Below, piece after piece: positions 1 to 64,000 of a stretch of DNA of 64,000 nt (positions within the stretch are counted from its first letter, which is position 1; each line of letters starts with the position of its first letter). The position numbers and the translations under genes were made by a program. The notes below the pieces were generated by a model, which had not been told where the DNA came from, made no database searches, and worked only from the letters and a program-made list of their open reading frames with translations. Source of the DNA: Podarcis liolepis (taxonomy: Eukaryota); the NCBI GenBank assembly GCA_965112155.1, contig OZ218098.1. One strand, given 5' to 3'.

Positions 1-888
1 TTTTGACTGGCAGGCTGGATCCTAGGTTCCCTCAACCCTGGCAGCAACTCTGCCAATCAGCTGATCTCACTATGAAGTCATTTCTGTGCAACAACGCGTG
101 CTGCAAAAGAAAACATGAGGCTTGAAGTTTTTGCCCATCAGCTGAAAGGCAGTGACTCCAAGTCTCTTTTCTGTAAGGATCAGCTGTGTTGCCAATTCAG
201 TGGGCAGTGACACCAAGCCTCCTTTCTGCAGAGATATCATCTGCACAGCGTATCCATCAGCCCACTGCAGTTCCATCTGCTCCACTTTGAACAACAGGGA
301 ACATGCTTTAAGCTCTCAATTGTGCCTTCACAGCCACATCTCTACCTGCCCCACACCTGTTGTCACATATGAAGTCAGGTGTGGGGCACATGGGAGTGGT
401 TTGGGGAAAGCGGCCTCCCATGGCCTGGAGATTCCTCACCCCTGGGTTAAATATATTTAAATGGTTTTGTACCTTAAAAAAAGTTTGCAATATTTTGATA
501 TAAAGTTGTTGTAATCCACCTTTGGCTCATTGCATTGAGAAATACTGGGATATAAGTCAAGCAAATAAATCAGTCTTCAAACAGCTCCCTGCCTCTGGCA
601 GAAATAAGTTGCCAGCAACAAATTTTGTGTGGCACAGAATGTGGAAGATAAAAATAACAGCTGAGAGCTTTTGGAAGAGCAGGAAACACTTTCTCAAGCT
701 AATTTACTTTCTTTTACTTCACTTTCCTCTCTACTTTCAACCCATTTATATAATATGGATGTTTCTTCAGAATTAAGTTTGCATAGAGCATTTCAGAAAC
801 CATAGTTCCTGATTCCTAACTTGCTCATACTAGATATTGAGGTCTTTGTGCCCTTTACAAATGCTTTTATTTCTACCCTTTCCCCAAG

Positions 889-968
889 AAATACAAAGTA
901 AGCGACAAGAAAGGAAACGAAGGACAACAGCAAATCCAGTGTACAGCGGAGCTGTCTTTGAGCCTGAG
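889..968 (+). CDS. PHF21A: PHF21A exon (80 nt): [27 protein letters not shown]
   Basis: Acceptor ttccccaag|, donor GAG|gtaac; phase 1->0. Confidence 0.95.
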
Positions 969-3364
969 GTAACAATTTTTGGTTATAAAATAAGTAAATA
1001 ACTTGCTGAAAAGCATTTTGCTCATTGCTTCAGCATTCTAGGTGTATGAAAACAATCACATTCGAAGCTAGACAGTGGGACTGTCATCACTTAAGAGAGC
1101 ATGAAGGACAATTAAAAATGGAAAGAAGTTTCCTACTTTATACTTTCTTTCCCTTATATCTTCCCCCCTCCTCCTTCTTCTCTGGCATGATTGCAGACTT
1201 GGCATTGAATTATTTCTCTCATCACAAGTGGGATCAGCATTGCCTGTAATTGTGTGAAAGACTAGCTTTTCTACAGGGTAGTATCCAAATACTGAAACGA
1301 TAATGGACATAATCTCAAGAAAGTTAAACCTACATTTGATTCTTACTGAAATTTATGGATTTAAGTGCAAAAGCCTGTTTGCTTCAATGGGACTCAACAC
1401 TTGTGTTCTTCCAGATTTTTTATATAGTCACTCTGTGGGTGTGGGTGTGGGTGGGTGGGTGTAGGTGTAGATGTAGCTTTCACTTGCCAAAACAGTTGGC
1501 TAACTACTTTCTTCCTTTCTTCTGTAAAGCGCAAGAAGAGCGCAGTCACATACCTGAACAGCACAATGCATCCTGGGACACGTAAACGAGGTAGGTGTCT
1601 CATAATAGCACCTCCCTGTATGTTTATTTCCCTTTCGTTTGGACTGAAATAAAACAATATAGAAAATAGTTTTGTGGTACTGAATACACATAGTAGGTAT
1701 GCTGTAACCCTGGTAGGCAGCTACTCTACAGAAGCATCCTTTGTTGGTAGGCTTTGGGGGTAATCTGGAATGAATAAGGATATATATGGGAGAATTTCCT
1801 GTGTGTAAACTGCCCTGGGCCAGTAAAGATTCCCAACCCAGTTTAGTAAATGTAACCCGTCATGCAGACTAGAAGGGGGGTGCCAAGGTGGTAACTGAGC
1901 TCCCATTCTGAGACTCTTCCTGGGTAGTGACTAAGTGCGTTTGGTCCTATGTTAGGACTCACTGTTTATGAAATTATTTCTTGTTCTGTTAAGAACATGT
2001 TCAGGTTTCTTTGAAAGGCGAGTTACTTGATATTTGATGAAATCGTGTGGCAACCGTGGTACTCTTAAAATTATTACAGGGATGCTTGCAAAATTCTTCC
2101 TACCCAATTTTCTCCTTAGATTTCAAGGTTCCAAATTCTTGATCTTGCTTGTGGAATGGCACCAGTAATCTGCCATTTTTCCATTTTTAATGTACAGACT
2201 TTGTTTAGGCTGCTACACATGCAGTTCACTAGTTTTCCATTTGCATATTCCCCCCCACACACTTTACAGGTTACTAATCCATGCCAGCAATGGCAAACGT
2301 TGATTAAAATACTAACAAAAAAGGCAGTAGTAACATGGTCATATCTATTCATGTGCCCTAGTGTGTATCTGTAAACTGTTAAGGGTTAGGAGTAATGTTG
2401 CAAATGGAAAACTGGCAAACTGCATATAAGCCAGTCCTGAGATGTATTTTAGAAATTGTCCATTTAAAACTATAAGGCAGGTAAAGCAGAGCATGGGGCA
2501 GCCAATCCATGGAACAAGAAAAGAACTTGGGATATCTATTTTATCCCTTGACCTAAACTATGCTGCTTCCACTGTGAACAATATATCTAGTATTAAAGGA
2601 AAGAGAGCCCAGTTGAAACTGAGATGGTGTGAACTGTGGAAGGTTTGCTCAGAAACACTTTTCCTTGAGGAGGGAAGGTTTCTGCATTCTCCCTGCATCT
2701 TGAACCTTTAAGTGTTGTTTGGTGGTCTCCAAGAAGCAGATGATGCACAGTTTTTGAAGTTTTGAGATGAAGCCCTCAGCTTCAGTAGGTTGTGACAGCT
2801 ATCGACATGGTTGAGTTCAAGAGAGGTTAAGTTAATTCCTAATGCTTTGGGTGACCCTAAGATCACCAGAGAATGTATGTTGATGGCCAGGAATCAGAAA
2901 GGTACTATATCATCAATGCTTGTTGTTGCTAATACATCACCAAGCATGTCTGTTTTGTGTCTGAGACAAGTTACTACTGATCTGTTCTCGTGTGGTGGTT
3001 GCTGTGTTCTTAGAGCCAGCCAATTGCACAGTAGAACTAAGCTTGGCTTTGAGATTGATTTATTTTGACTCTGTTCAGTGCTAAATATCATGGGTGAGCA
3101 CTGAATGCCCTTTCTGTAATGCTTTCTAATGTTTCCTCTGCTCCTGGGCCTGTTGTTCAAAAACAAATGGCCAGGTCAGAGGACGTAAGTTGTATAATAC
3201 TTGATATTTCAAATGTTAAAAGATACATGCACTATGTACCTAATAGGTTGAGTGTGTTCATGCACATGAGTGTTTGGGTGAGTTATTAGGTAGCTCAGTA
3301 GAGTGCATTTGTCTCTTTCTGTTTAGCCCACTGATTTGAATTTGCTTAAAATGATAGTGCCTGA

Positions 3365-3426
<62 letters not shown>

Positions 3427-6400
3427 GTCTTTGGCAGCTTTTGGCATTTTGAAAATAAGGTGATGGTCTCATTGCAGTTTACATTGAGCAGGCTTTACTT
3501 TCTCCAAAAACTGCTGCCATAACTGCTCAGTTCAGCTATTAGTGCATTTCCCCAGGAGATCAGGTGTTCAGAGGAGCCCTTCTTTCCTTGCATAATTTGT
3601 TTCTCACCTGAAGCAAAATTGGATGTACTGGGGTTTTTTTGCACTGATGTTGGCTTTCTGTCCCTCAACACACAGAGGGCATTGGCCTTCAGTGCCACTT
3701 TCCATCAGAGTTGTTAGGTGCCATTTACTGAAGATAATGATTACTATACATGTTTAATTTGATCTTCCTGCCTCTTTTCTCAGTCTCTAGCTTCACTTAT
3801 TGACTGCTTAAATATCTTTATTTATATATTCCTCTCTGAGCATATGCCTCTCATCAATCACCAGAGTAGTGGTAATACAAAAGACAAAGATTGGTGTTTC
3901 CTACAGTGTTGTGATTTCACTTGGAATAATAGCACACTTTATCGTGAGTTATATCTTCCTACAGTCAGCAGGATAGGATTTTATCTTAACTCTTCATACT
4001 TGCAGATTTGCTTTGTTGAGGCTTTCTCCCACTTAGGCTACCTTACAGCTCCTTTTGCTGAGAGAGATCTCATGGGGTTGCAGGCCATAATTTTCTCTGG
4101 CATTTGTGGAATGTTGTGAGTTTTTCTTAGCACAAAGGTGGTATTTAGATGTAGGTTTCACCTTAGGCTCACTGAGGGTGATTTACCAATGGTCATAACA
4201 ATGTGATGGAGATACCATGATAAACTAGAGTGGTAGAAATCATGGCAGCTTTTCTTTGCCAGTGGAATTTGGGGCTGGTAAGTTAAAAGTTAAAGACATT
4301 AGTGTGGTTATATAGATATATTGGGAGTAGTGCTCTTTCTGAAGGCATGTGTTTTCTCTCTTGTGATACCATCCTTCCTTACACAATTCTCCTTTAAGTG
4401 TCTTAAAAATAACTTTACAGTCCTGACTTGGCTTTCTTTCACTCGTGACTATAATACTAACTTCTTCTCTGTACTACATCACTTCCTTTTTTTCATGCTA
4501 GCCAATGAGGAGCACTGGCCAAAGGTATGTAAGATTATTTCCCCTCCCCTTTTTGTTCCCTTTTGTTAATGTGTAGGTCGTCCACCTAAATACAACACGG
4601 TGCTGGGGTTTGGGGCTCTGACCCCCACATCCCCTCTGTCCAGTCATCCTGACTCCCCTGAAAATGAAAAGACAGAGACCACATTTTCTTTCCCCGCAAC
4701 TGTTCATCCTGTGTCCCTGCCCAGCCCCAGCTCCACAGACGTAAGTAATTCTTCCTGAGAGGTTTGCTGTTCGAAGAGACCGTGGAGACTTCAGAATTTG
4801 GTTCTTTAGATGCACTGGTATTATGGTAAACTGCAATAATATGACCCCCTTCTTCAGCCCCCTACACTTCTACTTGTACCTATTCACCCCCCCCCACCCA
4901 AACTCTGGAGTAGTATATATATATCTATATGATATCCACAGGACATGCCAGAATGTTCATATCCTAGAATCGTAGAATTGTAGAGTTAGAAGGGGAAATA
5001 TTTCTATAAGCCCTTCCCAGATGCACAGTGATGCAGTGAATTAAAGACAGTGCATATGTGATATATTTCAGCAATCTAGTGGCAGGAGGAGAACAGGTCC
5101 TGTCACACAATTACGTATTATTACTGAATCAATAAAGTAAGGAGAAATTCTTGCTCAAGATAGTTGGACACAGCGTTAGTGGAATCAGAGGGAGTGCCTT
5201 CACTGACACCTGGCAGTTGCTTCTCGTTTATGGATTCTGCATACCTATCTGGGGAAAAGTTTTCTTTTCTGTGAAAGTATCCTCCTGGTATGTGAGCCCA
5301 GTTGCCTGTTCTGCCAGTTTAGCACAGGCTGAATTAAAGTTGATCTAATCCATAGCTTGATCTGCAGCACTGTCTGTTTTTGGAGAGTGTGAGTGGTAAA
5401 TTTTTATTACTCAGAAGGAAGGTAAATCCATCATTCTCATGATAGCTGGGTTGGAATTGGAAGTTCTGGACTCACAACCTTGGTCAAGTCTCATCACTTC
5501 TCTGTACCTTCGTTTCCTCATAATAAATAGCTCCATGGTTGTAAGACCCAACTAATGAACACATTTTACACACAATCAGACTTGCATAACTTTTATGTTC
5601 TAGTGGGCTGCACTAGATGTTCCTCCAATCTGTTTTTTATGCTGCTGAGCTAAGAGCCTCTGCATCTCATTCATGAAATATGCAGCTTGAGGATTGCTCT
5701 AACTTACATAACTGTATCTGTAGCCTCATTGTTGAAGCAGCCAAGAATAGCCAAATCAGGAACACCATCAGTATCTTTTCTGCACTGCTGGGTATTGCAA
5801 AAGATAAAATCAACAGGCAGCATTCCTATAGGATGCAAGTTCTGTGTTAAGAGCCATAGTCATTCATTCTCTAGGTATTGTATTATTCATGAAATCTCCC
5901 AAACTATCAGAAGGCAGTAGTAAAAATTGATCCAAACAAAGAGGACTTTCCTGCTGATTTAGCATGGTGTGCACACGTGCACATGAACACATTCTACTTA
6001 TAACAGGTTTGACAAAGGTTGCTAGACTCTTAAGCACATTGGCTTTATAAATAAAGCACTAGGACAGTGAGCTCATTGTCATTCCAGTTGATGTCTGTTG
6101 CACATTTTTACATAATGTTCTGAGCTTTCGGTAATGATGTAATTCTGATTAGCCATCTGAATAGCCATCAGCCTTCAAGCCTAGAGTGTTTTGCTAAATA
6201 TCCATCCACCAAACATGTACACACATCACATGAATGTATTGCTTCCTCCAGAAATTCACCTCCTATTTCACTTCAGTGGTGTGTGTTTTTTGGAGAATTT
6301 ATGGTAAATAGGTTTGTTTTCAGTTGTGTCCCTCCACTCACCAAAGATTCTTTAATCCAATATAGGATTCCCTTAATGGAATGGGGGCAGGCATTGTTTG

Positions 6401-9400
6401 CTGATTTCCCCCCATCTCTCTGCAGTCCCTAGACCTTCCCTGGTCTGCTCCAAAGGATTGCGGAGGTTGATGGGGCAGGTGGCCCCAGAAGATAATGAAA
6501 ACTGCTTCCCTTCCATTCATGGAAACCTCTGCTAGTGCAGAGTACTGCCCATTAATGGAGAGAAACAACTGAGTACAACCTTCTGATCTTGTTAGCTTCT
6601 GAATATCTTTAACTGCCATAATCAGTTACTCAGATTAAGATGCTCATTAGGTTTCAGCTCCACTTCAACAAGCACTCTAGGGCTAGGATGTGGGATCTGT
6701 GGCCTTCCAGATGTTGCTCTACTCAAACTTTCATTAGTCTTGGCTAGCACAGCCGGAGGTCAGGGGATTTTGTAAATTTGTTCAGCAGTATTTGGAGAGC
6801 TATATGCTCCTCATCCCTGTTCTAGGGAAACCTCATTGTGTTTGTCCTCCATGCAATCACAAAATACAAGAAAAAAGTAGGCAGTTTGAGTTTGGGTAGT
6901 CATAACGCTTCAAGAGATACATGAAAGTTTAACTCTGTTGAGTGGACAATATGAAACTGGCTGTATTATTATAGATTGAACTACCTTAGAACCCAACAAT
7001 GCTCAAGTCACAGGGGATCCAACCCCCTTATATTTTGTGAACTCAGCTACTACTACTACTACTACTACTACACTGTAGAAAGCTACAGAGAGGGGTATGA
7101 CTGACTTAAAAGCTGGGTGGGGGGTTGAGGGATAAAATGTGAGGTTTTCATTAAGTCCCCCCCCTTCCCCCCATAATTTGAACATTGGAATCCAGCACTC
7201 ATTTGATATGTAGAACTTGCAAAATCAAAGCATCTTTATATGCCAAAGTCAGGATAGCACAGTAAATTTAGGAATTAATAGAGAGAGGTTTCCATCAAAG
7301 TGTGAAGGCTTGGTTTTCAGTGTCAAAGTTTAAGCCTCAGCTAATGTTTGTGGGTAATATCCTCCCACCCGCCAGTGGTTGGTATTCTGGCATCATTTAA
7401 TATGTATTCTTAATAAAGATGGGCACATTAGCATGCTATGTAAGGCAGTAGAAAACATCTGGCATAATTCAAATCCTACCACTGCTCAGTTTGATATGGA
7501 AGATTGAATTACATATTTTAAGGAGGCTGTGACACTTTTATTTCTTTCAAATTTTATCCCTATATTCTGAATTTGAAGAAAGCTTTAGAGATTGGGATTT
7601 GGATGTAGCAGTTTTCCAGAGCAGCCCTCAGTTGATTGAAATTCATGTATTAAGCCATTTTCTGTTACCTTATTTCTGTTCTTTTTAGCTCTTCTTCTCT
7701 TTCTGCATTTCTGTACAGTAATCTACAAATAAAAATAGTAACTATGAGATGGTAACGGCAGAAGGAAAGAGAGAAAAGGAAACTAAATGGCTTTGCTAAG
7801 AATTTTGCATCCTAAAGTGAAGAGATAAGGAAGGGAAAGTAATGCAAAGAGTCATGCAAAACTGAAATGTTCTTGCTATTAAAACTAGTACTGGGGCCTT
7901 TGTTGCCATTTTACAGCTGGGGATGGTGTTTTGTGTTAGTCTGGTTTGGTCAAGGTTTTCCATCTCTTCTATCGAAAGGCCAAGTTTACGTAAAATAAAT
8001 CAGAAAAAGTATACCTATTACTGGATATTGCAGTGATGCACCAAGGTTAAAGTTATATTAGGCTTAAAGTGGCGCATTAACTTAATTTTGCAACCAGTGC
8101 CTTCTACTTCCAAAATATTGAAAAGATGATGGCACATGAAACACATTTCTTAGGAAAGACTGTAGCTACCTTAAGAGGTAGCACCCAGGTGAAATTATGC
8201 TTATGCTCATGCTAAGCATGCCCAAGGCTATATTCCATAGCCTTTTGCAAACAATAATTTTATTGCACAATAAATATGTAGATCTTACTCATATTTGCAG
8301 AGAATCCAGGCAGCCTTTCTCCTCAGTGCTGTTCCCCAGATATCACATTTTGCCAACGTGTAGGCCACAGCTCTTTTGCCAATAGAAAGCATTAATTTTA
8401 TATTTTATCTTTGGCCCCCACCTGCCTAACCCATCCCCTTGCTTTCTTGTTTTGATTTGGCGTGCTGCGTGGAATGAGGCTGTACAGATGTCACAGGCAC
8501 CTAGAAATGGCCATGACTTCACTGCTCACAATTTTCTGCCCCTATAGCTGTGCAGATTTTGCTTATTTGCTTAGAGGCTTATCAATCCAGTGTGGTCATA
8601 AAGACATACAGTAGCAGCAGCAACCACCACAGCAAATCTCTCTTATCCATCATGGTTAATGATATCAGCTTTTATTCCTTGTATATGTGTTAGTTTCACT
8701 GCTCTCCAGCATTGGAATATTCATATTCACTATTTGATTTATGCACTCTATCCCCAAACAAAATAAGCACCTCAGTATTGTGAGCTCCTAGTGTTGGATC
8801 GGGCTACTAGTGTTGGATTTAAATTATTAGTTGCTTACTACAAAAGTCTCTAATGGAGCAATCCTAACTATAGAAAGCTAGCATAAGTAATGCTGGCATG
8901 TTACAGTGGCAAAAGTTACCCTTATTCCAAACTCAGTTCAGAAGGAATAGGACACTCTTTGCCAGCTACATTGGCTGGGCTGCTGGGTCACTTGACTGAG
9001 CCAGAAGGTGTTTGGAAGAGGTGTAAGTCTCTCCTTGCTCTGCCACATCTCCAGAATGCCCCCTTCTGGGGGGAACTTGTGCTAGTGTAAATGATACCGT
9101 CTTAAAATCCACCGGCTGAGCACCCATTAAGATCTGCCATATCCAAATTCTTTCATCCCAGTGGATCCTAGGTTTCAATTACACTGCAAGTGACTTACAA
9201 TCTTTTGGTTTTTAACTTTTTTGTAACAAAAAACAGAAGCTAAAGCATTCTGCACTACCAGGGCCACCTGTCCCTCAAGTGACAGCAGTGGATACAGGAA
9301 AACACTCAGACTATGGACCTTTCAGAATGAGTCTCACCCTGCCAAGAGCAGATTGCATGCCATTCACCTGGTCAGAAGATCCACCTGCTAATCCATCTTG

Positions 9401-12400
9401 GCTGGATTAAGACTCATGTCATTGGTCCTCATCCATGACAGGGCACCAATCAGCAGATCCACTGCCTACCTGCAGAAGATGACATAAGAGCTGTGTGTCA
9501 TCAGCATGGTGATGACAGCACACTCTCAGACGCTGTCTAATCCCACCCAGCATTAAGTGAAACGTGGGTGACAAGTTCTGCACCTCCTGGAGAACCGAAC
9601 CTATTGCGGCCCTTTAAAAATGCTTTCCATACAGTGGATCACTGGGACTTTCACCCCACATTTAATTTCACTTACTTGGAAATAAGATGGGTGTGATCCT
9701 TAACTATATAAATAAGTGATCTGTGCTTTATAGTTTGAAATTGTACTAGGGTAGACATGGTGGCATTTGAAGAAGCTGTGGCCCTTGACGTTCCTTGTGG
9801 TTCTTTTCTGTCTGAAGAAAGTGGATCTAATCGTCAGGCACCCTTTGGTAGCTTTCTTTCTGTGTTTCATGAAAAGGATATTATTTGGGGGATTTCATTC
9901 ACTTAGGACTTTACTTTGAACTGGAATTTAGTTTTCAAAGTTTGTAAGTTCCCTTTCCCCCCTCTAATTTTATAGGGTGATATCCATGAAGATTTTTGCA
10001 GTGTTTGCAGGAAAAGTGGGCAGTTGCTGATGTGTGACACGTGCTCACGTGTGTATCACTTGGACTGTCTGGACCCACCTCTGAAAACTATTCCCAAGGG
10101 CATGTGGATCTGTCCCAAATGTCAAGACCAGGTATTGTTTGACACAAAAGGGGAAGCCTCTCGCAATGGTTCTCTGCTTTTGGACAAAATGGGTGGGGCA
10201 CATGGCTTAGACTTTGAGAGGGTGACAATATCTGACCTGAATTGAAATGGCCTCACAAATTCAAAGCCATCAAACGTTTGCTTTTCTGTTCCACATCTCA
10301 GGGTACTAAACAGCCATTTATTTGCCATGGCAAAGCTCGAAGACTTACGGGGAAGATTCCCTTTGATCCACTTGCATCTTTATCTATTTCTGCTTCCACA
10401 AAATAATGTTAGCTTCATTCTACAATACATGGGTTGGAAAGTCCAGTATTTTAAGGTCTAGGACAAAGCTACATGCTGGAAAAGCAATGTTTGCATGATA
10501 ATGCAGGGACACAGGGCATTTTACAGGTGAGAGTTAGCAGGCATGAGATAGATGCTAAATCTTTCCCCATAGCTGGCTCTGAGAGCAAAAATAAGCCCAG
10601 CTGGGGAGGAACGTTTTGTGATGAATAACCACATGATTAAATACCCGTCTCCCACCCACCAATTCTCTTCTGGAAATGCCCCGCTACTCCTGCATTGCTG
10701 TTAACCAACAAACACATTTGTGGGAAATGCATGTTTGCCAAAGTAACATGTAGTTTTCTCCACGGAGACTGCTCTTTGCTATCAGAGTGTTTTTCCTTTA
10801 GCTAATTAGATCAGCAGTTTGTGAATCATGAAGTCACAATCCTCTCTACTGGCAAGTTTTAAGATCAGATGTGTTGTCTCTTCATTCCTGTTCAGCTTGT
10901 TAAAATTTCATCAGCAGAAAATGTTTGTAGATGCAAGGGAATGTACAAAATTGCTGACATGGTGATTAAACAGGCTTCCCTTGTGGGAGGTTTAGCACAG
11001 ATGTGTGAGTATTTCATGCTATTAAATCTTGAGGGTCTTCCCGAACTATTGTGGAGGTTTTTGTGTGTGCAGTAAATGCAATGTTTACTTGCTTGAGGTG
11101 CGTGTTGAGTTGTGGATCAGGCATCTTTTTTGGATAATGCTTCTGTTGAAGAATTTCCCCAGTACTCAAACCTCAGTATTCTTTTGCTTGAAATTTCCTT
11201 CCCCTCTCCCCCCTCTCCATTTCAGCATACTATTGTGAGTGCTGTGTATAAGCTGGTTTTGAATATCACAGGCACATATGTTTTAGTGATTAGTAACACA
11301 ATTCCCCTTCTTCCTACCAGTGCCTCACTATTTTGTTATCCATTTAGGGATTTTTATTTTTTTTAATTAATTCTTTAGGGGCTGAATGCTTGCCTGCTGA
11401 AACAACCAAGCATAGAAATGATCATGTAATTGCCTTCATTTTGTTTTTTAATGTAGACTTTAAAGCAACAAGGCTACCCTTCCTTACCATTTTATGAAAT
11501 TTATGTTTTTTATTTAGTTCTCGAAAGGTTACGTGTTATCCCCATGCACTTGATAGCACTGCAGCACAGCCTTCCTCTCCCTCCTTTTGATATGTGGATA
11601 TAGTCTGGTTCATTTCTCTTTCCCATTGGCCTCTCACATCCATCACATGTCAACAAAGCATCAGGCTTCTTGTCCCGGACCAGAACTAGCAGCAACCCAA
11701 GAGTAGAACAAAGGGGGATTTTAAGTTGTTTTATTGCCTGGGAAGGGCCTAAGAAGAGAATGGCATTGATTTTAATAGTTGTTGTGTAAGATACCCTTTA
11801 GTGTGTGTCATCTTTCCTAGAGGTAGAACATGTCAGCCAAGTGTTCCTTCTCCTTTCTTTCAGATGCTAAAGAAAGAAGAAGCAATCCCGTGGCCAGGAA
11901 CTTTAGCAATTGTTCATTCATATATTGCCTACAAAGCAGGTAAGAAAATGGTGCAGGGCTTGGCTTGGTTTTCTTTTCTTTGGAAAATGTTACTTTGAGG
12001 AAGGGAGTAGGATGTTTGTTTTCAGAAGGAAATTAAGAGCTGACTGCATGATAACCCCAGTAATGAAATGGATATGACAGCTTCATCTGACTCTCTTTAT
12101 GTCTGCACCTGCAGCTTCAGGTATGGTCCTGTACTGGCTTTCCATTGTGCAAAAGCAGCTGAGAGATCCCATCCGCAGGGCATAATTGATACAATTGATG
12201 TACTCTCTTCCACAGCAAAAGAAGAGGAAAAACAGAAATTACTGAAATGGAGTTCAGATTTAAAACAGGAAAGGGAGCAGCTAGAACAGAAAGTCAAACA
12301 GCTCAGCAATTCTATAACAGTAAGTATTGCTGTGCTAAATGATGGTTTGTTTATCCTCTGTGTTCCGCTAGAAGCTACAGCCGTGAATCTTAGAAAATGA

Positions 12401-13033
12401 CTGTTTACTGTGACCAATCACGGTATCAGTTCTGAGCCGTGCTTCACCACAGCTTTGTCATGGTGGTGTTTTTTAAAAGTCTCAGAGGCTTCTTATGTTT
12501 GTTAGAGCTTCTTTTTCTCTGCCAAGTCATAGTTGTAATCTATATGCTGTAGTCGTGGCTGTGAAATAGCATTTGCTTTCTTTGAACTCTTTGGTTTGCT
12601 ATGTGGGCCGTATTTGGTATGGGAGCCATGTTGTATCCACCAGGTACTCTGACAAAGAATCTGTTTTTGCAGTCTCTTGTGGATCTTGGGATCCCTTTGC
12701 TTTAACTTTCATTCTCGTTTGGGCCTTTTTTTATGAGCGCACTCATTAATGCAATGTCGTTCCAATCTGCTTCAGAAATGTATGGAAATGAAGAACACCA
12801 TCCTGGCAAAACAGAAGGAAATGCACAGTTCATTGGAGAAGGTAAAACAGTTAATTCGCCTCATCCAGGGCATCAACCTTTCAAAACCCATAAACTCTGA
12901 GGGCAGTTCCGTCGCCATCTCCAATGGCATGGACTCCACCAATAACGCAAAGGCTGCCGCCGCCTCCACCCCAGCCTCTTCCCCCTCCCAGAGCTGCATG
13001 GTGAACTGTACCAAGGGCGACGAGACTAAATAA
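889..13033 (+). CDS. PHF21A: PHD finger protein 21A (BHC80; LSD1/CoREST complex H3K4me0 reader), 3' portion. Exons 889-968, 1530-1590, [4502-4524 OR 4577-4740], 9976-10131, 11864-11939, 12216-12319, 12776-13033; 5' exons lie upstream of the window
   Basis: Spliced translation [53 protein letters not shown]...[64 protein letters not shown]...[30 protein letters not shown]...GDETK* matches recalled vertebrate PHF21A. All introns are GT-AG and phases are consistent. Confidence 0.97.
1530..1590 (+). CDS. PHF21A: PHF21A exon (61 nt): [20 protein letters not shown]
   Basis: Acceptor tctgtaaag|, donor GAG|gtaggt; branch-like gctaac at ~1499; phase 0->1. Confidence 0.95.
3365..3426. repeat. (TAT)n microsatellite, ~20 units
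   Basis: Perfect tandem tattattat... run. Confidence 0.97.
4502..4524 (+). CDS. PHF21A: PHF21A neuronal-type 23-nt microexon (A)NEEHWPK, mutually exclusive with 4577-4740
   Basis: tttcatgctag|CCAATGAGGAGCACTGGCCAAAG|gtatgt; phase 1->0, same as the next exon; peptide matches the recalled mammalian neuronal PHF21A isoform. Confidence 0.92.
4577..4740 (+). CDS. PHF21A: PHF21A canonical AT-hook exon (164 nt): [55 protein letters not shown]
   Basis: gtgtag| ... GAC|gtaagt; completes the RKRGRPPK AT-hook; phase 1->0. Confidence 0.95.
6683..6819. mobile_element. Short palindromic hAT(Charlie)-like MITE, squamate high-copy family
   Basis: tgtggccttccagatgttg ... tttggagagctatatg arms; near-TSD ctctaggg/ttctaggg; related copies at ~28971, ~32279, ~37840 and ~60088. 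Confidence 0.6.
9976..10131 (+). CDS. PHF21A: PHF21A PHD-finger exon (156 nt)
   Basis: tatag|GGTGATATCCATGAA...GACCAG|gtattg; C4HC3 PHD pattern intact. Confidence 0.97.
11864..11939 (+). CDS. PHF21A: PHF21A exon (76 nt): [25 protein letters not shown]
   Basis: ctttcag| ... GCAG|gtaaga. Confidence 0.96.
12216..12319 (+). CDS. PHF21A: PHF21A exon (104 nt), coiled coil [35 protein letters not shown]
   Basis: ccacag| ... ACA|gtaagt. Confidence 0.96.
12776..13033 (+). CDS. PHF21A: PHF21A last coding exon, stop TAA at 13031-13033
   Basis: cttcag|AAATGTATGGAAATG...GAGACTAAATAA. Confidence 0.96.
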
Positions 13034-13235
13034 CATAGCACAGGAAGAAGGAGCCAGGGGAGATGGCGGCGAGGCAGAAGAGCAAAACAATAAAACTCTA
13101 GAAAAGAAAAGCTGGATTTCTTCTGGAAAGCGCAGAACTCTTTGGTTCCAGAAAGAGCGCGAAGAGGCTTGTGCCAGGCGGCACCAGAGTTGCCAATCGA
13201 TCCTCCTTATTCTGTGTGTACGTGCAAAGTTTGGA

Positions 13236-13413
13236 NNNNNNNNNNNNNNNNNNNNNNNNNNNNNNNNNNNNNNNNNNNNNNNNNNNNNNNNNNNNNNNNN
13301 NNNNNNNNNNNNNNNNNNNNNNNNNNNNNNNNNNNNNNNNNNNNNNNNNNNNNNNNNNNNNNNNNNNNNNNNNNNNNNNNNNNNNNNNNNNNNNNNNNNN
13401 NNNNNNNNNNNNN
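13236..13413. other. Assembly gap / masked run (178 N)
   Basis: N run. Confidence 0.99.
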
Positions 13414-14235
13414 GGGAGGAGGAGCAGGTTTCAAATCTTATCTGCAGACCAGTTTGTTTAGCTAAGGAAACTTCAAGTCCAAAGAGCCTGTGGGCTTTTC
13501 CTGTTTCTGAATTCTCCGTACTACTAAACCAAAAATCCAGAAATATGAATTAACAAGTCCTAGGGTCCAGAGGGGTGGGGTGGTGGGAGTGGGGACCAAG
13601 CCTATCCAATAAGCAGTATTCACTATTGTTTTGACAGGAGAGACAAAAAGGAATGGGGAAGGGTTTTTCACTAAGTATCTAGTGCACACTCAGGCTGGGG
13701 ATTACTAGATTGGCAGCTTTGGGTTTATCCACTTTTTTCCCCAAATAGACAAGTGAAATAAATTGCTGGTTTGGGCATCACATTGGCCCAGGAAGCTTTT
13801 GCTGAGGAAGAGGAGAAGGGAGGGGGACTAATATAATCAGCCTGGGGTTTCAGAAAAGCGGGTCACGACTGAAATGAAAATTCCAACTTTTTTTTTTTTT
13901 TGTACACTTGTCAAGCAAAAGTGATATTCCAAACAGTACAGCACATGTCCCAAACATATGGCCCAAATAGTAAAAAAAAACAAAAAAAATTAAAATGCCT
14001 GTTTCCTTTGTTTCCTTTCTCTTTTGGTTACAAATGTAAGGAATAGAAAAGCTGTTTTTTTCAGGCTGACAGTCCGATTAAAGAGGTAGATGGGACCTTG
14101 CATGGTATAGATTAGAAGTAATAGTGTCAGTGAGATACAGTGAGTCTTTGTGAGTCCGTGTGTCATCGTTTTGGGCACTGTTTTTTATGCAAGGGCAAAA
14201 TCTTTGTATCTGGGGGAAAAACAACTTTTTTAAAT

Positions 14236-14387
14236 NNNNNNNNNNNNNNNNNNNNNNNNNNNNNNNNNNNNNNNNNNNNNNNNNNNNNNNNNNNNNNNNN
14301 NNNNNNNNNNNNNNNNNNNNNNNNNNNNNNNNNNNNNNNNNNNNNNNNNNNNNNNNNNNNNNNNNNNNNNNNNNNNNNNNNNNNNNN
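14236..14387. other. Assembly gap / masked run (152 N)
   Basis: N run. Confidence 0.99.
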
Positions 14388-17300
14388 TTAGAATTTTTTA
14401 ACACAGGTTTTGCTTATGATGTTGCCATTCTGCTGTGTTTCTGTTTGAAAAATGCCTTGGGGGTGAGTGTCGAGAGATTGTCATGCCATTCAAATAGCCT
14501 GTGGGGTTGAACTGCATCCAATCTGCAAACCTTCCTCCAACTGGTGGAATCTCTCCTCTGTTAAGCTCTCCTAATTAACTCTTGTGCTTAAAAGCACAAG
14601 AGAGCATTGGCAGCATTTAAAAATCTTTGTCGTTATAGCACCTAGATTATAGGGAGAACGTGGAGACAAAGGATTTTAGCGTTGGGATCTGGCTCTGCTT
14701 AGCACAGCTTGTCTGTCTTCTGAAGCAAATTGTCGCAGTAATTTCATGCTATTAAAATGCTGGTGCTGGACATGAGATGAGCGAGTCTGAAATAGCCACC
14801 TTTGCATAGACAAGTGCAAATGGCCAATATTTCATACCCTTTCACTTCCATGGCAGCACTCATGTTGGCGTAAGTCATGGCAGTCAGCCCAGGTCCATGT
14901 TAGAAAGTCTCTCCTCTGTCAGACAGCCAGTGATGGTGCTGCCGTGCTTTCACTATTCTGTGTTGAAGAACTATGCATCCTAATGCACTTTATTTACATA
15001 ATCATCTGAATTTTGTTCCTGCCACTCATTGTTTGTGGCGGTTTCTTTACTTCTAGCCTCCAATCTTGTCCCTCAAGGACTCCTCAGTGACAGTCAGTTA
15101 TGCTCACGGTCCAGCAGCTGATCTTTTATCATTATACATATCAGTGAAGAGTAAGGACAATTCGTGTCAAATAGCCTTAGCTTTACGTTTGAAAAAGATC
15201 AGGCCTTACCATTTGACTTTTGATACTCCATAGTGAAGTTGGCAGCTTTCTAAGTACCTGGTGTTATTAGCAAGTAAAGCCAGAAGGCAGCCAATCAGGA
15301 AAATTGCTCAGAGGAAATAACACTTTTTATAGCAATACACAGAACAAAATATCATTGGGGGCATGTTTGAGAGGCCTTTTCATCTTGTGACCTACCAATA
15401 CAAATGTAGCCCACCAGATCCCTGATAATCCTCCTAGTTTTGCCTGCCTTTGAGTGCAGCAAACAAGCAACCGTGTGTGTTGGGTGGTTTGCATTTGGCT
15501 TGATGGGTCACGCAATTTGCAAACCTACATTTAGATATTCTGAGTGTAATGGGTGAAAAATAGACAAGTCCTCATATTTCAGGCCAGAAGCTGGATTTCC
15601 AGCAGCAAGGAACAGGAGGAAGCCAATTACCCTCTTCTGGTTGATAAATTGGTGTTGGCTGTTGACAGAGGCAGGCGAATGGGATTTCGGATTTCAGCTG
15701 TTCCCATGTGCATGTGGCCCTTCCTTCCCCTCACCAAACACACTTGCCATCCTTGTATTCTTTTCCCTTAAAGCCATAGGTTCATTCAGAATGGCCACAC
15801 ATGGATGAATTTGGGCAGTGGCCATCATGCCCTCTTAGCCTATGATGTAAGGTGCAGGGAGTGCAGAACTATTTGCTTTATCTTAAACATGGAACAGGTG
15901 CCAAAAATAGTGATCTTGTGTTGAATTCTCTGCCTCCTTTGTGTTTCAGGCCATGAAAATTTGTACCACACAGAGAGGGAAGACTAGAGCTCAGTGCAAG
16001 GCTGTTGTTGGGGGAAGGGGAAGAGAGTCGTGTGTTGATCTGTGCTGAGGAAGGGGCATTTGTCTGCTACCTTCCACTTTTAAGCAATTTAAAAACTGTG
16101 CCTCAGCAAAGTAGTATTAATAACATGCTATCTTTATGCCCCCACAATGGGGCTGACAGTTAGTCCCTGGTACTTTCTGAAGGGAAAACAATTTATTATA
16201 CAAAGGTCTCCCATGTGTTGAAACCCTGCTTTGGATTTAGCCATGGGATTATTATTATTTTTTGGGGGGGTTACTTTACATTTGGCCTCTCTTGACTAGT
16301 GACATCTGTGGTATAACTTTGCTTAGCCTGCAGCACTGGAGTGATCAGCTAGTTTAAAGTGAAGAGCAGCAAGGTACTCTTGTGAATCTTTAATTTTGTC
16401 ATTCTTCTGATTTTGTGTGTACTTCTCTCCTTGCCCCTTCACCCCCGCCTCGCTGGCATCTCCTGTCCTGGAAATGCCACCAGCTAAGTTTAAGAGGGAT
16501 TTGGCTTCTGGAAATATAGCCAAAGGAGAAAATAAAGTTTGAGCATGTTTTGTTTGGCTTTGCAGAAAGATCCTTGCTCGGGTAGCAGATGTGTCAGATT
16601 TCCTTTTGCCTTGAGAAAACGTAGGGGAACCACAGTATCTTTGTTCATCAGGGTATCAAGTTTGTCACCCTGATTTTCTTAGAATTCAGAAACATAATTA
16701 GTACTATGAGAGGACAGTGTTCTGCACCTGAAGGCTGGATTCTGGCTAGTTGCTTGCATGCAAATGACATTGCCTCTTTACATCCTACTCCTAAACATTC
16801 TGCAGGAGTTGCCTGCTGCTGCCTTGGCTCATTTGTGGTACGCTGTGTGAACGTCAGGGTGTACACTCACGTGCTGGTGCAGCAAAGTCCAGAGAGTACC
16901 CATCCATATTTGAGGATGCAGCCGGGAGTTTTTATTTGCTTATTTGCAATTGAAAATGGAAAGAATGGCTTGTGTGGTCAGACTCCATTAGTAGTTGTAA
17001 GGTGGAACCTATTTGAACTTGTGACTTTTCTGACGCTAAAGAAGTCTTGTACCAGATTTACATCTTTTTTTTTTTTTACTGAAGAGGCACTGTCACAAGA
17101 ATAACTATAGCTTCCTAGTTGTTGGGAAATTGCAGCAAGCATAGCCCATGCATTTGTGATTGGAAAATACAAATTAGAAGATGATAGTCGGTACTTGTGC
17201 AAAAACAACATTTCTCTCATTCGAGCCAACAATTCTGTGTACTATCTTTACTGCTTTTATTTCACTTCCTTCAAACCATTTTAAGTCTGACCATTATTTA

Positions 17301-19093
17301 TGTAACCTTTTAAATTCCCCTAAAATGTGTCTGCGGTTCATGACCCCAGCCCCAGCACTGTAACGCTGCTATTTTAGTTTGGTGCCCTTGGTCAATCCAG
17401 TAATGCAGTGTACATCTAACAGCGTCCCCAGTCAAACAGGTTTGCAAATGCAGCTGTTTCCTGTGTCCCACACACTGCTAGGTTTAAGGGGGAAGTCCCA
17501 CAGTTGTGTCTGGGTCCAGGGTAAGCAGAAATGCCTACCCCCCCTCCCCTCAAAAAAGTTTAGGAGGCTTTTTTTTACTTGTTTTCTAATATGTATGCAG
17601 GTTAGAACAATGCTCAATTATGTGCTAAATCCCGGTTTAACCCTCTGCAAATGACATTGCAGGTCACAAAAACAGAAAGGCCTAAACTCAGTGACAATTA
17701 CAGCACCTAATTTCATTCCCATCAGCTGAGGATGATAAGAAGCCTTTTTGTTATGGGGTCTATAATTTTGCCCAGGTGCTGAGTGTTTCTTTACATGACC
17801 AAGAATGGACAACAGCAAACATTCCCAGGTGAAGCTGTCATTATCTGCATCAGTGTTGGCAGCTTTTAGAAACAGCTCTGCACAGCACCTCCATTTTTAT
17901 TGTGGTTGGAATAAATAGTTATTGACCCTGGCATTTATCATCCCCCTTCCCCTAGCACATACTCCTCTTGAGTTTAGCCAGGGCTCCCTTTGCAGCTCAG
18001 TTATGTGAGCCTAGAGGGTGAGTGTTGAGTCCACCATCCACTCCCCCAGCAATAAGCGCTGTACCTCCATCCCAATCTGCTGGGGAGTCCGCTCACTCCA
18101 CAGTGCCACACCTGTACATCCCCACAGTGAAGGAAGGCGCCTTGTTGAGAGAATGTGCTTTAGCAAGGATTGGACTAAGCTGGTCCTTCACTCTTCCTAT
18201 GGCATGGAACAACAGCAGGGGTCTACACACCCTTGCTGGTTGCATTGGAGTCTCATGAGGACACCAGTTGAAAAGTCCTATTAGTGCCAATTTACATTAT
18301 GAACAACAGGCCTGTGAGAAGTGAACCAAGACAAGAACGGGCATTATCAATAAAGTTTTATCTTGAAATTGTATGTCAGTTGGTCATATCCGAACTAGCA
18401 AATACTGAATAGTCCTTAGCTTTTCTACTCTGTCAAGTCCAAGTGGTTTGTTGGATGTTACACTCACCTGTGGCTTATGTTGTAGTTTCATTCCATTCTT
18501 CGGTAGTAGAGGAACCGGCAGTGAGCTGCTTACAAGCCAACTATCCCATCTGTGTCTCAAGACCATTGTTGAAGCCAGAATATTTCTAGTAACTGGAATA
18601 AGGACTCTTTGAAATAAGTGGTCTGTGAAAGAGGCCATGACCCTAAAAGGAAATTCACAGCCTTTGTTTTTAAGGCAGTGGGTTTCTAAACCCCCCTCCC
18701 CCATGTACACTGATGTATTGATTCATACATAGCCAGCATCCTCCCATCTCTTCTTCTCCTGATGTTTGTGCCAGATAAACTCAACCTCACTCGTGCTGCC
18801 TCTGCATCCATCCTGAGTTCCCATACCTTTAAGTGAACTGGGCACAATATTGCTTTCACAGATCAACACCCTGTGAATGTTATATGGATGCATGACTTCT
18901 GTTGGTTAGGTGGGTTTCTTTTTTGTTAAGTTTTTCTTTTTCTTTTTTTAAGAAATTGAATAGCCTGGTGCTCATAGTGATTTGCAGTCTCTTTGCTGCC
19001 TTCTTTTCTGTAGCCTTCCAGTCCCTTGTGGGTTTGGTACAATTGTGTCTAGATTTTAGTCTATTAAGGTGGGAAGAAAAAGAAGGGGTCCAG

Positions 19094-19137
19094 AATAAAC
19101 GATCAATTTGTATTTATTTAACATTTTACTAAATAAA
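19094..19137 (+). terminator. Candidate PHF21A polyadenylation signals (AATAAA at 19094-19099 and 19132-19137)
   Basis: Two hexamers, an upstream U-rich element and downstream ttgtctctagttgttt. Confidence 0.6.
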
Positions 19138-22100
19138 ACTATGAAATCTATTGTCTCTAGTTGTTTATCATGCAGCTGTGTTCATGTGTGCTGATCACCC
19201 TTTGCTTTATCCACACTGAAGCTGCAAACGAAGAGAAATGCAGCTTCTCCCATCAAAGCTGAAGGTTTAACTGCAAACAGGTATGTTGTGCCACACCCTA
19301 AAGGTGCAGACACTGCAGGCAGATCAATATTGGCACTTCCAGGATTTGGAAAGGCGGCTGCTTGCCAATCATGGCAGGGGTACTGCCAGGGAGCTAAGAA
19401 TACATCATTGAATGAAACTAAGGCTAGCCCAAGGCCTAATTCTGTCTTGTATTTCTAGTGTAGGCCCCATATAAATAGAGAACACTCAGAGCTGCATTTC
19501 AGCTCCTCTTCCCCATCCTTTCAATTCTCCTCACTTGGCCTTTTCCCCTGGGGCCCCATTGCAACAGTTTTCTTCACCATCGCATGCTTATAGTATAGGG
19601 AAGAGTCTTTTGTCCATTTAGTGCTCTGCTATCCTATATTGAGCTCCTTTCTCCCATTTTCAAAATCCTCCAGTGCAATGAGGTCTTTTCCCAGCTGTGC
19701 TGACCTTATGCTTCCCTCCAGTCCTCCTCATTCTACACTTTGAGGCTGTTCTTCCGAGCAGTTAGAGGTTTGCAATAGCTATGATATCACAGCTGATTAG
19801 CCATAAAAGCAGGTAGGGGACCTTTACAGCACACCTGCAAAGCTGAACCTCTCCTATACTTATTATTTCTTGGCCTGTAGAAAAATAAAATACAAAGTTT
19901 TATAATGATAAAGAGTCTGGGCTTCAGTTTCCCTTCTTTACAGAATTTAAAGCTCCCTGGACCTGCAAGGAGAGTTGGCAATGACCTGAACTTGGCAAAG
20001 TCTACTGCAATCACTGACAGCTTGGTCCTATAAGGGCTGTAGAGTAAGTCAAGTGTGCTTCAACTTCTGGGAATAGCTTCCTGTATGGATTGTGCTAAGG
20101 GGGTGGTAACTAAGTTTTCAGAAAGTAGACCTGTTGAAAATAATGACTAATTAACTTGACTAAGGCCCACTAATTTCAGTGGATCTACTTCGAGTAAAAG
20201 AAAGTTGGATACCATGCAGAATACTTTCCTGTCCCTGGCAGATTTGTGGGTTGTAGCCAAGAGTTCCCTGAAGGAATTGTTTCTCTAGTTTGTTCTCTCC
20301 CCTGTTCCTCATTTTCATGACTAGTAGAAATGAGGAACGCATTAATACTATGTGGACATAATAACCAAACAACTCTCACAGCAGCTTGAAAAGGATTTTC
20401 CTCAAAACTTTAATGTTTTTTAAAAAGGAATACTTGTGCCCATGCTGTACAGTGCTCAGTGTGGGACAGTTTCAGCGTTTACATCAGCCTGTCTAGAGGG
20501 ATGGAAAACTTTAATCCCAGCACTTTGGAAGCTCTTGAATTCCATGAAATCAAAGGAAAAATCAAAGAGTCCAGCAGCAGAAGACCCTAGACAGACTCCA
20601 GAACCAAAGAGAGAAACTACCAGAAAATCTATGACACCCAAATCATTTACAGCTTGTGAGAAATCACCTTAAATTATATAAACAGCAAGGAAAGAGTTTT
20701 CCCATTACATCTCCATCCTTGTGCTCCAGTGTTTGATAATTGTGGACCATGGCTGGGCTGAAGCTGCTCCCAGCACAGACATTCAGCTACAGCATACATT
20801 AACAGACCCTACGTCAGTTGCAGATACAGCAAGATGCTCATGTGTTCCTTTCTTCAAGAAGTGGAATTAGTCCCTTCGAGCATCAGGTTCACCAAGCAGC
20901 TATCAGGACGGAAGCCTGCATGCAATGACTTGCCTACTTCCATGGTTGCACAGACTTAATCTGTAATCAGCTGTGACACTTAACTGCATCTAGACTGAAG
21001 ACAGTCCGATTCCATTATGGACTCCTGCACAAGGCCCAATTGTGCAGTCCTTGGTCCTGATCATACAAGCACACAGTTTGAGCTGATATTACTCAGGAAA
21101 GCAGCTGATCAAGGCCATAGTCCAGCAGATATAGGAAGGGCAAGACTTGCGTTCCTCCATGGGAGGGGGAAAGTATGTTTGGCAATGATGTGCAACATCA
21201 AGCTAAACAAGATTTACTGAGTAGTAGCCATGATAAGAGGTTCTATTTAGCTCCGGTGAGATGAACTACACCCGCATTTTAGATGTGGGGGTGGGGGGCG
21301 AATAGGCAAACAAAATGCCCTGCTTACACATTTTCAAGGACTCTCGCCTGAATCCTGTTGGAAAGAAGTTCGTTTGGACTAAAGGGATCTTGGTTTCAGC
21401 CATGTACTCACAGCAAAGCATGTGCACTATATAGCCCCTGTAACAAGGACCTGGCTTTGCTTACACTAGGCTTTTTTCTAGATACTAAAGTTATCCATGA
21501 AGTAGGCACAAGGCAGATTGAAGAGAAGGTTCCTTACCACTACCCCTGACAGCCACATTTCTTGGTGGGCAATTTCCCAGAAGCCATGTGGTGGTGGTCA
21601 ATAGCACCGAAGGCAGAATGTGGGTGAAGCAACAGTTGTGACTCTTCTGCCTTGTGTAGTTGTGTGTGTGCGTTATGGGAAACCCTGTGCTAAAATATTT
21701 TCTATTCCGGTGCAGGGCTTCTCTACACACACATTATAAAAAGGAAAGGAAAGGCTGCACCCATAGAGATAAGCAAGGACACATGCAGCCCCTAGGCCTC
21801 AGGTTCCCCACTTTAAACTTTCACAGTAGGTCCCACATCATCCTTTTCCCATCAGTAAAGCCCTGATCCATGACCAACAGGAAGGCTATGCAGATTTGTA
21901 AAAGGGTACAGGCAACTCCTGTTTTGCATGGGTTCAAAGAATGTGCAACTGTGCACACATACACTGGTTTTGGACCTGCAAGATGGTGTGACAGGGTCGG
22001 GTGGGCTTATGCATGCTCCACCAACATGCACGGTACCCTGACATACAACCCATGCACAAATTGAGTTGCCTGTATATGCATGCAGTCCCTCTTGCCACAT

Positions 22101-22764
22101 ATATAGGAATAGCTCACATAAGATTTTCTAGATGCTCACTTTATATGATTTAGTCATAATTGTCCTATTTCGGTTTTGGCTTAGAGGGGACAAATGAAAG
22201 AGCTGGAAATAAGATGGGGCTACTACACTGATAAAGGGACACAACACATTAGTAGAAGTCTCAATTTCCACGTCTAGTCTACCTTTCTACCACAGGAAAC
22301 AGGTGACTGTAGCTGAATTAAGGCATCAGGCTCGTGGGGTGGGAAAGGCCCACCTTCAAAACAGCAACAGAGGAAGTTGCTTTAGAGTCAGGCCACTGGT
22401 ACACCAACAGGAAGTGGCTCTCCAGGATGTCAGCTCAGGAGCACACCTTCCCTCCTCTTCATTCCCATGCTTCCCCCCTCAATTTGGAAACAGATGTACA
22501 CAAATGTATGTAACTTGCCTGATTTAGATTGGGAGCATTGTTTTGATTGGCTCCATAGCCCTGAATGATATGCCACCTGCCCCGCCCCAACCGGCTGCAA
22601 TTGTACCCACAACTTAGACAAAGTGTGTAGCACCCGGCTACCATTGGGAGAGTGGCTCTGCCGTAGGTCTGAACTGCTCCAGGACACGAGCGTGGTCCGC
22701 TGTCCCTCCTCTGCAGGGCATGAGTTGCCTTGCACGGACTGTCCTTTGGTGTGTGTCTTGCCGT

Positions 22765-34289
<11,525 letters not shown>

Positions 34290-35141
34290 GATGGTGGCAA
34301 AGGTCATGTGGGCAGGCCTAGCCGCACCGGAGCCAGCATCCTACACCCTGCAAGAGAAGAACCAAAGAGTGAACCAAAAATGTTAACCAGCGGAATTGAT
34401 CCTCAAAATGGAAATGGAGGACTTTGCTAGACTTGGCTTTCCAGAACCAGCAACAGCAGCAGCAAGCAGCTGAAACATTTGCCCCCAACTTTGGGTAAAA
34501 TGGGCTTTGTTCTGATGTGAGTCCACAGCCTATGCATTTTGCACCAGCACAGTCTCCTGACTTGAGGTCAACAGCCACATCCTCCTCTCCCATGAAGCCT
34601 ACCCAGTAGCGGGGGCCTCATTCATTCTCCAAAATGGCCAAGGGTGTCTTGAAACATGCTGGAACTGCAAAAGGTGTCACCAGGACTTCTAATAGCATTC
34701 GTGGGCACTGACAGCAAGCTGACGATCACATCTGAGGAAGCCAAGGAGTCCTCTCTGAGTCCCACCAGCCAGGATTTGGAAAAGCAAAAAGGATCCTACT
34801 CTTTCAACTCCCTTGGCTTAGCAGCAGATAATTTCCCAGTAGGAACTTGCCAAACAAAACTCCTTGAACTCTCAGCTGTGTGCTTCATTCCACCCTAATC
34901 AGCACCAGAGTCATCCAAGCTGAACCCAGTTCTAGAAACACATGGCAAAGGGTAACATGAAGGTCCCTTGTTTTAACATATACTGCTGAAAATGATGCAC
35001 ACAGAGAAGACTTAACCCCCACGGAGGAGATGTGCCATGCACATCTTCAAGAAAAGCCCTTGCTATCAAGAGGTCCTCCAAACTCACAGCCCTTGCCACT
35101 TACCCAGCACTCCTTTGTTCAGCAGAGGCAATTCACTAATA

Positions 35142-35918
35142 CAGTGGTGCCTCGGGTTACATACACTTCAGGTTACACACTCTGCTAACCCAGAAATAGT
35201 GCTTCAGGTTAAGAACTTGGCTTCAGAAGAGTGGCAGACGCAATTGATGGACTATATGGAACTGGCTGAAATGACTGGCAGAATCCGAGATTTGGGAGAA
35301 GAAATAATGGAAGAGGACTTGAAAAAATTTAAGGACTATTTACAAAAATATCATAAGTTGTATGAATGTTAAAAACTGCACGATTTGGAAACTTTAGCTT
35401 CAGCGATTAGATTTGGTGAAACCGGAAAATAAGTTATAAGTAAGAAAAGGTTGAAATTTAAAGTAATACTATGGTTGATTTAAAGTATAAGTAATTGATA
35501 AAAAGTATTTTAAATTTAAAAGTATAATATTTGAAAGGTACAAATTAAGATATGAAATAAGGTAATAATTTGCTGACATCTTTATTGTAAAGAACGCATG
35601 GTGGGGGAAACGTGAGGAAGTCCGGTTGGTTATGGAAAAATGTGTTTGAAAATTGGATTATTCTTTCTTCTTTTTTTCTTTGTTTCTTTTTGTTTTTTTA
35701 TCTACGGCTTTTATATTTTTGACTGTGTATTTGAAAATGTAATTAAAATATTTATATAAAAAAAAAGAACTTGGCTTCAGGATAAGAACAGAAATCGTGC
35801 TCCGGCGGCGCGGCAATAGCAGGAGGCCCCATTAGCTAAAGTGCTTCAGGTTAAGAACAGTTTCAGGTTAAGAACGGACCTCCAGAATGAATTAAGTACT
35901 TAACCCGAGGTACCACTT
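35142..35918. mobile_element. Tc1/mariner (Tigger/pogo-like) MITE interrupted by an L1 3' fragment
   Basis: ta-cagtggtgcctcgggttac ... taacccgaggtaccact ends; same family as the intact copy at 55157-55358. Confidence 0.85.
35227..35764 (+). mobile_element. 5'-truncated L1 (LINE-1 clade) insertion: ORF2 C-terminus + 3'UTR + poly(A)
   Basis: 16-bp TSD aagaacttggcttcag (35211-35226 / 35765-35780); TT|AAGA target; encodes EEWQTQLMDYMELAEMTGRIRD...KKFKDYLQK, typical of the squamate L1 ORF2 end; A-tail. Confidence 0.85.
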
Positions 35919-36439
35919 TACTTTCTTCCAAGGAGAAACTTGCAGCCCAGAGTATGAACAACAGCCAGTGCAGGTCACTGGAAACAGTGTTTGGTTTGGA
36001 GATAAGGTAGATGTATGCCGTTGCTCAGCCATGAAGCTCACTGAGTGGCCTCTCGTAAAACATTATCTCTCAAACTACCTCAATTTATGGAATTTTTGTG
36101 GGGACAAGAATTCCAAAGCACTTTATTATGCTGAAAAGGGCTACAGAAGCGATAAAATTAATACCTACATTTCTGTTTAACAGCTTGACCAGAGCAACCT
36201 TGCGCTACTAAACCCTGGTCTGATGAAAGACAGATTTGTCAGTGTGTGCATGGCTCAAACCCTGTTTTCAAAGTTAATTCACTCTGCAGTGAATTAAAAT
36301 AAAATAAAATTTCTGCAAAAACCCATAGAACAACTTCCTCAGAGTTACAAACAGAGAGCAGGGCAGGAAGATTAGGAGCTGGGACTTTCCAGATAAGAAG
36401 ATATAAATTGATGTTCAAAGCAAAGAGAGAAAACTGAGA

Positions 36440-36635
36440 AATGACTACTCTTATGCAAGAAAGGAGATTCCGACTAAACATAAGGAAGAACTTTCTGAGG
36501 GGAAGAGCTGTTCGACAATGGAACGAACTTCCTCAGAAGGTGGTGGACTCTCCTTCCTCTGAGGTTTCTACGCAGAGGAAGGATGGCTATCTGATCCTCA
36601 GGGTCACTTCCAACTCTACAATCCTATGGTTCTGT
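36440..36635 (+). mobile_element. CR1 LINE 3' fragment (RT C-terminus QERRFRLNIRKNFL..RAVRQWNELP..VVDSPS + tail)
   Basis: Translated motif and ttccaactctacaatcctatg tail. Confidence 0.88.
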
Positions 36636-37839
36636 GCAACGGGCTTCTCTCATGTCATCAGATTTTGGGCACCTCCTGGTGGTCAGGGGTCAGATGCATA
36701 TTTTCCATGCACAAGCTCTCTGCAGTACAAAACAGGCAAGACAGACACTCCCGCTTGGGCTGGTCATTTGCTTGGCAACAGGACTGACTGGGCAGGCACA
36801 AAGCTGTGCAACCTACATGGGTGACTCTGAACAATGAGCTTAACAGTGTACCAGAGAATAGGCACTTCTCTTTCCCCTGGATACCTTCCATGGTCCCAAA
36901 GTTTTACTCTGCAGCATCAGAATGAGAGCACAAAAGAACGGCAATGTGGAGATGCTATCAGAACCAAGAGAAACCAAGAGAAAGGAACTCAAAATCAAGA
37001 GTGCAAAGAAGTTGTTCTGTGCCTTCCTGCCTGAATCAGTAGCGGAGAGAAAGGCAACAGTGGTGGTGCATAAATGGCTGGACCGCCACAAACCAACACC
37101 AGGTTGCTTATGCTTCAGGTGCACCCTAGTGTGCAGTCCTGCAGTCTTCACTGTGCCCCAGGTTGGTTGTATGGGTGCTGGTGCATAACTGAGCTGCTGA
37201 CATCTGAACCTCACGGCTGACACAGAACTTGGTGTTCTGGCGGCAGGAGCGATATCAGTGTTGAGTCAGAGCGCACTGCGCTGTTCCCAGTTTGAGAGCG
37301 CTCCTGCCACTTCCTGCCACCTTGGTGCTTCAGACAATGCGCATGCACACACACACACAGCCTTTGATGCTGGCAATGCAATTGCAAATGTTCCAGAATC
37401 AGCAGCTCCCTTCAGTGATGTGAGGCAAGCTGTGAGTATACCTCGGCTGTTCTATTTGGCAGTCTGCAGAGTCAGCTATATGGAAGCCACATTTAAGCTT
37501 ATTTCCATTTACTACCACATTCAAGTTTTCTAAAACAAACACAACAGGTTTTAAAATCCAACAGAATAAAGGGAATGTCAGACAAGATGGGGAAAGGCAA
37601 GAGGAAATGATTGAAGGAGGGGGGACACATAAAGCAAGCAGGGCCTTTTAGCTTCAAAGTTTCATCTCTGCCATGTGATTTTATACTGCCTTCACTTATT
37701 TTTGTTGCTAATATGTATATGCTGTTATTTTATGAATTTTAGCTGGGGGGTTTTAAATTCCTTGACCATGTAAGCCATACTGAAAAGCAGCAGGATGTAA
37801 ATATCTAAATAAATAATATTTTAATGGAAGAGGAAAAAC

Positions 37840-37963
37840 AGGTAACCTGTGGCCCTCCAGATGATGTTCAATTCCCATCAGTCCCAGCTCGAATGGCCAC
37901 TAGTAAGAGATGATGGGGAGTTGTAGTCCAGCAACAACTGGAGGAACAGGGTTAGCTACCCTT
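37840..37963. mobile_element. Palindromic hAT-like MITE copy
   Basis: acctgtggccctccagatg ... gagttgtagtccagcaacaactggagg. Confidence 0.55.
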
Positions 37964-38416
37964 GCATTAAGGAATGGGAGACAGACAGTTTTAACCCAAG
38001 AGGCACAATTAATTCTCTCCTGCATAAGCCTCACTGAAATGAGACCATATCAATGGAGAGAGTGAAAGAAAACATCCTGGCTGCTGGTTCCCCATCTTTA
38101 CCCATGGAATTTGGGCCTTTGGCCCCCAGGCACCAACATGTCTTAGGCAAGCCCTGATCTGATATAGTCCCTGGCAAAGCTGTCTTGCAGATCTCACGTT
38201 AAGTGGGCCCATCAGTAAAAACCACCAGACGATGAACAGATGCTGCACTTGGGCTGCACCTTTTAATTGGCAGAGCATCGGAAAAAATTAGCTGGCCAAC
38301 AGAAACCAATTTTAAATCTATGAACATTTTAAACAAGTGGGACTGTGAGTTAAGGGAATAGAACTTTGGGGCAATGTTGGCGTGCCATTCATTTGGCTAA
38401 TGTGTAACTAGCTTTA

Positions 38417-38439
38417 CACACACACACACACACACACAC
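38417..38439. repeat. (CA)n microsatellite
   Basis: acacacac run. Confidence 0.9.
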
Positions 38440-40883
38440 CTACCTTACACTTAACTTCACTATCTCATTAATGAACCTAGATTTGGCTTTGGGTAATACG
38501 CCTATTTATTTAATTTATATTTAATTTCTTACATGTATACCTCACGTTTCTTCTATTATGGAACCCAAGGCAGCATACATGCAGTCTGGCAGGAGGGACC
38601 CATCCAGGCACTGAGCAGAATCAGGCTTGTTTAACTTCAGCAAGGTTGTGGGCTCATATGCCTTCAGACCATACCTTGGGTCAACAGACAGATGATCAAT
38701 CAACTAATAATTCTTTTAATTTGGTGAACAACCCAACCGTGAGCAAAGCCCCTGGATTTAAATGGGTAAATGCTGTGGAATTAGTAGTTTCCAGTCATCA
38801 GAAAATGGGTACATGTACAGAGCTGTCAGAAATCTCCAAAAAGAACGGTAACATAGAAATTCCATTATCTAGACTTGGAGGCATCTTTCCCCATGCCCAT
38901 AAGTAGCTGAATCCAGTCTCTTTCTCCAGTGACTGGCAAGCATTAAAGGGAAGCAAGAGTTTCTCATGTGATTTTTTTCCAGCTTAGCATCCCGCTGTTC
39001 ACAAAGCTAATCCTTAAGCCCTCCAGTCTCCAATGCGCCTGCTGCATTCCTCAGAGACCCATGAGGCAATTACCAACCAGACAGAGGCTCCATTTAGGTT
39101 GAAGGGTCACTGGCTAAACCAAGTGGAAAACACATTCATGACTGTTCCCTGATCTTCCTCATTTCCCTGCTCACCGGAGTGCAAAGGCATCAACATCTGT
39201 ACCTTCCCATTAACACCGTGTGTCTAAAACAAACAAACAAAAAACCCTAGCCCAGACAGTCTCTCATGGGTTCCATGTCTTACTTGCATATATGTAAAAT
39301 GCAAGAAGACCAGACAGCCTTTGCCATTTGCCTGTTATGGAAGAGAGTGAGACAACACAGGCAACAAGGCACAAATTAGTTATTTATTTATTCATTTATT
39401 TTGCAAAGGAACAGGGAAAGCACCTGCTATAATCAGTGCATTAAGGGGAGAAGACATTGCTGTGTGTTTGCCTCCTTAAAACTTTTACAGAACCAACTCC
39501 AAGCACCACAGATCTGTTACCCAGCATTGCTTCAAAGGGTGGGTGGGGGAGCCCAGATTTTGTTGTAAAGAACATAAGCCTTGGGCTGATATGTGGAGAG
39601 AAGAAGAGAGGGTGCATGGGTGGAGTCTACCATATTCACAAACAACGATTCCCACACCCTAACATGCTATTGTGGTGCATATTCTTTGAGGGCCCCTATT
39701 TAAACAGAACTGTAGGGTTTATTTTCTATTATACAAGTTTGTGGGTTTGTGGACCAGGTTATGATTTCCTAGCACTTCACTCCCCGCGCATAGTCCTCAT
39801 TAGCAGCAGCCTCTAGGAACAAGGTGGCCATATCAAAGGCAGCTGCATTCACACTGTAATCTGGAAAAGCTTGTGCTTCCTTGAAAAGGGCTCCTCAGCA
39901 AGAAGATCGGGAAAGAAAGACAGGATTTCCCATCACAGACAATCTTTTGCTGTAACGTACATCTGTAGTGATGTGAAAGCCCTGAATATAGGAAGTTTAC
40001 AAACCACCATTCTAAGGTTGAGTTTAAAACCCAGTCACTCCCATCTTGCCCTGCATTCTCCCTGTTTTGTCGCTCTTTTTGATTTTATTATGTTTATATT
40101 CCACCTTTCTTCCGTCCAGGCACTGCTCAGAGCCAGACCTCTTTAGCTTCAGCCAAGTGGTGGTCTCATGCGGTGCCTTGGGGCCATATCCTGTGGACTA
40201 TGCAACTTCCATGGCAAGGACTTTGGAGACAGGAACCCCACTCCTAAGCTGTACTATACAAGACGGTTACCTGACCCCAACTCTTGGGACGGGGCTGACT
40301 TCAGTTCCAAAGTTCTAAAAGAGGTTTTTAGAAATGTAAGAGCAGTTAATTATAAAGCGGGTGACTCTTGGTGGGGAAGGGTGTCTCTCTTGGGGGAAAG
40401 GGTTTTGCCTTTTATAAAATAACAGTTGAGATTCTGTGGTATTTGACTGTGTAAACACAACCACATACTATCAGCGATAACTATGCTAAAGCAAGGGGAG
40501 TTATGCTACAAGCTGAAGGAATGCAACGTGTGTGAATAACTCCCAATTTTATTCAGGCTGCAAACTCCAAGGGATCAGGTTGAACTTTTGTAGCCTCATT
40601 AGTTTGCCCAGTAAGCTGTGGATTCCAAGGCAAATGAGAAGAGCTTCCCATATCTCTACTTCATGCTACAAAGCTTAATCTCTCACTGCCGGGAGATGCA
40701 TATTGTTAGTGTTTAGGTAACCAAAATGCCAGATTCCCAGGATGTGTATGGACATGCTGGCGAGGCCCCTCTGTCAGGTTCTAATCCCATAACTTTGTTC
40801 CAGGAGAAAGGCAATGCCCCATAGCTTGATCACTGCCCCACAACCTAACATCCTAGATAAGAACAGTGAAAAGCATTCACATA

Positions 40884-41038
40884 CAGTGGTACCTCAGGTT
40901 ACAGACGCTTCAGGTTACAGATGCTTCCAGTTACAGACTCCGCTAACCCAGAAATAGTACCTCGGGTTAAGAACCTTGTTTCAGGATGAGAACAGAAATT
41001 GTGCTCTGGCGGCGCGGCGGCAGCAGGAGGCCCCATTA
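40884..41038. mobile_element. Tigger-like MITE, left half only
   Basis: ta-cagtggtacctcaggttacagacgcttcagg...aggaggccccatta; same family as 35142 and 55157. Confidence 0.8.
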
Positions 41039-43099
41039 TTGCCTTTCCACCCCCATACACTGGAATCTCCCGCAAAAGGGCTGCCTTTCTCAAGAAGCCT
41101 ATTAGTGTGCACGTCAGGTGAACATTACTGGTGCATGCATCCACTCACTTTGCTGAACACAGTGCATATTCACGTTGTTTTTATTTATAACACATGTCCA
41201 CAAAAGGAAGGCAAATGGTCATGTAAACATTTAGGAAAAAGAGTTGCAAAAAGGCCATAAAGCCACTTGTGTGCTAATATTAATTATTCATATAGCTCCT
41301 GGGCAAGTGACAGAATAATGACTCCATGCCTGAGATTTGCATTAACAACAGCTGGAGGTTGTGCAGGAACCTTTCTTTAGTCATAGGACTAAAAAAAAAA
41401 AAGGCCTGGATTACTAGTCAGTCATCCATTCAGAGCTCTTGTGCCTATTGATGTACAGAACTTTTGATGAGTCTTTAGAGTTGGAGGAGGGAAGAGAAGG
41501 TGTGTAAGGTCTGTAGGCAAAGGAACTGCTCTCCATACCCTTTGTAAGGATTGCTCAATGAAAGGGACATGCAGCGTTGCTGTTCAAACAAATAATGAAG
41601 CCCATCACACGGCAGGGCATTGATTCACTGCGACACAACTGCAACCCCTTCCTATGGTGGACCCCCGCAGTGCCCAGTTGCAGAGGCCCCCAAATCCTCA
41701 CACATCCTAGAAACAAGACAAGCAACTTTGAGGAGCCTTTTAAGTGAGGCTGCCTGGATATAGGTCAGGTGCACTGAGCTGGGGTAGAAGCTCTAGAAAG
41801 CAGCAAGTGCCAGCATGACACCCAGTTTCATAATCCCTTCTCCTGCTGACATCATCATTGCTGGAGGGCACACCAACTGCTGAAACCCTGCTTTCTTGAT
41901 CTTTCCAATAAAACCACTGTGCCAGCTAGATGCAATAGAAATATCTGTGTCAGGAGAAGACTCACAGGTTGTGCACCCTTCACCATGTCTATGCAGATCT
42001 CGACCTAGAGGAAGGGGGATGAAAGAAAGCGATAGTTTGGGGGAAGGATATAAGGTACAAGGAAAATAAGAGAAGAAATTACAGAAGATAGGTAATATAT
42101 ATATTCACTGGAGATGCATGTAGAGGAAAGGAAAACAAAAGTAAAAGCTTTCATCAGCAATTGGGGAGGACATTACAATACTTCCAGAACCAATGTTTGT
42201 ACTTAGCTTGAGAAAAGTGAAGTGATGGGACACCTCTGCCACAAGGTAAAAGCTCAAGCAAAGAACTTCCAAATATGGCTTAGATCTCAGTAGAAAACGA
42301 TGCCAGTAATTGCCAGCGGATTAAGCCAAACTCTGCCTCCACCTGGCACCATGACTGGTTCTGCCCACCCTCCCTGCACCACCATTTTGTAGCTGGTGGG
42401 CCTCAGTGATTTTCAGCCGTCTCAAGTGGGCTTTAGAGTTGGAAATTTTGAGGACTGACCTCTGTTCTAGGAGACGCTGCCTTACACCAAACGGCTACAG
42501 GATCATACAAAACTGGCTAATTATGAAGACGACTGGAGGATATTCCTAATTCTTAGGAAAGGCTATAGTAGATCAGTAGCAGATCGCACACTTTGCATGT
42601 AACCCCTTCCCTGTCCATTCAATCATTTGAACCACCAGCTCAGGTTGATACAGCGCAGAGGCAGCGCTGATTAATATGGGCACCCCTGAACAGAGGCACC
42701 AATGGCCAGTCTTCCATGAACCACCCTTCGCTGTTATGCACACACGTCCCAATATCAAGTTTTATTTATTAAAAGCACGTTACCTAGCTATTGAGCGGAA
42801 ACAGCGCCTTAGATGTTACCAATAACAAGGCAACCCCTGCCCGTTCTACTCTAAAAGATGTGAGGTTGGGAAGAGGCAAGCAACGTCTGGCAGCAGCGAA
42901 GTTACAAAGTTCTTCCGATCAGCTTGAATGAGAAAGGGAGGGAAAGGAGGCGCCAGACAGCTGGTCTCTTTGAGGTAACCAAACATTAGGAGGTTCCCAG
43001 GAGGTGTACAGCCCTGCTGGTGGGTCCCTTTTTTGTTCAGTCCTGTTCGAAACCCGCCACACACGCACACATACCCATTCACAAAAGGGGTTTAGGAAA

Positions 43100-45480
43100 A
43101 GAGCGAAGACCTAACCTGCGCCGCCCACCTTCCGCCGCGGCTTGTGAGTGAGCGGGTCGCCAGAACCGCGCGGGCGCGACGTGCCCTTCACGGGCCAGTA
43201 AACTGAGCTGCTGGGAAAGAGGAACAAGTGAGCTATCGGGGGAACGAATGTCGCTGCTTGGGAGTTAAGGGAGTTTCAAGGGTCCTGGAAACCAGCTCAA
43301 AAAAGAGCGCACTTTCACTGGATGCTGGGATGCGGGGCGGGGGGGGGGGTCGAGTGTGTGGCTGTAGGTAGAATTCTGCACACCTCCGTAACTGCGCAAG
43401 CACACCGCCCCCACCCCAAACAACCCCACCGCGGTGCCGTGCGCTCTGCGCCCCGGGGCAATGCCTTTCGCAACCCTGATTACGCGCGAGGTAACAAGCA
43501 AGGACGCAGCGCGATCTCTCGCCGACGGGGAAGCTGGTGGGAGGCGCCACAAGGACCTCCGAGCCTCTGCATCTGGCCCGACGGTCCTCTCCCCTCCTCC
43601 ACTTTCCTTCCCACCTGCTGCAGGCGCTCCCAGCAAGCCCAGGTGTCCTTACCTGGCTCTTGTCCTTCGTCCGCCGCCTCCCCCCGGCCCTGAGCTTTAC
43701 GCGCAGCCCACAGGCAGCAGCGCCCTTTTCTACGCTTCCTCTGCCCTCTTTTCCTTGCTTGCACACGCCTCCCTTTGGGATCAGTCACTTTCCTCTCCCC
43801 TCTTTTGTTAATTCCCGGAGCCGGGGCCTCCCCTCCCCTCCCCGGAAGGCGAAGAACAAAAGGAAAGCCCACAAAAGAAAAAGAAAAAAGGTTACATTAA
43901 CTTTCTGCTCAGCCATCGCAAAGTCGCCCAGGGCAAAGGGGAAGCCGCCTGCTCCGCCTCCCCTCGCCCCCCCCTACCTTGACTCAGCCGAGCTGCCCCT
44001 TCCTCCCCTCCGGTAAGTTGAAGCAAGAAAAAACTCGCATCGCCACCGGAGGGCTCGAGAAAAGCGCCGCCACTGCTAGAAGTGCCAAAAATAAAGTAAA
44101 CACAGAGGGTCACCGCTGCCCACGTGAGAAGCGGCGCGGCGTCCCGGGAGCTCCGAGAAAAGAGCCTCGGCTGGGAGGAGGAGGAGGCGGCGAGCGAAAG
44201 TGGCGGCAATTAACTCCGCAGGCGCCGGGGCTGACCCCAACTCAGGACGCCGGGCAGCAGCAGCAGCAGCAGGGTCGAACCCGGATGTGGGAATCCTGCT
44301 GCTTGCGGGGGGAGGGGTGGGAAGCCCCCGGGACCTGAATCCGACAGTCAGCCGAGCCTGACCTGAAAATCCAACTCTCGGGTTAGTTCGTCCTATAAAG
44401 AATTAACACGGCGGGTCCCTGCCCTAGAATGACATGCTCGCTGCACTGCTTGAATGGCACCTGCTCATGCCCATCTAGTTTCCTCTTACTGTTTTTATAA
44501 CACGCACTCGTGCATGTTTACACAGAGGTAAGTCCCGCTGCATTCAATGGGGCTTACTTCCCTGTATTTACTAGGAATAAATCTCACTGGGATCAAGCCT
44601 TTGTTGTTGTTTTGTAACCCAGACCCTTGTTTTGTCGTGTCCTACTCTTCGTGACCCCATGGACCAGAGCACGCCAGGCAACTTTTGAGGAAAGATAGCT
44701 TGGAGTGAGCTTTATCTTTTTTAATAAAGAAAGACGGAACTCTTGAAACGCGGTTTCCCACAAGCATCTAGTTAGCCACTATGAGAACCAGATGCTGGAC
44801 TAAGGTGGGCCACCGGCTCTTCTGTTCTTACTATGCACGAAGATCTATGGCCGTGCAAAGAGAGAGATGCACCAAGTGTGCCTGTTTGCTCGCAGGCGAG
44901 GTTGGAGAGGCTTCTCCAAAAATAATCAGCTCCGGTCACCTTTTTTCTGTCCTGCTTGAAAATAAAAGCGTCCGGGGGATTCATCAAAGCCCCATCCACC
45001 CGAAAAGGTCTCGAAGAAACAGGAGCGGCTAAAGATGGAAGCGCGCTCTTCTTATCTAGGAGCCTCCGGCCGGGAGACTCAGAAACAACGCGCGCCGTGC
45101 CGAGGACCTGGAAGGAGCCCGGGCGACGGGCCTGCAGGAATGCCAACTATGCGGAGGCTGCCTGTACCTGCAGCTGCTCCCTTGCTGGTGGCCCCCGGCC
45201 CGCACGGGGAGGAAGAGAGAGAGAGAGATTCTCCTTCAGCATCCGCGAAGAAACGAGCAGCGCCCGAGAAAAACCATACCTGGGGCGGAGAGGGAAACCA
45301 GCTTCACCGCCTCCCTTCACGCCGCGGTACAAGCAAGTGCAGACCCGCCCGCACTCGCGGGCCGTCTGGGCCTTCGTACCAGCGAGACGCAGAGATGTCT
45401 GCCCCCAGGCTACCATTTATTTCCATTACAAAACTGCAACGACAACGAAGCTCTCGGGGAGTTTTTCCAGCTAGTTTGCA
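43100..45480. promoter_or_regulatory. Bipartite CpG island (~43.1-44.36 kb and ~44.9-45.48 kb), probable LARGE2 promoter and non-coding first exon(s)
   Basis: Dense CpG and GC boxes; minus-strand donors CAG|gtaagg (exon end 43653), AAG|gtaggg (~43978) and CAG|gtatgg (~45280); 9-11 kb upstream of the first coding exon. Confidence 0.75.
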
Positions 45481-47094
45481 GACCCACCCTTTACGGCTCT
45501 AAAGGGAGGTGGGGTGTTCATTGTACAAAGAAACTAATAACTCCTTTCCAGTTGTCACATTCCCAACAAACATGCATAGAAGAAGGGTACAGGTCTGGCC
45601 CTAGCCGAGGGTGTGAACAATCAGAGGGAAGATATTGCAAGCGGTAAAATGTATCTTCTAGTCAAACAGTTTTTGTATGTTGTGGGTAGAGGGGGGGAGA
45701 AGATGGACAAAGTTTCTTTTGTGGAATGCATGACTTCTACAGTACAGGCCATTTCTGAGTTTCCCCTCTCCAAGAAATGCAGCAAGAGGAGAGGGTGGAG
45801 AATGCTTTTAGGGAAAGGTCATTAAACGTGCAGCTCTGCTGGAGCCACACATTAGAGATCCGAAGACACCCGTAAGCGTGTGCGCGTGCACACACACACA
45901 CACACGCATAGTAATATGGTTTACACATGCATCCATAGGCACATAATTTAGTCCAGTAGTTGCAGAATCATGAATATGACTGACAGACGAAAACCCCTTG
46001 GCCAACTTTTTTAGGTCACAGAAATGTGCTCTCCCATGTACACTTGCAAAGTGAAGCAAAGCACCACATATGCACGCGCACACAGAGCTTTTGCACATTA
46101 ACAAGTACTTTTGCTCCTATCCATTACCACCACGTTTTGGAATGTTGCTGTCTATGTCAGGGCCTGTGCTAAGTTAACTCAAAGGCAGAAACAACCCTTA
46201 GGAAATGTAAGACAAGACCTTTCTGTGACGGGTTAGATTTTTTACTTCCCCTATGATCCTCTCTTGTGCCAGACAAAATAGTAGGCTGGCATAAATCACA
46301 CAAGGAAGAGGGAAATCAAGGGACCAGAGGTCTCCCAACTCCTGCACCTTCAGTTCAAAGGAATCCTTTTGTCCCAAGAGAAAATCCTTCTCAAACCTCA
46401 CCATATTAATTGGCTCCTTTTGTTATTCCTGGCTGGAATCTATCCTTCCTCAGCAGCTTCTTGCTTGCACTGGGCAAACATTGGCAGCAACAGGATGAGG
46501 AGCTTCCCAATAGTGGCATTCTTTGTTACCAACTTACTATTAGAAGGATGTAGATGAAACTGTTCACAGCATGTGACTGTTTTTGCTGCCCTACAGCCAA
46601 CAGCCCCTCACTTCACTTCATGGGCTCTTTATAGCATGCAGACACAAAAGGCAGGTAGCCTTAAAAAAAACACCTCAAATCTCTATTTGTTATTGATATT
46701 ATGCTACTTAGGTGGGGGGGTGCATGTGTGTGTGTGTACACACAGAAACACACACCCCACAGATCAGTTTTGGAGCATTTTTTTCTCATATCCTGAAAGT
46801 GTTTTGTTCATCCACACCAAATTACAGAGCCAGACATGTCTTGGGAGGCTGCCTTTTGCTCTTCCCTGTTCAATACTATACAAAGTGAACGCTTATTGGA
46901 AAACTGAGGCATTGAAATCATGCAGCAGTACAACACCACCCAGAAAACCTTCCCTATAAACTAACAGGATCAGGGCACATATCTCATGCCTAAATTCACA
47001 CCACTGCAAGTACCAAAAATTGAAGTAGCCCATCAATTGGCGGAGGGGCAGAATTTGCTTCTACAGTTCAAGTCTATTGCGCTAAGGCGAAGAA

Positions 47095-47515
47095 TACAAG
47101 ACGAGCCCTGCAGGAGCAGAGCAAAGGCCTATCTGGTCCAGCATTCTGTTGTCATAGTGGTCAGCCAATGCCTGTGGGACTGCTCCGGCGGGAAGGTAAA
47201 CGGTGTTTCCATGCGCTGCTCTGGTTTGCCAGAAGTGGCTTAGTCATGCTGGCCACATGACCCAGAAGCTGTACGCCGGCTCCCTCGGCCAATAAAGCAA
47301 GATGAGCGACGTAACCCCAGAGTCGTCCGCAACTGGACCTAATGGTCAGGGGTCCCTTTACCTTTTTAACGCTTGCAAGCAGGACATGAGAGTAATACTC
47401 CTCTCCCGCTCATGTTCCCCAAGAACTGGCAATCAGAGACATACTGCCTCTGACATTGGAGCTGATATATAGTCATTATGCCTGGTAACTATTGATAGCC
47501 TTATTCTCCATAAAC
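47095..47515 (-). mobile_element. CR1-type LINE 3' fragment (reverse), split by a Sauria SINE
   Basis: gagccctgcaggagcagagcaaaggcctatctggtccagcattctg...gcaagcaggac...catactgcctctgac...ttgatagccttattctccat resembles the reverse lizard CR1 3' end. Confidence 0.65.
47181..47365 (+). mobile_element. Sauria SINE, 5'-truncated (lacertid type)
   Basis: gggaaggtaaacggtgtttcc...gctggccacatgacc...ggacctaatggtcaggggtccctttacctt (Bov-B-related tail). Confidence 0.9.
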
Positions 47516-50470
47516 AGCAGAGTAGTTAAAAGCAACACATTTTGACTAATTTTGACTCCTGTATTTTTTGGAAGCTTAAAATAGCAGGACGATTGCTACT
47601 GACATCTACAGGTGCCAGCTTCTCAACTAGAAGCAGTAGGTGGAGGCAGGCAGCCTACCAGTTCCCTTCACCTTCATCCCTCCAAGGCAAGGAAAGAAGG
47701 TTGGCCAAGTGAGTAACTAGTGGAAAAAACAGGGGGAGGGAGGCACAGCAGCTGCTTTCTCTTTTAGAGCCTCCCTTAAAGAGACAGGCATAATTTCTGC
47801 TTTGAGCACCAAGCAACCTTAGCTTCTTAGACATATTTGCAGGGCACATGGAACACTTAGACTACAGTCATGACATCTAGAAACCACTTATTTTAAATAA
47901 TCACATGTGGACCACACTGTGTCTAAAGAAAAGTTGTCTAAGGAAAGGAGATGTAGACTTTAGCTTTTCAACAGGATGCTCCCATTTTTCTATACCTAGG
48001 CTTGCCCCCAACTCTGCTTGAAGGTCTAACATTTCCCTTCCCACATTCATCTTGGGACATCATGGCTGGCTGGGTTCCCATGCCATTTTATCTTGTGCTG
48101 CCTGGAGAGGATTGCAGTTCCTCCCGTTAATTTGCAGTGCTGTAATGGGATACGTTCCACAAGGGCAGTTCCTTCTACTTCCGTACTCTTAGAGAATGAA
48201 AAGAACAATCAGTACTGAGATTTTGCAAGTCTACTTGGAACTTGCACCCCTGTCTCTAAAATGCTTTCGGTCATGTAGACCTCCTCAATAAATGACTCCT
48301 CCTACATTCAGCTTCTGTGCTTACTCACACCATAATCATTCTTCCTGCATTTGGGCGGGGAGGGGGGCAGGGGGAGAGCACCTAGAATATGCATGCTCAT
48401 GACCTCAAATAGCTCAGAATATGCAGAGGCTAACTTTGTGCCTTGCAATTACGCAGCACACCAACAACATTCCAAAACGCCACTCCAGGTGGAAATTATG
48501 CACACATTTAGTGCTGTGGTTTGAAGGGCACAAACGATGGTTCGTAACAACCAGAACTGGTGACTGCTCCCGAAAATATAACACTGGAAATCACCTTGGA
48601 ATTTAACCTGCCCACAGAATCCCAAATTGTTAAAAGATATAACTGACATCATGATACGCGAGACAAAAGATGGATAACAGCCACAGTTGGCGTTCACATA
48701 TTTGCAAATGCACTGGCATGAATACACAATGCCAGCTGCCCACCCAGTGTCCTCTTTAGGCGGAGTTATTTCTGGCACTGTAGTAACAGTAGCAATACAC
48801 AAGTCTCCTGTCTGCCTAAGGAGAAGCAACCACACTAAAAATAGGGAAATCTCTATGATTGGGCATGAGGAAAGGTGGTTAAAGCTATCTGCATAGCTCT
48901 CCAGTACTTTGCTGGCCAAGACCATTGGCTGTTTCACCGACAGTGACAGATATGCACACTATATATAGGGGTAGGCACTGCAAGCCTCTAAGTGAACAGG
49001 GGAGAGGATTTGCAAAACCTGGGTCCTGCTAGACCAAGCGTGGCTTCCACGGCAGAAAACTGGAACAAAGAGCAGAAGTGCTTGGTAGAGACTGGGTTGC
49101 AGGAGGTGTGGTTTAAAATTTTAAGCTTCAAAATTCCTGATCCTGAACAGAGGTATGCACTCTTTATAGTAGCACCATGAGATCCACTCTCTCAACAGTA
49201 TATTGAGAAAGAGGCGCTGGGGTTTTCCTCCCTGCCCTCAATCAACTGGTATAAAAATATTATGAAATAAATAAAAATAAATTGTGCTTGAGGGGATTAG
49301 GCCAGGAACCAAATGTGGCCCTCCAGGACTCCGTATCAGGCTACACTTGGCCCTCATGAAGTTATTGGGTGTTTCTGCCTGGCTAGAATTGTCATTGAAC
49401 GCTGCTAATGCCTCTTATTTGCCTAGATGAAGGACAGAGCGTGTACATAGACACTAGCCTACTGCACAAAGGTAACGTCTGCACATTTGTTTTGCCCACT
49501 TTTGCTCTGGCCCACCCACTATTGGCAGGTCGCCTTCAGAAGGCTGCCCAGGTAGCCCACAGCCTGAAAAAGGCTCCCCAGCTCTGGATTAGACAAGTTA
49601 ATCCTACCATAAGAAACATCCCTGGAATCAGTGATAAAGAGATTCACAATGAAAATGCTTAGTACAGTAGTAGCTGAGACGAAGTTATACAACATCATAT
49701 TTTAAATATGTGTCTGGAGAAGCAGAGTTGTATTTCTATTGCACCTCTATCCAAAAGAGATCTGTAACTCTGACAAAAGAGCCACTAATAATCACATTTC
49801 CTGCTAGAAGCAAGATATAGCAAAGTATCAGATGAAGAATTATCTTAGTGCACGGGAGAAACAGTGACAAGTATTGCAACTGAGAATCTACAACCTTTTC
49901 TTAAAAGAACCCACTGAGTTCTGCAGTGTCTGGTTAGTTAGAAAGGAAGAGCAAATAGATTATAACAGGTTATGACATCGACCGATTTAAAATATATATA
50001 TTTATTTTAATGTATTTAAAATAAAGTATTGCATTAATGAATTTCATTGTTTATTGTTTGCTTACTTACATTTGAATGCATCCATGGATGGTTGATTAGA
50101 TTTTCAAATTGTAAGCCACCTTGAGGACTTTTGTCAAAGCAGAATATGAACTTAAAAGAATAATAAGAATAGCTCACAGTGACAAGTAGCCCACAAGAGG
50201 ACTAAGACTCACTCCATATTCATAATATTCATAATAAAAATGTTACAATTTTTCACAGGCTTCCTCATTCTATTGCATTGTTCTCAGAGTTTTTGCAAAA
50301 GTTGATGGGGTGTTGTTGGTTTTCCCCAAGGGGGTTGTTGGCAAGGAGAAGCTTAATGGCAGTGTTAGAGTAGTATGTGCAAGTTGGGGGCAGCAGATGC
50401 ATATGATTAGGGCAATATGACCCCAAACCACAAAGGAAAGGAGGAATTTAACAACCCAAAGGCAACCCAA

Positions 50471-50601
50471 ACACCATAAATTTAAGGCACATGTAAAAAA
50501 CTCTACCCCAAAGAATCCTGGGAATTGTAGCTCTGTGAGGGAGTAAGCTACAGTTCCCAGGATTCTTTGCGGTGGGGAAATGTGCTTTGAATGTATGGTG
50601 T
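50471..50601. mobile_element. Palindromic MITE-like hairpin repeat
   Basis: aagaatcctgggaattgtagct (50511-50532) / agctacagttcccaggattctt (50546-50567), plus outer arms acaccataaatttaaggcacat / atgtgctttgaatgtatggtgt. Confidence 0.7.
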
Positions 50602-53600
50602 GTGTATAAAGTCAGACTCTGTTGCTTTACATTGCAATCCTTTTGCATTCTATTCCTTCCTATTTCTACCTGTATCTACACAAACCCAATTAGAGCTGGG
50701 AGGAAAATACAAGATTCTCCGGTATCTCCCAGTTACACATACCATAATCCACATGCGTGGAATTGCAACTTTTGTAGTACGGTGGGATGGAGGTCTTTGC
50801 GCATGGGGGAGCTAGTATGCCAGAAAGAAACTCTTCCAATTTATCCCTGCTTGCAGCACGAAGAGCTCATTCCCTGACGCTGGACAGTCCTCACAGACAA
50901 CCACAGGGGCATGTTGCTGAACAAGAAATAGAGAGAATGGAGGAGTGGGGAATTAATAGCAGAAAGCAAAGAAGATCATAAATCCAAATTAAGTGTTGAT
51001 GGAATCACAAACCACAACTGAGTGGCCTATGCATTTTACAACCTGCTGAGCTGATTTATTCTGGACAGGACTGTCAAGCCCAGAGGTTAGGCTGTGAAAC
51101 AAATGGGGAAACAAACCCATGGTGAGGAAGAGAATCTCTTCTTCCTTCAATGAGATTTGAAACGGAAAGCTCTCTATAAAAAGGAAAGCGCTCCAGTGCC
51201 CCCTCATACTGATCAATAGCCCCAAGGTCTGCGTGGGCCTTATCTGGCCTGTAACTGCATAGGTCTCACATGATCAAGGGTGCAATCCCACACAGAGTTT
51301 CCTAGGCACGAGTCCCATTGAACACAGCACTTCTAAATGCATAAAAGGACTGAACTAGTGAACGGACGTCCCTCTGTGTGGTCAACTAATGCAAGGTTCT
51401 CCATGAAGAAAGATTCTTTACTGAAATGGAGACTTGTGAACGGTTAAGTGAATTGCCCTTGTGCTCTAAAGGATGAATCATAAAAAAAGAAGTCCAAATA
51501 AATGAGATTACAGCTTGGGTTGTTGTTTTGTCAGTAAGCTCTTATTCTTTGCTGCATTTTATTAGTTGAAACGGCATTTTGTAAGAGTTTGTTCTGTTGC
51601 ATATAAACGTTCTATTATTGTCATTGCTGTTAGATGCCCTGAGTGTGGGATGGGCAATATAGAAATTGCTTAGTAAACAGTCATCCTCTGCAGGTTCATT
51701 TTAAAACATACTTCCTCAATCTGTGTGCATTCTTTCTAGCAGTTTCTTTTGATAGGGAGAACACGCACTTATGCAGAGTGAGAGGTCAGCATTCTTCTTG
51801 CTTTTTATCTACACCAAATGCACAAAAAATTGGGAAATGAGCACCATAATGGGCTTGCTTATATTTGCCTTCAATACTGGGACTATGACATGCTGGATCT
51901 GGACTAGTAATATAACACACCACTATTATAACACACTAGACTCATCTGTTTAACAAGCAAAAACATTTACTATTCTTTCATCCAAGATGGTCCCAATTTT
52001 ACATTCTACCTGTTCGGAAATATTTAACTTCCATAAGAGCAGAAGGTTCCTAATGCTTCCACAAAAAATTCCTTTCGCCCCAGCCAAGAATGTGCATTTT
52101 GAATAGCTCTATTGAAACCTTTGATAGCATGCTTGACATTAGATTTCTAATATTTAAAGAACTAGGTGCTTGGAAAGGATTAAGTAGAGATGGATCTTTC
52201 AAGGCTAGTTAAAACTCTTTTTGCATCTATTCTGCCCTGGACACATGAGTAGTCTGCTCTCCAAGAATAGGAGACTATGGAGATCCAAATAGGGCACTAA
52301 AAGCATAAATGCTCATTAAGCACTTTTAAAAGCTCTGTAAATTAAACCATTACAAAGTCTTGTGGCACCTTAAAGACTAGCAAATTCATGGTGATTCCCC
52401 CCCCCCCAAAAAAAACACCTTCCATGGTGTAAAGTCTATCTAACACATGAAGTGTTATCCTCAGATAGCCCATGCAGAGAAAAATACAGTGGACAGTGGA
52501 ATCAAATGACTAGGAAACACAAGAAGTACAGTGTGACACACTTAAAATGCCAATTATTTTAGTGGAGGCGCTGAAAAGATTTTGGACAGGTCATCCTACT
52601 TCTAAATAGGCTGTTATGGTTTCCTAATGTTCCCTAGCAGAGAATAAAAATAAAAAGCTCACCAACTGCCATTTTAAAACTCCCCTTTAACACTGCCTTC
52701 CTCGACCCCCATTTCCCATGCAGAATATGTTTGGAATGAAAGGTGGGGCTGAATTAGAATGGGGGAAAGATCTGATCAGACAGCACTGGAGGGAGGTCTG
52801 CAGAGTCCCCCAGGCTCCGCTTTGTGTGTAAGCCAAGTTGCCTTCTGTGATAACAATTCACCTGCACTGCTGTGCTAACCAAGTGAGGTTCCTGAGGTGA
52901 AGGTGTGCTGCACAGAAGGCAAATTGTTGGTGAGGGGAAGAGATCTCTTACTGAGTTCTGCGTAGAATAATCCTCAGTGGCAGACATAAGGACTCTGTGC
53001 CTAGCTGAAAAGGACAGGAGGGCTTTTATGTTACAGGCAAGAAAGGGCACCAACACCCATTCAAATGAAGTAATGAAAATAGTGGCAATTCAAAATCCAT
53101 TAGGGGCTTCGCACTTTGTTCTCTTTCCCCTGTCAGAAAAAACACACACTGCTCTTAGTACTCCACATTTCTAGCTCTTGCCAGAAATAATTACAGTAGT
53201 CTGTGCCTCAAGACAACTTTGAGTCCACAAGGTCAGAATCAGAGCATCACTCAGCAGTTTTCACAAGCATTACAGAAAATCCAGGCGGAAACCTTAAAAA
53301 ACCACCCATGTCACCCAGTTCCAGAGCAGAGGCCTTGCCGTCTTAAAGGAAAGGGTTTTGCCACCAATTTTGACCACTTCCCCCACTTCAGCTCTTGTGG
53401 AATAATAAGGGGATCAGAATGTCTTCAACATCTCTCTCTCCCAGGGTCAATCCAGCTCTTACGTTCCTTTCTTCTTGCCATCCCTTTTATTTCAAAGTTC
53501 AATAAACAGGAAGAAAAGGGAATGGTCTTGACAAATCCCATCAAGGCTCAGGAAAAACCAAGCCTGCCTCCAGCTGACATACCAGGCCCTGCGCTAATGA

Positions 53601-54123
53601 GAGGTAAGGAGGCACCTAAGAAGAACAGGCAACAGCAAAGAGAAGGAGAAATGAATTATTCACATTGCACGCAGTAGACAGCTGCACAAATCACACACTT
53701 TCCACACCTAAAAGGGACAAGCACCAGATCCTTGCAGGTCCCCATGCTTGACCAGGGCTTCTACATCTTGCATCCCAAGAGAGGCAGCCCAGAGGCCAAC
53801 AGCTGCATCCAGTCAAGAATGGAATTTGCAGCTGAAAGGCTTTTGTGCAAGGGATGCACAATAGCCAGGCCAGTACAGGGGAGGGTCAGAGTTAACTCTT
53901 TGATCACCACAGCCCCAGAGGGCAAAAAAGAAAGGAACAGCCTGTAGTTGCCACTCTTTCTAAAATGGCACATATGTTATCATGCATATTCAACCTGATC
54001 ACTGATCACAGCAGGCCTCTAGTATTATTCAAGCAAAAAGGATACGTGTTCCTAGAACTGAGAGCTCCAGCAAGCAGTGAAAAAGCTCATCCCCATCCCA
54101 CCTCTATAGCATAACACCAAATA

Positions 54124-54357
54124 CAGTCGTACCTTGGATCCTGAACGCCTTGCAAGTTTTGGCTCCCGAACACCACAAACCCAGAAGTGAGTGTTCTGGT
54201 TTGCGAACGTTCTTTGGAACCCGAACGTCTGACGGGGCTTCCAACTGGCTGCAGGAGCTTCCTTCAGCCAATTGGAAGCCACACCTTGGTTTCCAAACAT
54301 TTTGGAAGTTGAACAGACTTCCGGAACAGATTCCATTCAACTTCCAAGGTACCACTG
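54124..54357. mobile_element. Tigger-like MITE family B
   Basis: TA TSD; TIR cagtcgtaccttgg / ccaaggtaccactg. Confidence 0.88.
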
Positions 54358-55156
54358 TAACCTTTTTTTATCCTGTATGAGAATGAAAAACCAACCTTGA
54401 CAATACACACCACAGTGGCTGGGGTGCAAAGGAGACCAACAAAGTGGATGAACTGCTGCGAGGGTTCTTGTCCATCTATAGATAGTGGAGAGTAGACATG
54501 GTCCCACAGTCACCAGGATAAATGAGCTCCAGAAGAAGAGTCAATGTCCATTGTTCAAGAGCACCTGAAACAGCACAGAGAGGCTGAACAAGGGTCAAAG
54601 TACAGGTGATACATATACCTCCCCTTTTTACCTTCTCCCAGCCCCTTAAGGGGCTATCTGTTACTTCAGTGTAGAAGATTACCTACATTCAAATTATTTG
54701 GTACTCAGAACTGCACCTCAGTTGTATTTATACAACTATTTCTATACTGCCATACCATAAAGCAGGACGGTGCTCATAATAAAGAGACAATGAAAAAGAA
54801 TGCAATGTTTTATCACAATAGGAAGCTCAAGATGCCATCAGAAAAATAAACAAAACATTTGCTACTCAGGATTGATTCACATGACCCCAGTATGTCATGT
54901 CAGTATGTCTAGGGAATTGTGTTAATTTTGGTAGCTTTCCAGCAGGTGGAAATTTTGACCGAAAATATTGCTCTTATGGGCAACAGAGGTTTTAGCAACC
55001 TCACTGTAAGAAGAAGGGTAGCACAAGGCCCCCATTCAGCCCATAGTTTGTTACGTTTCAGAGAGAAACTAATCAAACTTGCAGCACATTAAAAGAGGTC
55101 GGTGCTATGACAGAAAATGAACATTGCTGTGATGGCTCACACTGGTTTTACAACTA

Positions 55157-55358
55157 CAGTGGTACCTTGGGTTACAGACGCTTCCACTAACCCAGAAATA
55201 GTACCTCAGGTTAAGAACTTTGCTTCAGGATGAGAACAGAAATTGCACGGGGGCAGTGGGAGGCTCCATTAGCTAACATGGTACCTCAGGTTAAGAACAG
55301 TTTCAGGTTGAGAACAGACCTCCAGAACGAATTAAGTTCTTAACCCGAGGTACCACTG
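55157..55358. mobile_element. Tigger-like MITE family A, intact
   Basis: TA TSD; TIR cagtggtaccttgggtta / taacccgaggtaccactg. Confidence 0.9.
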
Positions 55359-56403
55359 TACACTGTAAAATTACACTACCAGCAGAATGGGATAGGATGC
55401 CCATATTTTGGTTCCCCCCCCCCTTGAAGAGCCAGCTGCCAAGGGAGTGAATGTCAATGGGAGACTTGTCAGCGTAACAGTGCAATCCTATTTCTACTCA
55501 GAAGTGAGTCTCATTGTGCTGAATGGGCCTTACACCCAGGGAAGTGTGTATGAGATCCCAGCCAAAGGCCCACTGAACACAACAGAATTGTATTTCTAAT
55601 GTATTGTATAGGATAGGATATGCTGCAAGTATCTTGCCCAGTAGGAGATATGTGAAATTTAACCATCAAACCTGAGCCCTGGGCTCATTAGAGATAATTT
55701 TAACAGGAAAAGGTATCACCTTTGATTTCTTAGTGGGAATTGGTTTTGAATGCAGTTTGAAAAGAATTCATGCTATTATGAATTTTAGAATTCCAAGGTC
55801 AGGCTCTGAAAGGAGTTCTTCCTTTGACACAGCAGCTTACACACCTTGGGTAATTTGTATTTTTCTGAATTGTCATATAGAAAGGGTGGCAACTCTCAGG
55901 TAGGCTTGTAGGTCATATGTTATTTTGTCATTATAATAGAAATCCAGTATCTCTAAACCTTTCTCGGTAGTCACCTGAAGGCTCTTCTTCTAAGCTTTCG
56001 TACTACATTAAAATAGCACGAGTTCTGCAACGTTTCTGAAATGTCTTGACAGAGCTCACAAGGAACGTTATTGCCATTGCAAGATTATACTTTGAATTGG
56101 AAAGCCAGTGCACTCTCACTCTCACTCTCTCAAATGTGCTTGCTAATAAGTGTCCCGCTGTTATCGTTTCAAGTGGCAGGTAAGTGTGCCCTTTTGTGAA
56201 CAGCCATACTCATTGCTTTGGTGTTTAACTTTGTTATGTGTGATAGCAAATGTGGCAAGAAATGTCTGGGATTAAAATAAATAGTACTGAGACAACCAGG
56301 CGGAACATGAAAAGAAGTGTGATTAATGCCACCGCACACACATATTTAGGCTGCCAGAAGCTGCCTGAAATAAAAACAAACCAAATGTTTCTAGCCCCAT
56401 ACA

Positions 56404-56526
56404 CATGGTGCTGATAAGGCCAAGGTTGCAGGTTCGATCCCCATATGGGACATATGGGATATTCCTGCATTGCAGGGGGTTGGACTAGATGAACCTCAGC
56501 GTCCCTTCCAACTCTACAATTCTATG
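56404..56526 (+). mobile_element. tRNA-derived SINE (tRNA-Ile-like head, CR1-derived tail)
   Basis: tggtgctgataaggccaaggttgcaggttcgatcccc (B box GGTTCGATCC) joined to gggttggactagatga...ccttccaactctacaattctatg. Confidence 0.8.
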
Positions 56527-57973
56527 TCCACAGATGCACCCAGCAGCACTGTGGGAAATGGGTGCTCTAAAACACTCAACGTTTTGCTGAGGCACGGTAA
56601 ATGCAAAAGAAAATAATGAAGAGAAAATATTTACAAGAGGCACAAAACAGTATGTTAGTAAGCCATCCTTCTTCGCCAGCTTCCACATGCACAGCGTTAC
56701 CAGAGAATTCTTTGTCTTCAAGCTGAAATCTCTGCCTAGCAAGAAGATTTAATTCCTGTTCTCAGAACAGGTTTGTCAAGCACAGTGCATATTCCCACTT
56801 GAAGAAGTTATTAAGCATTTATACAAGCTCAAATTATAAGATTTGCTGCAAATGCTGCCAATACCAACAGGAATTTACTTGCTAAGGCATCACAGTCAGT
56901 CCAAGCTGGGTAGGACACAGAAGAACAGGGAACAGACATTTTGTGAGGAGCATTGCATTTACTCATTTCCACCATGACAATTACTTTTAATACACAGTTG
57001 TATTCTAGCTAGAAAGCTTCCAGTGGGAGGATTACCCTTGAGTATGTTTAATACCACCCCAATAATTATCTTTCTAAAAACATGGATGTAAGATTTAAAA
57101 ATGAAATTCTTCACATCAGTTTCTTGACTCTATGAACCATTTGCTTAGCATTTTAGCTATTACATGCAGAAAAACCCACAGCCTGACTAAATAGCCACTT
57201 TCCTGTTAGGCTGCTGTGTAAGAGAAGATGACACAACCTGCCAGGGCTTGAACAACTAAGTGTGCTCTTTGGAAAAAATCAAACAATTGCACCATTCACC
57301 TGGAAACTGCAGGAACAGCAAAACCTTACGGTAAACTTGTGTGTTTTGGCATTTTAGGTTTAGAAAAACTCTAACCCCATAGCTGGATTGCTCAAGTCGG
57401 AATGCAAGCTCAGCAGCAGTACAGGAAAGAAACCCAATATAAAAGGTGATGCCTTTGGGAAGTACTGGAAGCAGCATCACACAATAAAAGTGTTAAAGGA
57501 ATCAGTGGAACACAAATTTTACAGAGGCATTTCACAACACACAGCATCCAATATAGTCTAGTAAAAATAAGGCTGAGATAAAATAAATCATTTTTAGGAT
57601 AACATTTAAGCTGGCAGAAGTAGCAACATACTAATAGCTGCAATGTCCAGTTTGATGCAAAATGAGGCTATTCTCCGTCACAAGTTGCTACTGGAAGTGC
57701 CTGAAAATAGAAACAGTTGAAAACTAACAGGCACTGAGGCTGCAGTATCTCAATTTCTATAAGGTAAATAGGTTCCCTTAAGGTCAAATAGGTCCCCTTA
57801 TTTGATTTATTTTTATTATATATCTTCTCTTCTTCCTAAAGGAGGAAATGATTTTAAAATATTTAACAGGAGCATTTGTACCTTTAGTACAACACTCATG
57901 AAGAAAAACCTCTCTAATGCTTTTAACCCAAATACGTATTGTAAATTTCCTTCACTATACCAGCATCGACATA

Positions 57974-58224
57974 CAGTCGTACCTTGGTTCTTGAACAGAA
58001 TCCGTGCTGGAAGTCCATTCGACTTCTGAAAATGTTCAAAAACCAAGGTGTGGCTTTCGATTGGCTGCAGGAGCTTCCTGCATTCAATTGGAAGCCACGG
58101 AAGCAGCATCAGATGTTTGGGTTCCAAAGAACATTCGCAAACCGGAACACTCACTTCTGGATTTGTGGTGTTCGGGAGCCAAAACATTTGAGTCACAAGG
58201 CGTTTGAGAACCAAGGTACGACTG
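57974..58224. mobile_element. Tigger-like MITE family B, inverted relative to the 54124 copy
   Basis: Perfect 18-bp TIR cagtcgtaccttggttct / agaaccaaggtacgactg; TA TSD; internal sequence is the reverse complement of 54124-54357. Confidence 0.9.
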
Positions 58225-58349
58225 TACAGTATGTTGTTGTTTAACAGTCATTATCATAACCTGCTATCACATAGTCACACCCAGCCCAGCACTTTGTTTG
58301 GGTTCAAGTTGTGCTCAAGCAAGGTGCCTCAGGCCAATAGCAGCCAATA

Positions 58350-58591
58350 CAGTGGTGCCTCGCAAGACGAAATTAATTCGTTCTGCGAGTTTTTTCGTCT
58401 TGCGAAGCATGGTTTCCCATAGGAATGCATTGAAAATCAATTAATGTTTTTGTTTTCGTCTTGCAAAGCAAGCCCATAGGGAAATTCGTCTTGCGAAGCA
58501 ACTCAAAAAATGAAAAACTCTTTCGTCTTGCGAGTTTTTCGTCTTGCGAGTTTTTCGTCTTGCGAGGCATTCGTCTTGCGAGGTACCACTG
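58350..58591. mobile_element. Tigger-like MITE family C with internal ttcgtcttgcga repeats
   Basis: TA TSD; TIR cagtggtgcctcgcaagacgaa / ttcgtcttgcgaggtaccactg. Confidence 0.88.
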
Positions 58592-58995
58592 TATAGGTAA
58601 AAATGAATTAGGAAATGAGGTGTGCTTTATGGTATGTTGTGCCCAAGCCAGTTGTCAGGCTGGATACAATTCTATGCTTGCCCTGTGGGTCGCTGACCTG
58701 AGGTCCAAAGCACACTGAGGTACACACCTCAATTCCTTATGATGTTTAATACATTGGACGTTATTGGTATGGGGCATCATGCTTGACAGTGTCTTGTCAC
58801 TTCCTGTCTAGATCAAGATGGAGACCACTTCTTTCAGAGCTCTGAAAGAGGTCTCTGCAACCAGATGGGGCCTCTTTGAGGAACCACAGGAGAATGGCCT
58901 GCAGTGCCTGGGGTGACCCCCCCTCCCCAGCCTATAATGAAGTCAGCCTGACAACTAGGAATAGGAGAGGCAGGAGAAGCCTTTTTGCATTGATC

Positions 58996-59187
58996 TAGGT
59001 ACCGCTCCAGCGGGAAGGTAAACGGCGTTTCCGTGCGCTGCTCTGGTTCGCCAGAAGCAGCTTAGTCATGCTGGCCACACGACCCAAAAGCTGTACGCCG
59101 GCTCCCTCGGCCAATAAAGTGAGATGAGCGCCGCAACCCCAGAGTCGGTCACAACTGGACCTAATGGTCAGGGGTCCCTTTACCTTT
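58996..59187 (+). mobile_element. Sauria SINE, 5'-truncated (lacertid type)
   Basis: ggtaccgctccagcgggaaggtaaacggcgtttccgtgcgctgctctgg...ggggtccctttacctt; near-identical to the 47181 copy. Confidence 0.92.
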
Positions 59188-60087
59188 AAACACAGAAACT
59201 TACAATATTTTTCTTCTTATGGTAGCCCAATTGCTGTGGCAAAATACAATACAGGTACCGGTAGGTTAGAATTTACATGTATGTTTTGCTATCTTAACTG
59301 GACTCACATTATAATTGTCTGATCTTAACCATTATCAGCTGGAATCAGCAGAACATAAAATAATGTTGTCAAGCCATAAGAACTGGATTTAGCCTAAATG
59401 AAAATCCAGGGTCTACACTGCTTTTTTTTGGTAGATCACTAGTGATAACACTTTCTATTCTGAGAACCTTGCACTAATGCCAACTGGCTTAGGTTGCCAT
59501 GAAGCATGAGTCACGGCCGAATTGGCAAGCACTGTCCTTCAGTGAATCCCCTAATAGTTACTGCAAATGAGTCTCTTACCAAACTCAAGTCGAGAAGACT
59601 AGGGCTAGTACAATTCTTCCACAATTCTTGCACGGTCTGTTCCTTGAATTTTAAGCTTGCGAGGTTCAAGGACCTGTTTTATCTTTTGCAAGGAGCCTAT
59701 ATCAACAATTGCCAATGCATTATTAATGATAATATAATCTATCACAGATATATGGGCATGGATCCTGAGACCCCTGAATGAAAGGAAGTTGACAAAGAGA
59801 ATTTTCATTCCCCTACTCACCCCAGCACCCTATCCAATGGGGGAGAGGAGACAAAAGTAGGCAGCTTGAACAAGCAGTTTCACTTGAAGCTGCAATATAG
59901 GCTGCCTCAAAATGCTAACATTAGAAGGCACATTTGCAGGAGGGGGCAGGTAGGTGGAAGGGGGTGCTTAACCCAACTCATGGCTGCCAACTCTCCCTTG
60001 AAAACATATTCCGGGGTTTTACTCCTTTCCCCTCAGCATGGAGAATAGCATTTATGAGGAGAATCGGTCAGCATGGAAATTATTAAC

Positions 60088-60220
60088 CCAGCCTTCCCCA
60101 GCCTGGTGCCTTCGCCATGGACTATAACTCCCATCAGCCCCAGCCTCCGAAGCTGTGCTGGCTGGGGATCAATGGGAGTTGCAGTCCAAAATGGCTGAAG
60201 GACACCAGGTTAGGGAAGGC
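60088..60220. mobile_element. Palindromic hAT-like MITE copy
   Basis: ccagccttccccagcctggtg ... caccaggttagggaaggcagg; ggactataactcccatca / atgggagttgcagtcc. Confidence 0.6.
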
Positions 60221-60962
60221 AGGTTAAGCACTAACGTCCTCCCTTCTCCACTACAAGCCCACCTCTCAACCCAGTTGTGGGAATGCCTTGGCAAATAAGG
60301 GGTTGGGAAGAGGCTTTTGTGAAGGTTCTGCCTCTAGGGAAAATACTTATTTCAAGAGCTTAGAGAAATCCTTTGTTATACCATCAGCATTTGCAGTGGG
60401 GTTGACCTTTTTCGAAATAAATAGGAGCGGATGCTTAATTTAAACAGCTCTGCACAATGGACCAAACATTACAAGTACTGTAAAAGGAAATGCAACCCTC
60501 AGATCAAGCCCTCCAACAAGTCCCTTGTAACAGCCCCACTCAGAAAGAGATAACTCCAGCTGAAACACAAGTTGCTAGCAGTAAAGCAAGCTGTCCTGAA
60601 GGGTAGAAAATTAATGGGAGCTGCAGAGCCCCTCCTGGCCTTGGGGTGCCTTCTGTGATGCAAAGATGAATGCAGAATCTCAGGTCCCCTGCACTGAGAC
60701 CACTCTTCAGGCAGTTCTTGAAGACCGGCAAAAGGCTTTCCAAGGACTTTCAGCTTTCATTACCAGGCTAAACATGAACAGTAACACACTTGGATGAGTA
60801 GCTTAGAGTGGTATGGAATATGCTGGGAGTGTCGAGGTGCAACTCAGCTTGCACTATGGGCTGGTGTATCTGCATGAGAAAGGGCAGAGAGAGAGGAACC
60901 TCCAAACTTCCTAGACTGTCCTTGTGTTCATCTTCCTTCAGAGCTAGATGGATACTCTTAGG

Positions 60963-61209
60963 TAGGGTTGCCATATTCTGAAGAGCAAAAAAGAGGACGC
61001 AATGATGACTCTCATTTTATACAGTATGTAGGCTATAGAAGCTGTATAGAAGCTATAGAAGCAAGTCTTTAACCACCAGTTATATTTGTATCTCCTCCAG
61101 AAAGTATAGCCAGAGACATTTTGGCAAATTTAAAAAATCCACCTGGACAGCATTTTTACCTCTGAAAAAGAGGACATGTCCTGGAAAAAGAGGACAAATG
61201 GCAGCCCTA
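60963..61209. mobile_element. hAT-like MITE (tagggttgccat TIR)
   Basis: tagggttgccat ... atggcagcccta; subterminal aaaaagaggac repeats; related left end at 63329. Confidence 0.7.
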
Positions 61210-61974
61210 GTCAGTTGCTGACCTTACTTCTTATTCCCTCCTTTTCTTCTTCATGCTTTCCTCTTGACATATCTTCCCAGCAGACATATTTTGGATCTCT
61301 CTTCTCTTGAGACGCAAGAGCAAGCATGACTCATCACATCTCAACCTTAGGAAAGATTCCCATTCTATTTGGCTATCGACACGTATTTCCAGTAATAAAT
61401 ATTCACTTTGTTTTCTTAAACCCAGAGTCTCCACGTGATTACATCCGGGGAAAGTGTGCTTCTCCAACAAGGATTCTGCTTCAGTTCAGATTCTGCCGGC
61501 ATTTAACTCCAAATGCTAAGAAAATATACCCCAGAACAGGTGCCAAAAGCAAAGAGACTGGAATTTACAGTCCTTTGCAGCCTCAACACTCCCAAGAACA
61601 TATTTCAATTAAAGCATTAATAAGACTAGTAAGGAGGCTGCTTCTCTACTTCCTCTGCTCTCTGCTTTTAGAGTTCTCTGCAGGCCCCGCTGGAATATTT
61701 TCCAGCTCCAGCAAACAAAGAGAGTCTCTAAAAGGCTGCGCCTTATGCCTTTCATCTTCTGCCAAGTTCAGATAACATTTTAAGGTTATACTGGCTTTAA
61801 GTCCTATGTTTCCAGAAAAAAATTAATGGAAGAACAGAGTGTAACTGAAGTCAGGGACACTGTTCATTCTGTTCATTCATTAAACTTAAAGTGCAAAAGC
61901 AGAAATGTGGTTCATAGGGATCAGAAGCACTGAATGCATTTTCCATATTTATCCACACTCAATGCCCTCATTAT

Positions 61975-62710
61975 CACAGATTATTTAGTTCCACTCCAAT
62001 CTGCATTCAGGCCAGGCCATGGGACTGAGTTGACCACGGCTGACATGATGGATGACCTTCACAGAGAGGGGAACAAGGAGAGCGCAACCTTGTTCCTGCT
62101 TCTTGATCTCGCAAGCCAAGAGACTGAATCAAGAGGGTACAGCACTGGAAGAGTGCTTTTCAGCCCCCTGGTGGTTACGCTATGGGGTGCTGCAGAGCAC
62201 TATTCTATCTCCAGAGCTATTTAATGCTACACGAAGCCTCTGGGGGTGATCACTGGGAGCAAGATGCTATCAGAATGCTAACTACACTCAGTTTCATTTC
62301 TCTGTAACATCTGAATGAAGCTGTGTGGGCCCTGGGCTGGTGGCCTGGGTGGAGTGGTGAGATGGAGGAAGGAAAATAAGCTTAGATTGAATTCTGGCAA
62401 GACAGAGGCACTATGGGTGAGTGGCTCCTGCATCCAAGAAATTGGTCAACTGCTTGCCCTGGATAGTTTTGCATTGTCCCCGAAGGAACAGTTTTCAGTT
62501 GGGGGGTGTTTCTTGATCCAGCTCTGTCACTGGAGGCCCAGGGTAGCCTCAGTGGCTAGAAGCCCCATTTACCAGTAGTAACCTTGTGACAGCCACATTC
62601 ATTCCTGGATCAGAGAACCTGACCACAGTAGTTCAGGCACTGGTGACTTCAAGTTTGGATTACTGCAGTGCACTCTATGTGGGGCTTCCCTTGTGCTTGA
62701 TCTGGAAAAC
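61975..62710 (+). mobile_element. Degenerate L2-type LINE reverse-transcriptase fragment
   Basis: Frameshifted motifs PLQSAFRPGHGTE..DDLH..ATLFLLLDL, GVLQSTILSPELFN, NKLRLNSGKTE, LVTSSLDYCSALYVGLPL. Confidence 0.85.
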
Positions 62711-62887
62711 ACTTAGTAGTTTGGACCTTTTTACTTGCCTTACCCCACTCAACCACTTCAGTTTGTGAAACTGGTACTACATAATACTCGCTTATAAGAA
62801 ATCAGTATTTTAGTGTGGTAGCATTTACTTTAATAATCTTAAGATACCTCTTTTTAACTGTTTTTAATCAATAATTTTAAGATGGCA

Positions 62888-63012
62888 TCATAGAACTGTA
62901 GTGTTGGAAGCGACCCCAGGGGTCAATCCCCTTCAGTGCAGGAATCCTGCCCACAACCATCTTAGGGTGGGTTTGAACCACCAACCTTCTGGTTGACACA
63001 GGCAGATGCACT
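62888..63012 (-). mobile_element. SINE/CR1-tail fragment (reverse)
   Basis: catagaactgtagtgttggaag...tgcaggaat is the reverse of the CR1-type tail; ggtttgaacc is B-box-like. Confidence 0.55.
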
Positions 63013-63328
63013 GAGATCAGGTTTTAGTATATATTTCTGTAAACCGCTTAGAGATTTTCCTGCAATCAAGCGGTATATAAATCCTGTTAAATATATTATC
63101 AAAATTGGGAGGCGCTGCATGCATTTTTAAAATCACTGTGGGACTCACGCCATATTTGCAACCTGAATGGATAATATTCGTAGGATATGAAAGCAAAAAA
63201 AAAAAGGGGGGGGGATACCCAAGCCAATGCTGATACTTAGGCTTTATATTTTACTAAGTGGAATGATTGTAGCTTTGGTATTGAAAAGATGGCTTGTAGG
63301 TATATGCACATGGCAGAGGACTGTGAAT

Positions 63329-63518
63329 TAGGGTTGCCATACGTCCGGAATTTCCAGGGCATATCCGGAATACTGCAGCCGCAAGCAGTGTCCAGTGTCA
63401 GCGGTGTTGTTTTTGCAGGTTTCCCTCAGAAATAGCTCATTTCTTTGAGATTTTGCAAAAGAAAAGTTCAACAACTTTTCTGTTCGAATTTTCACTTTTT
63501 GAAATATAGCAGCTCAAG
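63329..63518. mobile_element. hAT-like MITE remnant (tagggttgccatacgtccgg)
   Basis: Left TIR shared with the 60963 element; tccggaa repeats; right end degraded. Confidence 0.55.
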
Positions 63519-64000
63519 TACAAAGGTCCTTCACTCTCCCTCCACTCTGTCACAAAGCACAGCAACAAAATTCAAGAAGCAATATTTCAAACTCTGCTAG
63601 CAAATCCCAACATGACTCACATTTAGCTTCTTCTCTCCCTTCTCTGGGCAACTGGTTATGCCATGTGGAGGTCAGGTGGCCAAACTCCCTGCTGACCTTT
63701 GCCATTAATTATCTGTGATCAACTGCATACCCCTTCAGGACTCCAGTCCCCCCCTCCGACCCCATCACTCCCTTCGGCTTCTTTCCCTCCCAGCAAACAG
63801 CATATTTTTTCCCTTCCCCACACCTCTTGCCCCTCCCCCCCAGCAGAAGTATGTTCAACTAATTAAACTTTCATGCACACATAAGCTTGCCTGCATCGAC
63901 TGGCTCCTACTTTGCATTACCTTACTCCAGCATTAAGAAACCGGGACACAGTTGTGGGTGGTAGCGGGGGAGCTGCACTCCTAAACCTTCCATAAGTATG

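What the first reader, a model, noticed from the sequence alone, without database searches (positions are those of the whole stretch)
4455..4740. Sterically enforced mutually exclusive switch: 23-nt microexon versus AT-hook exon in PHF21A
Seen: a 23-nt exon (4502-4524, ANEEHWPK) and the 164-nt exon (4577-4740) have identical phases (1->0). They are separated by only 52 nt (4525-4576), below the usual minimal vertebrate intron. Including both would also shift the frame. The microexon has a perfect TACTAAC branch point at 4455-4461 (also a QKI-type ACUAAY motif), a CU-rich tract (PTBP-type) and a UGC just before the AG (SRRM3/4-type microexon enhancer). Established: mammalian neurons express a PHF21A isoform in which this microexon removes the RGRP AT-hook. 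Inference: the switch and its cis-code are conserved in lizards and are easily missed by annotation.
Basis: partly seen in the sequence, partly recalled or inferred. Interest (0 to 1): 0.7.

Follow-up and report, generated by a model that had tools for sequence, protein, structure and literature searches.

The report
Lizard copy of PHF21A neuronal switch
This is the lizard copy of a splicing switch already known from human and mouse neurons, in which a 23-base mini-exon replaces the exon for a DNA-gripping hook in the chromatin protein PHF21A; the two exons likely cannot be joined because the second exon's predicted branch point lies almost on top of the first exon's splice donor.

Summary
Observation confirmed base for base. 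It is the lacertid orthologue of the published PHF21A E14-n/E14-c switch: human has the same 23-nt and 164-nt exons, catalogued as mutually exclusive in 2017; SRRM4 dependence is shown in human cells and mouse. It is not missed by annotation: RefSeq models of four lacertids and many other reptiles carry ANEEHWPK.

Three corrections. (1) The mouse intron is about 69 nt, so short length is not the conserved feature; what is shared is that the adenosines sit at +3 to +13 after the microexon donor, followed by an A-free tract, which points to a donor/branch-point clash (predicted, not mapped). (2) TACTAAC/ACUAAY is not conserved (mouse TATTAAC), so QKI is unsupported. (3) A second donor at +4 would make double inclusion in-frame.

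New here: the microexon reaches back to ray-finned fishes, and the paralogue PHF21B in this genome keeps the same 23-nt exon and UGC but no AT-hook exon, so skipping it gives an immediate stop. No junction reads from this species were examined.

The parts
1530..1590 (+). Upstream constitutive exon (human E13), ends in phase 1 after ...TRKR; supplies the R and the first base of the G of the RGRP AT-hook core
4455..4461 (+). Predicted branch point of the microexon, TACTAAC, branch A 4460 at -42
   Evidence: mouse has TATTAAC at about -38 (counted by eye)
4462..4495 (+). Extended pyrimidine-rich, AG-free tract; region folds less than shuffles (z +1.96)
4496..4498 (+). UGC at -6, SRRM3/4-type enhancer; same position in mouse Phf21a and in this genome's PHF21B
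4502..4524 (+). 23-nt microexon (E14-n), phase 1 to 0, ANEEHWPK
4525..4576 (+). 52-nt intervening intron: adenosines at +3, +7, +8, +10, +13, then none for 30 nt (4538-4567), then +44, +45; second GT at 4529
4532..4537 (+). Predicted branch adenosines of the AT-hook exon (+8 and +13 from the microexon donor; -45 and -40 from the acceptor)
   Evidence: inference; not mapped
4577..4740 (+). 164-nt AT-hook exon (E14-c), phase 1 to 0, GRPPKY...SSTD
9976..10131 (+). PHD-finger exon, phase 0 to 0, common downstream exon
11864..13030 (+). Last three coding exons of PHF21A (starts 11864, 12216, 12776; stop at 13030)

Best explanation
This is the lizard orthologue of the known PHF21A neuronal microexon switch, and the two exons likely exclude each other because the AT-hook exon's predicted branch point lies within the microexon donor's footprint. 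In non-neural cells the weak microexon is likely ignored, U2 binds just behind its unused donor (predicted +8 or +13) and the AT-hook exon is included. In neurons SRRM3/4, acting through the UGC at -6, likely activates the microexon; U1 on its donor would then block that branch site, so the donor splices to the PHD exon and the AT-hook is lost. Nonsense-mediated decay of double-inclusion and double-skip messages would be a back-up. Shown here: anatomy, frames, orthology, adenosine layout. Shown in papers for human and mouse: neuronal specificity, SRRM4 dependence, loss of DNA binding. Inferred: all regulation in the lizard, and the branch position in any species.
For: Human exons have the same lengths, phases and microexon peptide and are listed as MXE cluster 544. 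Human exon PSI 2.3 with GFP, 95.7 with SRRM4; mouse exon is in the Srrm4-mutant table. 186 of 323 retrieved proteins carry the microexon alone, 111 the AT-hook exon alone, 1 both, 5 other, 20 without the anchor. No A at -35..-19 of the AT-hook acceptor, against 2-7 at the 7 other acceptors of the gene and 2 of 99 pyrimidine-rich YAG sites of the window lacking one. Every possible branch A in the lizard intron is at most 45 nt from the donor, under the ~50-nt steric threshold. Mouse intron is longer yet has As at the same +3, +7, +8, +10, +13 and no more until the last 7 nt (by eye). In the mouse microexon knockout, whose guides cut just upstream of TATTAAC and at the exon/donor border, neurons make the AT-hook form at normal level, so that exon is not silenced separately and does not need the upstream branch point.
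Against: No lariat map and no lizard junction reads were seen. The +8 and +13 sites match the U2 consensus poorly (2 of 6 in my crude score) while TGTTAAT at -8 scores 4.5 in the lizard, though it is absent in mouse. Human introns of 43, 49 and 56 nt are spliced, so the threshold is not absolute. One pangolin gene model (P0162) joins both exons through the +4 donor; it is a 'hypothetical protein' with no read support seen. Only two species could be compared at DNA level. The sequence of the mouse knockout allele was not seen, only the guides. Protein counts come from 90% clusters of gene models and are not usage frequencies.
Confidence: 0.8

Rival explanations
1. Same switch, but exclusivity is only apparent: the short intron is spliced at some rate, and double-inclusion messages are removed by nonsense-mediated decay.
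For: Double inclusion at the main donor shifts the frame and stops early. Ultra-short human introns are spliced; the mouse intron is above the 65-nt threshold. 60% of human MXE clusters would frameshift on joint inclusion.
Against: If double inclusion were common, the mouse knockout aside, neurons would waste most messages; the +4 donor would give a stable in-frame product, yet 1 of 323 proteins shows it. The intron is not G-rich (8 G, no GGG), unlike 12 of the 22 listed human ultra-short introns. The A-free tract is kept in two species.
Confidence: 0.13
2. The AT-hook exon is repressed in neurons by its own factor binding the pyrimidine tract, independently of the microexon; closeness of the exons is incidental.
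For: 30-nt pyrimidine tract in front of the exon could bind PTBP-type or other repressors (factor identity recalled, not tested).
Against: Deleting the microexon in mice restores the AT-hook form in neurons at normal level. SRRM4 alone flips the human exon to PSI 95.7.
Confidence: 0.04
3. In this lizard the microexon is a conserved relic or is not neuron-restricted.
For: No reads from this species were examined; tissue of origin of the reptile gene models is unknown.
Against: Peptide identical to human, intact splice sites, UGC and branch motif; models with the exon in four lacertid species.
Confidence: 0.03

Closest known systems
Human/mouse PHF21A (BHC80) E14-n / E14-c (PMC11864812, PMC11605454; MXE cluster 544 in PMC5740500; VastDB HsaEX0047035 in PMC7935315 supplement)
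   Same: Orthologous exons, 23 and 164 nt, phases 1 to 0, identical microexon peptide, UGC at -6, same first 11 intron bases as mouse.
   Different: Intervening intron 52 nt against about 69 in mouse; branch motif TACTAAC against TATTAAC; regulation not measured in the lizard.
Steric-interference mutually exclusive exons: alpha-tropomyosin 2/3, alpha-actinin (seen only as references in PMC7969005), OGDH 4a/4b (PMC7969005, passages)
   Same: Predicted branch point of the downstream exon lies under 50 nt from the upstream exon's donor, followed by an uninterrupted pyrimidine tract.
   Different: Predicted distance is 8-13 nt (OGDH: 25-41, mapped); the exons are unrelated in sequence and length rather than duplicates; the upstream exon is an SRRM4-type microexon; branch not mapped.
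SRRM3/4-dependent neural microexons (PMC3464207, PMC12871342)
   Same: At most 27 nt, UGC close to the acceptor, branch point set back (-42; reported median 45-47), weakly structured upstream region.
   Different: Not a multiple of 3 and not a cassette: it replaces an exon rather than adding residues.

Membership tests
PHF21A E14-n/E14-c switch (orthologue) | Gene is PHF21A | tested here: met
   PHD exon 96-100% identical to named PHF21A proteins; last exon 84 of 85 to Podarcis models; LARGE2-like exons next door (synteny recalled)
PHF21A E14-n/E14-c switch (orthologue) | 23-nt and 164-nt exons, both phase 1 to 0, ANEEHWPK versus GRPPKY | tested here: met
PHF21A E14-n/E14-c switch (orthologue) | Microexon included in neurons, AT-hook exon elsewhere | not tested
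   No junction reads of this species examined; shown for human and mouse
SRRM3/4-dependent microexon | Length 3-27 nt with UGC near the acceptor and extended pyrimidine tract | tested here: met
   criteria
SRRM3/4-dependent microexon | Inclusion depends on SRRM3/4 | not testable with these tools
   Shown for the human and mouse orthologues only
Steric-interference MXE | Donor-to-branch distance under about 50 nt | tested here: met
   All candidate adenosines at +3 to +45; threshold
Steric-interference MXE | Branch point mapped by lariat sequencing; spacing mutant allows double inclusion | not testable with these tools
   No PHF21A row found in one lariat table, which was cut at 4.0 million characters
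Steric-interference MXE | Exons are tandem duplicates (usual for the class, not required by the mechanism) | tested here: not met
   8 versus 55 residues, unrelated
QKI-regulated branch-point exon | Conserved ACUAAY at the branch point | tested here: not met
   Present in the lizard, absent in mouse (TATTAAC) and in PHF21B (CCTAAC)

The most novel reading that the evidence does not exclude
The microexon arose before the PHF21A/PHF21B duplication and now does two different jobs: in PHF21A it swaps out the AT-hook, while PHF21B lost the AT-hook exon and needs the same UGC-marked 23-nt exon to stay in frame, so SRRM3/4 acts as an on-switch that licenses PHF21B protein in neural cells and sends the message to nonsense-mediated decay elsewhere. 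PHF21B would be a fixed 'neuronal isoform' of the ancestral gene.
Probability: 0.4. Interest if true: 0.6.

Novelty: already known. Interest (0 to 1): 0.3.

Why it matters
The switch itself is published and its reptile form is annotated, so the finding as written adds little. Two by-products are testable at once. First, a concrete lock for a disease-gene switch: U1 on the microexon donor against U2 at +8/+13; variants in the first 13 bases of this intron would be predicted to disturb both isoforms, and I found no paper stating this for PHF21A (searches; it may be among the 57 unnamed steric cases of PMC5740500). Second, PHF21B keeps the microexon without the AT-hook exon, which would explain its neural restriction by splicing and show an alternative isoform becoming a separate gene; no paper in the library holds both 'PHF21B' and 'microexon' (subscription papers and VastDB itself were not searchable).

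Tried and rejected
Relatives' genomes: none held, so DNA comparison is limited to mouse (printed table) and the paralogue. Sequencing runs: no RNA holder listed; this is no evidence either way, and no junction counts were obtained. Mapped human branch points: nothing for PHF21A in Table S1 of PMC5378181 (table cut, and my hg19 prefixes rested on a recalled offset, so the blank means little); PHF21A not in the supplement of PMC7969005, whose list covers introns of 60-500 nt. Shared use of TACTAAC by both exons: rejected, since the first AG after it is the microexon acceptor and the mouse knockout guides remove that site. RNA structure as the lock: rejected, the region folds worse than shuffles. 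Decayed AT-hook exon in PHF21B: 57 AT-hook peptides against the introns gave only short or opposite-strand hits, none covering GRP (best E 9e-5 on the minus strand; output shown was cut at 1500 characters per search). Anolis-specific 28-residue insert: not found in the window. Earlier scan findings: none on this locus or gene. Pfam scan covered 47 of 187 long open frames.

Full report
1. Observation. Exon 1530-1590 ends in phase 1, the microexon 4502-4524 and the exon 4577-4740 both run phase 1 to 0, and the PHD exon starts at 9976. Joined by coordinates, either exon alone gives an open frame; both, neither, or retention of the 52-nt intron give early stops. TACTAAC lies at 4455-4461 with no AG before the acceptor, and TGC at -6. 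The stretch is single-copy in the genome.

2. Identity. The gene is PHF21A. The last coding exon matches Podarcis models at 84 of 85 residues and Lacerta and Zootoca at 83; the AT-hook exon matches them at 54 of 54, so the window is from a lacertid. The switch is published: the microexon is neuron-specific in mouse and human and abolishes AT-hook DNA binding (PMC11864812; abstract, sections 8 and 10 whole, passages); PMC11605454 calls the exons mutually exclusive and reports more excitatory synapses when the microexon is deleted (passages). The supplement of PMC5740500 lists the human pair as cluster 544, frame 1-0, 23 nt ANEEHWPK and 164 nt (rows). SRRM4 dependence: human exon PSI 2.3 with GFP against 95.7 with SRRM4 (PMC7935315 supplement row; cell line not checked); mouse exon in Table S2 of PMC3464207 (whole table; passages); a review says the same (PMC5891588, passages). 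A minigene (PMC12234916, passages) and saturation mutagenesis of the human exon (10.1101/2025.11.05.686847, passages; figure and supplements not seen) already exist, so part of the proposed test has been done. PMC13388176 (passages) found no ethanol effect on this exon although Srrm4 fell.

3. Annotation and age. Of 323 proteins from three searches and one cluster look-up, 186 carry the microexon alone, 111 the AT-hook exon alone, 1 both, 5 something else and 20 lack my anchor, two of which show the microexon and two the AT-hook by eye. These are clustered gene models, not usage. Lizards and placentals have ANEEHWPK; birds, turtles, marsupials and monotremes mostly ANEDHWPK; snakes ANEEQCPK; sturgeon, paddlefish, gar, eel and arowana ANEDPLSK; bichir ANEDSLTKQ. 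'Easily missed' is therefore wrong for reptiles. It was absent from the 2 coelacanth and 5 caecilian models retrieved, which may be loss or a gap in annotation.

4. Mechanism of exclusivity. The human threshold is 65 nt, but introns of 43, 49 and 56 nt are spliced (PMC4463651, passages), and the mouse intron printed is about 69 nt by my count. What mouse and lizard share is the adenosine layout: +3, +7, +8, +10, +13, then a long A-free pyrimidine tract. Most branch points lie 19-35 nt from the acceptor and at least 8 nt from the AG (PMC5378181, passages). The AT-hook acceptor has no A in that window; the 7 other acceptors of the gene have 2-7, and 2 of 99 pyrimidine-rich YAG sites in the window lack one. 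In the lizard every candidate is at most 45 nt from the donor, including a good-looking TGTTAAT at -8 that mouse lacks; in mouse the usable ones are within 13 nt. Both fall under the ~50-nt threshold for joint U1 and U2 binding (PMC5740500 and PMC7969005, passages). The mouse knockout fits: its guides cut just upstream of TATTAAC and at the exon/donor border (my placement of the guide sequences on the table), and neurons then make the AT-hook form at normal level. So that exon has its own branch point and is excluded only when the microexon is present in cis. The branch position is inferred and matches the consensus poorly.

5. Corrections to the cis-code. UGC and the last 8 intron bases are conserved in mouse; the perfect branch motif is not (TATTAAC), so a QKI role has no support. 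The set-back branch point and weak folding (z +1.96) fit neural microexons in general (PMC12871342, passages). A second donor at 4529 pairs with U1 at 7 of 11 positions against 8 for the main one; alone it shifts the frame, but joined to the AT-hook exon it is in frame, giving [15 protein letters not shown]. One pangolin gene model has exactly this (P0162). NMD cannot police that product; the steric block can.

6. The paralogue. The second-best PHD match in the genome is PHF21B, 71-94% identical over ten segments to alligator PHF21B. At G000:C5:3764679-3764701 it has a 23-nt phase 1-to-0 exon, ANEDPSWQ, with ATGCTAG before it, GTATGT after it and CCTAAC at -32; 29 of 43 bases around the exon match PHF21A. 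No AT-hook exon was found between its neighbours. Skipping puts a stop at the second codon position of the PHD exon, 157 nt before the next junction. Of 14 named alligator and monotreme PHF21B proteins, 12 carry ANEDPCWK, 2 are truncated, none has an AT-hook. Lamprey PHF21A and homologues of Lingula, Capitella and oyster carry the AT-hook; among 35 representatives that are neither A-like nor B-like, 19 have GRP and none the microexon pattern. The simplest history (inferred, no tree built): AT-hook ancestral, microexon gained before the duplication, AT-hook exon lost in B. Whether B's exon is still regulated is open. For: UGC kept; Phf21b is cortex-enriched (PMC7462064, passages); active SRRM4 raises PHF21B mRNA 13.6-fold over an inactive mutant in MCF7 (0.05 to 0.68). 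Against: those levels are tiny and could follow REST inactivation; PHF21B is not in the SRRM4 inclusion table; its mRNA falls from progenitors to mature neurons (12.2 to 5.5); its donor is stronger (9 of 11) and its branch motif nearer, as in a constitutive exon. I saw 2 of the 5 PHF21B rows, and 7 of 19 supplement files were not searched.

7. Verdict. Real, conserved and already known; interest 0.3. The additions are a sharper, untested lock (donor against branch point at +8/+13), a date older than the split of bony vertebrates, and the PHF21B observation. Not-in-print claims rest on searches of an open-access library; Appendix Fig. S19 of PMC5740500, which may name PHF21A as a steric case, could not be seen.

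Noticed in passing
G000:C5:3764679-3764701 (+), locus L010: PHF21B carries the homologous 23-nt exon (ANEDPSWQ) with UGC at -6 but no AT-hook exon; skipping gives an immediate stop, a candidate splicing-controlled on-switch.
   Followed up: partly
window 4525-4534: Second donor GT at 4529 would give a 27-nt microexon that joins the AT-hook exon in frame; one pangolin gene model (P0162) shows this form.
   Followed up: partly
window 9976-10131: The PHD exon is symmetric and is skipped in gene models of lacertids, Anolis, a gecko, turtles, coelacanth, sturgeon, paddlefish, gar and eel, some together with the microexon (neither AT-hook nor PHD). The human event HsaEX0047037 has PSI 88 in lung.
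   Followed up: partly
P0061, P0070, P0103, P0111, P0114, P0120, P0174, P0179, P0200: Snakes changed the otherwise near-invariant peptide to ANEEQCPK (one ANEEQCQK), losing the HW; milkfish P0324 has ANEEALPE.
   Followed up: no
P0139, P0147, P0148: Anolis models have a 28-residue insert that splits RKR from GRP, another way of breaking the AT-hook; no match in this window.
   Followed up: partly
P0040, P0124, P0016, P0048, P0121-P0123: No microexon form among the coelacanth and caecilian models retrieved, although fishes and amniotes have it.
   Followed up: no
P0343: A lamprey fragment has DDPTWR just before its PHD finger, resembling the PHF21B microexon peptide; weak hint that the exon predates jawed vertebrates.
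   Followed up: no
window 22929-24623 (-): Open frames with Glyco_transf_49 (PF13896) hits, likely exons of LARGE2, the convergent neighbour known from human (recalled).
   Followed up: no
window about 56587-56660 (-): The only minus-strand TACTAAC is followed by a 65-nt AG-free pyrimidine-rich stretch and an AG, like a set-back acceptor.
   Followed up: no
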